From a virus: 64,000 nt of DNA. A program made the translations under genes and the position numbers. A model generated the notes under the pieces. The model was not told the DNA's origin, searched no databases, and was given only the letters and a program-made list of their open reading frames with translations. The stretch lies in the IMG/VR virus record IMGVR_UViG_3300031565_000016, positions 3,905 through 67,904 of that record; one strand, 5' to 3'. Of this stretch, positions 1 through 64,000 are shown piece after piece (position 1 is the first letter of the stretch; each line of letters opens with the position of its first letter).

Positions 1-201
1 GTCACGCGTCCAATATATACTTTCCTGCACATCGTCATTAGTATTTGCCAGGCGGGCAAATATTGCGGCAATATGCCCCCAAGGCCCCGCAGGGTCTAAG
101 TCCACATCATTTCCTTCAAGCCCTTTTATATAAGTTTCTGAAACTTCAAGCCACTCTCCAAAACTTTCTTTTCTGTACCCATCTGTTGTCATTTCTCCCA
201 T
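1..201 (-). CDS. Baseplate J-like wedge protein, N-terminal part (runs off the window start)
   Basis: Manual translation from ATG at 201: MGEMTTDGYRKESFGEWLEVSETYIKGLEGNDVDLDPAGPWGHIAAIFA..., open to position 1. The N-terminus and position after a gp25/gp46-like gene fit baseplate J. Confidence 0.65.
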   Translation of the reverse strand, partial: MGEMTTDGYRKESFGEWLEVSETYIKGLEGNDVDLDPAGPWGHIAAIFARLANTNDDVQESIYWTRD

Positions 202-202
202 T

Positions 203-592
203 TTATGCCTCCTGTGGGAATTCTGTCCCAGCTTTGAAAATACCTGCTGCTGCTTTTATTTCCATTGTAACAACTAATCTGCGCAGGTACCCTTCCCCAA
301 TATATTGGCTGGTGTAACTTGTAATACTTTGAACAAACGGCCTTGAAAGTACAGCCTCTCTTATAATTGCATTTTTAAAATCAATGTCAAAACTTTTATT
401 GGTCATCAAATAAAGCCAGGGAATGCCTATTGTTGGGTCAATAAAAATTTCAGTTTCATTTGTTTTAAGGAACACATTTATATTTTGTGCCAATGCTTCT
501 AAATTGGTAGGTGCTACATCAATTACACGGGCAAAATTATTACCGCGTTTAAATAAATCACCAGTCGTTTGGTCTACTTTTAAATTTCTCAC
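203..592 (-). CDS. Baseplate wedge / sheath initiator (gp25/Mu gp46-like)
   Basis: 129 aa with GDL near the N-terminus and an E-x-F-x-D-x-x-x-G-I-P-W motif; sits between spike and baseplate J. Confidence 0.65.
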   Translation of the reverse strand: MRNLKVDQTTGDLFKRGNNFARVIDVAPTNLEALAQNINVFLKTNETEIFIDPTIGIPWLYLMTNKSFDIDFKNAIIREAVLSRPFVQSITSYTSQYIGEGYLRRLVVTMEIKAAAGIFKAGTEFPQEA

Positions 593-898
593 CTAAGATA
601 CCCCACCAGTTGAACCATCCGCAGTGCCACCAACTGTTGCGGCTTTCCATGCTGTTTGTAATGCAGCACCACCGTCAGTTGGGGCAGGTGCCCCACTACT
701 AAATATAGTATTTAAACTTGTATCTAGGGCGGCAGTAACAACCATGTTAGTAACTATATGGTCAAAAATAACACCAATAAAAAATTCCCAATCGTTTCTT
801 AAGGTTGCTTTAGTTGCTGCATTCATGCCTGTCAATTTGCCAGCATTCTCAAAAGCTGTGAGCATTTCATTGGCGCATGTAACTTTACTTATAGCCAT
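593..898 (-). CDS. Small baseplate-region protein
   Basis: 101 aa, tightly packed in the tail operon. Confidence 0.5.
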   Translation of the reverse strand: MAISKVTCANEMLTAFENAGKLTGMNAATKATLRNDWEFFIGVIFDHIVTNMVVTAALDTSLNTIFSSGAPAPTDGGAALQTAWKAATVGGTADGSTGGVS

Positions 899-902
899 TA
901 TT

Positions 903-1562
903 TTACTCCTTCAGTGTGTCCAAGCGTGTTTTTAATGCTAAAAAATCAGTAATTGATTGTGGAAAAAATGGTTGTGGGCCAATTCCAGTAATAATCTTTG
1001 CGGTAGAAAGTGTTTGCAAAAACTCTGACAAAAGTGATATTAATTCTTCAGACACACCAGCAATTCCTATTTTACCACCTGCATTTAATCGTATAGCTGC
1101 ATCATTGTTTGTAAAAATTATATTACCGTCTGCTAAAATTTCAATTTTAGGTGCTGCGCTTAAGTCAACACCATCTGGTTGCAAACCGCACACAACAACC
1201 GCATTTGTAAGCATGTGTGCAGCATTATCGTCTGGTGATGGTACGGAAGCCCCATCACTTGCTTTATACCCTCCTATACCATAGTCTGTAAACCCAACCA
1301 ATACATTATCACCAGCTTGGTATTCAATGTCAATAACAAGGCTTTTCCCACCCATAAAACCAACAGGCACATCTTCTATACTGCCCAAATCTATTTCTTG
1401 CCCTTTGTGATTTACATATTTAAGCAATGGTGTTACTTTTGCCCGTTTTGTTCCAATATCATAGCTTTCTATTTTGGCAGGCAAAAACACATGCAAATTA
1501 TACATCATTCTTTTTATGAAGGTTGGTATTGCCCCAGCCATTGTTTCGCGTTCTTGTTCCAT
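903..1562 (-). CDS. Baseplate central spike (Gp138/gpV-like, OB-fold N-terminus)
   Basis: LPAKIESYD...AKVTPL, IEDVPV, GDNVLVGF, H-x-LTNAVVV-x-G motifs; synteny. Confidence 0.8.
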   Translation of the reverse strand: MEQERETMAGAIPTFIKRMMYNLHVFLPAKIESYDIGTKRAKVTPLLKYVNHKGQEIDLGSIEDVPVGFMGGKSLVIDIEYQAGDNVLVGFTDYGIGGYKASDGASVPSPDDNAAHMLTNAVVVCGLQPDGVDLSAAPKIEILADGNIIFTNNDAAIRLNAGGKIGIAGVSEELISLLSEFLQTLSTAKIITGIGPQPFFPQSITDFLALKTRLDTLKE

Positions 1563-2422
1563 TACAAAGCCCCTATTGCTTCGCCCTTTACAGTGAATTG
1601 GCTTGCGCCAAAATTAGCCCCTGTAAAAGTGCATTTATCCACAACATACAAACCATTTATGTCCCGCCCGTTGTCAACCTGTATATGCCTATTTGGCCCT
1701 ATTTGTTGGTTTAAAATAGATACAAATGTTATTTTATTTGCCAATTTGTTTTCTTCCGCTTTGCCTTTATCTTTTGTACTATTTAATTTTTTTGCTTGCA
1801 ATAAACCTGTTTCCACCCTTAAATCTGTAACACCAACTTCTGGTGGGTCAACTTCTGGTGATACTATTAAAGATTCATTGTCAATAAAAATAATCAAACC
1901 TTCTTTTTTTATAATATCTGCGCAATAATCAAGTGCTGATTTTGGTGCACCAGTAAAAACATACCCATTTTTTAATGCCACACCAGAGGCATGTTCTAAA
2001 CCATAGGGTGCCAAATTCATAATAGTTGCTAGGTTTTTTAATACACTTATAACTTCTGTTTCTTTTTTGTAAGATAATGAAATTATAGTTGATGCCAAAT
2101 CCTCAGAAGTTCCCTGCAAACTATTTGAAACTATATCCAATACTGTGTCTGGGCCTTCACGCCCTGGGGTGCTTGTTGTTATTTGGCCGATATAAATAAC
2201 ACCAGTGCCTTCATCTTCATACCCTGCTTCTATTACAATGCTTTTGCCTTTTTGTAATACATTATTGATGGTACTTTGGCTTGGATTATACACCCGTATT
2301 GTTGCATTATTTGCCTTAAATTGCCTGTCACGATTAACTTCAAACTTAAAATGCAAATCACTTATCAACAGTGCCTGGTTCAAATCACCAGCTTTCAAAG
2401 ATGCTTTCCGATTAAAGGCCAC
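1562..2422 (-). CDS. Baseplate hub protein
   Basis: NNATIRVYN, IEAGYE...IYIGQI motifs typical of myophage hub proteins; synteny. Confidence 0.75.
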   Translation of the reverse strand: MAFNRKASLKAGDLNQALLISDLHFKFEVNRDRQFKANNATIRVYNPSQSTINNVLQKGKSIVIEAGYEDEGTGVIYIGQITTSTPGREGPDTVLDIVSNSLQGTSEDLASTIISLSYKKETEVISVLKNLATIMNLAPYGLEHASGVALKNGYVFTGAPKSALDYCADIIKKEGLIIFIDNESLIVSPEVDPPEVGVTDLRVETGLLQAKKLNSTKDKGKAEENKLANKITFVSILNQQIGPNRHIQVDNGRDINGLYVVDKCTFTGANFGASQFTVKGEAIGAL

Positions 2423-2768
2423 TTAGTACCTTCCATTCTGCATATTCTGTTGGGCTTAAATAAAATAAATCCCAGCCATTACCAAAATCATCATAATTAA
2501 TATAGGTGCCCATGTTATTATTCGTTTTACCAACCATCAAAGCCCCCTGTAATGTTGTGGGTACATTTTCAGTTATAGGGTACTGTGGAATGACTTTTAC
2601 ACCTGTAAAGCGTTTACCCGTGTCTGGCTCTAAATATTCATTAACTACCCAGTACTCAATTAGGGTGTCCCACATAAACCTTATTTTCACCCTGGTGTTT
2701 TCTACTAAAAAATTAATTGTAAAATCGGCACTAACTAATGGTAATACATTTATACGATACATTATCAA
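2412..2768 (-). CDS. Baseplate plug / hub-associated protein
   Basis: 118 aa between the Dit-like gene and the hub; RFMWD...W and DDFG...LFY pattern. Confidence 0.55.
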   Translation of the reverse strand: MIMYRINVLPLVSADFTINFLVENTRVKIRFMWDTLIEYWVVNEYLEPDTGKRFTGVKVIPQYPITENVPTTLQGALMVGKTNNNMGTYINYDDFGNGWDLFYLSPTEYAEWKVLSGL

Positions 2769-3466
2769 CCCCCAAAAAATGCGTTGCCAACAGGTGTACT
2801 ATATTCACCACCGTAGTCACTACTTAAAAACCTAACGGGCTTTTGTTCCCCCCCATTAGCATTGGGGCTTCTGCGTTGTGCATCTTTGCTGCTTTTTAAT
2901 TCTTCTGAATTTGGTCTTTTTACTTGTGTTGTTTCAATATTGGCTTCTTTAAGTTGTACTGTTTTGAATTCCTGAAATGTGATAGCAAAACCCTGCTCTT
3001 CTCCTGTTGTCCCGTCACGTTTTGCTTTTACACTGGTTATTACATAATTTTTGTATACTTTTAACCCTGTTACAATTGTAACAGGTTCAACATTTTCCCT
3101 GTAGTTTTCAAGGGCGTCAAATGTTGCCTGTGCAGCATTTTCACTTTGTGTTTTTTCTGAACCAGTTGTGCTTGCATTTGGTAAATCAGAACCAATTGAA
3201 AATGGGCCACGTGTCAACCCAAAATTGGTGATATAACCAACCATGCCACCTTTACGTAATAATTTTTCAACATGGTCTGTGAATGGTGCACCATCTTCAA
3301 CCGGGTGTGTGGTTGGCCTAACTTCCCACCCATGGCTTTCTTCCAGTAGCATGTCCCATTTAATCAATGTTTTACCTGATTCAATAGAATCAATAGTTTT
3401 TTTACGGTTACGGCCAGCAAACATTGTCTGCGGTATTGCCAATAGTGTAGCAGCAGATAAAGCCAT
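2765..3466 (-). CDS. Distal tail (Dit-like) / tail tube initiator protein
   Basis: EESH...T-x-HPVEDG...DH, VTIVTGLKVYKNYVITS, ITFQE motifs; directly after the tape measure. Confidence 0.75.
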   Translation of the reverse strand: MALSAATLLAIPQTMFAGRNRKKTIDSIESGKTLIKWDMLLEESHGWEVRPTTHPVEDGAPFTDHVEKLLRKGGMVGYITNFGLTRGPFSIGSDLPNASTTGSEKTQSENAAQATFDALENYRENVEPVTIVTGLKVYKNYVITSVKAKRDGTTGEEQGFAITFQEFKTVQLKEANIETTQVKRPNSEELKSSKDAQRRSPNANGGEQKPVRFLSSDYGGEYSTPVGNAFFGG

Positions 3467-5655
3467 TATTCGTGCTCCTGTAATAAATCATTTAATTGGG
3501 CAGCAATTTTATCATTAATTTGTGTTGCAATTTCTGCTGGTTCCGCATCGGTTCCACCAATAATTACATCAGTTTTTATTTCACCAATATGTATTTGTCT
3601 GCTATTTGTATTTGTAGTATTGTTGGTGCTGCTTGGCATACCAGCAAATGCTGGTATTGGTGCCCCAATTGGCCCTCCAACATTGCCTGTTGGCCCTGAA
3701 AATAGCCCACCGATATACTCTAAACCAGAAGTAAGTGATTCCCCAATTGAATTTGTTGCAGAAGCTGCATTGGGGAACATTTGTGCAAGTGTATTACCAA
3801 CATTTTCTGGGTCAAATATTCGTTTAATTTTGTTGGTATTTATTCCAAGTGCTGCACCTGCACTTCCTTCTTCCTTTTTATTGTCCCCCGCATCTATGTC
3901 ACCAACCAAAAATTTAACAACTTTAAAAAACAAACTATTTTCTGCTAATTTATTAAGTGCTGCATTAAACTTTTCAGCAGCCCCAGGCAAGCGCAATAAA
4001 AACACATTAAGCAAAATGTCCATTACTTCCAAAAATGGGTTCATTTCTTTGAGTATCCCATGCGCCCAATCGCTCCAACCCTTTGCCCATTTTTCTAGTA
4101 ACCCAAGCAGACCCGACATTGGGCCGTCTTCCACGTCACCCATTACACCAAAAAACTTTTCAGCGCCTGAAAGCACCCTGCCAATTATAGTTGTTAATGG
4201 TGCTAAAAATATTTTAATTATGTCGATTAATTTTGAAGCTGTGTTTATAATTGGTTTTGCAACACCACCTATAATTACAGAAGCAAACCTCAATAACGAA
4301 GTAAACCCTTTTACAATAGCACCAAGTGGGCTCAAAAGTACACCAAGCCCTTTAACTAGTGGTGGCAATAATTGTACTGCAATTGCCACCACATCCTCAA
4401 ATATACCTGCAAGCCCTGAATCTTTCATGAAGCTTATCATTGCAGTTTCCATTTTAGATTTAAATAAGGCTATCTGCCCACCAAGCCCTTGGAATGCTAC
4501 TTCTGATGCCTGTGCTGCAATGCCACTTGATGCCCTTATTTCTGCTAAATTTGCAATAAATTTATCTGAAGAACTTACTAATGCTAAAAGTGCACGTTTG
4601 CCCCTGCTTGATTGGTCAAAACCACCACCTACAAATGTATTTAGAGCAACTTCATCAAGTTCCCCTAGTTTTGCAATAAGCCCTTCAAAGTTTGTAAATT
4701 TGCCAGTAGCTTCATTAAGATAATTGGCAATATTGACACCGGCTTTTGCCATTGCCTTTTTTACTTTTTTACTTTTTAATTCATTGATCATGTTCCTGAA
4801 TAAGGTACCACCTAATTCATTTTTCTGCCCAGCACTTGCCTGAATGCCCAAGGCTGCCCCTAATGTTTCAATTTCAATGCCTGCTAATTTGGCTTCTACA
4901 CCTACTGTGGCAAATCCAGACCCCAAACCTTCAACTGTTGTAGTGGCTAATGTGGCGCTTTTAACAAGCATGTCATTTATACGGGTTAACCCTGTAACTG
5001 CAATACCTTGTGCACTCATTATGTCGGTTGCAATATCAGCAGCACGCCCAAGGTCTATATTAGCAGCAGCAGCAAGTTGTAATGTACCAGGTAATGCGCC
5101 AATAACCTCGTCAACTTTTAAACCTGCCTGTGCAAGGAACTTTTCAGCTTCCGCTGCTTGGCTTACTGTGAAAATACTCGCTTCACCAGCTTTGAGTGCT
5201 GCTTTTTCAAGTTTTCCCATGTCATCAGCAGAAGCTAATGTAACACGCTGTACACTTTTCATACCAGATTCAAAATCAATGAACTTTCTCGTTGCTGCAC
5301 TTATGCCTTGAATTGCTTTTACAATACCAAAAATAGCCAAACCTGTTGCAATAGCCACTGGTGTAAGTCCACTGAGTAAAGAACCCACCAATGGTATTTG
5401 ATTTGCCATTTCACGCATTGGGCGCAAAACACCACCAAAACTTTGTTCAATGCGGGCATTAAACCCATTCATTTTTCCAACCATGGATTCAAGCCCCTGG
5501 CCTATTTTCATTTTGGTGTGTGTTGCGAACTTTTGGTATTTATCGTCAAGTTTAGAAAGTCCTTTACGTGAATTATCAATATTTTTGTCCCACTTGTCAA
5601 GTTTAGCCTTGTCAACTGAGATACCAAATTTTGTGAGCAGTTCGCGTATTATCAT
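3466..5655 (-). CDS. Tail tape measure protein
   Basis: 729 aa, helical and Ala/Gly/Leu-rich, with TP901-type segment FESGMKSVQRVT...LAQAG...LPGTLQLAAA. Confidence 0.92.
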   Translation of the reverse strand: MIIRELLTKFGISVDKAKLDKWDKNIDNSRKGLSKLDDKYQKFATHTKMKIGQGLESMVGKMNGFNARIEQSFGGVLRPMREMANQIPLVGSLLSGLTPVAIATGLAIFGIVKAIQGISAATRKFIDFESGMKSVQRVTLASADDMGKLEKAALKAGEASIFTVSQAAEAEKFLAQAGLKVDEVIGALPGTLQLAAAANIDLGRAADIATDIMSAQGIAVTGLTRINDMLVKSATLATTTVEGLGSGFATVGVEAKLAGIEIETLGAALGIQASAGQKNELGGTLFRNMINELKSKKVKKAMAKAGVNIANYLNEATGKFTNFEGLIAKLGELDEVALNTFVGGGFDQSSRGKRALLALVSSSDKFIANLAEIRASSGIAAQASEVAFQGLGGQIALFKSKMETAMISFMKDSGLAGIFEDVVAIAVQLLPPLVKGLGVLLSPLGAIVKGFTSLLRFASVIIGGVAKPIINTASKLIDIIKIFLAPLTTIIGRVLSGAEKFFGVMGDVEDGPMSGLLGLLEKWAKGWSDWAHGILKEMNPFLEVMDILLNVFLLRLPGAAEKFNAALNKLAENSLFFKVVKFLVGDIDAGDNKKEEGSAGAALGINTNKIKRIFDPENVGNTLAQMFPNAASATNSIGESLTSGLEYIGGLFSGPTGNVGGPIGAPIPAFAGMPSSTNNTTNTNSRQIHIGEIKTDVIIGGTDAEPAEIATQINDKIAAQLNDLLQEHE

Positions 5656-5658
5656 TTT

Positions 5659-5949
5659 TTAACCTGTTGCTATATTTTTTAGTCTTTCTAAATCTGCAGC
5701 GAAGGCTCTTTTGCCCTCATCTGCTAATTTATAAGCCTCATCCATGTCTAGTAATGCATTTATTTTTAAAAGTTCGGGGTACGTAATGGTCTCATAATCG
5801 TGCAGGGTGACTTTGCCCAATTTATAAGGTCTCCAAAACATCCATTCACTTTTAATTTCATCATTTAATACCCCAACATCACCGAAACCATCTACAATTA
5901 TTCTCCGTTCAGTAATTCCTCTTTCAATGTATTTATTTTGTTCAGCCAT
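5659..5949 (-). CDS. Tail assembly chaperone, downstream (T-like) part, probably expressed by -1 frameshift
   Basis: Lies in the -1 frame of the upstream chaperone, overlaps it, and precedes the tape measure. Confidence 0.7.
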   Translation of the reverse strand: MAEQNKYIERGITERRIIVDGFGDVGVLNDEIKSEWMFWRPYKLGKVTLHDYETITYPELLKINALLDMDEAYKLADEGKRAFAADLERLKNIATG

Positions 5950-6443
5950 GCGCCAAAATCGCCTGTCACCCCCCTCAAAAAAGGGAATCTATTATACCGC
6001 ATTACCTCAATAGCCAAAATTAATATCTTGTCTGGTGGGCACCCCATGAAAGCTTTGTCAAAGTCTTCCCCTGTTTGAATTCTGAAATTTGGTTGCCCTG
6101 GGGCATCAACTGCCATGCCTTCAAAAAGTACCAATAATAAATCAACGAGTTCATCTGGTGAAATAGAATTTGTTAATTCTTTCAAAGCTGTGGTTGCATC
6201 ATTAATTATTGGTTTCATGTCAATATCAAGTGTCATGAATTCTGTGAGTGCGAATTTTTTGCTTAAAATGCCCTCATTCTTTAGCTGTTGGAATAAATCC
6301 CATGCCATTCGTGCGGGGCCATTTAATAATGATACCATGGGCGTGCCCAATTTCCAAGCACACTTCATGACGCTGCGACCTTGGAGTAAACTATATGTAT
6401 ACTCCCTGTCGTCAATTTTGTATTTTTGTATATTTAATGCCAT
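5898..6443 (-). CDS. Tail assembly chaperone (G-like)
   Basis: Between tube and tape measure; contains slippery CCCTTTTTT near its 3' end. Start taken as MALNIQ at 6443. Confidence 0.75.
   Translation of the reverse strand: MALNIQKYKIDDREYTYSLLQGRSVMKCAWKLGTPMVSLLNGPARMAWDLFQQLKNEGILSKKFALTEFMTLDIDMKPIINDATTALKELTNSISPDELVDLLLVLFEGMAVDAPGQPNFRIQTGEDFDKAFMGCPPDKILILAIEVMRYNRFPFLRGVTGDFGAWLNKINTLKEELLNGE
5977..5985 (-). promoter_or_regulatory. -1 programmed ribosomal frameshift site (C CCT TTT TTG)
   Basis: X XXY YYZ heptamer in the chaperone frame; a -1 shift reads FPFFEGGDRRFWR-MAEQNK, joining the next ORF with no stop. Confidence 0.7.
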
Positions 6444-6466
6444 TTTAATCACCTGCCTGATTTAAA

Positions 6467-6901
6467 TTATAACAATGTACCACCTGTAAAAACTGCTGCT
6501 GGGCCTGTGTCGAATGTCCACACCATGCCATCACTTTCACGTTTCAATGAAATTTCTGCCTGTTTTGTAATCCATGCCCGTAAAATACCAACAGTTGTTA
6601 ACCCGTCAAGGTCTTTTGTCAACCATGGCAGTTTGCTTGTGTTCAACCGTGCATCAACTTCATGCAGCCCACTTAATATTCCATTTAATGGGTTTGTTTT
6701 AAATAAATTAATAACAATTTGCACATGAAAGTTGTTTAAGTTAGCACGTTCACGCTCTCCCTCACAACCTGTTTTTGCCCCAAACATATCATCTGGGCGG
6801 ATAATTGTAATACCTTCCTCATCAAAGCCTGTAATGGGGACACCACCCCAAACATGCTTGTAATTTTTAAAATCGTATGTTCTAACTTCTCCAGTTGCCA
6901 T
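6467..6901 (-). CDS. Tail tube protein (DUF3277-like)
   Basis: 144 aa; TYD...GG-x-x-ITGF N-terminus and W-T-F near the C-terminus; follows the sheath. Confidence 0.8.
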   Translation of the reverse strand: MATGEVRTYDFKNYKHVWGGVPITGFDEEGITIIRPDDMFGAKTGCEGERERANLNNFHVQIVINLFKTNPLNGILSGLHEVDARLNTSKLPWLTKDLDGLTTVGILRAWITKQAEISLKRESDGMVWTFDTGPAAVFTGGTLL

Positions 6902-6920
6902 TTTTTAACTCCTTTTACGG

Positions 6921-8417
6921 TTATGGGTAAACCACACCTTGTATAACAAATTCTTCAAAAGCACCCTGAAGCCTTGCGCTCCAATTAAGCCCAGTAAGTT
7001 TTCTATCTGCACGGTCACTTGCAGTTGTTTCATCAATTTTTGGTATTGTTAATACAACAGTAGTCCCGTCAATGAACCAAACTGAAGCTTCTTCTAATGC
7101 TGCACGTAATTCATTTTCTACCAAAGTTATGCCACCATCGGTTGCTGCAACTTTACGTTGTCCAGATGCAGAACGTTTTAATAGGGTATAAAGTTTGGTT
7201 TGTATTAAATCATTAAGCCAATCTGTACCACGCACAACGTCAATTGGTGTGCCGTCTGTCATACGGCCTTTCCATGTCATGTTCAACCCTTTCACACGTG
7301 TGTATATGTTACCACTGCGTGGGGTTGTTCCTGTTGGGTCAAAAACAAAATCCATTATTGTTTCATCAACTGTAGTAGGTAATACCCCTGTTAATGTTTT
7401 AAATGCAAATGTTTGCTCTGCTGGTTCAAAAGGAAATCCTTCTGCCATTTGCGCAATTGCAGCCCATTCAACAGTGGCTGGTGTAATGTGCTGTGCATCC
7501 TGCTCATTTGGGTTATAGGTCAAAAATGTTCTTCCCAAACCAAAAGCGCCAAAATAAGTAAAAAGGTCGTCAGTACCAGGGGTGTTCCCTGCATCATAAC
7601 CAAGTTCTACTGTTGCACCAGCCAAATTAAACAGGGTTGCTGTTGTAATGTCAGTTCCAGCTAGTGGGGCTGATATTGTAATTGAACTAGTTGAATCAAC
7701 TGTTGAACTGGCAATTTTTAAACGGGTACCAACAACAGTACATGTTGCCCCTGTTAATGCTGTGTCAATTACGGTTGCAATTTCTGCAAGTGAAACAACT
7801 GGTGTTGAAAAATCTAATGCTGTAATCTGTGCAACTGCTGCGCCATCAATAGATATACCAAAAGAACCATCTGCTATTGCCACCCAATTGGCAACCGCAC
7901 CTGCTGCACCACCTATGGTGTAACCTGCACTGGCAACACGTGTATAATTAATGCAACCTTCATCCGCTGTAGCGTGCCCAAAAATGCGCTCTTTGGTTTC
8001 AACCCAGTCAGCAATTGCTTTTAAGTTAGTTTTGCGTGTGGCAGCTGTCCACCCAGTGTCCTCTACTATTGCAAGCCCATACCACCCACTGTATTCCGCA
8101 TGCACGGCTGCAAGTGCTTCTGGCCAGCCAGCGTCACCAGAATCTTTTCTACCAAGAACGAATGCCCCTGGGTTTGGGTTTTGCGCAAATAAACGCAATG
8201 CAGCTGCGTATACATCGCTATCACTTCCCCAACCGTCTGCTATTACTGCGTCAATACTAGCGTATGAGCGGTGGCGAGATTCATTATTAAGAAAGGGCAC
8301 CGTTGTGTCAAATTCGTCAAACTGTTTGACGAGTATAACAACACCGAAACCAGCTGCTGCTGGAAATGCCAAATCCCCTGTAATGGTGGATTGAATTATT
8401 TTGTCAATAACTGCCAT
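6921..8417 (-). CDS. Tail sheath protein (DUF3383-like)
   Basis: AAGFG, Y-x-AA-x-x-LFAQNP, FKTLTGV, IDVVRG-x-DWL, L-x-GA C-terminus. Confidence 0.88.
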   Translation of the reverse strand: MAVIDKIIQSTITGDLAFPAAAGFGVVILVKQFDEFDTTVPFLNNESRHRSYASIDAVIADGWGSDSDVYAAALRLFAQNPNPGAFVLGRKDSGDAGWPEALAAVHAEYSGWYGLAIVEDTGWTAATRKTNLKAIADWVETKERIFGHATADEGCINYTRVASAGYTIGGAAGAVANWVAIADGSFGISIDGAAVAQITALDFSTPVVSLAEIATVIDTALTGATCTVVGTRLKIASSTVDSTSSITISAPLAGTDITTATLFNLAGATVELGYDAGNTPGTDDLFTYFGAFGLGRTFLTYNPNEQDAQHITPATVEWAAIAQMAEGFPFEPAEQTFAFKTLTGVLPTTVDETIMDFVFDPTGTTPRSGNIYTRVKGLNMTWKGRMTDGTPIDVVRGTDWLNDLIQTKLYTLLKRSASGQRKVAATDGGITLVENELRAALEEASVWFIDGTTVVLTIPKIDETTASDRADRKLTGLNWSARLQGAFEEFVIQGVVYP

Positions 8418-8432
8418 TTTTCAGTTCTCCTG

Positions 8433-9086
8433 TTATTCCTGATCTGTTGTGTAAGTTCCAGATATTATTGTTGCCCCAAGTGCACTCAAACCATAATAGT
8501 TCCCACTTATACCAGCAATAAAATCTTGATTAAATGTTATATTTTCATTTCTTCCTAAATAAACCACCATCATACTTTCTTCATGGTAGCTATTACCTGT
8601 TTTATATGGTACTGATAAAATACCACCTTCAAACCCCCGTACTGCCATACTTTTAGAACGGAAAAAAGTTTGTACCACTGGGTGTTGTAATGTCATTCTT
8701 AATATATTTAATAGTCCACCACTACCATTAACTTCCCTTATTTCAACCCATGTTTCATTTTCACTGATATGGGTATCTGTTGCATAAGTAGCTTCAACGT
8801 CTGGTGTATCAAAATCATAATCTGTGCTTACACCCAACTCCATTAAATCAAGCCCACATTGTTTGTCCTTGTCTGGGGTGTACCCAATAACAATATGTTT
8901 GCCTTCCAATGTGCCTTCATTGTGGTGGCTTCGTACTATTGGAATAACTAGAGAAGCAGGTAAAATTCTGCTTCCATTAAGTGTACCCGGTGCCCCATTA
9001 TCTTTTACAATAGTAACTGTTGCCCCATTTAATACAAGGTCACACCAATCATACAAATTATTCCGAACTTGGTCTAAAGTGCTCAT
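8433..9086 (-). CDS. Tail terminator / neck protein
   Basis: Position immediately upstream of the sheath; 217 aa. Confidence 0.55.
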   Translation of the reverse strand: MSTLDQVRNNLYDWCDLVLNGATVTIVKDNGAPGTLNGSRILPASLVIPIVRSHHNEGTLEGKHIVIGYTPDKDKQCGLDLMELGVSTDYDFDTPDVEATYATDTHISENETWVEIREVNGSGGLLNILRMTLQHPVVQTFFRSKSMAVRGFEGGILSVPYKTGNSYHEESMMVVYLGRNENITFNQDFIAGISGNYYGLSALGATIISGTYTTDQE

Positions 9087-9439
9087 AGCCCAACCTCTGC
9101 ATTGGTGCGGGGTTCTGCTATATATTTATAATGGTCAATTACTGCAAAAGCACCCCCAGCTTTATAAGGCATACTAGCTGCAACTTCATACCATTCATCG
9201 TCAAACTCAATAAATGTACCTGTTTGGCCACTTTTTTTAACGTCCAACTTCACTTCACTATAAACTTTAACACTTCCAACGCTCCAGTTACCTTCAGCGC
9301 CTACCTGCAAGTCACGGCCTTTCACAGGTTGTACATTTCCAACAAAAGTTGATTGAACCCATGTTTTAGTGTAATCAAGTTTTACTTTTGTCTCTGCATA
9401 ATCTCTGCGATTAATATTATGTCTAAATAGTAAGCCCAT
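9083..9439 (-). CDS. Head closure / head-tail joining protein
   Basis: 118 aa, beta-rich, with VQP...L...EG, KVYS and HYKY motifs. Confidence 0.65.
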   Translation of the reverse strand: MGLLFRHNINRRDYAETKVKLDYTKTWVQSTFVGNVQPVKGRDLQVGAEGNWSVGSVKVYSEVKLDVKKSGQTGTFIEFDDEWYEVAASMPYKAGGAFAVIDHYKYIAEPRTNAEVGL

Positions 9440-9960
9440 TATTTCCCGCCTTTAGCGTTAAACATGGCGTCTACAAAGGTAGTGCTTCCGTACTGTACTT
9501 TTGATTTGATTGCGTTTCTAAGCGTTGCAGTGTCAACCAGGGGTGTACTGTCTGGTGTAACTGCTGCACCACTTGGGCGCTTCTTATAATTTGGGCTAAG
9601 TCTTGCAAACCTGCGTTTTGTAAATTGTTCTTTTAATAAACCTTCATATAAAAGGCCAATTCTTTTTGCAGCAACATACGGTGATATTTTACCAGCAAGA
9701 GCCATTGCCCACAATTTAGCAATAGTTTTATGTATTTTTATTGCATAATCATGGAATGTTGTTTGGTATACTGGCCGTGCGGGTATATTTCGTTTTTTGC
9801 TTCCAAATTCATGGGTGGCCATAAGTTCCGCGAGTGCAATTTCCCCGTCTTTTGTTTTACCCGAATCAGAAAAATGCCCAATTGCAACAACCATCCCGTT
9901 GGTCTTTGCAAAATTGCCAATTATTTTCTGCATGCCCTTATCAGTATCTTTCACACTCAT
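9439..9960 (-). CDS. Neck / tail completion (virion morphogenesis) protein
   Basis: HEFG...IPARP and PLVDTATLRNAI motifs. Confidence 0.75.
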   Translation of the reverse strand: MSVKDTDKGMQKIIGNFAKTNGMVVAIGHFSDSGKTKDGEIALAELMATHEFGSKKRNIPARPVYQTTFHDYAIKIHKTIAKLWAMALAGKISPYVAAKRIGLLYEGLLKEQFTKRRFARLSPNYKKRPSGAAVTPDSTPLVDTATLRNAIKSKVQYGSTTFVDAMFNAKGGK

Positions 9961-10655
9961 CCGTTGGTACCCCCAAGGCTCATGCTACCTGATGTCATCA
10001 TTGAAAAATTAGCAGATGCTCGCAAAGCGAATAATGTAAGACCATATTGTGTCCTGCTTAAATCAGCTTTTATTGCCCCACGTGTGGAACCGCTGTCATT
10101 TTCTGATATTGAACCATAGGCAATTGCCAAATCCCCTTGATCAAGGCTTTTAATTGAGCCATTACCTGCAGCAGTTGCACCACCCATACTCAATAATTGT
10201 GAATTTTGTGCATCTAATTGCAAAAGGTGTGCAGCACGTAATGCAATAGCATAATTGTATTTGCCTTTGTACCAAAGTTCATTTGTTTGTAAAATAGCCA
10301 AAGATAAAAAGCTATCTTGTGTATCTGTATTTAATACACCGGTTGTGATAACCGCTTGCGTAGCGCCACCTGTTACGATGGCGCTCAGTAAGATTTCATC
10401 ACGGATGGTTGTAACTGTAATAACTAAACCACTTCTTGTTGCGGTTGAAACAATAGGAAGTGCAGCAATACTTATTACAAAAGCATCTAATGTCGTGTCG
10501 GAATCTGTTGCAAATAGTGCAACTGCAGTTTGCCCATTAACTGTACAGCTAATGGTGTTGCCTGTTACCAATACACCATCAAGGCTGAGCCAATTTGCTC
10601 TTGCATTGAATTGTGGTGCAATTAGTTCCAGGTATTCTGCTGCAGTTGTAGCCAT
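9957..10655 (-). CDS. Head-tail adaptor (DUF4054-like) with an inserted beta domain
   Basis: APQF, L-x-AAHLL, G-x-L-A-I-A-Y, TQYG motifs; extra ~85-aa insert after residue ~20. Confidence 0.75.
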   Translation of the reverse strand: MATTAAEYLELIAPQFNARANWLSLDGVLVTGNTISCTVNGQTAVALFATDSDTTLDAFVISIAALPIVSTATRSGLVITVTTIRDEILLSAIVTGGATQAVITTGVLNTDTQDSFLSLAILQTNELWYKGKYNYAIALRAAHLLQLDAQNSQLLSMGGATAAGNGSIKSLDQGDLAIAYGSISENDSGSTRGAIKADLSRTQYGLTLFALRASANFSMMTSGSMSLGGTNG

Positions 10656-10658
10656 TTT

Positions 10659-11321
10659 TTAGATTTCCTTTCTTTTTCCGTCGAATTTTTCGATACTATC
10701 AATTTGATTCAGCACACATACCCGTAATGACTCATCCTTGAATTTCTTTTTCCAAGTGGCGAGTGTTTCTGGGTTGTATGTGTCTTTGATAATTTCTTCA
10801 GCTTCGTCAAGATCCATTTTTTCAATATCACGAACTTTTAGTTTTGGGCTTGGTGCTCCACCCATTTTTTCCAAGTATAAACCGTAGGCCGAAAGGATTG
10901 CATCCTCTGAACTTGATTTTACCCGAAAAGAACGAATTTCACCTGGTGGGAGTTGTTTTGCATCAACTGTGTCTGCAAGTGTAACCAAAAAATGGCCACC
11001 AGTTTCGGGTTTAACACCGTCACCACCTGCTGCAATTACTTCAAAAAACTTTTCCAATGTAAGAATTTTATTAACCTGTGCCTGTTCGGGTGCTTTTACT
11101 TCACCTTCTACATTTACTTCAATTAATACACCTTTACGAATATATTGTTGAATAACAGATATTTTTCTTACTTCTTCCCAAACTGCTTTTGGAATTAGAT
11201 TGTGGCCAGCATATAAAGAAAATTCCTTTACAATAACTTTGCCATCAATTTTTGCCTTAATAGAGGGGAGGCCTATTAAGCCATGCCCCGCTTTTTTATT
11301 ATCAATTATTACATTTTCCAT
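10659..11321 (-). CDS. Hypothetical head-region protein
   Basis: 220 aa ORF between capsid and adaptor genes. Confidence 0.55.
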   Translation of the reverse strand: MENVIIDNKKAGHGLIGLPSIKAKIDGKVIVKEFSLYAGHNLIPKAVWEEVRKISVIQQYIRKGVLIEVNVEGEVKAPEQAQVNKILTLEKFFEVIAAGGDGVKPETGGHFLVTLADTVDAKQLPPGEIRSFRVKSSSEDAILSAYGLYLEKMGGAPSPKLKVRDIEKMDLDEAEEIIKDTYNPETLATWKKKFKDESLRVCVLNQIDSIEKFDGKRKEI

Positions 11322-11341
11322 TTAATGCCATCCTGTTAATG

Positions 11342-12358
11342 TTAAATTCCTACAGCCTTCACAACAGATTGTGGGTATGGTATAGATACACCACCTGTGC
11401 GTGCTATTTGTGTTACAACGTATTCCATGTTTTTATACTCCTGAGGTAATGTCATCATTGGAACAGGTCTGTTTTGGTAAAGATTACGTGGGCTTTTCAC
11501 ATAACCGATCATAATGTCTTCACCAAGTGCACCTGCACCAGCGCATTCTTCCACCCAATCAACACTTACACCTGGGTGCGTGTTGAGAAAAAACTGAAGC
11601 ACTGAAATATCAGACGCTGTACTATTCTGCTTAGTTGAAATTATGTCATGCTGAGCAATTGGCATAATTATCTGGTTTACAATACGTTTTCCGCGTGTTG
11701 TAGTTTTAACTAAACGTGTCATACCATTAAGGTCTGCAATTTGTTCAGCTGCTGTTTTTGTTGAAAATTCAGGGTTACCGCCTGTACCATTTGGAATTAC
11801 ATATTCCAAAATACCTGGAAAATCAAATAAACCTTGGAGGCCATCATTAGCAGAGCCATACCATGCAGCACGGTCAAGGCGTTCCATGATTGCTTCTGTT
11901 GCTGTTTGTGCTCGTCTGGTTGCAAGATTGATATTTGTACGTTGTGCACGTGCAATTTCAAAAATGTTGTACCCATAAGCTGCTGCAACTGTTTTTACTG
12001 AAACAGTAACTTCTTCCCCAAGGATGTCAACCCGTGGAATGTCAGTTGCATAATCAGATATAATTTTTGCATAACCACGTTTGCTGAATCTTCGATATGT
12101 GATTGTTTCAACACCAAGGTCGCCCTCAGTATTAACAGGTATCAAACTGTCAGCTTTTAATTCATGGTATTCATAATCAAAAGTTTCTGTTTTAATCAAC
12201 TCTAATTGGCGAGCAAAGAAAATCTGGCCTTGTGAGTCAAGTACCAAAGTACCAGCAGAATCTTTTTTGAAGGTTCCTTCAGCAAAACCAGCCACATCGT
12301 TGACGTTTCCGCCTCCGCTGAGAAAAGAAGGCTTTGCATCTAAATTTAATATTTTCAT
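11342..12358 (-). CDS. Major capsid protein (DUF2184 / HK97 fold)
   Basis: FFARQLE, DIPRVD, YGYN-x-x-E, AWYG...LQGL, TGGV-x-I-x-YP motifs. Confidence 0.9.
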   Translation of the reverse strand: MKILNLDAKPSFLSGGGNVNDVAGFAEGTFKKDSAGTLVLDSQGQIFFARQLELIKTETFDYEYHELKADSLIPVNTEGDLGVETITYRRFSKRGYAKIISDYATDIPRVDILGEEVTVSVKTVAAAYGYNIFEIARAQRTNINLATRRAQTATEAIMERLDRAAWYGSANDGLQGLFDFPGILEYVIPNGTGGNPEFSTKTAAEQIADLNGMTRLVKTTTRGKRIVNQIIMPIAQHDIISTKQNSTASDISVLQFFLNTHPGVSVDWVEECAGAGALGEDIMIGYVKSPRNLYQNRPVPMMTLPQEYKNMEYVVTQIARTGGVSIPYPQSVVKAVGI

Positions 12359-12371
12359 TTTTCATATCTCC

Positions 12372-13160
12372 TTAGATAGCGGTAAGTCCGCCCTCAAGTT
12401 GTACAACATATAAGTTGGTAACTGATGGGTCTTCAATATAATGCGCGTGCACCAATTGGTTGCCGGATGAAGTAGCAAATGCGGTAAATTTACCAACACC
12501 AGCAACTGTTTTTAAAATGTTACATTGTGTTTGTGCCAAAATGGTTGTTCCATCTGTTTCAACAACAATTGCACCTAGGTTCAAAATAGAAACAACTTCA
12601 CCTGGATCGTTTTCTGTTGCACCAGGGGCAAAACTAGCATCAGCATAAGTTGGTGCATTTGTTTGTTTCTGCAAAGAAGTAGAAACACCCAAAAATGCAA
12701 GGGAGCCAGAAATTGCAGCGGTGCCAGGTGTAACAGTTGCCTGTGTAGCTCCTAATGTAATAGCACCAGTTGTTGTAATAGCAGCACCTTTAGTGGTAAT
12801 TGTTATTACTAATGAGTTAAGTGATGCAAGTATACCAGTTACAGCATTAAGTTGTGCAACAAGCGCAGCAAGTGTTGTGGCTGAATCAGTTGCAAATGTT
12901 TCTGCATAAGCAGTCCCATTCACTGTCACCGTAAGCACATTACCTGTAACAAGCACATCTGAAAGGGTTAATGTATTTGTGTCAACTTTTGGTAAACACA
13001 CAAATTGGTCGTCGCCTTCATAACCAAAAACCGCACGCCCAAAAGGGATTGCATCTGTTCCGATCACTTTTCGGCTTAAAAATTGTTTTGGGCCGGTTCC
13101 GTAAAGAGATCCTGCACGTGCTCTTTCTAGGTAGCCCCATTCGCCATTGGAAATAGTCAT
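12372..13160 (-). CDS. Capsid decoration / cement protein with an inserted beta domain
   Basis: IPFGRAV and VSILNLGAIVV motifs; between protease and capsid; start MTISN follows a GGAG RBS. Confidence 0.7.
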   Translation of the reverse strand: MTISNGEWGYLERARAGSLYGTGPKQFLSRKVIGTDAIPFGRAVFGYEGDDQFVCLPKVDTNTLTLSDVLVTGNVLTVTVNGTAYAETFATDSATTLAALVAQLNAVTGILASLNSLVITITTKGAAITTTGAITLGATQATVTPGTAAISGSLAFLGVSTSLQKQTNAPTYADASFAPGATENDPGEVVSILNLGAIVVETDGTTILAQTQCNILKTVAGVGKFTAFATSSGNQLVHAHYIEDPSVTNLYVVQLEGGLTAI

Positions 13161-13162
13161 TT

Positions 13163-14497
13163 TTATTTCTCCCATTTAGCAGCAAGATCCTGCTTTAATT
13201 TTAGTTCTGCACTTATTGCATCACTCTTGTCTTCTTTTTTTGTCACTGGTGTAACAACTGCATCATGCACAACTTGTGCATTTGCAATATCTGCTTCCAC
13301 TAAAGTGTCAAGTTTTTTACAAATCATTGCAAATGCACCATCAATAAAACCTTCAGATACACTATCAAGTTTTGCTTCTGCGTCCATTGCAAGAATAACA
13401 GCTTTCTTTTTATCAAGGTCTGTTGCATCTTCTGCCACAACTGCCTTTGATTTAGTAACTGCTGCATCTAATTTCTGAGCCTTTGCTGCAAATGCTGCCA
13501 CTTCTGCTTTTGGTATGCAATCGTCAAGTTTTGCCTTGAGTTCCACAACTTCTTTTTCAGATTGGTCAAATTTACCTTGTAAAGTGTCTCTTTCTGTTGT
13601 AACCTCTACCAATGCTTCATCTGCCTTTAGCTTTGCAGCCTCAGCGTCTTTTGCACCGGCAATGGCTTTGTCAAGTGTAATTGCTACATGCCCAGGCACT
13701 GTATAAGTGAGGCCATCTAGCACGATATCCTTGTCCATGCCGTCTCCTTTTTTCTTTGGTTTGTTTTTTTCGTTTTTTCGTTTTGTGCCACCGCATTCTT
13801 CGGCAACCATTGCCCCGTCCATTTTAAGCACTGCGTCGTCCCCAGCACGCCCTTCATCAACAATAGCTAGGTGATTATACCTAATATTGGTTTGAATAGC
13901 ATCATATGCCACCCCACCCCAAATACCAGGCCGTTCCACCACATCAGTAGTATAACCACATGAAAGTCCACGTTTACCAGCTTCTACATCCTGCACGGCC
14001 TTCTTTTGTTGGATAGATACAGATGTTGAAATAAAACCGTGCATTTGATCAGCAGTTACTTCTTCACCAACGTTACCAACTGTGTACTGCCCAACATTGT
14101 CTGCTGTTACAGCAACACCAGGTGGGTGGTCATTTGTTATTGGTACCATTTTAAGGCTTGCAACGCTATCTGGGTGGTATACGTGTTCGGGTGCCCGTAG
14201 TTCTCTTCTAACAGATCCGTCGGCCTGTAGGTAAGGGAATACACCGATTGTGGTGGCCACGGCTCGGCCAAGTAAAAAACCTTCATCATTTTTTTCAAGT
14301 GGTTGGTAGTCCCATTCTTTTTCCATGCGGGATCTTTCATTGAACCAGTCAACTTCTTCCCCTTTAGAAATCAAGCCACCCAAAAAGTCAGTTCTTTTAA
14401 TACCTTTATCGACCCTAAAATTAATTTCAGCACTATCAAAGCGCATTGTGGGTACTGCTAATATTACTTCATTGAATAGAGTATTTAATTTAGCCAT
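13163..14497 (-). CDS. Prohead protease/scaffold (DUF2213)
   Basis: GVFPY, ELR-x-PE, PITNDHP, LSCGY, IRYNHLAIVDEGRAG, followed by a coiled-coil scaffold. Confidence 0.9.
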   Translation of the reverse strand: MAKLNTLFNEVILAVPTMRFDSAEINFRVDKGIKRTDFLGGLISKGEEVDWFNERSRMEKEWDYQPLEKNDEGFLLGRAVATTIGVFPYLQADGSVRRELRAPEHVYHPDSVASLKMVPITNDHPPGVAVTADNVGQYTVGNVGEEVTADQMHGFISTSVSIQQKKAVQDVEAGKRGLSCGYTTDVVERPGIWGGVAYDAIQTNIRYNHLAIVDEGRAGDDAVLKMDGAMVAEECGGTKRKNEKNKPKKKGDGMDKDIVLDGLTYTVPGHVAITLDKAIAGAKDAEAAKLKADEALVEVTTERDTLQGKFDQSEKEVVELKAKLDDCIPKAEVAAFAAKAQKLDAAVTKSKAVVAEDATDLDKKKAVILAMDAEAKLDSVSEGFIDGAFAMICKKLDTLVEADIANAQVVHDAVVTPVTKKEDKSDAISAELKLKQDLAAKWEK

Positions 14498-14714
14498 TAC
14501 GAACCTCTTTCTTTTTTGTCTCTGGTTCTTTCACCGGCTTTTTTGGCGTTTGTATTGCAAGATTATTGCCAGTTCTAAATTCTTTCACTATAAGCTCCGG
14601 ATTTTGCCTTAATGAATTGCTATAACTTAAAGGTATTTTAATAGTTAATGAACTTTTGGTATTTATGTTAAAACAAAACAAAACTTTATATTTTTATTGT
14701 ATTAACATTTATAT

Positions 14715-14757
14715 TTTTTAAAAAAGTATTTGCTTTTGCTATTTTGTTGGTTATATT
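14715..14757 (+). promoter_or_regulatory. Early-type promoter facing the head operon
   Basis: TTTTAAAAAAGT-AT-TTGCTT-N16-TATATT, matching the class-1 consensus. Confidence 0.5.
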
Positions 14758-14852
14758 TTAAATATGTTCCTTTTGTAGTGGTACACTATGCAGCTAAGAA
14801 GATTTGACCAAAATAAAAAACATGTGTGAACTTAACAAAAGAATGGACGTGA

Positions 14853-15872
14853 TTATTGCAAAAATGGATTATTTGCAATATGCTTATCGGTTGCTTTTAA
14901 AAGCTCCCTGAATATAGGTATGTATGTGCACCTGCATTGGAATGCTTTGCCTGCCTGTAATGGTTCTTCCATTGGTGTTTTTTTGCGCCAAGTTTTCCCG
15001 CCATCATCGGATATAACTGTTTTATCTTCTAAATTTATTGTTTTGCTGTTCATTGCATAGTGGCTTGGTTTTGCTTTAGGGTATTTGCCACGTGGGTTGC
15101 CCCTGACACGTTCATCCCCAGCAGTAAGCCACTTACCAAGGGTGAGACCTGCTTCTTGCATGCGCCTGGTTGTTAAATCACTATTTAATGACCCAGTTTC
15201 ATTTCGTGCAATAAGGTTTGCCCTGGCAACATTGTTCATTGCCCCTGATTTTGCCTTTGGTAATATGCCAAGTATTTTGTCACGTGTATTAGTCCAAAGT
15301 AGCCCATTTTCTACCCCATTGCGAACTATTTGCATGCTATTATGCAAAAATTCACGTGTAACATTTAGCCATACTTCTTCATTGCGTTCAATCCAACTAT
15401 CAATCACCTGCTGGTGCCATGTCTCATGCGCCATAACAATAGTAGTCTTTTCGTCCCCCCCAAGTATAGTGCCTGTGAATTTCCCCCACTGTGTCACATT
15501 AAAAGCGTCTATTTCCATGGCCTTTTTTAATAGGTAAGCTGACCTATACGCAGTAACTTCCCCAAATATTTCTTCCTGTATGGAATTTACAAATTGTTCT
15601 AGGTCTTTAATGTCCCCCTGGTATGCGTCACCATGGAAATCTGACACCCAATTATTATACTGGGGCTTTGTGAAATCTATAACACCTTTAATTAGTACTC
15701 GTATGTATTTTGATAATGTATTGGAATATTCACGTTCAGCAGATTTTGGAAATAACCACGGCATGTTGTACACACCGTCCTGTGTTCGTTCCCTGACGGC
15801 TTTTGGCATTTTTGCCCTGTGCCTAACCAACGCTGGGAAGAGGTAGCTATTTTCTGGGTTAACAGCAGCCAT
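14853..15872 (-). CDS. Minor head protein (Mu gpF / SPP1 gp7-like)
   Basis: RANLIARNET, WLTAGDERVR, H, and FQCRC motifs. Confidence 0.88.
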   Translation of the reverse strand: MAAVNPENSYLFPALVRHRAKMPKAVRERTQDGVYNMPWLFPKSAEREYSNTLSKYIRVLIKGVIDFTKPQYNNWVSDFHGDAYQGDIKDLEQFVNSIQEEIFGEVTAYRSAYLLKKAMEIDAFNVTQWGKFTGTILGGDEKTTIVMAHETWHQQVIDSWIERNEEVWLNVTREFLHNSMQIVRNGVENGLLWTNTRDKILGILPKAKSGAMNNVARANLIARNETGSLNSDLTTRRMQEAGLTLGKWLTAGDERVRGNPRGKYPKAKPSHYAMNSKTINLEDKTVISDDGGKTWRKKTPMEEPLQAGKAFQCRCTYIPIFRELLKATDKHIANNPFLQ

Positions 15873-17479
15873 TATTTGCCAGTCATTCTTTTAAGTTGTT
15901 CTGGGTTAAAATAACCGCAATTTTGTAAAACTTCATATTGTAAATTTTTGTCATAATTGTCAAACCCTTTAGCCTTTAAATCTGCAATAATGCCATCTAT
16001 TTTTTCATCAAGTTTCTGTTGGTTAATGCCGTCCATTGCTTTCATATAATCTGCAACATCCTGTTCTAATTCTTCTGCTGTGGTCTCTTCTACTTCTTCT
16101 GCCTCAGGTGCTTCTTCCTGTTGCAGCACTGTGTCAAAACTATAAGATTCACCACCAAAGCGACTTTTCCGTACTTCGTCAGCAAATAGTGCTGCAATGT
16201 CGAGTGTATACATTTTATCAATTTCTGCCTGTATTTTTTTCATTTCTAATAGTTCTTTCTCTGACGGCATATCAGGGTGGTTGAAACTAACTTGGTGCCT
16301 TGATTTCCCCTTGGTAATTAGGTCAATTAAATACTGTACCCCAGGCTCAAGGTCTTCTTGCACACCAATGGTAAAATCATTATAATTTTTTGCGTCACTT
16401 TCACCTGTTGAATTTTCACCAGCTGGGGATCTCCCAAATAGTTTTGTAATTGGTATTTCTGACATACCAGCAATTTGCATTTGGTTTAATGCCATTATAT
16501 CAGGTATTCCAGAAAAGTTTATCTGCTCCCTTTTAAAATCCTCGCCTGATTCTGCATCCAACAAAATAGATTGTATGACACTTTTGGTGAGTACCATAGC
16601 TTTTATGCGCGCTTGAAATTTTGACCAAGCCTCTGTGCTGGCTTCACTATCACTATCACCCATGTCAGCAAGCAAATCTTTAAGGCCAGCCATTATAAAC
16701 TTTCCAACTGTACTTTCTTGCATCATTGTTGCAATTGCTTTCATACCTGTGCCATAGTACCCAAGTGCCTCCATTATTGGTTCTAATACACCACCACCCC
16801 AAAATTCCTCTTCTATAGTGTTATGTATAGACCCAGCACCTTCGTTGACCCTGTCGTATTTCTCGCCCTTCATAATAATAAGCCGTGAATGGTGTACTGG
16901 GAAAACACCACCAAGGCGCTTTCTAATTTTAAATATTTCTATTTCTTCGTACATTGAGCTTGTTGGGTCTTGATTTAAATCACCTTCAATGATTTCAAAT
17001 TCCCCACGGTTGAAGTTTTTAAGCCCCACAATTTCTGTTATCCCATTTATGTCTAGTGGTTTTTCTAACTTGTCCGCATTTTTAGTCTGAATTAAAATAG
17101 CACCACCACCAAACTTTCTGGCATGTATTGCTAATTGTGTGAATGCTTTTTTTGCTTTAAGGTGCTTTAAGGTGTCAAGCAATTTATTATCAGTGTCATC
17201 ACTGATTTTTACCCAGTTTTTAGTGGCATCTTTGGCAGGCGCTTTTACTATTGTCCGTGCAATGCCGTCTTTTCTGTACATTGATTCAAATATTGCAATG
17301 GGGGTTGCATACCCTCCTGTAAATGCATTGTACTCACTTTTATCATCCGCAGTGCCAATGCCACTTGCAAAATTAGTCCAACTGTCACCGCGTGCCCCAC
17401 TTTTAGTGCTTCCACCAAGCAGTAACATTGCCTGTTCTAATGCAACTTGCATATCAACTTTACTCATTCCGTCCGACAT
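15872..17479 (-). CDS. Portal protein (DUF1073-type)
   Basis: ARKFGGGAI, VHHSRLI, IPITKLFGRSPAGENSTGESDAKNY motifs. Confidence 0.9.
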   Translation of the reverse strand: MSDGMSKVDMQVALEQAMLLLGGSTKSGARGDSWTNFASGIGTADDKSEYNAFTGGYATPIAIFESMYRKDGIARTIVKAPAKDATKNWVKISDDTDNKLLDTLKHLKAKKAFTQLAIHARKFGGGAILIQTKNADKLEKPLDINGITEIVGLKNFNRGEFEIIEGDLNQDPTSSMYEEIEIFKIRKRLGGVFPVHHSRLIIMKGEKYDRVNEGAGSIHNTIEEEFWGGGVLEPIMEALGYYGTGMKAIATMMQESTVGKFIMAGLKDLLADMGDSDSEASTEAWSKFQARIKAMVLTKSVIQSILLDAESGEDFKREQINFSGIPDIMALNQMQIAGMSEIPITKLFGRSPAGENSTGESDAKNYNDFTIGVQEDLEPGVQYLIDLITKGKSRHQVSFNHPDMPSEKELLEMKKIQAEIDKMYTLDIAALFADEVRKSRFGGESYSFDTVLQQEEAPEAEEVEETTAEELEQDVADYMKAMDGINQQKLDEKIDGIIADLKAKGFDNYDKNLQYEVLQNCGYFNPEQLKRMTGK

Positions 17480-17593
17480 ATGAAAATTCCCTATTTGTAT
17501 TACTTTAAATATAAAATATAAAACCGTTACTTTTTGTATTACCTTTTTTGGTGAAAAATCAATCTAAACTATTTTGTTAAAAAGTTTACTATT

Positions 17594-17635
17594 TTTTAAA
17601 AAGTAGTTGTGTTTATATGTTATTTTGTATATATT
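17594..17635 (+). promoter_or_regulatory. Early-type promoter
   Basis: TTTTAAAAAGT-AG-TTGTGT-N17-TATATT, then AAGGGG RBS and ATG 17654. Confidence 0.6.
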
Positions 17636-17653
17636 ATAAAAAAGGGGTACATT

Positions 17654-17791
17654 ATGCTTATCATATACAATACACACACAGGCGCACAAGTTACAGTAAA
17701 CAGCACAGAATGGGATTTATGTATAGCATGTGACTTGCTTTACACAGAAGGCGAAATATTAAAAGATTTAATTGTAATATATTGTTCATAG
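17654..17791 (+). CDS. Small early protein (45 aa)
   Basis: ATG after promoter and AGGGG RBS; MLIIYNTHTG... Confidence 0.55.
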   Translation: MLIIYNTHTGAQVTVNSTEWDLCIACDLLYTEGEILKDLIVIYCS

Positions 17792-17799
17792 GGGGCAAC

Positions 17800-17958
17800 A
17801 TGAAAAGAAGTAGAAAAGAAATTCAGCGTCATAATTTATTGCATTGGGCAAAAAAAGAACTTTGTGATATAGTTATTAGTGCAAAAGATGTAATTGCAGA
17901 AAATGGGCAACCAATAACAGGGTATGGGCAATTCTACACTGGTGGTAATAATGGCTGA
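17800..17958 (+). CDS. Small early protein (52 aa; not in ORF track)
   Basis: GGGGG RBS; MKRSRKEIQRHNLLHWAKKELCD... Confidence 0.55.
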   Translation: MKRSRKEIQRHNLLHWAKKELCDIVISAKDVIAENGQPITGYGQFYTGGNNG

Positions 17959-18112
17959 CAATGAAATAACTGGTGCCCTACAGTGGAGAATTTCCAGATT
18001 AAAAATGGAAAGTGTTGCACGTAGGCGAGAAATAGTATATTACTGGGTGCTATCTAAAGCTATAACACTGCATCAATTTTGCACAATAATTAAGTTTGTT
18101 GAATTAAATTAA
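17951..18112 (+). CDS. Small early protein
   Basis: Overlaps the previous stop; GGTGG RBS; MADNEITG... Confidence 0.5.
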   Translation: MADNEITGALQWRISRLKMESVARRREIVYYWVLSKAITLHQFCTIIKFVELN

Positions 18113-18116
18113 ATAA

Positions 18117-18138
18117 TGGCTCTTTTTGAGCCAATTTT
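18117..18138. terminator. Hairpin terminator between convergent genes
   Basis: TGGCTC-TTTTT-GAGCCA flanked by A/T runs. Confidence 0.5.
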
Positions 18139-18953
18139 TATGCGTATAAACGGGACAAAGTAGCAATGCATTCTTTATCCCGTTTTCTAAATGGCCTTTG
18201 ATATTGTAGTTCTGCAATGCCCATATTCATTAATTGCCGTATACGTTCCCTGGTTACACCATATAATTCACCAACCTGCCCCATTGTTTTTGGTACCCCA
18301 TCAGATATACCATAATAACAATCCAAGATACTTGCATACCGTTTTGTTATCCCCCCAAGCCGTTTTTTAACATAGGCCTCAATTTCTATTAATTCAATAG
18401 CTTTATCTGGGGCATCTGTATTACTTGCCAGCTTATGATGGAGTTCTTTATCATCGCTGTCATCTTCGCTTTTTTTAATTCCGTCCAGGGACAATGTATT
18501 ATCTCTAATCTCAGTATATTCCAACAGGTGCTTTGGCCAAAGTTCCTTTGGAACATCGTCATTCACCAACTTATTCATTACACGGTGTAAATTTTGTGGA
18601 ATACGTATAATAGAACCAGAATCTTGTATTGTGCTTGTTATTTTTTGCCTTACCCACCATACGGCATATGTAATAAATTTGAAACCCTTATTTGTGTCAA
18701 AATTGTCACGGGCTTGTATAAGCCCAATAATTCCTATACTAATAAGATCTTCAAAAGCATATGGTGAATTCCTATAGGATAAGGCAACTTTTAGAACAAA
18801 CCGCAAATTTGCTGTAATTAGGAGGTCACCTGCTTTTTTATTCCCATTTTTGAATGCAGTAAATAGTTCATATTCCTGCTTTTTTGTTATTGGTTTTGTC
18901 TTTGCAATATCTTTCATGTATTTAACAAGCAATTCACTGTCAATTCTAACCAT
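18138..18953 (-). CDS. RpoD/SigA-like sigma-70 factor (regions 1.2-4)
   Basis: YMKDI, ANLRFV, DLISIG-x-x-GL, GFKFITYAVWWVRQ, IRIP, VTRERIRQL. Confidence 0.92.
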   Translation of the reverse strand: MVRIDSELLVKYMKDIAKTKPITKKQEYELFTAFKNGNKKAGDLLITANLRFVLKVALSYRNSPYAFEDLISIGIIGLIQARDNFDTNKGFKFITYAVWWVRQKITSTIQDSGSIIRIPQNLHRVMNKLVNDDVPKELWPKHLLEYTEIRDNTLSLDGIKKSEDDSDDKELHHKLASNTDAPDKAIELIEIEAYVKKRLGGITKRYASILDCYYGISDGVPKTMGQVGELYGVTRERIRQLMNMGIAELQYQRPFRKRDKECIATLSRLYA

Positions 18954-18957
18954 GTAA

Positions 18958-19206
18958 CTACCCTCTCTTTACTTTCATTTTTAGCCAATAAGCGCGTGCT
19001 TTTTTATTATAACGTGACAAAAGGCAGCCTGATTTTGAGTGCGAGTCGCCTACACAATGAATGCAGGAACTTGTGTGCATCTTTATCTTTTCACACTCAA
19101 CGTTGAAACATGTAAGCTGGTGTGGTGGTACATCTTCCATCCCATCTTTTACCTGGGGCAGCCTTAATCCAAGTAATAACTTTTCCATTTTTTCGTCAAT
19201 CTTCAT
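18958..19206 (-). CDS. Hypothetical Cys-rich protein
   Basis: 82 aa ORF with RBS. Confidence 0.5.
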   Translation of the reverse strand: MKIDEKMEKLLLGLRLPQVKDGMEDVPPHQLTCFNVECEKIKMHTSSCIHCVGDSHSKSGCLLSRYNKKARAYWLKMKVKRG

Positions 19207-19333
19207 GTTCCCTCTTTGCCTTTTGTAATTTTAGCACTAATTCTGATAGTGCAATTGCAATTACCCATACACTTAACCCACCTATTAATGGTGCTGCTAT
19301 TGATAATAATACTATTTCAATTTGTGTAACCAT
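19196..19333 (-). CDS. Small membrane peptide (45 aa; not in ORF track)
   Basis: MVTQIEIVLLSIAAPLIGGLSVWVIAIALSELV..., downstream of a TTTTATAATAA motif. Confidence 0.45.
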   Translation of the reverse strand: MVTQIEIVLLSIAAPLIGGLSVWVIAIALSELVLKLQKAKREHED

Positions 19334-19368
19334 GTTACTACCTACTATTATTATAAAAACTTTAACAA

Positions 19369-19917
19369 TTAAACACCTGCATTAATCCACTTAACAACCC
19401 CAAGTGGTAGGTGCTTCACTTTATTTGCAGCAAAAAACTCATCTAATTCTTTGTCTATTTCTTTAGAAGCTTCTTCATGCCCATACTCACTTTCTTCTTT
19501 CTTTGCTTCCGCCCACCCTTGCAAAAATTCAGAAATGGGCATTGTTTGAATTAATTCTACTTGTTCCTTTAGTTCTCTTTTATTCATTGCTTTTTCTAAA
19601 ATGTAATCAGTGTGTTTTTGCACACTAGAGTCAAAGTTACTTATTCCAAGTATCAACCTTGAAATTTCAGCGCGCACTTCATCGTCGGTCTTCCTTTTTC
19701 CCGTTTGTTTTTCAAACCTACTTACACCATAGGAATTTGCAACCTGTGTCAATGCTTCGCCTATGGCTATAACCCCCATATCCCCTAATTTTTTATTATA
19801 CCTGGCCTTTTTATAATGCCTGTATTTAAGCAAAATAAAAGGTATTGCTTTGTCGAATACAATATTTATAAAGGTGACCCAAATAATTGTAACTGCAACA
19901 TAATCTGACATTCCCAT
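19369..19917 (-). CDS. Hypothetical protein with N-terminal transmembrane segment
   Basis: 182 aa; hydrophobic residues ~7-30. Confidence 0.55.
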   Translation of the reverse strand: MGMSDYVAVTIIWVTFINIVFDKAIPFILLKYRHYKKARYNKKLGDMGVIAIGEALTQVANSYGVSRFEKQTGKRKTDDEVRAEISRLILGISNFDSSVQKHTDYILEKAMNKRELKEQVELIQTMPISEFLQGWAEAKKEESEYGHEEASKEIDKELDEFFAANKVKHLPLGVVKWINAGV

Positions 19918-20217
19918 TTATTCCCCTTTAGGTAGGTACCAATTATTTATTGTATTGATATCCTTTACAGTTCTTTCAACTTTAACTTCAATTAAATTTA
20001 TAGCTTCTTGTTTTGCTAAATTTAGGTCTTTTGAAGATAGCAGCCTTTGTGTAAAACCAAAGCCAGTAAGCAACCAATCGTCTTTCTCAAAATGAATATT
20101 CCTATGTATGCTGACCTTTTTACCATTTATATATATCTCTGAAGCTATAATTATTGAATCTGGGAAACCTTTTAACTTGTCTCTCCATATACAGTTACTT
20201 TTATTTCGCCCTATCAT
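19918..20217 (-). CDS. Hypothetical protein
   Basis: 99 aa, coupled to its neighbours. Confidence 0.5.
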   Translation of the reverse strand: MIGRNKSNCIWRDKLKGFPDSIIIASEIYINGKKVSIHRNIHFEKDDWLLTGFGFTQRLLSSKDLNLAKQEAINLIEVKVERTVKDINTINNWYLPKGE

Positions 20218-20999
20218 AATTTACCCTCCCAAATAATATCTGCATTCTTACCACTATGTAGTCTCCAAGAAGTACCATCATAACTCGGAACGAGACCTTT
20301 ATTACAAAGTTTAATGCAAGAAGAAAAATCATACTCGAATTCTATATTTGGAAATAGGGAAGTGCTGTATGCATAGACTGAAGCCCTGACTGAATCACCA
20401 ACTGAAACCGGTACTGAACCATAGACTGCATTACAGACTGCACCATAGACTGCATTACAGACTGAACCATAGACTGCATCACCAACTTCCTCACCAACTG
20501 AATCCACGACTAAATCCCAGACTAAATCCACGACTGAATCACTGCCTGAATCACTGCCTGAATCACTGACTGAAGCCCATTCCTTGAGTAACTCTACATC
20601 CTGTTCTGTTACTTTAGTTACTTTAGGTAATTCCAAAGGATTGATTGGAAATAGAGTATTATAGAAGTTCCAACCCATCTTCTTATTTTGTTCAAAAACC
20701 AAAGCTTTAACCTCACTTAAAGGCACTTCTCTGATAATTTTTTGATATTCATAGCGGTTCTTGTATGGAGGGTGCAAGACCTCCTGACCCCAAACCTCTA
20801 CCTCAAATACTTTTCTACCTTTTGCTAGATTAGTATAAAGTAACCCCTCTACACCTGTGGCATAGAATCCATTGGAACAATCTGTACTTTGGTCATTGTC
20901 AAAGTCTTCACAATGGCACTCTGCCCCGATCTCATATTGAAAGCCTTGGAAGTGGGACGTTAGGTCTTTGTTAAGTATTTTGTACATTGTCTTTTTCAT
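20214..20999 (-). CDS. Phage protein with xxSV tetrapeptide repeat tract
   Basis: N-terminal YK...FQYEIG...CSNGF domain common in phage accessory genes; internal SDSV/GDSV/YGSV repeats. Confidence 0.7.
   Translation of the reverse strand: MKKTMYKILNKDLTSHFQGFQYEIGAECHCEDFDNDQSTDCSNGFYATGVEGLLYTNLAKGRKVFEVEVWGQEVLHPPYKNRYEYQKIIREVPLSEVKALVFEQNKKMGWNFYNTLFPINPLELPKVTKVTEQDVELLKEWASVSDSGSDSGSDSVVDLVWDLVVDSVGEEVGDAVYGSVCNAVYGAVCNAVYGSVPVSVGDSVRASVYAYSTSLFPNIEFEYDFSSCIKLCNKGLVPSYDGTSWRLHSGKNADIIWEGKL
20376..20579. repeat. Degenerate 12-nt tandem repeat array
   Basis: Units such as GACTGAATCACT, GACTGCATTACA, GACTGAACCATA with 12-nt period. Confidence 0.8.
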
Positions 21000-21127
21000 A
21001 TTATTTACCCCTTATGGTTATTATAAAAACTTATTTGGTAAGTGTGCTGCAATAAACAATATGGCACAGGCACCCATAATAATTAGGCATGCAACCAGTG
21101 CAACCAGCAGTATTGTTGTGAATAGTA

Positions 21128-21322
21128 TCATAAAAGCCACCTCTTACACAATACCTCTAATTTGCATATTGCTATCGATAACTCAGTTGCTTGGTCACCA
21201 TGTTTAGTATTCATAAGCCTTAACCATGCACAATGTACATGGTATGATGGTGAAAAAGATTCAACTAATTGCAGGTGGTCATATATTGATTTTACCTCCG
21301 CTTTAAATTCAGATAATTTCAT
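21128..21322 (-). CDS. Hypothetical protein
   Basis: 64 aa with GAGG RBS. Confidence 0.5.
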   Translation of the reverse strand: MKLSEFKAEVKSIYDHLQLVESFSPSYHVHCAWLRLMNTKHGDQATELSIAICKLEVLCKRWLL

Positions 21323-21323
21323 A

Positions 21324-21566
21324 TTATACCTCTATTATAGCATTGTTACTTTGCGCCCATGCCACTATTTCTTTATCTGTTGCCCTTGTTATCAAATATG
21401 TAGGCATTGGGCCAATATAACAATTACAACCATCTTTGTGCTTAATAATTTCAATATCAGTACCTGGGATACTTATATGCTTGAAATAAAATTCATTTTG
21501 GTTTGATGGCAAACTTGTACCCTCCAATGCAAGTTCTTGTTCGCCTTTTATTCTTTTATTATTCAT
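21324..21566 (-). CDS. Hypothetical protein
   Basis: 80 aa in operon. Confidence 0.5.
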   Translation of the reverse strand: MNNKRIKGEQELALEGTSLPSNQNEFYFKHISIPGTDIEIIKHKDGCNCYIGPMPTYLITRATDKEIVAWAQSNNAIIEV

Positions 21567-21571
21567 AATAA

Positions 21572-21826
21572 TTACCTATTAATCCTAATAACTTTTATAA
21601 CTGTGTCACGTACTACCAATGTATCCCGTATATAAAGCCTTTGCACCAATGTATCTATTTTTGTAATAGTTAGTGTATCCACTATAGTAAAAGTGTCCAC
21701 AGGTGCCACAGGTGCCTTTATTTCATAGGGCACCTGTGTTTCTTTTTCATTATCTATGTTATTATCAACACTTACAATGTTACAGGCTGATATTAGTGTT
21801 ATGAGTATTATTAATAAGTATTTCAT
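21572..21826 (-). CDS. Lipoprotein with repeated D-T-hydrophobic motifs
   Basis: MKYLLIILITLISA-C lipobox; DTF, DTL x3, DTV. Confidence 0.7.
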   Translation of the reverse strand: MKYLLIILITLISACNIVSVDNNIDNEKETQVPYEIKAPVAPVDTFTIVDTLTITKIDTLVQRLYIRDTLVVRDTVIKVIRINR

Positions 21827-21838
21827 TTGTTGCCCCTT

Positions 21839-22123
21839 TTAAATTTCACCTTGTTTATTATAAATTCTTAGTCCAAGTTCTTTTAAACCCATTAAAAATT
21901 TTGTTTCGTCCATGCTTGATGGTATTTTTTTATTAAATGTGTCAAATTCTTTAATATCCCCCCATATACTGAGCATACACCTTATATCATCTACATCATT
22001 CCCATAGGCTACTGCACCGCTTTGTGGCCAAAGAACAGCAAATTTATAATCCATATCTTTTACTGTGTTTATTATTTGTAATACTTTAGTTGGGTACACT
22101 GGTTTATTATTTGGCTCATTCAT
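21839..22123 (-). CDS. Hypothetical early protein
   Basis: 94 aa with AAGGGG RBS. Confidence 0.55.
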   Translation of the reverse strand: MNEPNNKPVYPTKVLQIINTVKDMDYKFAVLWPQSGAVAYGNDVDDIRCMLSIWGDIKEFDTFNKKIPSSMDETKFLMGLKELGLRIYNKQGEI

Positions 22124-22135
22124 TTGTTGCCCCTT

Positions 22136-22363
22136 TTAATCTAAGCAATTTGGGTTTGATTTGTACCAATTACGTGCTTCTATTTGTATTTCTGAGTAAT
22201 AGCCTTTTTTACCTACTATTTGGCTTAATTTACCAAGTTTGCCTTCAACTTCAATAGCACCATCTTTTCCAAGTATTGCCCAAGTCCAAGGGTCAATTTG
22301 TAACATTTCTATTGTGTCCCCTGTTACTTTGTTTGTGTAAGTTGTTGTAGTTGTAGTTGTCAT
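22136..22363 (-). CDS. Hypothetical early protein
   Basis: First gene after promoter repeat copy A; starts MTTTTTTT. Confidence 0.6.
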   Translation of the reverse strand: MTTTTTTTYTNKVTGDTIEMLQIDPWTWAILGKDGAIEVEGKLGKLSQIVGKKGYYSEIQIEARNWYKSNPNCLD

Positions 22364-22445
22364 TTTTGGTGCCTCGTTGCTCTGTTCCCTTACTTATAAT
22401 ATATACTAAGTTTATAGTAAAACCTAATACTTTTTTAAAATATAT
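22350..22445 (-). repeat. 96-bp promoter/RBS/start module, copy A
   Basis: Identical to 25883-25978; contains AAAAAGT-AT-TAGGTT-N17-TATATT, GAGG RBS and ATG. Confidence 0.92.
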
Positions 22446-22516
22446 TAACTTTTATTAAAATAAAAAAGCACAGGTATACCCCATGCTTTATTTTTTATAG
22501 TTACTGTGTAAAATTA

Positions 22517-22957
22517 CTACTGTGGGGAATCTTTATTTGGGTCAAAGTCAACAGTTATTTTGCCACTTTTTGCGCTTTTAATTAATACATACCCTTTATC
22601 TGTTAACATGTACAATAATGCATGATTAACCAACCCACCACCATCACTGTAGGAAACAGGGGATGAAGTTATCTGTACAACTTTACCATATTTACTAGTT
22701 GAATCAACTTTCTTTGCTTTTACTTTACGTGGCACTGTTAAAAGTTCTAATTTGCGGCATGGTATTTTAACATACTTTTGAATTTTCCTTCTGCTTATTT
22801 CAATATCTGGCAGGAGGCATCGTAAATGCACACAGGGCACCCCGAACATTTGGGTAATTTCACTTGATGTTAGAATAAATTCTAAACCTGAGTACTCAGG
22901 GTGGTGTACATCCGCATACTTAACACGCCTGTCTTTTTTAACTTCCCAACTATACAT
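22517..22957 (-). CDS. Hypothetical protein
   Basis: 146 aa ORF. Confidence 0.55.
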   Translation of the reverse strand: MYSWEVKKDRRVKYADVHHPEYSGLEFILTSSEITQMFGVPCVHLRCLLPDIEISRRKIQKYVKIPCRKLELLTVPRKVKAKKVDSTSKYGKVVQITSSPVSYSDGGGLVNHALLYMLTDKGYVLIKSAKSGKITVDFDPNKDSPQ

Positions 22958-22965
22958 AATAACCC

Positions 22966-23219
22966 CTATTCAAATTCTTTTAAAAAATCTTTTACCTTAA
23001 CTCTGTGTAAATGTTCTAACATATTTGCTTTTTTGATATTGTAAGCACTTTGAATAAATATTAAGTCGTCTATCTTTGTCCAAAATAACCTTCCTGAAAC
23101 CCTTGTTCTTAGTTGAGCCATTCCCCTACTCCAATCTAATTTTGCCAATACAAAGCGCATACCGCTTTCTTTTTGCCATGTGGTGTGATAGTTGCACCCT
23201 GGTACATAACGCTGCTTGG
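22966..23219 (-). CDS. Hypothetical protein
   Basis: ~86 aa ORF (track 22966-23226); exact start uncertain. Confidence 0.45.
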
Positions 23220-23225
23220 CACACA

Positions 23226-23480
23226 TTACAATACCAAATTAACTGCATATGGTACGTATATTATCACAAGCCTAAGAATAAGCAATAAAAATAGCCAACA
23301 TGAAAAATTAAACAATGCTAATAGTGTGATATAAATACCAACCCACAGTTTGTCTGCTTTGTAACTTGGTGGCACATTATCACAATACACCGTTGACCAC
23401 TCCCCCCACCATAACAATGCTAGGATGCACCCAACAAACCATATTAATAATACTATTCCAAATTTTTTAATAATTTCCAT
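23226..23480 (-). CDS. Membrane protein with two TM helices
   Basis: Two hydrophobic stretches; GGGG RBS. Confidence 0.55.
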   Translation of the reverse strand: MEIIKKFGIVLLIWFVGCILALLWWGEWSTVYCDNVPPSYKADKLWVGIYITLLALFNFSCWLFLLLILRLVIIYVPYAVNLVL

Positions 23481-23481
23481 T

Positions 23482-23628
23482 TTATACCCCTAAATCGTCG
23501 TCGTCGATGTCTTCGTCCCAAAATAAGTTATCACCTTCATATTCTTTTTGTGGTGCAACAATGCAATCACAATCTTCAAAGTCATTGCCACACAGTTCAC
23601 AATAATCTTCAAATTTATCATATTCCAC
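23482..23628 (-). CDS. Very acidic 48-aa Cys-containing peptide (not in ORF track)
   Basis: GTG start after AAGGG; MEYDKFEDYCELCGNDFEDCDCIVAPQKEYEGDNLFWDEDIDDDDLGV fills the gap between neighbours. Confidence 0.6.
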   Translation of the reverse strand: MEYDKFEDYCELCGNDFEDCDCIVAPQKEYEGDNLFWDEDIDDDDLGV

Positions 23629-23635
23629 TTCGCCC

Positions 23636-23905
23636 TTAGCCATATATAACACCTTTAATTTTACAATTTGTAATAAACCCTAATTGCTGCACTTTTATTA
23701 CACCGTGCTTTATATAATCCTTATAATCTACTGGGAGTATTCTATACCCTGGGCACACATCTTCCATTTCTATATTTGTATTTGAAATAATAGTATCAAA
23801 GTTTATCTGTGTAATTGGCACATTTGTACCAACTTTATTACGAAAAGCCTTTATCTCCTTTGATAATAGTTCCCATGCTTTTGTTATGACAAATTCTTCT
23901 GTCAT
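23636..23905 (-). CDS. Hypothetical protein
   Basis: 89 aa, coupled. Confidence 0.5.
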   Translation of the reverse strand: MTEEFVITKAWELLSKEIKAFRNKVGTNVPITQINFDTIISNTNIEMEDVCPGYRILPVDYKDYIKHGVIKVQQLGFITNCKIKGVIYG

Positions 23906-24177
23906 TAATGGGCACCTGGTATATTGCTCAAAGTAGCAGGCGAGTATTTTACAATTTTAATGTGTTTTATTTCGGTGTAATTCAATAAAAACCCACTACA
24001 GAGAAACAACCCTAGGTTGCTATTTTTCGGTACACCTTTAATTTTAACGTAGCAACTATACCTACTGAATGAGCAAAAAGCAACCACTTTCCCAATTGCA
24101 CCTGTACGCGCCCATTTAGGGTTTAGAAAGTGTGGTCTTACTATCCTAACTGTGTCACCTATTTTAAAATCTGCCAT
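23905..24177 (-). CDS. Small SH3/KOW-like protein
   Basis: FKIGDTVRI...GAIGKVV pattern; AGGAGG RBS. Confidence 0.55.
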   Translation of the reverse strand: MADFKIGDTVRIVRPHFLNPKWARTGAIGKVVAFCSFSRYSCYVKIKGVPKNSNLGLFLCSGFLLNYTEIKHIKIVKYSPATLSNIPGAH

Positions 24178-24207
24178 ATTGCCTCCTGTGCTTTTATTAT
24201 AAAAGGT

Positions 24208-24633
24208 TTAATTATTAAATAGTTCTGGATGGTAATAATACAATAGCATTTTACATTGTTCACTTAATAAATCATCGTGCATTGGAATATCTGACCTAGC
24301 TTCCGCCCACCCTGTTATGTGGTATTTGCACATACATTCCCACTTATCAACCTGCAGGTATCCTTTTCCACCTATTGTAAGCACTCCCATGGCATCCTCT
24401 GAGACATAGTCACCTTGGCGTGCTGCTTGGCTTAATGCAAAGGCTTTCCAGTTATAAAAGTCATCTTTTGTACCTAAAACAGCGACATATGGTTTATCGT
24501 CTATTGCCACCTGCTTTATTTCTAAGGTAGCAGGGTCATATTTCCTAATTACCCTAGTATCTTCTGGGTTTTCTACACAAGCCCTTCCACGTGTCACCCG
24601 CTTAGTGGGGAATAATTCAAAAAACTCAGCCAT
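24208..24633 (-). CDS. Hypothetical protein
   Basis: 141 aa with GAGGAG RBS. Confidence 0.55.
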   Translation of the reverse strand: MAEFFELFPTKRVTRGRACVENPEDTRVIRKYDPATLEIKQVAIDDKPYVAVLGTKDDFYNWKAFALSQAARQGDYVSEDAMGVLTIGGKGYLQVDKWECMCKYHITGWAEARSDIPMHDDLLSEQCKMLLYYYHPELFNN

Positions 24634-24907
24634 GTGTGTGCATCTCCTCTAATAAAGATCTAACAATACCAGCAAGGTACTCACGGTCACCTGGGTGCAC
24701 GGTTTCACCTATTAGTTCCTTAGTTCGCTCTTCATAATAACTATCTAAATTTTCTGGCTCAGATAATTGATACCAAAATACAAGCTGTGTCTGCCCAGTT
24801 GTTGTTTTAGTATAGACCTGCTGCAAACTGTGCCTTTGTTCAAGTTTTACGTATGTTTTGCCGTCTAACAAAACTATTTTGTTCTTTTTGTAATCCAAAT
24901 AATCCAT
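24626..24907 (-). CDS. Hypothetical protein
   Basis: 93 aa, coupled. Confidence 0.5.
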   Translation of the reverse strand: MDYLDYKKNKIVLLDGKTYVKLEQRHSLQQVYTKTTTGQTQLVFWYQLSEPENLDSYYEERTKELIGETVHPGDREYLAGIVRSLLEEMHTHG

Positions 24908-25626
24908 TAATATATTTCCATTATTGTTTTTATGATTGCTTCTGTTAATATACTTAAACTTGGGGATGCATTTGGTATGTTTATTACACTTAGTTCTTTT
25001 TTATTTGCTATATCTTGATAGTAATCCAATACCTTTTTTGTTAATTCAGCCACTTTACACTCTTTGTCTAAGTCCTCTGGTTCTTTTGGCTCAAAGTTAG
25101 CAGGTTCCCCACTCGCAGCACACCCAGTGCACCCAGATGGACATATACACTGGTTCCCATCGTGCTTGCAATTTACACAAGGCACACGTGTGCCATGCAC
25201 TAATTCTAATTCAGCCAACCATCTTTGATATAAACTAAGTTCCCCCCGTGTCCTATTTGGCAATGATTCAATTAAGTGCATTAGTTCCTTTTTGTAATAG
25301 GCAATATCAACCCCAAATCTATTAATTGCTGGTTGTGTGGTTTTTTGTTCAAACCTAAATTTACCATCAATCCCAAGGCTGCTGCGTGGTTTTAATGTTA
25401 ACTGCGCCAACCTTAAATACACAACACCTGTGCCACTTAACCCAGAATCAGGTACAATTGTTCCTGTAATTGGGCTGCCCTTATGGTTTCTACAAATGCA
25501 CCACACTGGTGGCCGCTGGCTTCTTGAATTAGGTACAACTTTAAATATTTCCCACTCCCCACTGTAATTTGGGTTTGGACAATTTGCTATTACAATAGCA
25601 CCTTTTTTGCATTCGGATAATTTCAT
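24907..25626 (-). CDS. Hypothetical multi-module protein with a Cys cluster
   Basis: 239 aa; CVNCKH...CICPSGCTGC. Confidence 0.55.
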   Translation of the reverse strand: MKLSECKKGAIVIANCPNPNYSGEWEIFKVVPNSRSQRPPVWCICRNHKGSPITGTIVPDSGLSGTGVVYLRLAQLTLKPRSSLGIDGKFRFEQKTTQPAINRFGVDIAYYKKELMHLIESLPNRTRGELSLYQRWLAELELVHGTRVPCVNCKHDGNQCICPSGCTGCAASGEPANFEPKEPEDLDKECKVAELTKKVLDYYQDIANKKELSVINIPNASPSLSILTEAIIKTIMEIY

Positions 25627-25641
25627 TTTATACCCCTAAAT

Positions 25642-25896
25642 TTAAAGCTCTTCTATACTGTCACAGCTATCCAGTTCATTACACCCCGTGCAATCTGTGC
25701 AATCTGTACACCCAACACAATTTTCACAATTTTCACAACTTGTGCAATCTTCACAATTAGTGCAATTTGTTAATGTACTACTTATTCTGTACGCATCATC
25801 AAATGTGTAATTAATTTTGTTCCAGCTATTATTGTTTTCGTCTATCCAAGTTGTTGCTGTTTCAGTTATGCAAGTTATTTTTGTTGTAGTTGTCAT
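25642..25896 (-). CDS. Early protein with a tandem Cxx repeat tail
   Basis: TNCTNCEDCTSCENCENCVGCTDCTDCTGC; first gene after promoter repeat copy B. Confidence 0.65.
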   Translation of the reverse strand: MTTTTKITCITETATTWIDENNNSWNKINYTFDDAYRISSTLTNCTNCEDCTSCENCENCVGCTDCTDCTGCNELDSCDSIEEL

Positions 25897-25978
25897 TTTT
25901 GGTGCCTCGTTGCTCTGTTCCCTTACTTATAATATATACTAAGTTTATAGTAAAACCTAATACTTTTTTAAAATATAT
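25883..25978 (-). repeat. 96-bp promoter/RBS/start module, copy B
   Basis: Identical to 22350-22445. Confidence 0.92.
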
Positions 25979-26285
25979 CACTTTTTATTATTATATGCTC
26001 TGTAACACCTTTTTGCAGCAATGACACCGTTCTACTTTTTCTATATGCTGAAACAGTTATAGGACTTATTTCGAATTCATCTGTGTATTTTGTGAATTCA
26101 TCCTGCACCCCTTTTATTATTGTGTTCAAGGCTGTTTGTGTTAAGGTTGAGGTGACATTTCCACCTGTTGCACTCTCCCACCTTATAACATGTTTGCTCA
26201 TAATATTATTGGCTACTATTAAGGCAAAACCCCACCTGGTATTAAAATTATCAAGGCATACATTCATAATTTCTCTATTGGTCAT
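25968..26285 (-). CDS. Hypothetical protein
   Basis: 105 aa, downstream of a TTTTATAATAA motif. Confidence 0.5.
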   Translation of the reverse strand: MTNREIMNVCLDNFNTRWGFALIVANNIMSKHVIRWESATGGNVTSTLTQTALNTIIKGVQDEFTKYTDEFEISPITVSAYRKSRTVSLLQKGVTEHIIIKSDIF

Positions 26286-26330
26286 AGGGGCCTACACTTA
26301 AAAAATAACCTGTTTTTATTATAAAACCTT

Positions 26331-27815
26331 TTACCACAAACCTTCACCATTATTACCTTCAAACATACAACGGAATAAACTCGCCATACTATCAGGGCCG
26401 TCATTCAACTCTTCGCCGTCTATATACATTATAACCTGGTTTATATACGCATGGCCATTTGGCTGGGTTCCTGTTGTGTCCCAGCCTTGTGATAAACTCA
26501 TGGCCTTATCCCACATTACTTGGTAAAAATGCCTTTTACCCCAACTTTGTATTTTTGTATCTTTATTGGTTGATTCATGGTACCCACGGAACTTTGTTTT
26601 GCATCTGCGTTCTTTTGCCAGTTTATTTAAATCACGTAATACCAACCCCTTGTCTGCATTTTCTTCCATCCAACATATACGCACATTATGGGCAAGGCAC
26701 GTTGTAATGATAAATTCATACTGTTCATCTACATGGTTCTCAAATACCCAACCCCTGCCACCCCATAAATCGTCATCACGCTTTTGCAACAATGTGATTG
26801 CACCTGTATGGTCACCTTTATATTTGCCATCAATATGCATATAACTGGGTTTTTTTGTCCTTTTAAATTTCTCATAATTAGGTGAACCAAATATCTGGTC
26901 GTCACTTGCAATATGTTTCAATAGTTGATTACAGGCAAATTCTACTTTGGTTAAACCAGGTACATGCCTGCCTTGCTTGTCTGTATACCCATCACGCATT
27001 TTTACTATTTCTTCTTCTGTACGGAGGCCACTTTGGTAACAATTAACTGTAAAATCTGGAGGCCACTCACTGGTCGCATCTTCCATATGCCAGGTGGTGC
27101 CCTCCATTAATACGTTTGCTTTTGGGTCTTTTATGTTATTTTTAACCTCCCGTATAAATGCCTTTGTTTTTTCCCGTTTCGCACGGCTGGTGCGGTCATC
27201 TATAGTAATAAGGTCACATAGTACCATCCTGTCGTAATGGTACCCTGTGGTGCCTAACATGCCCCAACTGTCAAGGTTGCCTTCTTTCCTACTGCGGAAT
27301 TCAGGTTCCATAAATTCCCACTTAATACTTTTTTCCCTGCCTGTTATTTCAGTAAGCCCCCTGTATAATGGGCATTCTGTTAGCATAGCAATAATACCAG
27401 GCAAGTGGAACCAGTTGCGCACTACACGTGTCACATCTATAGATTGTCCTTGTGCAGGTCTGAAAATAGCAATACGGTGGTTTGGGTTAAACACTAAATC
27501 ACGCATTGTACCAACCTGTGTTACACTTGAAGTTTTTAAAGACCCCCGGTGTGCCATCATGTGCCGGTCTTCCCCCGGTTCCAAATTGTCCCACATCAAT
27601 TTGATCCATTCCCCATGCATAGGTATTAAATCACGGAACCCACAAAGCTTACCAAGTTCCTCTGGTCTGTCCCATATTAATTGCAACATTTTAATACGTA
27701 TGTCACGTTCTTTGATGGCTTCTTCTGTTTCTGCAACCCTGGCACCTGTTATTTCTTCAATACGGTTATAATAGCTCCTGCAGGTCTGAATTCCATAGTT
27801 GTCAATTTTGGGCAT
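26331..27815 (-). CDS. terL: Terminase large subunit
   Basis: AHRGSLKTS (Walker A), GYHYDRMVLCD (Walker B region), GTTWH-x-ED, nuclease HID and NDGPDSMAS. Confidence 0.88.
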   Translation of the reverse strand: MPKIDNYGIQTCRSYYNRIEEITGARVAETEEAIKERDIRIKMLQLIWDRPEELGKLCGFRDLIPMHGEWIKLMWDNLEPGEDRHMMAHRGSLKTSSVTQVGTMRDLVFNPNHRIAIFRPAQGQSIDVTRVVRNWFHLPGIIAMLTECPLYRGLTEITGREKSIKWEFMEPEFRSRKEGNLDSWGMLGTTGYHYDRMVLCDLITIDDRTSRAKREKTKAFIREVKNNIKDPKANVLMEGTTWHMEDATSEWPPDFTVNCYQSGLRTEEEIVKMRDGYTDKQGRHVPGLTKVEFACNQLLKHIASDDQIFGSPNYEKFKRTKKPSYMHIDGKYKGDHTGAITLLQKRDDDLWGGRGWVFENHVDEQYEFIITTCLAHNVRICWMEENADKGLVLRDLNKLAKERRCKTKFRGYHESTNKDTKIQSWGKRHFYQVMWDKAMSLSQGWDTTGTQPNGHAYINQVIMYIDGEELNDGPDSMASLFRCMFEGNNGEGLW

Positions 27816-27997
27816 TTTTAGCCTCCAATTTTATTTTTGAAAAAGTGAATGTGGTGCTTTTTAGTGGTTTGTTTTATCCCACAGTACTTTTTAAAATAAG
27901 TAACAGGGCACATAAGTGCCCCTGTAACATGCATAAGGTGTAAATAAGTAACAGTGCCCACCTTGGCACCTTTGTGCAAATATATCATGTAACCTAG

Positions 27998-28303
27998 TTA
28001 TTCATTTGGTTGCTCGCTAGACTCTATTAGTTTTACAGCCTTTTCCAACCTAAGCACATTATGGCCTTGCATGCCTTGAATCGAAAGAGACTCTATAACA
28101 TGATCTAATATTGTTAAAACTTCCAAATGCTTCAATTCTGTTGCGTTCTTGTCTGTTTTCATTTTCGGCTTTACACTCTCAAGCATCTCTTTCACTTCTG
28201 GGTGATTGACGAATCTCTCAATAGCAACATCTTTTGAGAATGTACCGCTTTCAAACATCGTTAAAGATGCCTTGTATATCTCTTTCATTCGTTCTTTGTT
28301 CAC
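27998..28303 (-). CDS. Hypothetical mosaic protein
   Basis: 101 aa; internal MKTDKNATEL shared with the start of 30165-30368. Confidence 0.55.
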   Translation of the reverse strand: MNKERMKEIYKASLTMFESGTFSKDVAIERFVNHPEVKEMLESVKPKMKTDKNATELKHLEVLTILDHVIESLSIQGMQGHNVLRLEKAVKLIESSEQPNE

Positions 28304-28379
28304 CCTTCAACCCCCTTAGAACTATTCAGCCATGCTACGAACTTATCCACGTATTTTTCTATTAATTTATCAATTTTTT

Positions 28380-29069
28380 TCATAAACACTCCTTATCACA
28401 GAAGACCTTACTCTCGCTATACATTAGCTCGTTAGTCTCTGGGTTTATTTTGTTCCATCTATATTCATGTAAACGGTCTTCATCAAAACAATATTGGCTC
28501 CATAAATCGGAAATACCTTCAGGAACTGTATCAACTAAAACAACTTCCTGCTGCTGATGGCACCAGTTCATTATCTGGAGCCTATCAGTCCATGGCTCGG
28601 TTGATGGTTGTGTAGCGCATTCGCAAGCCTCTTTAAAACAGTCGGAGCATACATTTATTGTTTTTGGTAGGTTGCGTTTTAGTTCGAGCTCATCAGTATT
28701 TCCACTTACAAAACACCAATCGTATATTACGTGTTCTGAACCTCTTGAAAGCGCTATACCAAAATTACCAACAAGTAATAGTTTTCCATAGATAAACCTA
28801 AACTCAATCCCCTCTTTTGGAACATGTATTCCTTTGTGTGGGTATAGTGGTGGGGCTTCTGCTAAGTCTACCCCAGAGAAGTCAACTTCAGTATGATTTC
28901 CACTTTGATTAAATAGTTTACTGTCAATTAAAAATGTGAATATATTCCCACTAGATTTAAAATCATCATTATCGTGTTGTTCATATTCACTGAAATTACG
29001 GTATTTAGTACCTTTAGGCAAAACCCATTCACCCTCGGCAAGTACATTTATTCGTTTGTTATTCATCAT
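28380..29069 (-). CDS. Hypothetical protein
   Basis: 229 aa with AGGTGG RBS. Confidence 0.55.
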   Translation of the reverse strand: MMNNKRINVLAEGEWVLPKGTKYRNFSEYEQHDNDDFKSSGNIFTFLIDSKLFNQSGNHTEVDFSGVDLAEAPPLYPHKGIHVPKEGIEFRFIYGKLLLVGNFGIALSRGSEHVIYDWCFVSGNTDELELKRNLPKTINVCSDCFKEACECATQPSTEPWTDRLQIMNWCHQQQEVVLVDTVPEGISDLWSQYCFDEDRLHEYRWNKINPETNELMYSESKVFCDKECL

Positions 29070-29161
29070 TCGCCACCTTTATAGTTCTTTTTCAACTTTC
29101 ACTTTTACTGTAAAGTTTAATAGTTTATCTACAAGCTCAATAGCTTCTTTTAGTTTATTGT

Positions 29162-29365
29162 TCATGATCGCCTCTTATCTATTCTCATTGCTGCAACTTC
29201 ATTTTTAAGAGTATCAAGGCTTTCAGCGTAGCAGAAAATCTCTCCTGCTTCGTAGCTTACGTAAATAAAACCAGAAGGATTACCTCTTTCTTTTTCGTAC
29301 TGCTCAATGTATCTGCATATTAATTTTCCAATCTTGTGCGCTATTTTTTTCAATTTATCACTCAT
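29162..29365 (-). CDS. Hypothetical protein
   Basis: 67 aa with AGGAG RBS. Confidence 0.5.
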   Translation of the reverse strand: MSDKLKKIAHKIGKLICRYIEQYEKERGNPSGFIYVSYEAGEIFCYAESLDTLKNEVAAMRIDKRRS

Positions 29366-30165
29366 TATTGCGCTCCTTTTGGTGGTTTAGGTTTATAGTT
29401 AACATCAGTCCACCACTCTTGCTTACACGCTTTACAGAGTCGGAAACCTTCACCTAGTAAATTTTTATTCACATACAATCTACACCCACATTCTGGGCAT
29501 TCTTTAGTTTCCACCCACTCAGAGCTTTTTAGTGTGGGTTCTGGGCGAGTATTAAGATGTGTCGAGCCTTCATCTCTATTCACATAACTGCACTCATTAC
29601 ACCAAATTTTAGCTCTTGGATGCCTAAAAGTATTTGTATTGGTACTTCCACAACTAAAGCACACTCTACTATTCAACTCTATTACTGCTTCATCTTCATC
29701 AAGTATTTTAACTTTACCATCGCTCGCTGTTTCGGTGGGTGTCACTGTCGCTCCTTCGCTTTGCTTGGTGGTTATGGTGGATATATGTGATATTATGTGA
29801 TCAACTATTTTAGCTGAGCAGTACTTAGAGTCTTGTCCTCTATATTCGCAACCATCAATAATTGCTTCAACTTCGCCTGCTAGAGGGTGCCAGTTTTTAT
29901 GATAGCTTAAGTGTTTCACCAACCCCACAGAGCTTTTTAGTGTCGCTAAAGCTTCTTTCCTACCAATAGCAATACCCTCTTGTAGTCCCTCGTGGTAGTC
30001 GCCTTTTGTGGGCTCGGGGCGAGTGTTCATTAGTGGCATTACGACTTCAATGAACTTATCTTTTGTCATCGCCATCTCATCATCACATATACTACTCATT
30101 GTATAGCAATCAAAATTATTTTCAAACAACTTCTCCAGTCGCTTCAATTCTGTTGTGTTACTCAT
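29365..30165 (-). CDS. Mosaic protein with two Zn-ribbon modules
   Basis: CFSC...CNEC and CPEC...CKAC; NTRPEPT and TLKSS each occur twice. Confidence 0.6.
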   Translation of the reverse strand: MSNTTELKRLEKLFENNFDCYTMSSICDDEMAMTKDKFIEVVMPLMNTRPEPTKGDYHEGLQEGIAIGRKEALATLKSSVGLVKHLSYHKNWHPLAGEVEAIIDGCEYRGQDSKYCSAKIVDHIISHISTITTKQSEGATVTPTETASDGKVKILDEDEAVIELNSRVCFSCGSTNTNTFRHPRAKIWCNECSYVNRDEGSTHLNTRPEPTLKSSEWVETKECPECGCRLYVNKNLLGEGFRLCKACKQEWWTDVNYKPKPPKGAQ

Positions 30166-30368
30166 TATAGACTCCTAGAATATTCTTCGGTTACTGCTTC
30201 AAGTGGCGTCATTCCTTCTGAAAGTTCAAAATATTCATCAAAATTAAAATCAGATGGATTCATTGTTATTCCTAACCTCTCTAACATAACTACGCAAAAT
30301 TCTTTAATCCACTGATCCCAATTGTCTTTTGTTAAATTCAATTCTGTTGTGTTCTTGTCTGTTTTCAT
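30165..30368 (-). CDS. Hypothetical protein
   Basis: 67 aa, starts MKTDKNTTEL. Confidence 0.55.
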   Translation of the reverse strand: MKTDKNTTELNLTKDNWDQWIKEFCVVMLERLGITMNPSDFNFDEYFELSEGMTPLEAVTEEYSRSL

Positions 30369-30489
30369 TTAGTGCCATCAGCCCTTTTTATATATGTATT
30401 ATAACAAGTTATAGAACAAAAGTCCCCATGTTTTGAAACAATTGCACCACTACTGCGTAATGTTCTATCTATTACTCGTTTATCCTTAT

Positions 30490-30531
30490 ATGGTAGGTGG
30501 TCAATTGCACATGGTAGGTGGTCAATTGCAC
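30490..30531. repeat. Perfect 21-bp tandem duplication
   Basis: ATGGTAGGTGGTCAATTGCAC x2. Confidence 0.9.
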
Positions 30532-30558
30532 ACCTACATTCATCACATACTATTTCAA

Positions 30559-30825
30559 TTATTTTGTAGCGTGGTATATAATACCTTTTGCTGGTTTTTC
30601 TATATATACAGGTAATGTTGGCATTACCTTATTAATTATGTAATATCCGTTACCTTCATCTTCACTATTTGAATTATATTCTGGGTTGCATGTGAAAAAT
30701 CCTCGTTCATGTAGTGATGGTGGTGCAAAATGGCTGCCTGGTTTTCCGCAGGCTATGCATGGGGTTCTGTCTTCATTTAATTTATTTACCCAAGGCAGCT
30801 TGCGCCCTTTATACCTTTTACTCAT
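30559..30825 (-). CDS. Hypothetical protein (CxxC...H...C)
   Basis: 88 aa with GGAG RBS. Confidence 0.5.
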   Translation of the reverse strand: MSKRYKGRKLPWVNKLNEDRTPCIACGKPGSHFAPPSLHERGFFTCNPEYNSNSEDEGNGYYIINKVMPTLPVYIEKPAKGIIYHATK

Positions 30826-31052
30826 AGTTTAATTCTCCAAGCTTTAATTAAGTGTTTTATGCAAATAGGTAATACACATGCACCTGGTAAAAATATACAC
30901 ACTATTGGGAAAATTAAACCTATTGGCCCATCTGTATTATAATCGTGTATTGCCCAAAATGGTGCTGCTGCCAAACCTATCAAATTTATGGTGGTATAAA
31001 ATAGTTCTTCAGTTACTTTTGAAGCTTTTAACCATAGTTTTTTGTTATACAT
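30822..31052 (-). CDS. Small membrane protein
   Basis: Two hydrophobic segments; start MYNKK after AAGGTG. Confidence 0.5.
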   Translation of the reverse strand: MYNKKLWLKASKVTEELFYTTINLIGLAAAPFWAIHDYNTDGPIGLIFPIVCIFLPGACVLPICIKHLIKAWRIKL

Positions 31053-31089
31053 AATACACCTTAAAAAGGCCATTTTCAGGCCAATATTA

Positions 31090-31563
31090 TTAATCTTTTT
31101 TGAATTTATCTTTTGGTTTTTGTGCTGTTGTTTCAGTTGTTTCCGTTGGGTATGGCTCTAATGTGCCCACCATTACCCCAGTCCAATCATTTGCATCTAC
31201 ATCCTGCTCAATTGGTAATAGATATACATTTATTATTTTTACCATGTTGTCAACTTCATATTCTGTTGTAATACGTGGTGAATATGGGCCTTCTGTTATT
31301 GAGCGCTCTTCAAATAAATCTGGTTCTTTTATTATAAAATCAGCATACAAGGCATCTTTTTCAATTACAAAATTATGTGCCCTGCCTATGTGGTCAGATT
31401 TTGGTATTTTGTCAAAAGGGAATATATTATCTGCACTGTACACAAGTGGTACATTTATTTGATTTTGTAAGTGCACTTCAAATTCTGATTTTTCATGCCT
31501 TACAGCATTATTAGGGTTTATTTTGCCCAATATTGCCACTTTTACTTTTTTGATTTGTTTCAT
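31090..31563 (-). CDS. Hypothetical protein
   Basis: 157 aa with GGAG RBS. Confidence 0.55.
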   Translation of the reverse strand: MKQIKKVKVAILGKINPNNAVRHEKSEFEVHLQNQINVPLVYSADNIFPFDKIPKSDHIGRAHNFVIEKDALYADFIIKEPDLFEERSITEGPYSPRITTEYEVDNMVKIINVYLLPIEQDVDANDWTGVMVGTLEPYPTETTETTAQKPKDKFKKD

Positions 31564-31575
31564 TATTTACTCCGT

Positions 31576-32109
31576 TTATGTTATTTGTTTGATTAAACGT
31601 TTAATATTTTTGTATGTGTCGCTTTTTGATACACCATGGAATATGGGGTATAAGGCAACCCTGCCCCAATCTACACAACTATGCACACCTGTTGACACAG
31701 ATTCTACTGGCAACCATGATAATTGCTCATTTAGCAGTAACAAGTATATTACACAGCGTATTGGGGCTTTTGTTTGTACACTTCTTATTAAAGGTAATAT
31801 ATCACCTTTTTCGCAGGTAACATCCATTACTATAGACGTGTGGTACACTTCCCCACTTCCCAATCTGTGGCCTATACATTCTGTTTGTATTTTTGCGTTG
31901 TTGTCAATTGATATTTGTACGTTGTTGTCAATTTGCCCCAAAATATCAATGCCTTTACTTTTTGCCCATTCCCGCACAGAAACTAAAATATACCTTGTTG
32001 GGTTGTCAGAGTTTTCAATGTGGCATTGGATGTTTTGTAATAAACCCTCTCTTCTGCCCCATTCTTCTATTGGTTCAAGTTCTTTTTTCATTTTGTTATT
32101 CCTTGTCAA
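31576..32109 (-). CDS. Hypothetical protein
   Basis: 177 aa ORF. Confidence 0.5.
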   Translation of the reverse strand: MTRNNKMKKELEPIEEWGRREGLLQNIQCHIENSDNPTRYILVSVREWAKSKGIDILGQIDNNVQISIDNNAKIQTECIGHRLGSGEVYHTSIVMDVTCEKGDILPLIRSVQTKAPIRCVIYLLLLNEQLSWLPVESVSTGVHSCVDWGRVALYPIFHGVSKSDTYKNIKRLIKQIT

Positions 32110-32305
32110 ATGGTTCTACTTGGTTCCCATTGTTATCTAAAACTTCCCACCTACATTTGTAATTTTTTATTGGGTTATATGAATTAATATAGGAGCCATC
32201 TCGGGCACTGAGATTAAAAAGCAGCATACCTATTGTCTCCTTTAGTGCTTTTATTAAGCCTTCTTTACTATCAGCTTTTGCCCATAATTTTAATTCGTAT
32301 TTCAT
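32096..32305 (-). CDS. Hypothetical protein
   Basis: 69 aa, coupled. Confidence 0.5.
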   Translation of the reverse strand: MKYELKLWAKADSKEGLIKALKETIGMLLFNLSARDGSYINSYNPIKNYKCRWEVLDNNGNQVEPFDKE

Positions 32306-32821
32306 TTAGCAACCCCTAGCAACCCCTATATCTGCAATTTTTTGTTTCAATCCCCAAATTCGCATCGCACCAAGGTGTGCCAACTTTAGTTGTTCCTCTG
32401 TTGTTACTTTTCTTGCCGTTTTCAATGGGGTACACGCCTTTAAAACCCTGCACTGCATGTCACGTGTTACAATTATAATTCCAGCCCTGTCGGGTACATT
32501 ATCAAGGGCAAAGTCTAATAGTTCCACAGGTACTGCAAAGTAAAAGTTCTTTATGCGGTCTAATTTATCTATGTGCTGGTGTTGTTTTCTACCGTCTGCA
32601 ATAAAGTCACTTTTACTTATTTTTATTTCAACTTCAGTGCAATACCCAGCTTCATTCACCATCAATAAATCACACTCATGTATCCCCCAACCAAACCCAA
32701 CACAAGGCACAACAATGTTTCGCACAAATTTTAAACATTTTGCAACTGCTATTTCCATTTGTAATGTTGTAAGGGCTGGCAATTCAGCCCTTTTTTGGCA
32801 CCTATTGCCGACAACACCCAT
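32306..32821 (-). CDS. PD-(D/E)XK nuclease-like protein (MmcB-like)
   Basis: HECDLL...EVEIKISKSDF-x-x-D...FYFAVP...AGII. Confidence 0.72.
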   Translation of the reverse strand: MGVVGNRCQKRAELPALTTLQMEIAVAKCLKFVRNIVVPCVGFGWGIHECDLLMVNEAGYCTEVEIKISKSDFIADGRKQHQHIDKLDRIKNFYFAVPVELLDFALDNVPDRAGIIIVTRDMQCRVLKACTPLKTARKVTTEEQLKLAHLGAMRIWGLKQKIADIGVARGC

Positions 32822-33138
32822 TATTCACCCAACTTGTATATAGATAGTATAGGGTATGATTTAAAACATTTCTGCTTTGTTTTAAATGGGAAGCTTTTCA
32901 GATTGTCCACACGCTTTTTCCTGCCGTAACACCTGTGTTGCATTGGGCCTGAATAATGGTAATAATGTTTACAAAATAGGCAGCAGCCATTCGCCCCATT
33001 AAGGAATTTGCTTCTGTTTTTGTAATACTGGTCTATACTTATCGGCAATGTGCCAGCCCCATTAGAAAATATACCCCTTACCATTAATAAAACCATAGGC
33101 AAAATCAAGGCAAAAACAATAATATTAATCATAATCAA
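32821..33138 (-). CDS. Membrane-anchored Cys-rich protein
   Basis: N-terminal TM segment; CCLFCKH...C...C. Confidence 0.5.
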   Translation of the reverse strand: MIMINIIVFALILPMVLLMVRGIFSNGAGTLPISIDQYYKNRSKFLNGANGCCLFCKHYYHYSGPMQHRCYGRKKRVDNLKSFPFKTKQKCFKSYPILSIYKLGE

Positions 33139-33493
33139 CCCCTTTAACCCCTAAACCAAAGGGGTGTTTGAGGGCATTTACCTGCTTTTCTATGAGATCC
33201 AAAGTTTCAATTTTTTCCTTTTTAACACCTGCCCTGTCTTTTTCTATCTGCACAGCCCTGTTTATGGCAGGGATGCACTCTAGTAAATCATTATCTGTTG
33301 TACCTTTGCCCCGTATGCCAGCACATAATAACTTTTTAATTGCATGTTGTGCCCCAGCATTTGTTACATTAAAAGCTTCTATTACCGCATACACATCAAC
33401 CCCAGTCAATTTTACACCCTCTGTATTTCTGATAGTACGTAGGTACTTATTACCAGAATTTAACCCTTTTTCTATTTTTGGCGTTTCTTGCAT
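33125..33493 (-). CDS. Conserved phage protein, DUF3310 / T7 gp1.7-like
   Basis: VDVY-x-V-x-x-AFNVT...QHAIKKLLCAG-x-RG-K...DL motif; family assignment from recall. Confidence 0.5.
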   Translation of the reverse strand: MQETPKIEKGLNSGNKYLRTIRNTEGVKLTGVDVYAVIEAFNVTNAGAQHAIKKLLCAGIRGKGTTDNDLLECIPAINRAVQIEKDRAGVKKEKIETLDLIEKQVNALKHPFGLGVKGVDYD

Positions 33494-33512
33494 TTCGTTG
33501 CCCCTTTTATTG

Positions 33513-34361
33513 TTATTTGCCTGATGTTATTTGTGCCAGAAGTTCCATGCCCTCTTTGGCTTTTTGTTGTGTTGTGTTTATATTATTTTGTGTAAAATTA
33601 ACTGACATGTTACTTTCATGCCACATACCTGCAATTTTGCCCATTATTTCAATTGCCTTTAATTTATCCGGCAACTTTATTTCGTGGCTTTCAGCTGTGG
33701 AATATAAAGGCTTTCCATCACAGCTTTCACCACTTTGGTACAAGGTTGTCTTTTTCTTCATTGCTTGCAGCAAGCTTCTCATTTCTTCTGGTACTTCTTC
33801 CATTGGCAATAAATTACCTGCCTCATCTGTATAGTCGTATAAGTCAGCTGTTATAACATTATGCAAAAAATCAATACATGTAGGCAATATATCACTTTCA
33901 AATGTTTTTATTTGTAATAAATTAAGTTGCCTAACTGCTTCAATTATATGGGGGCGTCTTAACATGTTTTGTGCTTTTCCCCACGCATTTTTGTGTGATT
34001 TACAATTTCCGTAGGCTGCTGAAGCACTTTTCACTTTATTGCGTGTCCTTACATATAGCATTACAAATTCACGGTCGGCTTTATCAACAAGTTGGTCAAC
34101 ATAAAGGCTATCAGGTATTGTATCAATTTCAAATTGTGTTAGTATTTCTGTAGATGCCAGCCTGTTCTCCATTTGTGCATGTAGTTCTGGTTTTGTTGCT
34201 TTTTTTGCTTTTTGCTTTTTGATTGTGTTTAGTGGTATTTTCCCCCATTGCCAAAGGGTCTTTGTCGTGACCCCGTATTTTTTAGCAATTTCAACTTTAG
34301 AAAGTGCCCCAAGGCTGATTTCTTCTAGTGCTTGTAATTTCCTGTCTTCCGAATGTGACAT
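33513..34361 (-). CDS. terS: Terminase small subunit with N-terminal HTH
   Basis: IAKKYGVTTKTLWQW HTH; REFV-x-x-Y...SA-x-AAY...ML-x-RPHI; EIKLPDKLKAIE-x-MGK-x-x-GMW. Confidence 0.85.
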   Translation of the reverse strand: MSHSEDRKLQALEEISLGALSKVEIAKKYGVTTKTLWQWGKIPLNTIKKQKAKKATKPELHAQMENRLASTEILTQFEIDTIPDSLYVDQLVDKADREFVMLYVRTRNKVKSASAAYGNCKSHKNAWGKAQNMLRRPHIIEAVRQLNLLQIKTFESDILPTCIDFLHNVITADLYDYTDEAGNLLPMEEVPEEMRSLLQAMKKKTTLYQSGESCDGKPLYSTAESHEIKLPDKLKAIEIMGKIAGMWHESNMSVNFTQNNINTTQQKAKEGMELLAQITSGK

Positions 34362-34520
34362 GAGCTAGTTCCGTAGGTAATAGGCATTACTTTTAATATA
34401 CAACATTTTTGTAAAAAGGTAATACATAGGTGGGAAAAAGGTAACACTTGGCGCATTTTGTAATGGAAATACTAACAAAAACACCCCCATATTTAGGCTA
34501 AAAAACGGCATTTTTATTTC

Positions 34521-34676
34521 TTAACTTCCATTATTTCGTGCTGCTGCTGCATTACAATCTTTGTTAAATCTTACGTTTCTTCTTATTTTTCTCTCTTCAC
34601 CTGAGCGCTCTTTGAATGGCTTTTGTTTGCTTACCATTCTATTGGTTGCTTTTATAATTTTATCACTATTTTTCAT
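34521..34676 (-). CDS. Small basic peptide (51 aa; not in ORF track)
   Basis: MKNSDKIIKATNRMVSKQKPFKERSGEERKIRRNVRF...; AAGGA RBS. Confidence 0.45.
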   Translation of the reverse strand: MKNSDKIIKATNRMVSKQKPFKERSGEERKIRRNVRFNKDCNAAAARNNGS

Positions 34677-34692
34677 TATGTTTTTATCCTTT

Positions 34693-34980
34693 TTAGATTA
34701 CTCTAATAACTGAAATATCAACGTAGTAACCTCTGTTTTCATCTAACTTAGTAACTTCATGTGCAGTTACATGTTGTTTGTAAATTTTTGTGTCGCCTGC
34801 TATTCTGTATATGATAGTATATTTTTCTAATTCCTTTGCTTCATACCAATCCCTAAAACTTTTGGCCTGGGTGCTGGTGCACCAATCTTGTGCAACATCT
34901 TCTGCTGTCCTATTTGTGAGGCTTGCAACTTGTTTAAATATTTCTATTTGCAGCTGGTTGATTGTTACTTTGTTTATCAT
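34693..34980 (-). CDS. Hypothetical early protein
   Basis: First gene after a class-1 promoter. Confidence 0.55.
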   Translation of the reverse strand: MINKVTINQLQIEIFKQVASLTNRTAEDVAQDWCTSTQAKSFRDWYEAKELEKYTIIYRIAGDTKIYKQHVTAHEVTKLDENRGYYVDISVIRVI

Positions 34981-35058
34981 TTCGGGTGCCTCTTTGTTGT
35001 ATCCCCTTACTTATAATATATATTAATTATGCAAATAAACCTAACACTTTTTAAAATA
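34981..35058 (-). promoter_or_regulatory. Early-type promoter and leader, diverged third copy of the 96-bp module
   Basis: TTTTAAAAAGT-GT-TAGGTT-N17-TATATTATAAGTAAGGG...GAGGCACC. Confidence 0.7.
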
Positions 35059-35068
35059 TAATAACTTT

Positions 35069-36496
35069 TTATTTATATAACTCGTTTCTTCCTATGTTTG
35101 TGTCATTCAAAAACCTACTGTCAACGTGCCACATACCCAAGCTTAATGCATGCAGCACAATTGCTTCACCACCTTCAACACTGCCGTCATCCCTCTCAAC
35201 CCCCTCAAACAGCCCAACACGTGCATAGCATTGCTTTTTTTCCTCTTCCCCCATGGATAGGTATATCATTTTACCAACATGTGCCAACTTTTTAAACGTT
35301 CCACCTAGTGCTTTTATTTTAATTTTTTTGCCACCATAACTATCCCTATTTCCATGTGTTGGTGCAAAAATACAGGTGTGTGTTGTCTGCGCCCATCCTG
35401 CAATATCTATCCATGTTTGCTCTTCATCTTTGTTTTCATTTCCATAATTACCCTGTGCCTGGTGCCTCATTACATCTGGGTTATCAATTACAATTAAATC
35501 AGGTATAAACCCCATTTCTTTTTCTAGTTGTTCTTTTTTACTTTTCAGCATCTGCATGGTGGCAGACCCGCGCGCAAATGTTGCAACTTTGATTTTGCCA
35601 CGTTTCTGCAATTTTAATGATTGGGCACGCTTTTTTATTTTATCTGGTTCAATAATAAGGTCGGAACTTTTTGATAGTATTTCATCATAATATATGTCAC
35701 CATCATCACCAAAGTGCGGTAATTTGCATTTTACATCAGCTTCTTTTGGCATTGCATTCAAATTTTGCCAAATACGTCTACCAAACTGCTCTTTTGTAAC
35801 TTCGAGATTGAAGTATAAAACATTTAAACCAGCGTCAAGTGCCACACTTTCAATAAAAATAGACATCCATGTTTTGCCTGCTTTCTGGGGTGCTACCATG
35901 CCAACAACATCACCACGTAGAAACCAACCAAGCACTGAGCCCAATGCACCAGGCAGCCTGAATAATCTTTCTTCTTCTATATTAAAAAATTGTGCTGTTT
36001 GTTCGTGGTCTGTGAATGGGTCGTATACATCACATTCTGTCTTTTCAACCCGTGTGAATTTTTGTAATAATTCTAGGGCATATTTTACATCTTTTGTTCT
36101 ATTTGCAATTTTTAAACTTTTTTCAAGTTCTTCTAATGCACGCCAATTGAAATATTTTATAATGTTTTCTGTGTTGTGCCCTACATTATTTATTTTATAT
36201 TTTTCTTCGTCCCCTGAAAGGCTTTCCAATATTTTTTGTATATTATTTGCAACGTCTTCATCTATGGTGTCTTTATATTTAACAAAAATACTGGTGGTGT
36301 CTGCCCCTGGTGCACAACCTGTCACATCATAGTACTCTAATAACCACCTCAAAATCTGTTCTGTATACTTATTGCTCATTAATTCTGGTTTTAAAACACT
36401 CCTGCATGCACTTAATAAATTTTCATTAGTAAGTAATTGGTACAAATAAAGGCGTTCCTCATCATAATTATGGCCTGTGTCGCGTTCTATTTTCAA
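35069..36496 (-). CDS. dnaB: Replicative DnaB-like (SF4) helicase
   Basis: APQKAGKT Walker A, LYFNLE, PDLIVID Walker B; N-terminal helical domain. Confidence 0.82.
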   Translation of the reverse strand: MKIERDTGHNYDEERLYLYQLLTNENLLSACRSVLKPELMSNKYTEQILRWLLEYYDVTGCAPGADTTSIFVKYKDTIDEDVANNIQKILESLSGDEEKYKINNVGHNTENIIKYFNWRALEELEKSLKIANRTKDVKYALELLQKFTRVEKTECDVYDPFTDHEQTAQFFNIEEERLFRLPGALGSVLGWFLRGDVVGMVAPQKAGKTWMSIFIESVALDAGLNVLYFNLEVTKEQFGRRIWQNLNAMPKEADVKCKLPHFGDDGDIYYDEILSKSSDLIIEPDKIKKRAQSLKLQKRGKIKVATFARGSATMQMLKSKKEQLEKEMGFIPDLIVIDNPDVMRHQAQGNYGNENKDEEQTWIDIAGWAQTTHTCIFAPTHGNRDSYGGKKIKIKALGGTFKKLAHVGKMIYLSMGEEEKKQCYARVGLFEGVERDDGSVEGGEAIVLHALSLGMWHVDSRFLNDTNIGRNELYK

Positions 36497-37509
36497 AATA
36501 ACCCCAAAGCATGCGCATATTTTTTTTGTTTATTTTCATCATGTATTCTGCGTAAAATATGTGCAATTACATCCACTGTCCATCCGTTTCCTATCATTTT
36601 GTAACGCTGGGTGTTACTTACACCTGCTGTGTAATTATCTGGCAGTGTTTGTAAACGCTCACATTCCAATACTGTCAATTTCCTTACATGCAAATTATCA
36701 ACTGAGTCCCACTCGTGTCTGTCGTAACTTTTATGCCCACTACTTCTCACACATTTAGATTTTTCCCTAATAGCATGGCCAACTAAAAGACCCCATTTAT
36801 CTCTGGTAACCATACTCTTTGCGTTTTCCTTATATATGGTAGCCAATAGTGTTTGTGATTTATTTTTGAATACAATTTGCCTCCTGCTTTTTTCTAAGTA
36901 GTTCCGCAGGTTGCCACCTTTCCAGTAGTTTGCATCTATGCAGTATGATTTATCCCTATCCACTACACCTTCCTCTAATATATCACAAAGTAGTATATTC
37001 TTATCTTCTGGCTGCACAACATTATTAATGTTTGTCCAGTAATATCTATTCCTGTTTTGTGCAGATACTAGGGCTGAATTAATTAAGATAGGCTGTACAT
37101 TAAAAAGGTCATCACTTATGTATTTCATAAACTCTTTCTTCATTTTAACATTTTCAAATAAGAATTTCATGTTTGGATTTTTAGATTTTATCCCTTGCCA
37201 TATGGCTATCAAGTCGTGTACTAATGCCCCTCGTGGATCAATGTCACCAGCCTGTTTCCCAGCAATACTCCAGGCCTGACACGGGAACCCAGCTAATAAT
37301 AGGTCGATACTTGAAAAATCTATGTCCCACTCTCTCCATTTAGTTACATCACCTAGTCTTATTATATCTGGGTAGTTATTACATGACACGGCTGTTGCAT
37401 ACTTATCAATCTCTGATGCATAGTAAGTACCTACTGGTATGCCCGCTCTCTCTAAAGCTACCATTCCACAACTCATGCCGTCAAATAAACTTAATACATT
37501 AGTTTTCAA
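36493..37509 (-). CDS. C5 DNA cytosine methyltransferase (orphan)
   Basis: LSLFDG (I), GFPCQ (IV), ENV (VI), QNRNR (VIII), RLQTLPD...GNGW (IX-X). Confidence 0.93.
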   Translation of the reverse strand: MKTNVLSLFDGMSCGMVALERAGIPVGTYYASEIDKYATAVSCNNYPDIIRLGDVTKWREWDIDFSSIDLLLAGFPCQAWSIAGKQAGDIDPRGALVHDLIAIWQGIKSKNPNMKFLFENVKMKKEFMKYISDDLFNVQPILINSALVSAQNRNRYYWTNINNVVQPEDKNILLCDILEEGVVDRDKSYCIDANYWKGGNLRNYLEKSRRQIVFKNKSQTLLATIYKENAKSMVTRDKWGLLVGHAIREKSKCVRSSGHKSYDRHEWDSVDNLHVRKLTVLECERLQTLPDNYTAGVSNTQRYKMIGNGWTVDVIAHILRRIHDENKQKKYAHALGLF

Positions 37510-39269
37510 AACATACCTCTACTACTTTTTTGCGGTGGCCCTGCATATTTTATAAAAAGTTGTTGCATTAAGTCATCCCCTGAACTGCATTCTTTTCCTT
37601 CCACTATCTGGTCAATCATTTCTCGTTTAATGTCCCAGTTGGCCATAATATCCATATCAATTGTTCCATCAGCTGGTAGGTAGAAGCATGTTACAGGGTT
37701 CTTCTGCCCTGGCCTTAGCACACGGTCTTCTGCCTGGTCACTATCCGCTGGGCTATGTGTAAACTCAATAAATACGGTGGTGTCGCACACATGTTGCATC
37801 CCATCCAACCCAGTACCTGCACTTTGTGCATTACCAATAAAAAATGTGCAACTTTCATCTTCTAAAAACTTATCGAGGGCTGCAGTTTTATTCTTTTGTG
37901 ACATGCCTCCATAGTACAGCACACTTTCGTTTTTATAATATTCATGTATGTACTCAACCACTGCGCGGTGCCATGCAAATATCACTAATTTTTTACCAGG
38001 GTTAGTTTCTTTGTAATCATCCAGCCATTGCATAACAGCAGCTTTTTTTATATCAAAGGCACTGCTCATTAGGGCTTTTACTGCAGCTTCTATTTTTATT
38101 GCTTCACTTTGGGCAATACCTTTTGTTTCTTCCTTAAATAAGGCTACACGTTTATTCCATTCGCCACTATCTATTTCCATGGGAACAATTACCCGTGTTT
38201 TTTCTGGCAGGTCTTTTAGTACGTCTGTTTTTCTAAAACGTATCATAACATTTTTAATTGCGTTATGAAGTACCTTTGGGTCTTTGCACCCCGGCAATTC
38301 ATGGTCACCATACCCATCATGTTTTATTATGCAAAATTTACGTTTAAACGTTGTTAGTTTTGGAAACCTGGTATTATCACAAAGGTTTAGTGGTAACCAA
38401 AATTGACTTGGTTTTGTTTTTATTGGGGTTCCAGATAAAGGTATAAAATTTGGTATTGCGTTTGCAATTTCTTTGAGGGCTTTACCACGCACTGTTTCTA
38501 TATTATTGCAAAATTGTATTTCATCCGCAATTGCTGTTTTAAACCCGGCCTGTTTTATAAAACGGTACCAACTATCCTTCTGCATTTCTTTAACTTTGTT
38601 ATTAACTTCCCTGCCATTTTTCATTACTTTTTTAGTGACTTCCTTTCTATAACCTAGAATGTCCCAGTTTATTACATAGGTCATCCCGCGTTCTAATGGT
38701 CTCCCACGTCTCCCACTCAAAATTGTCACCGGTGCACCAACCCAATCAGCCCAATATTTTGCCCATTGTAATCTCAAAGTAGCAGGGCATATAATAACTG
38801 CAGGCATATGTGCCTTTTTCATTTTGCAATATAGTGCAGCAATAACACTTTTACCAAGCGCCATGTCCAACCCCAGAAACCCACGGCCGTGACGCCACAC
38901 TAAAAATTGTAGACATTCATATTGGTAATCCCAAGGGTGGAGCCCATTAGCACCAGCAACAACCCCCAAATCTAATTTTTTCCATGGTTTATCATCTTTT
39001 TGATTATTAAATTCAGGCCCATCACCCTCTATTTCAAATGCATAAAGTGGGCTTTCAATAAGTTCTCTATTTTCAGGTAAATCAGGGCATTCCCAATACC
39101 CACCAGCTGAGTTCCATTCCCATACTAAATTACTTGCTGGTGGTCTTAAACGCATATTCCTATTTTTAGATCGAATATCTTCAATCATTTCTTTGTCATA
39201 GGGCGAAAATAGATGTATTTTACCATCTTCTATTCTCGCCCATCTATCATTTAAGTTTACGTCTGCCAT
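37506..39269 (-). CDS. SNF2-family (SF2) helicase/translocase
   Basis: DMALGKS, ICPA, ADEIQ, LSGTP, AGTGLD, QAEDRVLRPGQ. Confidence 0.9.
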   Translation of the reverse strand: MADVNLNDRWARIEDGKIHLFSPYDKEMIEDIRSKNRNMRLRPPASNLVWEWNSAGGYWECPDLPENRELIESPLYAFEIEGDGPEFNNQKDDKPWKKLDLGVVAGANGLHPWDYQYECLQFLVWRHGRGFLGLDMALGKSVIAALYCKMKKAHMPAVIICPATLRLQWAKYWADWVGAPVTILSGRRGRPLERGMTYVINWDILGYRKEVTKKVMKNGREVNNKVKEMQKDSWYRFIKQAGFKTAIADEIQFCNNIETVRGKALKEIANAIPNFIPLSGTPIKTKPSQFWLPLNLCDNTRFPKLTTFKRKFCIIKHDGYGDHELPGCKDPKVLHNAIKNVMIRFRKTDVLKDLPEKTRVIVPMEIDSGEWNKRVALFKEETKGIAQSEAIKIEAAVKALMSSAFDIKKAAVMQWLDDYKETNPGKKLVIFAWHRAVVEYIHEYYKNESVLYYGGMSQKNKTAALDKFLEDESCTFFIGNAQSAGTGLDGMQHVCDTTVFIEFTHSPADSDQAEDRVLRPGQKNPVTCFYLPADGTIDMDIMANWDIKREMIDQIVEGKECSSGDDLMQQLFIKYAGPPQKSSRGMF

Positions 39270-39387
39270 ATTATTATTATAACAAGTTATAGTGTTAATT
39301 GTTTTTGTAATGTGTTTATACGAGCCTTAATTTTGTGCAACGACCCTATTGAATATTTTAAATTTTGTGTAGCTACAAATTCTTTTT

Positions 39388-40290
39388 TCATTTTATACCT
39401 GCTAATTGTTTTAATATTCTGCAATCTGTAAACCCAAGCTCGTCTGGGTCTTTCAAACTATCCCACCTTATACGCTCAGAATTTACACCCATTGCCTTAA
39501 GTTCTAGTACATGCTTCCCAGCTTTTTCCCAAGCACGTTCATCACTTGGGTCAAAAAGGAACACAACTTTATTAAATCTTTCTGCTAATTTATTTATCTG
39601 CCCGTCTGTAAGTGCAGAGCCAAAACCTGTACCAACACCCTTTCCCATTCTAAAAACGTCAAAAGCACCCTCTACAATACCAACTGTTTTACTATGCCAG
39701 TCATCCAACCCGAATATTATATCCTTATAATGTATTAAACTTTCTTCGGGTGTGGCACTCAACCAACGTTTTCTGGGGTCGGTACCCAAAACATCACGCC
39801 CCTGGTAACTCACAACGCGGTGTTCCCATGTTATCGGTATTATAACTTTATGTTCCCACCCAATATCACCACCATGTGTAAAATGCAACTGATATTTTTT
39901 TGTCAAATATTCTGGGCTGTACCCACGTGATTTCAGGTATTCTATGTGGCTTTGTCTAGGTTCTGGGTGCCCTGGCATATGCAATATAGTTGTATTTTGC
40001 CTTTTTTCTTTTATATAATGGTTTTGCCCAGAATTACCATACCCCTGCAACAGGCCAAAAGCTTCACCTTTGCCGATATTAAGTAATTCACTGATTACAT
40101 CAACATTACCAACGCCACCACATGACCAGCAGTTGTAACCGCCTGTTTTTACATCAAAACCACCAAAATACTTTGTATCACCACCTTTGTGGTTTAACCT
40201 AAACGGGCAGCATATATTCAACCAGCCAGTACTATCCTGCCTATATTGTATTCTGTAATCATTTAGAAATTTTAGTACGTTCCAAGCCAT
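39388..40290 (-). CDS. DNA primase (Zn finger plus TOPRIM)
   Basis: CPF...CWSCG, YL-x-SRG, IIPI, YQGR, IVEGAFD, FDP-x-D, KDPDE. Confidence 0.9.
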   Translation of the reverse strand: MAWNVLKFLNDYRIQYRQDSTGWLNICCPFRLNHKGGDTKYFGGFDVKTGGYNCWSCGGVGNVDVISELLNIGKGEAFGLLQGYGNSGQNHYIKEKRQNTTILHMPGHPEPRQSHIEYLKSRGYSPEYLTKKYQLHFTHGGDIGWEHKVIIPITWEHRVVSYQGRDVLGTDPRKRWLSATPEESLIHYKDIIFGLDDWHSKTVGIVEGAFDVFRMGKGVGTGFGSALTDGQINKLAERFNKVVFLFDPSDERAWEKAGKHVLELKAMGVNSERIRWDSLKDPDELGFTDCRILKQLAGIK

Positions 40291-40296
40291 AGTGTA

Positions 40297-40551
40297 TTAC
40301 CAGTCACTGTTTAATGTGCTGTGCTCTATAAATCGTATTATAGCACTGTGGGCTTCTTCCAAACTTAAAATTTCAACTTTATAGTTACGGGTATTGTACG
40401 AATTACCATCTTTGGTGCGGATATAAGGTGCATCCCCACTATTGTTGAATTTTAATAAATCAATTTCATGTTCTGGTATAAAACGCACAGGGCACTCATT
40501 TGGTGAATCGCCTTTATATGTTAATTTGTAATAGTACATTATTGCTCCCAT
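40297..40551 (-). CDS. Hypothetical protein
   Basis: 84 aa ORF. Confidence 0.5.
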   Translation of the reverse strand: MGAIMYYYKLTYKGDSPNECPVRFIPEHEIDLLKFNNSGDAPYIRTKDGNSYNTRNYKVEILSLEEAHSAIIRFIEHSTLNSDW

Positions 40552-40560
40552 TTTTTAAAT

Positions 40561-40770
40561 TTAACATTCTAATTTAAATTCAGCCACGTGATTTCGTAAC
40601 CATTTTAATTTTGTTATAAAGGTTGTACCAGGTATAAAAGCTATTTCTGGTATTGCAAAACCTTCCAAAACACATTTATCTCTTAACCCACGGAGTACCA
40701 TGCCTGCGTTAGCCTCATCATTAAAGTTGCCGAACCTATTTCCAAAACCTATCATGCCAATTCTTTGCAT
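40561..40770 (-). CDS. Hypothetical protein
   Basis: 69 aa; AAGGTGG RBS after a TTTTATAATAA motif. Confidence 0.5.
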   Translation of the reverse strand: MQRIGMIGFGNRFGNFNDEANAGMVLRGLRDKCVLEGFAIPEIAFIPGTTFITKLKWLRNHVAEFKLEC

Positions 40771-40830
40771 ACTATTACCACCTTATTGATATTATTATAA
40801 AAAGAAAAGTATGAAACTTCATAATTCTGC

Positions 40831-40891
40831 AATATATATGTAACTTATATACTCTAATACTTATATACTCTGATATAATATATATATATAT
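40831..40891. other. Candidate replication origin: AT-rich tract with iteron-like repeats
   Basis: ACTTATATACTCT at 40843-40855 and 40859-40871, then an (AT)n run; upstream of the primase/helicase genes. Confidence 0.4.
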
Positions 40892-40904
40892 GCCTTTTGG
40901 AAAT

Positions 40905-41460
40905 TTTAGGTATAGCTTACCCAGACTAGTAAAAGTCTAGGCATCTGCTTCTTTTGGTGAATCCCAAGGCAAATGCTCTGTATTGATTGTGGTTTTAGCT
41001 ACCACATGGCCCTTTTTACGCACTTCACAACCTACAATACAGCCCAGTAGTGGTTGCCCACTAAAACGGTGTCATTTTGGTAGTAGCACATTATTATGCA
41101 TTATTCACCCAGCAATTGGTGACCTGCACTACTCCGCAAGTATCGACGGCCTGTCTGTAACTGCTCCGCCTGGGCCATTGTTTCAAATGCATGGTGCACA
41201 ATGACTCACAAAATGCATATCGAGCCCATTTCAGTTGCCATCACGGGTTGCAAATTGCTTAAAACTGGTATTCCGTGCCCCAGTTTCTAATGGGCATATA
41301 ATAAACGATTATTTGCTCTTTTAATCTGAAAAAATATAGTTGATAATAAGCACAACTTTTGATCTTCACTACTACTGCCGAAAGATTAGGGGGGTGTAAC
41401 CCCCCCATTCAGACGAAAAGTAGGCGTTTTGATTGTTGGGAGCAACTCCAACCGCCTATA
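40905..41460 (-). ncRNA. Putative ~550-nt multi-domain structured RNA of unknown family
   Basis: No credible ORF, GC-richer than flanks, more than 12 nested stems found by eye; TTGTATATT -10-like element ends ~6 nt before the first stem. Confidence 0.6.
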
Positions 41461-41496
41461 TTCAAATATACAACAATTAAATATACTTTGGTAGTA

Positions 41497-42042
41497 TTAT
41501 TCACCAATAAGGTAATAATATTCTGAAGTTTTTATTTCTGTGCAATCTTCAGGCATTTCACCAAGTGAACCTATACAGGGTGAAATAAGATACCCACCTA
41601 TCATTTCTTTAATAGGGCAAGATTCCCCTATTATTTTAAATCTTGCAATTTCTGTATTAATAAAGTCTGAGCCAAGTACTGTGCGAACTTTAAACCTAGG
41701 CACTTCTTTTAACGCATTTATTTCTTTTTTTAATTCTCTGCCTAGTTTTGTTTTTAATGCAGGAACCCACATTGAATTTTTTGCATCCCACCTAACACTT
41801 CTTGGTACTTTTCCATAGGTAATTGCCTGTTTTTCATCTTTTATACAGTATTCACCATTTTTACTTGCAAAACGAAAACCAGCAATACCACCAGCTAAGT
41901 AATAGGAGTTGCAAATAATTTCAGTTGCCCCCATTGATTTCCCGTAATTTAGGTTTTCGTTTTTTACCAGTTTTACATGTTTTCTGAATTGTTTTAATTT
42001 TTCAGCTGTTACACTGCCTGGTTTTGTTTTATAATACATCAT
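41497..42042 (-). CDS. Hypothetical protein
   Basis: 181 aa with AGGGG RBS. Confidence 0.6.
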   Translation of the reverse strand: MMYYKTKPGSVTAEKLKQFRKHVKLVKNENLNYGKSMGATEIICNSYYLAGGIAGFRFASKNGEYCIKDEKQAITYGKVPRSVRWDAKNSMWVPALKTKLGRELKKEINALKEVPRFKVRTVLGSDFINTEIARFKIIGESCPIKEMIGGYLISPCIGSLGEMPEDCTEIKTSEYYYLIGE

Positions 42043-42055
42043 AGTTCCCCCTAAT

Positions 42056-42691
42056 TTAATTTAATTGATTATGTTTGTAACATATACCACCTGGGTCTAC
42101 TGTATTGTCGAAAATTTCGTAAATGAAATCACGCAAATCAGCTAATGCTTTTTTTAAACGGCTTGAGTCCCAGCCCCATTTCGAAACTAATTCTAATAAA
42201 TTGTTATATGTCAACCGTAATTGTTTCCCCAAATTTGAAAGAAGCTGCCCAGATACAAGTTCACCATGTAATTTTTTTGCATCCACAGTCAATTCTGTGT
42301 AAAGCATGTTCATATCTAAGGTGCATGCTTCATCAAATGGCTCAAATTCAACCAACTCACTGTCACCATTTGCTGCGGTATTAAATATGGCATTATAATC
42401 ACTTTGCATTGCATGTTGCTTATTATATTTAAACAAAAAGGCTTTGTCCTGTTGTTTGTACCAGTACCTATAATTAAGCTTTTTAAGGTGTATTACAAGG
42501 TGTGTGATAAATTTGGCACCCTTAGTACTATCATAGCAATTAAGTGCTTCAAAGAATATTAAAACACCTTCTTGCACCATGTCCTCAAAATGTTCTTCAC
42601 TTGGTTTTAATTTCATAACTGCTTTTTTTATAGTGCCCATATATTTATTTATATCTTCACCATGTGTTGTTTTTATTTCTAAATTTTTCAT
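42056..42691 (-). CDS. Truncated phage sigma-70-like factor (region 2, no clear region 4)
   Basis: FEDMVQEG-x-L-x-FFEAL-x-x-YD-x-TKGAKFITHL. Confidence 0.78.
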   Translation of the reverse strand: MKNLEIKTTHGEDINKYMGTIKKAVMKLKPSEEHFEDMVQEGVLIFFEALNCYDSTKGAKFITHLVIHLKKLNYRYWYKQQDKAFLFKYNKQHAMQSDYNAIFNTAANGDSELVEFEPFDEACTLDMNMLYTELTVDAKKLHGELVSGQLLSNLGKQLRLTYNNLLELVSKWGWDSSRLKKALADLRDFIYEIFDNTVDPGGICYKHNQLN

Positions 42692-42721
42692 TTTTTTGCC
42701 TCGTCTGTTTGCTCTTTAATA

Positions 42722-42766
42722 GAATATATAATAAAGCACAAGTAAAAACAAGCACTTTTTTAAAAA
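42722..42766 (-). promoter_or_regulatory. Early-type promoter for the truncated sigma
   Basis: TTTTAAAAAAGT-GC-TTGTTT-N17-TATATT; leader ends ACGAGGCA like the 96-bp module. Confidence 0.65.
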
Positions 42767-42803
42767 ATAATAATTTTAATTATATATTTATATTTATTTT
42801 TGA

Positions 42804-43808
42804 CTATTGCTCTATATAACCAGCCATTTTTATTTTTGGGAGCACTGTTTTTCTCCACTCTTCATGATTTGTTATTTTTAAACGGAGTTCTTCACTGGTC
42901 TGTATGTAATTAGCTATTTTTTTAACTGTAGTACTTATTTTTTCTGGTTGCAATTCCACCCCATACCCCCTACTCATCCAATCTAAAAAACCACGGAAAA
43001 GTTTTTTATTTGCATCATCAGCCACTGGTTTTGGGAATACGGTAAAATCACCATGCCATATTTCTTCTATATAATACCCAAACATATTCAGAAATTTGTC
43101 TGTTGTAGACACATAAGCCCACCCAGGGGGTACAACACCAATTTCTTGTAATTTTTTCTTTTTGTCATAATACCAATCTAAAAATGGCAATATACTTTCT
43201 AGTAAAATGCCACGTTGGGTTGGGGTATTGTTTTCACCTAATTTACTCAAAAAGTAACTAATAGTATTCCTATGTACATTTTGTGCAATTAGAATATGCA
43301 ACAAAAATTTAAAACGCTCCTCAGGTTTGCTTGGCAAAGCATCTTTATTTAACCAGAATAATGCAAGAGATTCTGGCAATGCTTTTGAATATTTATATGG
43401 TTTAAAATATAAAAAGGTATTTAATGTTATTCTGTCATGCCTAATACCACAGGCATTTATATTTTTAGCCAAACGTGCCCTAGTGTATTTTTTAGCTAGG
43501 TGCTCTATTACATTAAGTATTTCATTTCTACTCGTGTCACAGAGGTCTTCCATACTTTGCCCAGCATTTAAAGGGTTGCTTAATTTTAATTTATGGTATG
43601 TATTATTATTTAACATCATAATTATTGTATTCAAGTCTGTAACCCATGAAGTTTCTGCGCTTTGTGGCAGAATAAACGGTGTATCTTTTGGGTCAAGCCC
43701 ATTTTCTGCTGCATCACTTTTCCAAATATTATTACATGTTGTTGATACATTCACAATAAATGAATATAATTCTGATAAATTTTTATTTGTGTCTTCAAAC
43801 AAGCTCAT
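42804..43808 (-). CDS. Hypothetical 334-aa protein in the replication region
   Basis: Long ORF with GGGGGTG RBS; no motif recognised. Confidence 0.6.
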   Translation of the reverse strand: MSLFEDTNKNLSELYSFIVNVSTTCNNIWKSDAAENGLDPKDTPFILPQSAETSWVTDLNTIIMMLNNNTYHKLKLSNPLNAGQSMEDLCDTSRNEILNVIEHLAKKYTRARLAKNINACGIRHDRITLNTFLYFKPYKYSKALPESLALFWLNKDALPSKPEERFKFLLHILIAQNVHRNTISYFLSKLGENNTPTQRGILLESILPFLDWYYDKKKKLQEIGVVPPGWAYVSTTDKFLNMFGYYIEEIWHGDFTVFPKPVADDANKKLFRGFLDWMSRGYGVELQPEKISTTVKKIANYIQTSEELRLKITNHEEWRKTVLPKIKMAGYIEQ

Positions 43809-43833
43809 TAAAACACCCCAATACTACTTTATT

Positions 43834-43895
43834 ATATTATAAAAATTTATTTTACTATAATAGTATAAAGTTTACTTTTGGACTTTTTATAATAA
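43834..43895. promoter_or_regulatory. Divergent class-2 (TTTTATAAT) promoters at the strand switch
   Basis: TTTTATAATAT on minus at 43834-43844 and TTTTATAATAA on plus at 43885-43895. Confidence 0.6.
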
Positions 43896-43904
43896 AAATA
43901 GAAA

Positions 43905-44054
43905 ATGGTTGTTTTAGTTAAATCTAAATTAGATTATCATGAAAAAGTAAAAGAACCAGAATTTAATGGTGTTAAACTAGACCCAATTTACGAAGCAAAA
44001 TGTATTGAATTTATAAAAGACAATGACATTTTATGGGTAATTGGGCACAGATAG
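43905..44054 (+). CDS. 49-aa ORF, possible C-terminal remnant of a PLP-dependent enzyme (not in ORF track)
   Basis: [49 protein letters not shown]. Confidence 0.35.
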
Positions 44055-44062
44055 GAGTAAAA

Positions 44063-45388
44063 ATGAAACAATATTTAGATTTATTGCAGCAAATAAAAGA
44101 CGAAGGAAATCAAAAGGGGGACAGAACAGGTACCGGGACGATAAGCATTTTTGGTGCTCAAATGCGGTTTGATCTTTCAAAAGGGTTCCCATTGGTAACA
44201 ACTAAAAAAGTGTTCCTAAAGGGAATTATACACGAGCTATTGTGGATTATTTCAGGAGATCCTAATATTAAGTACTTGCAGGATAATGGTGTTAATATTT
44301 GGAATGAGTGGGCTGATGAGCACGGTGATTTAGGGCCTGTATACGGCAACCGTTGGCGTAAATGGGGCAAACCTGAATCTGTTATACAAAAAAAGCCAAA
44401 ACTAAGAAAAGGTGTTAAGCCCACATACCTAGGTGTAGGTAATGGGAAAGGCAAGGAAGGGCATTGGTTAGCAAAAACCTGGGAAGGTATGATGGCACGG
44501 TGCTATGATAAAAATAGCAGTATGTATAAAAATTACGGTGGCAAAGGTGTTTCTGTTAGTGATGAATGGCTTGAGTTTATTGTGTTTGCTGAAACAGTCA
44601 AAAATATACCTGGGTATGATTTAAAAGTAAAAAACAAAAAAGCCTTTGAAGTACAGCTTGACAAAGACATAATGGGCAATGGTTTTCTCTATTCACCTGA
44701 AACTTGTATGTGGGTAAAAGCTTCTGACAATATACTCCCAACACATGAGTATACAGTGGTAAAAAATGGGGTGGAATATAAATTTACAAAATCAGTGAAA
44801 TTCTGCGAAGAACACAAAATTGAACCCAAAAACTTTTCCGACTTATGGACAGGTAACAAAAATGCTAAAAGTAGAGGTGGTTTTTCCTTTGTTTCTAAAC
44901 GCTGCTTACACCCAAAAATAGATCAATTGGCAGATGCTATACATAAAATTAAAAATAATCCAAATGATCGTAGAATTGTAGTGACAGCGTGGGATCCTTC
45001 CTATATTGAAGACATGGCCTTACCCCCATGCCATATGTTTTTTCAATTTTATGTAAATGATGGAAAGTTAAGCTGCCAAATGTACCAACGCTCTGCTGAT
45101 ATGTTCCTTGGTGTTCCTTTTAATATTGCATCCTATGCATTATTAACAATGATGGTTGCACAAGTATGTAATTTGACACCTGGTGCATTTATTCACACAA
45201 TTGGTGACGCTCATATTTATAATAACCATATAGAACAAATAACTGAGCAATTAACAAGGGAACCAAAAAAACTACCAACAATGAAAATAAACCCAGAAGT
45301 TACAGATATTGATAAGTTTAAATATAGTGATTTCGAATTAGTTGGGTATGAACACCACCCAGCAATAAAAGGCAAAGTTTCTGTATAA
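44063..45388 (+). CDS. thyA: Thymidylate synthase with in-frame HNH-type endonuclease insertion
   Basis: [33 protein letters not shown]-x-FLGVPFN, GDAHIY; start MKQY after AGGAG; 184-codon insert. Confidence 0.93.
44366..44917 (+). mobile_element. HNH-family homing-endonuclease-like domain inserted in frame in thyA
   Basis: W-x-GMMARCY...Y[20 protein letters not shown]...LDKD...YSPETC-x-WV...N, then a NUMOD/HTH-like tail. Confidence 0.78.
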
Positions 45389-45410
45389 ACACAAACGAAA
45401 AGGATAATAA

Positions 45411-46538
45411 ATGCAAATAGAAAAAAATGCACTTATAAGTGCAATAGATAGGGTTATGCCTGGTATAAGCAAGGGGAAAACCGACCTTGCAGGCATGGAC
45501 ACAATAATAATAGACGAAGTTGGCCTCCATGCGTTTAATGGTACAATTTGTGCAACTGTTGCACTTGATACAGGTGGTATAAAGGGCGCTGTTGTTGGTG
45601 ATAAGTTTTTTAAACTTGTGAAAAGTTTAAAAGGTGATGATGTGTTGTTGGAGCATACCGATGCAGGGCTACTTGTAAAATGTGGCAGAAATAAAACCAC
45701 ATTATCATGGATAGTTGATATTGCTACCCCAGAATTTATCGCTGAATATCATAACATGGAACCAAGTATTCCCTTACCAGAAGATTTCCAAGATGCATTG
45801 CGTGTTTGTAACATACCTACAAATACAAAAGATTATGCAGGTACAATTTTCTGTGATAATAATGTATACAGCACAGACCAAATCAGATCTAATATTTACA
45901 AATTTGAGACACCATTATTAGATGATGCTGGGGCACCAGCTAAATTTTGGGTAAGTTTGCAAAATAGTTTACAACTGTTAAAATTGAATGACAAATTCAC
46001 ACACTACACCAAACGGCACACTCTAAGTGATGGCACGGTGGAAGAGGACGTTTGGGTGCATTTCAAAACATCAGAAGGGACAATATTTAGTTGTACCTTA
46101 CTAAATATGGAACCTGCCAATGTTGTTATTCCGTTCCTTGCCAACTTTGGTGCATTGCAAAAAGAAGAAGGAGAGACTGAGGGCATCTTGCCACAAGATT
46201 TTCCAGATGCAATCAAACGTGTTGGTGTTGTTAGCAGCAAAAGCCAGGATGGTGCACTTGATTTTGTCAAATTAACTTTCAGCAAAGAAAGTTTGGCAAT
46301 AAATTCAAAAAGTAAAGCTGGCACTTCGGATGAAGTATTAGATTGGCCTACTGATGGAATTAAGATCAAAGAATCATTCAGTTGCCTGTACCCTGTTTCT
46401 TATTTAACAGAAATATATGAAAAAGCGAAGGAATTTTTTGTTAAAGAACTGCAAGGTGGAAACGGCCCAGTTACTGTTTTAATTTTTAATTCTGGTGGTT
46501 ACAGACACCTGGTTAGCAATTTAAGCGACCCAGGTTAA
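45411..46538 (+). CDS. Sliding clamp (DNA Pol III beta-like)
   Basis: 375 aa; MQIEKNAL-x-x-AI-x-x-V N-terminus, AFNG and STDQ motifs, three-domain size; next to the polymerase. Confidence 0.7.
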   Translation: MQIEKNALISAIDRVMPGISKGKTDLAGMDTIIIDEVGLHAFNGTICATVALDTGGIKGAVVGDKFFKLVKSLKGDDVLLEHTDAGLLVKCGRNKTTLSWIVDIATPEFIAEYHNMEPSIPLPEDFQDALRVCNIPTNTKDYAGTIFCDNNVYSTDQIRSNIYKFETPLLDDAGAPAKFWVSLQNSLQLLKLNDKFTHYTKRHTLSDGTVEEDVWVHFKTSEGTIFSCTLLNMEPANVVIPFLANFGALQKEEGETEGILPQDFPDAIKRVGVVSSKSQDGALDFVKLTFSKESLAINSKSKAGTSDEVLDWPTDGIKIKESFSCLYPVSYLTEIYEKAKEFFVKELQGGNGPVTVLIFNSGGYRHLVSNLSDPG

Positions 46539-46683
46539 TTAGAAATTGGACGCTTATGGGTAAGCCCAATCAAATAAAATAAACCCACAATAGGGGTGCA
46601 ATGCCCCTTTTATTACCATATATTGTGGTTAACATTCATAATGTATATAAAATTTATTATATTTAGAAAATATAAAGGTATGT

Positions 46684-49299
46684 ATGTCTCTTTTTGCAAC
46701 CCCAAACGATAATAAAAAAACAAAAGGTAACGCGCTGCAAGGGTGTGACGGTTGTAACTACCAATACACGGCTAAAACCCCAAAATTAAAAGTTGCGGGC
46801 AGTGGCAAAAAAGGCATAATGATTGTTATTGACACACCAAGTGAGTGTGAAGATTTGGCTGGTGAAATATTAACAGATGCAATATATCAACCATTAAAAG
46901 ATGCATTAAGGAAATATAATGCACATCCAACCAAGGATTGCTGGGTTACTACTGCTGTTCGGTGCCATTGCCCAGGCGCCAATAAAAATAATTTAACAAT
47001 AGAACAATGTGCCCCTAATTTGATTAGTGAAATTAAGCATTTAAAGCCCCGTGTGGTTATTTTAATGGGGCGTGCGGCTGTGCGTAGTGTTATTACAAGA
47101 AGGCTTACAGGCCGTTTAGCTGGAACAGCATATAATGCATTTTATGGTGAAATGATACCAGATCAAGAACTTGGTGTATGGTTGTGCCCAACATACCACC
47201 CACAAGAAATTGAAAGTACAAAAAATAAAAAGACTAATAAAGTTGACCCAGTAACATTACTACACTGGGACAGGGACATAGAATCAGCTATTGCAAAGGC
47301 AACTGAAAAAGATTATGTTTTTCCAGACCATGAACCAAAAGAAAAAGATACACGAATAATATGGAACGTAGAAGATGCCATAGATTATTTGGAACTCATG
47401 GTTGGAATATGGGCAGCTGCTGGTGAATATATTGAATTTGATTTTGAAACAAGTGGCAGAAAGCCCCAAGCTGACGGGCATTTTATAGAATGTGTATCAA
47501 TTGCAGACGATAAAGAAAGTGTTTGTATGCCGTTTTTTATTAAAAATGAAAGGTTTTGTAATGCATTTAAAGCCATAATGGTACACCCAAAAATAAGTAA
47601 AGTTGCACATAATGACCCATTTGAGGACAGCTGGGTATATTTTCGTGCTGGGTACAAACAAGTGCCATATAAAGTGGTTAATTGGGGTTGGGACACAATG
47701 CTTGCTGGACATTTCATTCACAATCAAAAACCGGTAAATCAAAAATTTTTAGTGTATGTTAATTATGGTGTACTTAATTATGATGAAGACATTGCTCATT
47801 TTTTAGAAAGCGACAATGAAGGTGATTGTAATGCCTTTAACACAATAGACAAGGCACCAAAACCAAAATTGTATAATTACTGCGCATTGGATTCTTTTTT
47901 CTGCCGAAAATTACGTAAAATGCAGCAAAAGTGGTTATCACAACACCCACACCTTGATTTCCTATTTTTGTTAGAGGGTCAAATGGAGGCCTGCAGCGAA
48001 CTTCACATACAGGGGCAATATTTTGACATAGAGCATGCTATAACCCAAAAAGTACAAATAGAAGAAGAAATAAAAGAAAGAATTGAAAAACTTCTTTTAG
48101 GTGAATTTGGCCAAGGGTGGAACGGAAAAACAGGTGGTAAAAACCTATATAACCATGTGTATAACACACTGGGGCTTAAAAATATAGATAAAAAACAAGC
48201 TGGAACAGGTAAAAGTGGGAAACAAGCACTCGACATTGAAGTTATGGAAAAAATGGATCACCCATTCACTAAAGAACTATTAGAAATTAAAAAATTGGAA
48301 AAAATAGTCGGCACTTACTTAGACGGGTACCTCCGTGAATGTGTTAATGGGAAAGTTCACCCATTTTATAAATTGCTGACAAAAACATTACGGGGGAACA
48401 GCAGTAACCCAAATGCACAAAATGTTCCAAAGCATAATAAAAAAATTAAAAATATAATAAGAAGTTGTATTAGGCCAGGGGAAGGCCGTAGGTTCATGGC
48501 CTGGGATTACAAAGCACTTGAAACAATGATTGCTGCCTGTAATTACCCAGATAAAAACTGGATATCCTATGCCTCAGACTTAACCAGTGACATGCATTGG
48601 GATTGGTGCACTAATTTATTTGAACTGGAGAATGATTTCATTGAAGTTCTAATTGAGGAATCAGTGCGTGGTGAGGTTAGACAATTAACTAAAGGGGGTG
48701 CTGTATTCCCCGGAATCTATGGCTCATCCTCATTCAGTATTGCCCACAGTTTATATAAAGACATGAAACAAATACCAACAATGTGGGATTATTTTAGATC
48801 TAAAGGTTGGGATAATATTAAAAATTTCACGGAACATGTAGTTGAAAAATACAAATGGTACTGGGGGGAGTGGTTCCCCGAATACAGAAATTTAAGGGAA
48901 GCTGATTATGAAAAATACTTAATAGATGGCTATACAGACACACTCAATGGGTGCAGGTACCAAGGGCCAATGGGGTACACAGAATTTTGTAATTGGAAGA
49001 CACAAGGCCCCGCAAGCCACATAAAATTGTGGACAATGGCGCAAGTTAATAAGGAAATAAGGGAAGAGGGTATGGGTAGCATGTTAGCCTGGGAAATACA
49101 TGATGAACTTGCTGCTTCGGTTCCTTCTGGTGAAGAAGATGAATTAAATAGAATTGTAAACTATTGGGGAACAACTGGTGTTATGGAGCACTGGAAATGG
49201 ATTATTGTACCTTTAGTACTAGACGGTGAAATGAGTGAAATTAATGGTGATTGGTCTGTAATGACTGGGTTTGATGTTAATAGTAATTGTATTGCGTAG
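46684..49299 (+). CDS. polA: Family A DNA polymerase with N-terminal UDG family 4-like domain and 3'-5' exonuclease
   Basis: CxxC...VRC...QC...TYHP (UDG-like); FDFET, HN-x-x-FE, YCALD (exo); SSNPNAQN, DY-x-x-LE, R-x-x-x-K...YG, IHDE (pol). Confidence 0.9.
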   Translation: MSLFATPNDNKKTKGNALQGCDGCNYQYTAKTPKLKVAGSGKKGIMIVIDTPSECEDLAGEILTDAIYQPLKDALRKYNAHPTKDCWVTTAVRCHCPGANKNNLTIEQCAPNLISEIKHLKPRVVILMGRAAVRSVITRRLTGRLAGTAYNAFYGEMIPDQELGVWLCPTYHPQEIESTKNKKTNKVDPVTLLHWDRDIESAIAKATEKDYVFPDHEPKEKDTRIIWNVEDAIDYLELMVGIWAAAGEYIEFDFETSGRKPQADGHFIECVSIADDKESVCMPFFIKNERFCNAFKAIMVHPKISKVAHNDPFEDSWVYFRAGYKQVPYKVVNWGWDTMLAGHFIHNQKPVNQKFLVYVNYGVLNYDEDIAHFLESDNEGDCNAFNTIDKAPKPKLYNYCALDSFFCRKLRKMQQKWLSQHPHLDFLFLLEGQMEACSELHIQGQYFDIEHAITQKVQIEEEIKERIEKLLLGEFGQGWNGKTGGKNLYNHVYNTLGLKNIDKKQAGTGKSGKQALDIEVMEKMDHPFTKELLEIKKLEKIVGTYLDGYLRECVNGKVHPFYKLLTKTLRGNSSNPNAQNVPKHNKKIKNIIRSCIRPGEGRRFMAWDYKALETMIAACNYPDKNWISYASDLTSDMHWDWCTNLFELENDFIEVLIEESVRGEVRQLTKGGAVFPGIYGSSSFSIAHSLYKDMKQIPTMWDYFRSKGWDNIKNFTEHVVEKYKWYWGEWFPEYRNLREADYEKYLIDGYTDTLNGCRYQGPMGYTEFCNWKTQGPASHIKLWTMAQVNKEIREEGMGSMLAWEIHDELAASVPSGEEDELNRIVNYWGTTGVMEHWKWIIVPLVLDGEMSEINGDWSVMTGFDVNSNCIA

Positions 49300-49344
49300 G
49301 GTAATATTATTACAAAAATAAAGTGGCATAATTGGGGTTACTAA

Positions 49345-49839
49345 ATGAATATATTAAAATTTGTCAGCGGTAAAAGAAGCGCGGAAATAAGAAAGGAGAA
49401 AGGTGGGATTGATGGTGTAATGTGGGAAACTGTAGAAATACCAAAGGAGGAAGTAGAAGAGGAATTTGAATGTTGTGGCTATGACTTTTTTATAAGAAAA
49501 AATATGTCAACTTACCAGGTTTACGAAAAAACAACAAGTACAGTCATGGGCGTTGCCTTCTATAGAAAAGTTCAATGCTTTGAGATAACAAAAATACATA
49601 TTATAGACCAAGTAAAACAGGGGCTTTTAGAAAAAACAATAAGGTACCGGATTGGCCAGCGAGGGTTTATAAATGGGGGGCCAGAAGATTTGCCTTTTGA
49701 TATAAATTTGATTGAAAATACAAAAAATACAAAAATTAAGGAAGAAACAACGTATAATAGTAATACAGAAGTTACTAAAGTAAAAATAACAAATGAAGCC
49801 CCAGTTAAAGTTGTAACGTCAGGTGGGGGGCTTTTCTAA
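49345..49839 (+). CDS. Hypothetical protein
   Basis: 164 aa ending GGGLF. Confidence 0.55.
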   Translation: MNILKFVSGKRSAEIRKEKGGIDGVMWETVEIPKEEVEEEFECCGYDFFIRKNMSTYQVYEKTTSTVMGVAFYRKVQCFEITKIHIIDQVKQGLLEKTIRYRIGQRGFINGGPEDLPFDINLIENTKNTKIKEETTYNSNTEVTKVKITNEAPVKVVTSGGGLF

Positions 49840-49994
49840 TGGAAAATAAAATTGAAACAGAAGAAAGAACAAAATGTGAAATTTGGACAAGAGTTATGGG
49901 GTACCATAGACCTATAACACAATTTAATATTGGAAAAAGAGCAGAGTACCACGAAAGAAAAGAATTTATAGAAGAAAAGGGATTAAAGGAATGA
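49839..49994 (+). CDS. Stand-alone NrdD C-terminal glycyl-radical domain (51 aa; not in ORF track)
   Basis: RTKCEIWTRVMGYHRPITQFNIGKRAEYHERK; coupled TAATG start. Confidence 0.85.
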   Translation: MENKIETEERTKCEIWTRVMGYHRPITQFNIGKRAEYHERKEFIEEKGLKE

Positions 49995-50383
49995 CAAAAG
50001 TTAAAATACAGGAAGTTTTCAAAGTTGGGAACCCACCAAAAGACCCAAAATTAATTGCAAAAATACAGCACCCAAAAAACAATAAAAAGGCTGTTCGTTG
50101 TGTGCTGCAAAATAATGAATTATTTTTTAATGTTGGTGATTTTTTGCAGCCATTTAAAAATAAACTTTATGAATACGCAATAAAATTGTGCCTCCCGTCA
50201 CATGCTAAAAATCTAAAAAAGGTATGGATGGCACAGCGTGCGTGGGATTCAATTCAAAATATTGTGGAAAAAAAGCTTTCTAAAAAAGAAATAGAAGATG
50301 CTATTATAGAAGGTGTTAATTCAAGCACATTATTTGCACTGCCCCCAGAAATTAAAGACGAAAATAATGTAGGAGAGGAGTAA
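49991..50383 (+). CDS. Hypothetical protein
   Basis: 130 aa, ATGA overlap. Confidence 0.55.
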   Translation: MTKVKIQEVFKVGNPPKDPKLIAKIQHPKNNKKAVRCVLQNNELFFNVGDFLQPFKNKLYEYAIKLCLPSHAKNLKKVWMAQRAWDSIQNIVEKKLSKKEIEDAIIEGVNSSTLFALPPEIKDENNVGEE

Positions 50384-50385
50384 AT

Positions 50386-50607
50386 ATGAAAAGAGGTATA
50401 TTAAGTGCACTACTTGCTAAAATTGCTGTTGCAGCACAAGAAAGTGGCGAAAAATCACAAATAAGACACGCAAAAGGTTCTGGTGTGTTTTTCCCAAAAA
50501 GAAGTGCAAAAATAAAAAGTAAGATTATTTCTGCAAGGAATCGACGGGCAAATAAAAACAGTAAAACAAAAAGTTCATATGCATCAAAAAGAAGCAGTTG
50601 GCATTAG
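50386..50607 (+). CDS. Small basic protein
   Basis: 73 aa, K/R/S-rich; GAGGAG RBS. Confidence 0.5.
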   Translation: MKRGILSALLAKIAVAAQESGEKSQIRHAKGSGVFFPKRSAKIKSKIISARNRRANKNSKTKSSYASKRSSWH

Positions 50608-50616
50608 GTTCTTTAT

Positions 50617-50895
50617 ATGGCAGAAAATAAAAAATTAAGCATTGCGTTGGGTATACCAACAAGCGTTGCAAAGGATATTGCAAGTGCTTTTGGTTACCCT
50701 CAGGTTGTTATTGTTGCTTTTGATGTAGGTAACAATAAGCAAAATATAACTACCTATGGGGAAGGCCCTATTGGTAAATTTCAAAGCGCAGAGGCTGGGG
50801 AATATATAATGGGTGCTATGGGATGGGAAAAAGTGACATGCAAAACTTTCCCAGAAATAAAAGCGAAGGGTAAAAATGGAACAGACACAAATTAA
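50617..50895 (+). CDS. Hypothetical phage protein
   Basis: 92 aa; IP-x-x-x-AK-x-IA...QVVI...TTYG pattern. Confidence 0.55.
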   Translation: MAENKKLSIALGIPTSVAKDIASAFGYPQVVIVAFDVGNNKQNITTYGEGPIGKFQSAEAGEYIMGAMGWEKVTCKTFPEIKAKGKNGTDTN

Positions 50896-51127
50896 TAGAA
50901 TTAAGATAGTTGTGGGTGGTATTTTGGGTATTTCACCAGAAGCAATAAAAGAAAGTGATCACATTGTGGACGACCTTGGTGCAGATTCCTTGGATGAAGT
51001 TGAAATTAGTATTGAACTAGAACTTGCATTTGACATTGAAATTTATGATTCAGAATTAAATGCTTGTGGAAAAACAGTGCAGGAATTAAATGCACTTATT
51101 ACAAAAAAGGTTGGTTTTAATGAGTAA
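50876..51127 (+). CDS. acpP: Acyl carrier protein
   Basis: DDLGADSLD phosphopantetheine motif, ELELAFDIEI; acidic, 83 aa. Confidence 0.9.
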   Translation: MEQTQINRIKIVVGGILGISPEAIKESDHIVDDLGADSLDEVEISIELELAFDIEIYDSELNACGKTVQELNALITKKVGFNE

Positions 51128-52100
51128 TAATACATTCGGTTTCGATAAAATATATAGGCCAGCTATTTGGCAAGAAGTGCGCGGAAACGCAGCTGCAGTA
51201 AAACAATTACAGCAGGAATTAAATGACCCACAAGGTCAGCATGTATTTCTTGTTACAGGCCCAAGTGGTTGTGGGAAAACTACATTAACACGTATTGCAG
51301 CAGATCACCTAGGGTGCAATAATATAATGAACTTAACAGAGTACAATGCAGTAACAATGGGTGGCATTGACATGGTGCGCGAAATAGAGCAGTTGGTTCG
51401 CACTAATGCTATGGGAAACCGCTGCTGGTTTATTGATGAAGCCCATGAACTGACGGCAAAGGCACAAGAAGCATTTTTGAAATTATTAGAAGAATGCCCC
51501 AAAAATGACTATTTCTTTTTCGGCACCACCGACCCCCAGGGGTTTAAACCAACCTTTATGCGCAGGGTGACAAAAATAATTGTCAAACCACTTTTAGACC
51601 GTGAATTATCAGATTTATTAGAGGAAGTCAGTGACGACGAAGGTTTAACAATTGCTGATGCTGTTTTAGAAAAAATTGTGGAATTAGCAGGTGGAAGCCC
51701 CGCAATTGCACTAAACATGTTACAAAGTATCTCCAAGTTGGACGAAGAACTTGCACTTGAAAGATTAAGTGACGAAAGTAGCGTTGCAACAATGAATGCG
51801 GATTCAAAAGAAATGGGTGAACTAATAACCTCAATTTTTTGGCCACGTGGTGTTGTTAAAACCAGTGAGGTGATGAAACTTGTTGCTACCATTAAAAAAG
51901 ATGGAAAGGAAACACCAGAGGGAATCAGGTGCGCATTGGTTGGCATAGCTGGGAATAACCTGATAGCTGGTGGAAAGGGTAGTAATTGTAATATTGATGT
52001 AATAGACAATTTACTAGATGCAACACCTTTTTATCATAAAGCAACCGCCTGGGCAGCACTTGCACTTAAATTGCATGATATATTAGAACCTGAAGATTAA
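51120..52100 (+). CDS. Clamp loader AAA+ ATPase (DnaX/RFC-like)
   Basis: YRP...EV-x-G, GPSGCGKTT, IDEAH-x-L, AFLKLLEE-x-P, GTTDP. Confidence 0.9.
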   Translation: MSNNTFGFDKIYRPAIWQEVRGNAAAVKQLQQELNDPQGQHVFLVTGPSGCGKTTLTRIAADHLGCNNIMNLTEYNAVTMGGIDMVREIEQLVRTNAMGNRCWFIDEAHELTAKAQEAFLKLLEECPKNDYFFFGTTDPQGFKPTFMRRVTKIIVKPLLDRELSDLLEEVSDDEGLTIADAVLEKIVELAGGSPAIALNMLQSISKLDEELALERLSDESSVATMNADSKEMGELITSIFWPRGVVKTSEVMKLVATIKKDGKETPEGIRCALVGIAGNNLIAGGKGSNCNIDVIDNLLDATPFYHKATAWAALALKLHDILEPED

Positions 52101-52123
52101 AATATATTTTTTAAAAAAGTATA

Positions 52124-52156
52124 AAAAAGGTTGGCTATTTGCCAGCCTTTCTTTTT
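52124..52156. terminator. Intrinsic terminator (bidirectional-type)
   Basis: AAAAAGGTTGGC-TATTT-GCCAGCCTTT-CTTTTT. Confidence 0.7.
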
Positions 52157-52170
52157 ATAATAATAATAGA

Positions 52171-52266
52171 AGCTAGTTGGGCGCATAAGCGCATGGGCAA
52201 CACACCCTATTGTTGGCACGTTGTGTTTTTATAACCGGTGATTCAAGTGTAAAACTTGCACTAGCT
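52171..52266 (+). ncRNA. Putative structured leader or small RNA (~96 nt)
   Basis: Starts just after TTTTATAATAA; AGCTAGT/ACTAGCT closing stem with internal hairpins. Confidence 0.45.
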
Positions 52267-52286
52267 ACTTTTTACAGAGGTTTATT

Positions 52287-53045
52287 TTGGAAACTATTAG
52301 ACTATTAAGTAAAGATATGCAAATAGACAAAAGTGATATGGTATCTTGCTGGGAAAATTTTTCTAACATATCTCATTATTGGACGACACTTCAATCTGAT
52401 GCAAAAATTAAAGTAAAAAAATTAAGTAAACTTATAAAAAAGAAAAGAAGTGAATACAGGTTGCAAATAATAGAAAGGTATAAACACACGTTCTCAGAAG
52501 AAGACATATCACCTATTGTAAAAAACTACCTGCTTGCCAAAGAACGGTTAAGAGAAGCACAAGCTGAACTAGAATTAAATAGGGCAGAAGCTCGCAAAAT
52601 TGTAGCACTGCAAAAGGTGAAAACGCCAATGGGGAAAGAAAAAGACCCAACAAAGGAAGATATAGACACGTATATAAAAACATACCCAAATGTATTAAGT
52701 GCAATAGAGGAATTAAATATTGTAACAGCGGAGGTAGAATTATATGAAGCACAAGGCAGACAGAATATAAAAGTAAAAGAACCAACACGGGAAGATATTG
52801 ATGCAAAAATAGATATGGAACCAGAAATTGCTGGTTTAGAAGATGAACTTCTTCAGGCAGAAATTGAAAAAATAAAATATGACTCCGCAGTTGACCAAAT
52901 ATCTGATTTAAAACACTCATTAGACGCAATGCTTACACTATGGGTGAAAAATTATTGGAGTGACCCCCGCATTTTACCGGGGGCAACTTCAACCGAAGAA
53001 TCAAATGCAATGGAACGTAAAAAAAGAGAAATGTTAAACAAGTAA
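52287..53045 (+). CDS. UvsY-like recombination mediator (internally duplicated helical module)
   Basis: PTKEDIDTYI and PTREDIDAKI repeats, L-x-x-L-W-x-x-x-YWS C-terminus; precedes SSB and RecA. Confidence 0.55.
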   Translation: METIRLLSKDMQIDKSDMVSCWENFSNISHYWTTLQSDAKIKVKKLSKLIKKKRSEYRLQIIERYKHTFSEEDISPIVKNYLLAKERLREAQAELELNRAEARKIVALQKVKTPMGKEKDPTKEDIDTYIKTYPNVLSAIEELNIVTAEVELYEAQGRQNIKVKEPTREDIDAKIDMEPEIAGLEDELLQAEIEKIKYDSAVDQISDLKHSLDAMLTLWVKNYWSDPRILPGATSTEESNAMERKKREMLNK

Positions 53046-53060
53046 AAAAGGAGCAACACC

Positions 53061-54218
53061 ATGGCAAGAGCCAGAAAATTAAGCGATAAAAGAAGAAAAA
53101 GGGGGGAAGAAGCAGTTGGATCAGACGGAATAGGTCAAAGTGTTGGTGGGCACTCTGCCCTTCAGGGCATCCCATTCCCACGGTATGACGTACAGCAGGG
53201 GAAAAACACACTTGACGTAATACCCTATTATATTTCCAACAAAGAACACCCCCATATTTTAAAAGATGTGAATGATTTGGATTGTCTAGAATTCAATGTT
53301 GATGTTAATGTGCACCGAAGTGTTGGTGATGACAAAGTTAATTTCATTTGTTTAAAAGACGCAGGTATACAGCCCACATGTTTTTTATGCAATGAAATGT
53401 GGGATATTTGGAAAAATGCTGGGGGCAAGGGCGCTGACAAAAAAAGTAAAGAATATGGTAGATTTAGTTCATTACGTCCAAGCAGACGTTGGTTTATTTT
53501 TGTAAGACCAACAACAGGGGCACAAGCTGGCCAGATATGTTACTGGGATGCACCATATGCTGGCAAAAGTGCAGCATGGGGAAAACAACTTGAGAATAAA
53601 ATAGCAATATTAAAATCAGAAGAGGGTCGTGTTATTGATTACCAAAGCCTTGACTTGGATGGGTGCTCTATTGAATTTAGAGCCGACAAAGAAGAAAAGG
53701 CGAATTGGTTTGATTATAGCGAATTCAATTTCCCTGCACGTACCATACCTGTGACAGACGATCTTGTTGAAAGTATGCCAGATTTGAGCACTTTTATGGT
53801 TAAATGCACAAACGAAGAAATGGAAGCTTATTACATGGATGGTATAATACCTGGTTCATTTAAAAAGGGTTCTTCCAAACCAAGTGCAACAGTTTCCACC
53901 ACGCCAACATCAGAGCCAGAAGAGTATACTGGGCCAACAGCAACAAAAACAATGAGGGAAGACACACCAACACCAGAACCTGCACCAGAACCTGCACCAA
54001 CACCAGAACCTGCACCAGAACCTGCACCAACACCAGAACCTGCACCAGAACCTGCACCTGCACCAACACCAGAACCTGCACCAGAACCTGCACCTGCAAA
54101 TACAGGCGATTGCCCACGAGGTAGAAATTTTGGGCCAGACTACCGTGGGTGTGAACACAAAAAAGGTTGCCCTGTTGTTAATGAGTGTTATGCTGCAAAA
54201 AAAGCTGTGGCAAAGTAG
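53061..54218 (+). CDS. Single-stranded DNA-binding protein (gp32-like) with PEPA linker
   Basis: VH...FIC...CFLC Zn site, P-x-RRW-x-I-x-V; low-complexity tail ending in a Cys4 module. Confidence 0.68.
   Translation: MARARKLSDKRRKRGEEAVGSDGIGQSVGGHSALQGIPFPRYDVQQGKNTLDVIPYYISNKEHPHILKDVNDLDCLEFNVDVNVHRSVGDDKVNFICLKDAGIQPTCFLCNEMWDIWKNAGGKGADKKSKEYGRFSSLRPSRRWFIFVRPTTGAQAGQICYWDAPYAGKSAAWGKQLENKIAILKSEEGRVIDYQSLDLDGCSIEFRADKEEKANWFDYSEFNFPARTIPVTDDLVESMPDLSTFMVKCTNEEMEAYYMDGIIPGSFKKGSSKPSATVSTTPTSEPEEYTGPTATKTMREDTPTPEPAPEPAPTPEPAPEPAPTPEPAPEPAPAPTPEPAPEPAPANTGDCPRGRNFGPDYRGCEHKKGCPVVNECYAAKKAVAK
53965..54097 (+). repeat. Coding tandem repeat (TPEPAPEPAP)n
   Basis: About four 30-36-nt units of CCAACACCAGAACCTGCACCAGAACCTGCA. 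Confidence 0.9.
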
Positions 54219-54221
54219 GGT

Positions 54222-54638
54222 GTGGTGAGACCACATAACCATGTAGGCACAGCGGGCTTTCTCAGGATGACTGGGGAAGCTGGCCTGCCCTATAAGCAGG
54301 AAACTGCCAGATATTTTTTAAAACAGCATTCATCCCTTGGGAATATTACCCAAGAAGTTGGCAAAAGTAAAAAATATACATTCTATAGAGACAAAGTTGA
54401 GGAATTTATTTTTTTCAAAAAGAATATCCATATGGAATGGTACAGCCTTGCAGCACTTACGAAAGAAACAAACCATAAAAAAATAAAAGAATCATTGTGG
54501 AGACATAATTTCCAATACTTATTAGTGTATAAACTTGGCATAATACCAAAGAAGATATATGGCATGGCTTTTGTTCCACGTGAAAAAGTTGACGGGATAA
54601 AACAATATATTAACCCAATAAGGAGCAATATCAGATGA
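54222..54638 (+). CDS. Hypothetical DNA-binding protein
   Basis: 138 aa, basic. Confidence 0.45.
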   Translation: MVRPHNHVGTAGFLRMTGEAGLPYKQETARYFLKQHSSLGNITQEVGKSKKYTFYRDKVEEFIFFKKNIHMEWYSLAALTKETNHKKIKESLWRHNFQYLLVYKLGIIPKKIYGMAFVPREKVDGIKQYINPIRSNIR

Positions 54639-55798
54639 GCAAGAAATCTGTAGAAGTTACTAAAAAAGACCAATTAGCAGATATTGATGAGGTGTTTGAA
54701 GATGTTTCTTTCCTAGAGCAATATGAAGTTGAAGACCCCTGGGGGCGTGCTAGGACAAACACCCTTTTACTTGATTTACAGGCGGGAGGTAAAAAAGGAG
54801 TATTGGGCTACCCATACGGCTGGATTATTAATTACGTAGGAGATAAAAGCAGTGGTAAAACATTATTTGCGCATGAATTAACTGGGTACCAAAATCATAT
54901 ACAAAAAAACTTCAAATACTTGTTTATGCCCACTGAATTTGGTGATAGTTTTGATACAGAAGACCTCTATGGCTATAATGCAACCATGCCATGGGATGAG
55001 GTACCAAAAACAGTACAAAAACTTGACACAACAGTACGTGAATGGGTTGATAATTTAAAAGTTGACAAAGAGGGGAACCCCATAGAGGTTGGTGTGGCCA
55101 CTGTGGACAGCCTAGATGGTGTTGGGTCAATTCAATTGGACAACATGGCCATTGATAGAATGAAAAAACACAAAGCTGGCAAAGAAGTTATGGATGAAGG
55201 TAGCTACCAAATGGAAAAACCAAGGTTCCTTTCCAGCAGCCATTTTCCCAAAATAGCTTGTGAAATGCGCCATAAAAAAGCATTATACCTTATTTTATCC
55301 CAGTTGAGAGACAATCCTGACCCAAACAGCCCAGTAAAAGAAAAACGAAGTGGCGGTCGTGCAATGGATTTTTACTGCCACACTGTTCAATGGTTATACG
55401 CAGTTGATAAAATATTTGCTACTGTAAAGGCCCAGAAAGACGGAAAAAGTTGTGGTGGCATTACACGCGTGGTAAATAAAAAAAGCAAAACACCAAGGCC
55501 TGGGCGCATAATTTATGTGTTGTTCTATTATTCTTTTGGCATTGATGATGTGGGTACAAATTTATTATACCTATTTGATTTACTTTCTGACCGTGGTAAA
55601 ATGACGATAAAAAACCCACCTGTACCATGGAATGGCGAAACACGTAAATTTTTGGAATTACGTGATTGGTTTTATGAGCATGAAAACAAGGCTGAACGTG
55701 ACAAACTAGACCAAATGGTAATTGAACGCTGGGAAAAAGAGGAAGATGCTGCACTTAAACCAACACCTGGTTCTGGTTTATTAAGGAAATATAGGTAA
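54635..55798 (+). CDS. RecA/UvsX-like recombinase
   Basis: GYPYG-x-I...GDKSSGKT, VDSLD, SQLRDN, SGGRAMDFY, KSK-x-x-RP. Confidence 0.88.
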   Translation: MSKKSVEVTKKDQLADIDEVFEDVSFLEQYEVEDPWGRARTNTLLLDLQAGGKKGVLGYPYGWIINYVGDKSSGKTLFAHELTGYQNHIQKNFKYLFMPTEFGDSFDTEDLYGYNATMPWDEVPKTVQKLDTTVREWVDNLKVDKEGNPIEVGVATVDSLDGVGSIQLDNMAIDRMKKHKAGKEVMDEGSYQMEKPRFLSSSHFPKIACEMRHKKALYLILSQLRDNPDPNSPVKEKRSGGRAMDFYCHTVQWLYAVDKIFATVKAQKDGKSCGGITRVVNKKSKTPRPGRIIYVLFYYSFGIDDVGTNLLYLFDLLSDRGKMTIKNPPVPWNGETRKFLELRDWFYEHENKAERDKLDQMVIERWEKEEDAALKPTPGSGLLRKYR

Positions 55799-55802
55799 AT
55801 TT

Positions 55803-56300
55803 ATGAGAGTACTTGGTGTTGACTATGGGGCGGAGGGTGCAATATCCCTCATTGACACAATAACAGAAGAGCATTTGGTGTGGGATATGCCATTTGAAGA
55901 TACTGAAGTTGATGTTATTGCATTAAACAAAATTTTACAAAACATAATGCCACCAGTAGATTCAATTTGGGTGGAGCATGTTATTGCAAATGGTCCTAAT
56001 GCAGGAAAAAAAGGCTTACTTAAGCAGGGCAAGACAATTGGCAAAGCTGAAGCTGTTTTAATATTGTTTTCTTTTCAATGCAAAATACCCTTTATGGATG
56101 TAAGCGCACAGCGTTGGAAAAGGTACCAAGGGTTGTGGGGGGAAGTTAAAAAAGGCAGCTGCATTATGGCTTCTGAAAAGTACCCAATGTTAAAAACAGA
56201 GTTTTATGGTGCCAGAGGTGGGGCAAAAGACGGAAGGGCAGAATCAATATTAATAGCAGACTATGGGGTTAATCATCATGATGAAACTAAGACAACATGA
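55803..56300 (+). CDS. RuvC-like Holliday junction resolvase
   Basis: VLGVDYG-x-x-GA, WVE, RWK, DGRAES-x-LIA. Confidence 0.85.
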   Translation: MRVLGVDYGAEGAISLIDTITEEHLVWDMPFEDTEVDVIALNKILQNIMPPVDSIWVEHVIANGPNAGKKGLLKQGKTIGKAEAVLILFSFQCKIPFMDVSAQRWKRYQGLWGEVKKGSCIMASEKYPMLKTEFYGARGGAKDGRAESILIADYGVNHHDETKTT

Positions 56301-56487
56301 CAAGTGCATAATGTGCCATAGGCCACTTAAAACGTATGAAAGCCGTGTTGCAGGTATGGGGCCAACCTGCTTAAAACGGGCAAATGAACCAGAACGCACA
56401 GAAGGTGTTGAGGTGCAAAGTATATTTAAAGATGGTGGAAAAGATGAAGATTGCCATGACAAAAGAAATTTTATTAGAATTACTTGA
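56281..56487 (+). CDS. Zn-finger protein (DUF6011-like)
   Basis: CIMCHRPL...ESR-x-x-GMGPTC. Confidence 0.65.
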   Translation: MKLRQHDKCIMCHRPLKTYESRVAGMGPTCLKRANEPERTEGVEVQSIFKDGGKDEDCHDKRNFIRIT

Positions 56488-56629
56488 AAGTGAAGCAAAA
56501 GCAACAAATACAATTTTCAAAGCAACTGGTTCCCGTGTTTTTGGTGTACTTGAAAGAAAAATAAAAGATAAAAAATCAAGGGTTGTTTTATTTGAAGCAT
56601 TAAAAAAGGCGGTAAGTGCTAATGATTAA
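56444..56629 (+). CDS. Hypothetical protein
   Basis: In ORF 56384-56629; likely start MKIAM after GGTGG. Confidence 0.45.
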   Translation: MKIAMTKEILLELLESEAKATNTIFKATGSRVFGVLERKIKDKKSRVVLFEALKKAVSAND

Positions 56630-57998
56630 ATCAGCGCGTGGTGTAAACCTAAAATCATGGGAAGACCTCCAACTTGATTTTGTGCCTGGGATTAACATGT
56701 TGATTGGCCATACAAGGGCTGGGAAAACAAACATGTACCGTGGCGTTAAGATTATAAACGAAAATAAGCCCTCTGGTTTAAATTATGTCAGCAAGTGGGC
56801 GGTGGAAAAAAATAAAAAGGGTGACATAAAAATAGTTGATAATTTCAGGTTTGTTTTAACACTTGATAATGGCACTATTGAAAGATTCCGTGGCCCTGGT
56901 GGTGCAAAAGAAAATTTATATATAATAGACGACAAACCATTAAAAGCTGTTGGTGCTGGTAAACCCCCAGAAGAAGTTACAAATTTACTAAATATGAATG
57001 AAGTTAATTTTGGAAGCCAGCACGGAGACCCATTTCTACTGAGGCCTGATGGGACAGGTGGGGCAGAGGCAAGCAGGTTCCTTAATGGGCTAATTGATTT
57101 TACAGACGCGGATGATGCAATTGCAAAATGTGACACACTAAAACGTGCAGCTGAAACAGAACAAAAAAGGTTAACTTCTAACTTAGCAGAAATGAAAGCT
57201 AAATTAGATAAATTTAAAAATTTAGAAGAATTACAAGAGTTGGTGGAAGATGCGACAGATTTGGAACAAAATATTAGTGAGCTTAATGATAGCCTCAATG
57301 CTTTGGTTGGCCTTAAAACTAGGATGCAAGAACTTAATACCAAAAAAAGTAATTTGCCCAATATTATCAAAATTGAAACACTGTTGTGTATTATTGAAAA
57401 ACATGAACAGGAAATTAATACAATTAGAAAAAAATGCGGGCATTTACATGAAATCAAAGAAAAACTAAGCAATTACATGCTTATTAAACAAAAAACAAAA
57501 AACAATACAAAAATTGGTGAAATACTGCCAAAAATAGAACAGTATAACCTAGAAATAATTAGTAGTGTCAAAATACTAAAAGAATTGCCATCACTAAAAC
57601 AAAAATTACAGCAATGCATAAAAATAAAAAATGACACTAAAGATAATGAACGTGTTGGTGAGCTACTTAGTAATATATCAAGTGTATCCCGTGGGGTAAA
57701 TGCCCATAATGGTAAAATGGTGGAACTAACAAGATTATCTTCTGTATTGAAAAAATGTAATACAACAAAATTGGCTTTGCCAAAAATAGAAAATATCCAA
57801 AGTTTATTACTTGATGTGGAAAACTTAAATAAAGAAATTGCTATAATAGAAACAAGAAGTAGTGCTTTGATTTTGTTAAAAAATAGGCTGCTTATGCTAC
57901 ATGAAAGAAAGGCTGCAGTAATGCTCGAAGTTACAGAATTAGAAACACAAATTGGCAATATTTGCCCAGAATGCAATGGTACTGGGAGAATTGTGTAA
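56622..57998 (+). CDS. SbcC/Rad50-like ATPase, N-terminal half (Walker A, coiled coil, Zn hook)
   Basis: NLKSWE...GHTRAGKT, Q-loop SQH, ends CPECNG; no Walker B. Confidence 0.82.
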   Translation: MIKSARGVNLKSWEDLQLDFVPGINMLIGHTRAGKTNMYRGVKIINENKPSGLNYVSKWAVEKNKKGDIKIVDNFRFVLTLDNGTIERFRGPGGAKENLYIIDDKPLKAVGAGKPPEEVTNLLNMNEVNFGSQHGDPFLLRPDGTGGAEASRFLNGLIDFTDADDAIAKCDTLKRAAETEQKRLTSNLAEMKAKLDKFKNLEELQELVEDATDLEQNISELNDSLNALVGLKTRMQELNTKKSNLPNIIKIETLLCIIEKHEQEINTIRKKCGHLHEIKEKLSNYMLIKQKTKNNTKIGEILPKIEQYNLEIISSVKILKELPSLKQKLQQCIKIKNDTKDNERVGELLSNISSVSRGVNAHNGKMVELTRLSSVLKKCNTTKLALPKIENIQSLLLDVENLNKEIAIIETRSSALILLKNRLLMLHERKAAVMLEVTELETQIGNICPECNGTGRIV

Positions 57999-58879
57999 TG
58001 AAATTCTTAAATGTTTCCGATATACATTTGGATATAAAACGACCAATATGCAGAACTGACATTGATTGGGTGCAAAGCCAACAGGAGCTTATTGATTATA
58101 TTATATCTGTTGCTGTGTTCGAAAAAGTTGATTATATAATTGATAATGGTGATACATTTGACGTTGCCACGCAGCCAACAAAAATTGTTGATATAATACC
58201 AACAGCTCTGGAGAAACACGGGTACCCAGTTCCTTGGATTTGTATGCCAGGCAACCATAGTTTGCCCTACCACCAAATGAAAAATTTACCAGGCAGTGCA
58301 TTGCAGAGCCTTGGTTTCATGAAAGGCGTTACACTATTAACAAATTGCAGTGATGAATTTGAGGGAAGTTTCGCAGGTATTCCAATTGTGCACCGTTTAA
58401 TATTTCCAGATTTGGATGCTGTTCCATGGTACATCAAAGACAAAGGCACTTTTGAGCATGCAGGAATTTTACTGGAAAAATTCCCACACCATGATTTAAT
58501 ACTTACAGGCGATTACCACCATAGTTTCCATTTTGAAAAAAACGGACGGCATGTGGTAAACCCAGGTTGTATGAACATACAAGATGTTAAAATGATAGGG
58601 TACCAACCAAAATTTGCTATAATTGAATATGAACCAAATACAATATTTAATATTAAATGGGTGGACATACCTGACCAAATAACAAAAACAACAAATGAGC
58701 ATATTACAAAAGTTGTTGAAAGCGAAGAAGGTATAAATGCAATATTAGCAACATTGGAAAACCCAGAAAAATTAACAATGAAATTCTGGGATGATATGCA
58801 AAATTACCTAGAAAAAAGTAACATTAAACAAGAATTAAAAGAATATATCATGAACAAAATACGCCCCAGGGCATTATAA
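57998..58879 (+). CDS. SbcD/Mre11-like metallophosphoesterase nuclease
   Basis: SDIH, GDTFD, GNH, GDYH, NPG motifs. Confidence 0.9.
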   Translation: MKFLNVSDIHLDIKRPICRTDIDWVQSQQELIDYIISVAVFEKVDYIIDNGDTFDVATQPTKIVDIIPTALEKHGYPVPWICMPGNHSLPYHQMKNLPGSALQSLGFMKGVTLLTNCSDEFEGSFAGIPIVHRLIFPDLDAVPWYIKDKGTFEHAGILLEKFPHHDLILTGDYHHSFHFEKNGRHVVNPGCMNIQDVKMIGYQPKFAIIEYEPNTIFNIKWVDIPDQITKTTNEHITKVVESEEGINAILATLENPEKLTMKFWDDMQNYLEKSNIKQELKEYIMNKIRPRAL

Positions 58880-58892
58880 AAAGGTGTGTAAA

Positions 58893-59135
58893 ATGGAAGC
58901 AGAAGAAAGAACAATACAAGCACGTGCAGCATATGAAAAAGCCAGAGAAGCTTCAATAAGGGTTGATTCTGAAACTGAGCAAGTAACAAAAACACTACAG
59001 GAAAACTATGGTATAAGTACTATAGAAGAAATAGATGCCTTATATGAAAAAGAACTAAATCAAAAAACAATCCTTACTGCACAACGGGACGAAATGTTGG
59101 ATGAATGCGATGAACTTTTGCGCGGGAGTATTTAA
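58893..59135 (+). CDS. Small coiled-coil protein
   Basis: 80 aa, helical and acidic; LQENYGISTIEE. Confidence 0.55.
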   Translation: MEAEERTIQARAAYEKAREASIRVDSETEQVTKTLQENYGISTIEEIDALYEKELNQKTILTAQRDEMLDECDELLRGSI

Positions 59136-59737
59136 TGTTAAAATTAAATGAAGACCAGCAAACACAAATAGGTGCAATGCGTGCACAATTGGTGGCACTT
59201 TACCCTGAGCAAAAAGTAATAATAGATAAAATGGAAACAGAGGCACTATTAATTTTTATGGAAAATAGCACGCTGCCTGCGTTACTTGGTAGTTTTGACT
59301 CAGTTAGAACCAGTATTATAAATTTACTTATACTATTATCAAATTTGTTGGAACGTGATAAATACCAGGGTTATATTGAAGCACTAGACCACATCCCAAC
59401 TTTTATTGACAGTTATAAAGAGCCTTATTTGGCTGATTGTGGGTACTACCAAACTATTGGTAATGAGGGTAATGCAGAGATAAAAGGGTGTACGTTTGAC
59501 ATTGCCAAAAATATACCATGTGACAGGTGTGCATGCCCACGTCCAAACGAAGACCGCCCTGACATATATAAAATGGAAATTTGCCCTGTGTGTGGTGGCA
59601 AAAGCACGAAACCTTGTCAATTATGTTTTAATTTTGGCAAAGTTGAAATTGGTAAAATTTGCCCTGAATGTAAAGGTGTTGAAATAGAGTGCCACACCTG
59701 CCGCAACACACGAATAAACCCTATATGGGAGGATTAA
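59135..59737 (+). CDS. Protein with DnaJ-like Cys-rich Zn fingers
   Basis: CPVCGG, CQLCFNFG, CPECKG, CHTC. Confidence 0.6.
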   Translation: MLKLNEDQQTQIGAMRAQLVALYPEQKVIIDKMETEALLIFMENSTLPALLGSFDSVRTSIINLLILLSNLLERDKYQGYIEALDHIPTFIDSYKEPYLADCGYYQTIGNEGNAEIKGCTFDIAKNIPCDRCACPRPNEDRPDIYKMEICPVCGGKSTKPCQLCFNFGKVEIGKICPECKGVEIECHTCRNTRINPIWED

Positions 59738-59738
59738 T

Positions 59739-60035
59739 ATGGAAGGAGAATACAGCAGGTATGCACTAATAAAAAGTAAGTTTGCAGGGTTTACATGTGA
59801 GGTTGTTAATAAAAGCAGTAATGTTGTTGGTATTGGTTACAAGGAAGAAAGCAAAACATTAAGAGTTATGTTTTCGTCCAGTGTTTGCTATGATTACACA
59901 CGTGTACCATTTGAAGCATATAAAAAGCTGCAGGTTGCCAATAAAGAACAAGGTGGCAGTGTTGGGAAGGCAGTACGTCAATGGGTGCAAACAATAGCCA
60001 AAGGCGTTAAGGTTGCTGCATGCTTAGAAGACTAG
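59739..60035 (+). CDS. KTSC domain protein
   Basis: SSNV-x-x-IGY...TL-x-V-x-F...Y-x-Y-x-x-VP...SVGK. Confidence 0.8.
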   Translation: MEGEYSRYALIKSKFAGFTCEVVNKSSNVVGIGYKEESKTLRVMFSSSVCYDYTRVPFEAYKKLQVANKEQGGSVGKAVRQWVQTIAKGVKVAACLED

Positions 60036-60700
60036 AATTAATAACTGATAAAGTAAAAGAATTAAATGGGCAAAAAAAGGGTTATGAAAATGATGTTGCT
60101 GAAGCTGAAAAACAGTTGGTGGTGCAAAAAAATGAAACTGTACTTGCAACGGAGGCCAATGCAATTGTTGAATTAGTTGCAGCAGAAATTAACAGTAAAG
60201 TATCTGCCCCACTTGTGAAAACAACACAGGCAATGGTTGACAGTATATTCCCTGGTGAATATGAAGTTAAAATGGATTTTAGCACAAAAAACCATAGAAC
60301 ACATGTAGATATTTACTTAGATATGGACGGTGTTAAAATTTACCCAATGGACGATGACGGTGGTGGGGTGATGAATATGATGGAATTGGGTCTGCGTTTT
60401 GCAGCACTTGAAATGAGTGGGCAACGTAAAACCTTATTATTAGACCAGCCACTTAAAGATTTAAGTGACGAATATTTGCCACTAGCTGGAAAAATATTAA
60501 AACGCCTAAGTAAAGAAAGAAAAGTTCAATTGATTATAATAAACCATTTAAAACCATTATTCCCATTTGCGGATAGAACATTCCACTTTAAGAAAGATTT
60601 AGCAACAGGAAGGTCTTTATTAAAGGTTGTTGACAACCCAGAATTAGAAGAAGATTACAGTACACACACAAACAAACCAAACAAAATGGAGGGTATATAA
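60020..60700 (+). CDS. SbcC/Rad50-like ATPase, C-terminal half (signature, Walker B, H-loop)
   Basis: DGGG...LR, LLLDQP, L-S, QLIIINH, ADR. Confidence 0.82.
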   Translation: MLRRLELITDKVKELNGQKKGYENDVAEAEKQLVVQKNETVLATEANAIVELVAAEINSKVSAPLVKTTQAMVDSIFPGEYEVKMDFSTKNHRTHVDIYLDMDGVKIYPMDDDGGGVMNMMELGLRFAALEMSGQRKTLLLDQPLKDLSDEYLPLAGKILKRLSKERKVQLIIINHLKPLFPFADRTFHFKKDLATGRSLLKVVDNPELEEDYSTHTNKPNKMEGI

Positions 60701-60966
60701 TGCCAGAAGAAACAAAAAAACAAGATACAAATGTGGTACCGTTGGAAGCAATTGCACCAGAAGCAATTGCACCAGCAGCGGAAAAATTAAAAGTTGAGGA
60801 ATACGTTGTAATACATGTGAATGATGTTAATGTAATGTTGGATTATATTAACACAAAGCCAGCAATGGAAACACGTGGAATGCTTAATGCCTTTGATTCA
60901 AAGCTTGGGGGCAAAGCTGCAGTGCCATTAAAAGATATAATTGAAAGAATTAACAAAGAAAAGTAA
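60700..60966 (+). CDS. Hypothetical protein
   Basis: 88 aa with GGAGG RBS; EAIAP duplicated. Confidence 0.55.
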   Translation: MPEETKKQDTNVVPLEAIAPEAIAPAAEKLKVEEYVVIHVNDVNVMLDYINTKPAMETRGMLNAFDSKLGGKAAVPLKDIIERINKEK

Positions 60967-61055
60967 AAAATATGGGTTTTTGGCATTTAACATTTTATAA
61001 TAATAACAGCAATAGGGCATGGCCTTACCCATGCAATAAAGACAAAGGAGCATTA

Positions 61056-61283
61056 ATGATAAAAATAATACTGTTTTTACTTATTGGTATATTAGTTGGA
61101 ATTGGGCTCAGTATGGCACCAAAAAAGGCCAATGTGGACGCCAATATAATAATACATCAAGATTCCACTAAACTCTCGTACCACGCTATTGCACAAGCCG
61201 TTGAAAATGACGCAAAAGAAGTTGGGCTTATATGCTCTTCAAACCGCACTAATGTGGAGCCAGATATAAAAATAACAAGTTGA
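61056..61283 (+). CDS. Small membrane-anchored protein
   Basis: MIKIILFLLIGILVGIGL after AAGGAG RBS. Confidence 0.55.
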   Translation: MIKIILFLLIGILVGIGLSMAPKKANVDANIIIHQDSTKLSYHAIAQAVENDAKEVGLICSSNRTNVEPDIKITS

Positions 61284-61293
61284 CTAAAGGTAG

Positions 61294-61384
61294 CTGCTAT
61301 GCGAAAAAAGGTTGATTGGTACAATGCAGGTTCGAATCCTGCCCCAGTAAAAAATATAACTGGGAAAACCTGAAAGAATAGCAG
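61294..61384 (+). ncRNA. tRNA-like structured RNA (not a canonical tRNA)
   Basis: Perfect T arm GCAGG-TTCGAAT-CCTGC stacked on CCCAGT/ACTGGG, enclosed by AGGTT/AACCT and CTGCTAT/ATAGCAG. Confidence 0.55.
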
Positions 61385-61429
61385 AATGATGGATCTCGAA
61401 ACTCACTGAATGATATTACTACATGGTTG

Positions 61430-61463
61430 GCCACCCCTACAAAATAAAAGGGGTGGCTTTTTT
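61430..61463 (+). terminator. Intrinsic terminator at the convergent junction
   Basis: GCCACCCCT-ACAAAATAAA-AGGGGTGGC-TTTTTT. Confidence 0.85.
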
Positions 61464-61466
61464 ATT

Positions 61467-61886
61467 TTAGTAATTTTCTGTTATTGTTAGATGAAATTTA
61501 GGGTGTGCACGCATATAAACCATAAAACTATTAAAAGTTTTGCCACTGTTAAGTGTGGCACGGTCTTCATTAGCTAGTTTGCCAAAGTATTGCCCAAGTA
61601 GCAAACAGCCTTTTGTGTGCTTGACAAGGTTGCCAGCATGTAGTAAAACAAAACTTCTGCCAGGGACATCTGTTACCATATAAGTCCACCCATATTTTGG
61701 TGAATCATACAATTCACATAGGTACTGCCCTGTATTTATACACGAAATATCTTTTGCATTGCCCCATTTGCCTGGCTCCAATACACAACAAAAAATCTGT
61801 TTATTTATACGCAGTACACCAAGTGTTCCATATTTTTTATCTGTTTCCAGACGTATTAATTCAACAATAGGTATCAATGGGCGCAT
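61467..61886 (-). CDS. DUF5675-like putative endolysin / cell-wall enzyme
   Basis: T-x-G-x-L...LE...SCI-x-x-G-x-Y...SPKY...DVPGRS-x-V-x-x-HAGN...T-x-GC-x-L-x-G. Confidence 0.75.
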   Translation of the reverse strand: MRPLIPIVELIRLETDKKYGTLGVLRINKQIFCCVLEPGKWGNAKDISCINTGQYLCELYDSPKYGWTYMVTDVPGRSFVLLHAGNLVKHTKGCLLLGQYFGKLANEDRATLNSGKTFNSFMVYMRAHPKFHLTITENY

Positions 61887-62317
61887 TAATTACCCCCAAC
61901 TACCAAGCAGCTATTTTTATCATATGCTTTTTTGCCGTTCTTACCAGACACAGCCCAGTAATAAATTTCATCCACCCATATATACAAATATTTCAATAAA
62001 TACCTTCGGTACCAATATTTATTTATAAATTGTTTCATTGCCTTTTTTACATTTACCCTGAATTCTTTATTTGTATCTTCAAATGATAAATTGAATGGGT
62101 GATTTCCAACATGGCACCGTCTGTCATGCACTTTTACAGCTGCTTGGATAGCTTCGTCCCACCATATTAGTTTTAGTAAAAACCGTGCCCATGGCATGTG
62201 GTCTGGCCCTGTCCCATTGTAGGGATCATGGCCAGCACACAGGGGGCAGGGTGAACCTAATGGTGCATTATATATCCAATCTGTCAAATCTTCTGCTGAT
62301 TTTAAATGGTAGTTCAT
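61886..62317 (-). CDS. DUF1353 / phospholipase A2-like protein
   Basis: NG-x-GP...A-x-x-VHD...N-x-x-F...YYWAV pattern. Confidence 0.55.
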   Translation of the reverse strand: MNYHLKSAEDLTDWIYNAPLGSPCPLCAGHDPYNGTGPDHMPWARFLLKLIWWDEAIQAAVKVHDRRCHVGNHPFNLSFEDTNKEFRVNVKKAMKQFINKYWYRRYLLKYLYIWVDEIYYWAVSGKNGKKAYDKNSCLVVGGN

Positions 62318-62320
62318 ATA

Positions 62321-62608
62321 TTACCTCATTATAATTTTATCAAATTTTGTATCAATACGAATAAATTTATTCTCTATTGATAGCATATTATTAGAATATT
62401 CGTTTTTATGTACATAGTTTTCACGTATGCCCTGCAAATCAGCACGGTGGCGCTCTGTTTGTATAGTAACCATTCTGCGAGTATCAACACTGTACCGTTC
62501 ACTATGCACTAGAACATAACTTGAAAACCCAGTGAAAAGTGATACACATAGACCAAATAATACCATTGTAATTTTAAACCAATCTGCATTTTTATTTTTA
62601 ACTACCAT
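62321..62608 (-). CDS. Single-TM coiled-coil lysis-module protein (holin/antiholin-like)
   Basis: One TM segment, then a coiled-coil tail IDTKFDKII; next to the endolysin candidate. Confidence 0.5.
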   Translation of the reverse strand: MVVKNKNADWFKITMVLFGLCVSLFTGFSSYVLVHSERYSVDTRRMVTIQTERHRADLQGIRENYVHKNEYSNNMLSIENKFIRIDTKFDKIIMR

Positions 62609-62612
62609 ATTA

Positions 62613-63158
62613 TTAATCCAATTCCCACCAAAGCGCATCAATAGTAGCAAGGTTGCCATTAACAGCACTTGTCACACGAAATGAGTACCTGTGGTTTGCC
62701 TCAAATACATATAATTCATTTCCGAAATTTCCGCCCACTTTATTGCCAGCGCCATAAGTGGCGATTGCTTTTACTTCGCCGTCTGTTATTGTACCGCCTG
62801 CTTCTAAAGCTGCTTCTGTAGTTGCATTACTGCCAAAATCTTTATTAAAATAAGGAACTGCGACAAAATCTGCGGGTGTGCCATCTTTCACAAATTCAAT
62901 TTGTGTTTCTGAAACAACCTGTGCAACAAACCTAAAAATTACTTTTTTGCTGCCTGTTACCATGGATATAGTTGCCACTTCGCTCGCTGCTAATGGAACT
63001 GAAATTAAGGAACTAAAAACATGCCCACTCAGTATCATAGAATTAACATGTGGGATACTTATATTGGCAACTTGGTTGGCAACAAAAGCTGGGTCAATTT
63101 CTTGCTGGTTTGGCAGTTCAAAAAAGTTGCCATCTAAATCTCGTACTAATATAGGCAT
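62613..63158 (-). CDS. Putative virion beta-sandwich protein
   Basis: 181 aa, beta-rich, ends WWE; AAGGAG RBS. Confidence 0.5.
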   Translation of the reverse strand: MPILVRDLDGNFFELPNQQEIDPAFVANQVANISIPHVNSMILSGHVFSSLISVPLAASEVATISMVTGSKKVIFRFVAQVVSETQIEFVKDGTPADFVAVPYFNKDFGSNATTEAALEAGGTITDGEVKAIATYGAGNKVGGNFGNELYVFEANHRYSFRVTSAVNGNLATIDALWWELD

Positions 63159-63161
63159 TTT

Positions 63162-63725
63162 TTACTCCTTAAAACCTTGGAAAAGGAATGTTTGAGAAAC
63201 TATGCCACTAAAATCATCATTAAGTGTTACTGTTATTTTTTCACCGTTATCACCATTTAATTTTAAATATGCGCCACTTTTGAAAAAACTCCAACGGGCT
63301 GCCATAGACTCATTGCCTAAACCAAAAGTGTCAATTTCAAGGTCAAAACAAAAACGCCTCCAGTGGGTATTTTTTTTAATTGGAAGCCCCGCTGTTAATA
63401 CATTCAGAACTGTTGTTGCATTCTCAACTTTTAGTATTATCCCATTAGTTAATGCTGCACCATTACCAAAACCACCAGAATCAAAGGAACCAACATCTTC
63501 AATATAATAAACGAGCCTTGCAATTTGCCATATTTCACCAGCTGGTGGTGCTATTTGGTACACACCAGCTGTTACTGCATAATTTTTTCCTCCTGAATCA
63601 ATCCGGTTTGAATCTTCTGGGTCATAGGCAAATATAGATATATATTTATCTGTTAAACCTTTTGTTCTTGTTGATATTATGGGGTATTCCACCCCGTCCT
63701 CTATAAAAGAATTACCTACATTCAT
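63162..63725 (-). CDS. Putative virion protein
   Basis: 187 aa; FGNGAALTNG and LNDDFSG; downstream of the tail fibre. Confidence 0.5.
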   Translation of the reverse strand: MNVGNSFIEDGVEYPIISTRTKGLTDKYISIFAYDPEDSNRIDSGGKNYAVTAGVYQIAPPAGEIWQIARLVYYIEDVGSFDSGGFGNGAALTNGIILKVENATTVLNVLTAGLPIKKNTHWRRFCFDLEIDTFGLGNESMAARWSFFKSGAYLKLNGDNGEKITVTLNDDFSGIVSQTFLFQGFKE

Positions 63726-63740
63726 TTTTGTACCCCTATA

Positions 63741-64000
63741 TTAAATTTGTGATTCAAGTTGTGAAATACGATTGGTCAAATCCGTAATTGTTGCTAATAA
63801 TTGTTCTATTGCAATTTTGCTCTTTTGTATTTCATTCAACATTGGTGTTATTAAAAAAGTGTATTCTACTGATAACAATTTTTCTGGTTCTTTTTCATCA
63901 TGAATAACGAGGTCTGGTCTGACTAATTCAACGTCCTCTGCTATTAAACCCAATGTTTTTTCGCCTGTGCCTTCATTTAACCATTCTGGGTTTGTTGGTA
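63741..64000 (-). CDS. Tail fibre C-terminus with peptidase S74 intramolecular chaperone (partial)
   Basis: Frame open to the window end: ...KTLGLIAEDV...PDLV...SVEY...L-x-x-IQ, then coiled coil. Confidence 0.8.
   Translation of the reverse strand, partial: PTNPEWLNEGTGEKTLGLIAEDVELVRPDLVIHDEKEPEKLLSVEYTFLITPMLNEIQKSKIAIEQLLATITDLTNRISQLESQI

Follow-up and report, generated by a model that had tools for sequence, protein, structure and literature searches.

Comparative analysis of a 64,000-nt stretch of DNA from an uncultured phage (hereafter the window) revealed an element on the minus strand, between approximately positions 41459 and 40905, which we read, on the strength of sequence comparison, as a putative gene for a new family of large, folded, phage-encoded non-coding RNAs (~550 nt). 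The element is non-coding, conserved, covarying and strand-specific, it occurs once per genome, and it lies outside Rfam. We consider it very probable that a real RNA structure, maintained by selection, is encoded there. Its promoter, its 5' and 3' ends, its tertiary motifs, an action in trans and any protein partner are inferred.

Genomic context and carriers of the element

The element resides in a gene-free gap of 726 bp (40771-41496) between the minus-strand ORFs 40561-40770 and 41497-42042, and the genes downstream of the gap encode a primase, an SNF2 helicase, a C5 methylase and a DnaB-like helicase. The G+C content reaches 0.475-0.48 at 41000-41299 vs 0.275-0.345 in the flanks. The same element was detected, in the same position, in two more uncultured phages (IMG/VR loci L002 and L195). 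Each of the three phage records carries a single copy; one record is complete and has terminal repeats. The carriers of this RNA are a rare clade of uncultured phages of ~68-74 kb.

The upstream neighbour of the RNA is a gene for a 181-aa protein in the window and in L002, and a sigma-like gene in L195. The gene next downstream of the RNA encodes a 69-aa protein; it accompanies the RNA in all three phages and is present in none of 78 other primase-related loci, and the protein occurs in only 4 clusters among 5.8 billion proteins. In the window this gene is equipped with a Shine-Dalgarno sequence and a start codon of its own, and an unconserved AT-rich spacer of ~130 nt lies between the RNA and this codon. 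A homing-endonuclease gene (phrog_314, E = 9.6e-21) is placed in L195 directly 3' of the RNA and the repeats, before the next gene, which indicates that the RNA need not abut the start of that gene. The polymerase of the window phage belongs to family A and carries UDG and exonuclease domains. ARAGORN found neither tRNA nor tmRNA genes in the whole window, and an assignment of the element to either class was rejected.

Non-coding character and conservation

All six frames of the gap contain TAA, TAG and TGA, the longest stop-free run being 87 codons. The indels relative to L002 are 2, 1, 1 and 1 nt long, and the mismatches are distributed over the three codon positions as 35/28/23, i.e. without third-position bias. 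The chance ORFs of the gap could not be aligned between the phages, and their best Pfam match had an E value of only 0.083. A protein-coding gene, including one with recoded stops, was rejected. The gap lacks a conserved ORF, the presence of which an earlier note on this DNA had named as evidence against an RNA, and the description given there, of a ~720-bp gap full of nested inverted repeats, proved accurate.

At the DNA level, the core of the element is 77.4% identical to L002 and 74-88% identical to L195. The adjoining primase, SNF2 and DnaB genes are less alike (67-75.5% and 65-68%, respectively).

Folding, covariation and strand

The minus strand of region 40900-41475 folds at -169.4 kcal/mol (z = -2.43; 1 of 100 shuffled sequences was as good) vs z = -1.14 for the plus strand (13 of 100). 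The other two copies gave z = -2.48 and z = -4.47 (none of 100 shuffles in either case), so that the comparison with shuffled controls suggested in the earlier note favoured a structured sequence in all three copies. The alifold consensus of the three sequences comprises 119 predicted pairs, of which 37 are changed on both sides, vs 16.3 +/- 3.2 in shuffled alignments (37 was reached in 0 of 500) and only 3-6 in six slid controls; these counts come from three sequences related by descent and from a structure scored on the alignment that predicted it, which makes a proper significance of covariation impossible to assign. Paired cells amounted to 89.5%, compared with 80.0% in the shuffles. Compensatory changes in syntenic homologues, also proposed as a check, were indeed present, the pairings being kept in both L002 and L195. 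The only pseudoknot candidates shared by the three sequences were weak and competed with one another, and none was supported by covariation.

Within the core, 225 of 243 cells are paired on the sense (minus) strand, including 31 G-U, vs 199 of 243 on the antisense strand, with 5 G-U, and the alifold energies are -47.55 and -33.32, respectively. These results point to the minus strand of the window as the sense strand. L002 taken as a single sequence folds slightly better in the antisense orientation (-103.3 vs -97.8). A covariance model (R1) built from the conserved 341-nt core scored 378.9, 357.9 and 308.3 bits, each genome giving a single match.

The inverted repeats are, of course, present equally in DNA, and the element might therefore act at the DNA level, as cruciform-forming repeats or a recombination or packaging site, or it might be the remnant of a decayed gene or mobile element. 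We regard this as very improbable: the strand asymmetry of G-U pairing, the alifold energy favouring the sense strand and the pairs kept by compensatory changes all argue against it. The mobile-element version draws on a 19-mer of the core (GCCCATTAGAAACTGGGGC), which recurs unchanged at the 3' end of an apparent transposase gene. This 19-mer was found in 26 stretches of bacterial genome contigs, mostly of Chitinophaga; the one that was read (L187) encodes the peptide ...MPIRNWG..., which we take to be part of an IS256-like transposase. However, the match to the bacterial loci spans just 21-49 nt, and ~4 chance matches of a 19-mer are expected in 596 Gb, with one falling in a multi-copy element being multiplied, and we take the matches in genome contigs as chance. 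A remnant of an IS256-family transposase was rejected, as a search of the phage record for PF00872 (Transposase_mut), made with stops read through and allowing E values up to 10, was negative.

Architecture of the predicted RNA

The features of the element and its surroundings are listed in Table 1.

Table 1. Features of the predicted RNA and of the adjacent DNA, in window coordinates.
Feature	Position	Strand	Remarks
-10-like hexamer TATATT	41465-41470	-	6 nt upstream of first stem; predicted start near 41459
Stem-loop H1	41420-41459	-	Outer AUAGGCG/CGCCUAC, inner hairpin GUUGG..CCAAC, A-rich internal loop
Stem-loop H2	41389-41406	-	G-run/C-run hairpin, then UAAUCUUUC
AT-rich variable linker, ~90 nt	41300-41388	-	Joins 5' hairpins to core; poorly conserved (alignment A4 columns 112-210)
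Conserved core, 341 nt	40960-41300	-	Identity above flanking genes; basis of R1
Hairpin GAAACUGG/CCAGUUUU	41261-41287	-	Loop GGC-NNNN-AAUA
Stem CCCGU/AUGGG with UGAUG-GCAA-CUGA	41225-41247	-	Tandem G-A/A-G reading, GNRA cap
Stem GGCGG/CCGUC	41145-41170	-	Closes 18-nt conserved loop (AGCAGUUACAGACAGG)
Long central hairpin GGAGUAGUGCA ... UGUGCUACUACC	41079-41135	-	Inner GGUCACC/GGGUGA hairpin
CC...GG stem around UUAGUGG-GCAA-CCACUA (GNRA loop)	41043-41069	-	Alifold prediction and comparison of copies
Stem CUGUAUUG/CAAUACAG	40978-41042	-	Encloses GGUU..GGCC, invariant UGUGAAGU..GUAAA and a variable hairpin
3' hairpins UUGG/CCAA; UGCCUAGACU/AGUCUGGGUA; GGUA..UACC	40905-40967	-	Conservation stops here
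AT-rich spacer	40795-40900		(AT)n 40873-40891; two 16-nt direct repeats 40843-40874
69-aa protein gene	40561-40770	-	First gene after RNA; protein without known family

The -10-like hexamer is column-aligned in all three copies (TATATT in the window, TATACT in L002 and TATAAT in L195; alignment A4 columns 28-33), in agreement with the minus-strand -10-like element placed by the earlier note just before the first stem. In L002 (GTAACA-17-TATACT) and L195 (TTGCTA-18-TATAAT) it is predicted to be part of a full sigma-70-like site. The window copy has no match to a -35 element, hence no full site of this type is predicted there. In stem-loop H1, changes on both sides were observed among the three sequences for 5 of 7 pairs of the outer stem and 2 of 5 pairs of the inner one. 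A G/C hairpin occupies the position of H2 in every copy; it is terminator-like in the window and L002, but not in L195. This difference, together with its location downstream of the promoter-like site, led us to reject the reading that H2 simply terminates the upstream gene.

Hairpin 41261-41287 displays conservation without covariation, because 7 of its 8 pairs are invariant in the three sequences. The stem CCCGU/AUGGG covaries (G-U to C-G and C-G to U-G). It overlaps the previously reported repeat GCCCATT 41224/AATGGGC 41289, which is present in the DNA but as a minus-strand helix is less well supported than this covarying stem. The segment UGAUG-GCAA-CUGA (with UGAAG in L195) is kept in all three copies; the motif reads UGAUGGCAACUGA in both the window and L002, and UGAAGGCAACUGA in L195. 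We predict that tandem G-A/A-G pairs form here, in a box C/D-like motif with a GNRA loop; it is called a tandem G-A motif only, because the bulge is read as a single A of the 3' strand instead of the canonical 3 nt of a kink-turn.

The stem GGCGG/CCGUC is replaced by GGGGG/CCCCC in L195, with one pair changed on both sides. The central hairpin is found at the same place in the three copies with unrelated stem sequences, and was missed by MAFFT/alifold. At the position equivalent to 41043-41069, L195 contains a different hairpin (UCCAGA..UUUGGA) without a GNRA loop. The stem CUGUAUUG/CAAUACAG is paired in all cells, and both-side changes affect 2 of its 8 pairs and 2 of the 5 pairs of its inner stem. 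The 3' hairpins correspond to helices 18 and 19, with 83-85% of cells paired. No terminator-like site was predicted at the RNA 3' end in the window, L002 or L195.

The remaining repeats of the earlier note were found where it had placed them: (i) TAGGCG 41421/CGCCTA 41453, (ii) TCTGAA 41325/TTCAGA 41408, (iii) G6-TGTAA-C7 at 41389-41406, (iv) ATGCAT at 41187 and 41213, (v) GCCCAG 41042/CTGGGC 41170, (vi) TAGTGG-TTGC-CCACTA at 41047, (vii) CTGTATTG 40978/CAATACAG 41035, and (viii) CCAGACT/AGTCTAGG near 40921.

Search for known families and further members

The Rfam 15 search gave no match at gathering score in the whole window. Within 40700-41600 eight weak matches were recorded (E 0.94-8.2; 16-24 bits vs gathering scores of 34-78), and the homologues gave two weak matches only, both with E >= 2.5. 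No match at or near the gathering score was obtained with the Rfam 15 models of ROOL, GOLLD, OLE, group I/II introns, RNase P, tmRNA, 6S or pRNA. The initial impression that the element belongs to no known family was therefore borne out. Moreover, of the two options put forward at that stage, a folded primer RNA or an undescribed large non-coding RNA, the latter gained support from the non-coding, conserved, covarying and strand-specific nature of the element and its position outside Rfam 15.

A known catalytic or mobile RNA overlooked by Rfam, e.g. a group I intron, is in our judgement extremely improbable. The size of the element and its phage DNA-metabolism context would suit such an intron, as would the L195 homing-endonuclease gene immediately after the RNA and repeats, and the loop GUUACAGAC is presumably similar to a portion of the group I 'R' element. 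However, searches of the 901-nt region (E <= 10) and of the homologues (E <= 5) matched no group I/II family, and a promoter-like site is located at the RNA 5' end. Exons are also lacking: the upstream neighbour is not the same in all the phages, and the gene downstream begins at a start codon of its own. The group I intron was rejected on the grounds that its family model was unmatched and that no interrupted gene surrounds the RNA.

Neither blastn of the phage GenBank collection with the element nor tblastn with the 181-aa neighbour gave a match, and tblastn of the primase against phages yielded nothing above 23-28% identity. Further contigs encode primase homologues of 54% and 49% identity (P0003 and P0004) and, on a contig of 1,270 nt, a homologue of the 69-aa protein (P0012). 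Scanning of IMG/VR with the 18-mer of the G/C hairpin gave 5 loci, all unrelated, and scanning with GGCCCAGGCGGAGCA gave at least 119 stretches, attributable to chance. With TTGTAGGTTGTGAAGT 40 stretches were obtained, of which only the L002 contig was genuine (L138 and L146 are coding DNA). Two IMG/VR patterns made from three-way invariant positions retrieved only the two known contigs. A metagenome scan returned one stretch, unrelated on reading; the pattern block used is not conserved in L195.

Among 80 primase-related IMG/VR loci the RNA was detected in 2 by blastn, and nhmmer added none beyond the pattern-selected loci. The covariance model R1 found no match in 78 distant primase-related loci. 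A screen of the 80 loci for gene-free gaps upstream of the primase identified one G+C-rich gap (L232), filled with small genes; this screen missed both loci that carry the RNA, since their gaps were masked by chance ORFs. The RNA is not described in the full-text literature covered, including the main text of PMC10690425 and a 2026 bioRxiv preprint. The former reports 8,495 short RNA candidates predicted from IMG/VR, with a mean length of 67 nt, which may include sub-hairpins of the element.

Proposed mode of action

A stand-alone folded RNA is the mechanism that we favour tentatively, rating it as possible rather than probable. Transcription would start from a sigma-70-like promoter, the -10 element of which ends 6 nt before the first stem. 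The transcript would then fold into at least 12 helices, held by conserved junctions, GNRA loops and the tandem G-A motif. The folded RNA would function by itself, its most likely role being that of a protein-bound scaffold or decoy made early in infection, alongside the same-strand replication genes that come after it. Since no terminator follows the RNA, it may be excised from a longer transcript.

The lack of a terminator, combined with the shared strand of the RNA and the downstream genes, suits a separate gene no better than a leader or an origin transcript. As a giant 5' leader of the replication-operon mRNA, the element would exert control in cis, e.g. by binding a phage protein, or through an RNA polymerase modified to read into the 69-aa, primase and helicase genes. 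We regard this as unlikely. The leader is favoured by the promoter-like 5' site, and the G/C hairpin of H2 with its U-containing tail, terminator-like in two of the three copies, could be an attenuator. It is also known that T4 replication proteins bind structured leaders of their own mRNAs. However, the leaders known to us are far smaller than ~550 nt with a 341-nt core, and H2 is not terminator-like in L195. In addition, unconserved spacer precedes the start codon in the window, repeats and a whole endonuclease gene intervene in L195, and by eye no conserved pairing of the RNA with the downstream ribosome-binding site is discernible.

AT-rich spacer and the possibility of an origin transcript

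The AT-rich spacer that follows the RNA is a candidate promoter/operator or origin element, and is not necessarily part of the RNA. The 13-mer of its repeats occurs, at 0 mismatches, nowhere else in the window. The counterpart in L002 consists of 2 x 17 nt (76% alike), and that in L195 of four perfect and one partial 15-mers, unique in its genome; in the complete genome G002 its 15-mer is approached with fewer than 2 mismatches at the repeat array alone. The repeats of the three phages are situated at the same place and have no sequence in common. Two-copy repeats of similar score were also observed elsewhere in the window. As regards the "AT-rich iteron tract" of the earlier note, the (AT)n run and the two 16-nt repeats are real, but with only 2 copies the claim of iterons is weak.

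These features bear on another possibility, drawn by analogy, in which a folded RNA from its own promoter enters the AT-rich, repeat-bearing DNA and a persistent RNA-DNA hybrid opens or primes an origin, as with ColE1 RNA II or the T4 origin R-loops; the fold would place the 3' part of the RNA for hybrid formation. We consider this rather unlikely. It is consistent with (i) the promoter-like site before the first stem and the lack of a 3' terminator-like site in all copies, (ii) the presence of an AT-rich spacer with short tandem repeats after the RNA in all three phages, (iii) the confinement of the 15-mer to the repeat array of G002, (iv) the placement of the L195 endonuclease gene after the repeats, which leaves RNA and repeats together, (v) the position of the element at the head of the primase/SNF2/DnaB module, and (vi) the family A polymerase of the phage. 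RNA II is, at ~555 nt, also similar in length to the element.

Several observations argue against an origin transcript. The lowest G+C and the minimum of the cumulative GC skew fall within 42-44 kb, the latter at ~44 kb, at the switch of gene direction, and not at 40.9 kb, where there is no GC-skew inflection of the kind named as a check in the earlier note; the skew is, however, confounded with the direction of transcription. The repeats number only two in the window and L002, are imperfect in L002, are matched in score by others in the window and are unrelated between the phages. The strongest conservation was found in unpaired blocks of the core, far from the RNA 3' end, which a simple primer would not need, and no gene for an initiator protein was identified.

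A more specific version holds that the RNA is a phage counterpart of ColE1 RNA II, with which the UDG-exonuclease-family-A polymerase would prime the leading strand, aided by the 69-aa protein as a cofactor. This analogy is doubtful in our view. If the proposal is true, the element would be the first ornate, covariation-supported primer RNA at a phage origin known to us.

Comparison with known systems

With the iteron origins, such as lambda ori, the region shares short direct repeats and an AT-rich tract beside replication genes; it differs in having only 2 copies in the window and L002, no identified initiator gene and repeats unrelated across the phages. The resemblance to ColE1 RNA II and to the R-loops of T4 oriF/oriG lies in a promoter-driven transcript that would run into an AT-rich region beside replication functions. 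RNA II has to fold correctly and is extended by a family A polymerase, an enzyme that the window phage also possesses. In contrast, no sequence relation to these systems was found and the GC skew points elsewhere; compared with RNA II, moreover, by eye there is no antisense partner like RNA I, no G-rich/C-rich hybrid anchor and no 3' G-run.

In general character the element resembles ROOL, GOLLD and OLE, i.e. highly conserved, multi-helix non-coding RNAs of several hundred nucleotides, of which ROOL and GOLLD are phage-encoded. OLE lies within an operon and has a protein-bound kink-turn. The RNA of the window lacks a sequence or structure match to any of the three (Rfam 15), and its family is tiny, having been found in 3 genomes. 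ROOL env-120 measures 659 nt, many members of GOLLD are longer than 800 nt, and both RNAs are frequently close to tRNA islands, whereas the present RNA heads a replication module in a window devoid of tRNA genes.

Large, intricate non-coding RNAs are rare, and ROOL, GOLLD, OLE and raiA have each opened structural or biological questions. The RNA described here would add a new sequence family in a different context, formed by a promoter-like site, the head of a replication module, tandem repeats and a co-inherited 69-aa protein. This context suggests hypotheses of origin priming, operon control and a protein-bound scaffold.

Evidence for a structured, non-coding RNA

The earlier note proposed a multi-domain structured RNA at this locus; every inverted repeat that it listed lies where it was placed, as do both direct repeats and the (AT)n tract. 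The G+C content is 0.475–0.48 at 41000–41299, compared with 0.275–0.345 in the flanks. The minus strand (40900–41475) folded better than shuffled sequence (z = −2.43; 1 of 100 shuffles as good), compared with z = −1.14 and 13 of 100 for the plus strand. The same was observed for the RNAs of all three phages that carry the element, i.e. the one under study and the IMG/VR loci L002 and L195 (z = −2.43, −2.48 and −4.47). None of the reading frames stays open across the gap: TAA, TAG and TGA stops occur in every frame and the chance ORFs cannot be aligned between the phages. Indels in the core are of 2, 1, 1 and 1 nt, and the mismatches number 35/28/23 over the three codon positions.

The core (40973–41300) is 77.4% identical to that of L002 and 74% and 88% (two segments) identical to that of L195, compared with 68–75.5% (L002) and 65–68% (L195) for the primase, SNF2 and DnaB genes. 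Since this non-coding DNA is better conserved than essential genes, the core is probably under selection. The compensatory changes that the earlier note expected in homologues were detected. RNAalifold, run on the alignment of the three sequences (A4), predicted 119 pairs, 37 of them changed on both sides (16.3 ± 3.2 in shuffles, with 0 of 500 reaching 37; 3–6 in six slid controls), and an independent count gave 89.5% paired cells (80.0 ± 1.4% in shuffles); these numbers show consistency and carry no formal significance, because only three sequences, all related, were available and the alignment used for scoring had also supplied the structure. The replacements include AGGCG/CGCCU to GAGUG/CACUC and AAGCA/UGCUU, GGCGG/CCGUC to GGGGG/CCCCC, CUGUAUUG/CAAUACAG to CUGAAUUG/CAAUUCAG, and CCCGU/AUGGG to CCCCU/AGGGG and CCUCU/AGGGG. 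The long central hairpin, missed by the alignment, is built of unrelated stems in the three copies (GGAGUAGUGCA.., GGGGCAGC.. and GCUGAAG..).

When the core is read on the minus strand, 225 of 243 cells hold standard pairs (31 G-U), against 199 of 243 when the structure is mirrored onto the plus strand, where G-U pairs number 5; independent alifold runs gave −47.55 (sense) and −33.32 (antisense). Single-sequence energies favoured the sense strand in two of the three copies, the exception being L002. In every copy a −10-like hexamer (TATATT, TATACT, TATAAT) falls in the same columns of the alignment. A full sigma-70-like site was called there in L195 (10/12 matches) and L002 (9/12), as the sole site of each region; in the window copy the −35 is missing and the scanner called no such site. 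In none of the copies was a terminator-like site called 3′ of the final conserved hairpin, and the G/C hairpin H2, terminator-like in two of them, lies inside the predicted transcript. On this evidence the RNA is placed at about 41459–40905 (minus strand), and its transcript probably runs on into the downstream genes unless processed.

The UGAUG-GCAA-CUGA element of the core is read as tandem G-A pairs beneath a GNRA loop; it is similar to the box C/D motif, but without the canonical 3-nt bulge. By analogy, this motif, the GNRA loops and the long invariant unpaired blocks would resemble those of tertiary-structured or protein-partnered RNAs.

Features of the RNA and of its neighbourhood, in minus-strand reading order up to the strand switch
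Feature	Position	Strand	Remarks
334-aa ORF		minus	first of the neighbourhood
Protein with sigma-70 region 2	42056–42691	minus	211 aa, region 2 only, adjoins RNA
181-aa ORF	41497–42042	minus	
726-bp gap	40771–41496		between 181-aa and 69-aa ORFs
−10-like hexamer	41470–41465	minus	6 nt ahead of stem H1 (window)
RNA, 5′ part: hairpin H1	41420–41459	minus	
RNA, 5′ part: hairpin H2	41389–41406	minus	followed by variable AT-rich linker, ~90 nt
Core, first element			core of 341 nt; invariant GAAACUGG/CCAGUUUU hairpin
Core, covarying stem			carries UGAUG-GCAA-CUGA
Core, stem			closes conserved 18-nt loop
Core, long central hairpin			variable
Core, GNRA-capped hairpin			2/3 copies
Core, covarying 8-bp stem			around invariant block UGUGAAGU..GUAAA
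RNA, 3′ part			two or three hairpins
69-aa ORF, then 84-aa ORF		minus	after the gap
DnaG-like primase	39388–40290	minus	
SNF2 helicase		minus	after primase
C5 cytosine DNA methylase	36493–37509	minus	between SNF2 and DnaB genes
DnaB-like helicase		minus	after C5 methylase
Thymidylate synthase, clamp-like processivity factor, clamp loader, UvsX/RecA-like recombinase, resolvase			beyond strand switch
DNA polymerase	46684–49299	plus	fusion of uracil-DNA-glycosylase-superfamily, 3′-5′ exonuclease and family-A polymerase domains

Genomic context

The IMG/VR record (67.9 kb), of which the window covers bases 3905–67904, was judged approximately 69% complete; its genes run on the minus strand left of ~43.8 kb and on the plus strand from 44.0 kb. 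In the GenBank phage collection the primase finds matches of only 23–28% identity, which sets this phage at a large distance from cultured ones. Its C5 methylase gene is not shared by L002 and L195, where the SNF2 and DnaB genes are adjacent. A second sigma-like protein (18138–18953, minus strand; 271 aa) contains regions 2 and 4. In the thymidylate synthase (44033–45388, plus strand; 451 aa) the Pfam domain match is split into two stretches, and a segment of ~140 aa (residues ~140–279) matches HNH homing-endonuclease families (PHROGs). This segment looks like an in-frame endonuclease insertion, possibly an intein, a Hint domain not being among the reported matches. The tandem repeat at 53965–54098 (plus strand; 12/18/30-nt, ~4–10 copies, unit CACCAGAACCTG) lies within an ORF of no known family (53061–54218, 385 aa), and is probably a repetitive linker in its product.

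Distribution of the element

Syntenic relatives in IMG/VR were reached via the primase, which is 72% identical in L002 (also retrieved as L151 and L194; 74-kb record, 88% complete) and 65% identical in L195 (also L274; 68-kb record, complete with terminal repeats). In both, the element lies between the sigma-like gene and the small-protein/primase genes; L195 has no 181-aa gene, so that hardly any sequence separates its RNA from the sigma-like gene. Among 80 primase-related loci (kept from 192), blastn detected the RNA in these two only. Use of a three-sequence profile with nhmmer revealed no real further members, and R1, a covariance model of the core (341 positions), had no match in 78 more distant primase-related loci and a single match in every one of the three phage records. 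Pattern scans of IMG/VR on the three-way invariant positions returned only the L002 and L195 contigs, a metagenome scan one unrelated contig, and the element DNA had no match in the phage GenBank collection. The family as sampled comprises these three phages. The clade is rare: a search of 5.8 billion proteins yielded 8 relatives for the primase at E ≤ 1e-10 and 4 clusters for the 69-aa protein.

The pattern scan of genomes returned 26 stretches, and the one read (L187) falls in the 3′-terminal part of a gene resembling a transposase (...MPIRNWG...). A 19-mer of the RNA core (41277–41295, minus strand) recurs without mismatch at the 3′ terminus of this multi-copy gene (L168–L193), which we take to be IS256-like and which is hosted mostly by Chitinophaga and also by some Flavobacteriaceae genomes. 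A relationship of the RNA to the transposase was rejected: as the match spans only 21–49 nt and the phage record lacks the transposase domain (PF00872), the shared 19-mer was judged a chance match, multiplied by the repeated element. That the locus is a DNA-level element or the remnant of a mobile element is unlikely.

On the 3′ side of the RNA, the window contains ~130 nt of AT-rich DNA with the (AT)n tract and two 16-nt repeats, whose 13-mer (zero mismatch) occurs within the window at this site only. L002 carries two 17-nt repeats, 76% alike, and L195 four perfect and one partial 15-mers (3019–3093), unique in its complete genome; the repeats of the three phages show no sequence relation to each other. 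A homing-endonuclease gene (phrog_314, E = 9.6e-21; 3009/3094–3668, plus strand) has been inserted in L195 after the repeats and before the small-protein gene. The 69-aa gene lies 3′ of the RNA and repeats in all three phages, whereas the remaining 78 primase-related loci yielded no copy of it. Since some distant loci (L199/L200 3493–3966, L218, L273) have a sigma-like gene upstream of the primase (ending ~35 nt ahead of it in L199 and L200) with neither the RNA nor the 69-aa gene between, these two look like a clade-specific module, i.e. an insertion.

Possible role of the RNA

An elaborate architecture with conserved loops, which tolerates the insertion of a gene downstream, is best accommodated by a stand-alone folded molecule, which might be a protein-bound scaffold or decoy; we put this forward tentatively, as having a little less than an even chance. 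A transcript that serves the replication origin as ColE1 RNA II or T4 R-loops do, proposed in the earlier note, would agree with the promoter-like site and missing terminator, with the AT-rich repeats that adjoin the RNA in all three phages, and with an RNA heading the replication module of a phage with a family-A polymerase. However, the repeat arrays are very short in two of the three phages and GC skew gives no support: instead of an inflection at the element, the cumulative minimum was found at ~44 kb, where gene direction flips. This reading appears doubtful. The transcript layout would also suit a giant leader that acts in cis on the replication operon, but the size of the RNA and the long unconserved spacer do not, which leaves such a leader rather improbable.

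Comparison with known RNAs

The other proposal of the earlier note, an undescribed large non-coding RNA, was supported: the element is conserved, non-coding and predicted to pair in three copies, and no Rfam 15 family matched the window or its homologues. A group I intron missed by the family models is unlikely. No description of this RNA was found in the full-text literature searched, the main text of PMC10690425 included. The nearest kind are ROOL and GOLLD, which are described as phage- or prophage-encoded RNAs of several hundred nucleotides and unknown function, often with tRNA islands nearby (PMC12286853). Neither sequence nor context is common to them and the RNA of the window, which contains no tRNA; what they share is that they are large orphan phage RNAs. 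As these are already a known kind, the RNA is filed, on present comparisons, as a putative new family among them.
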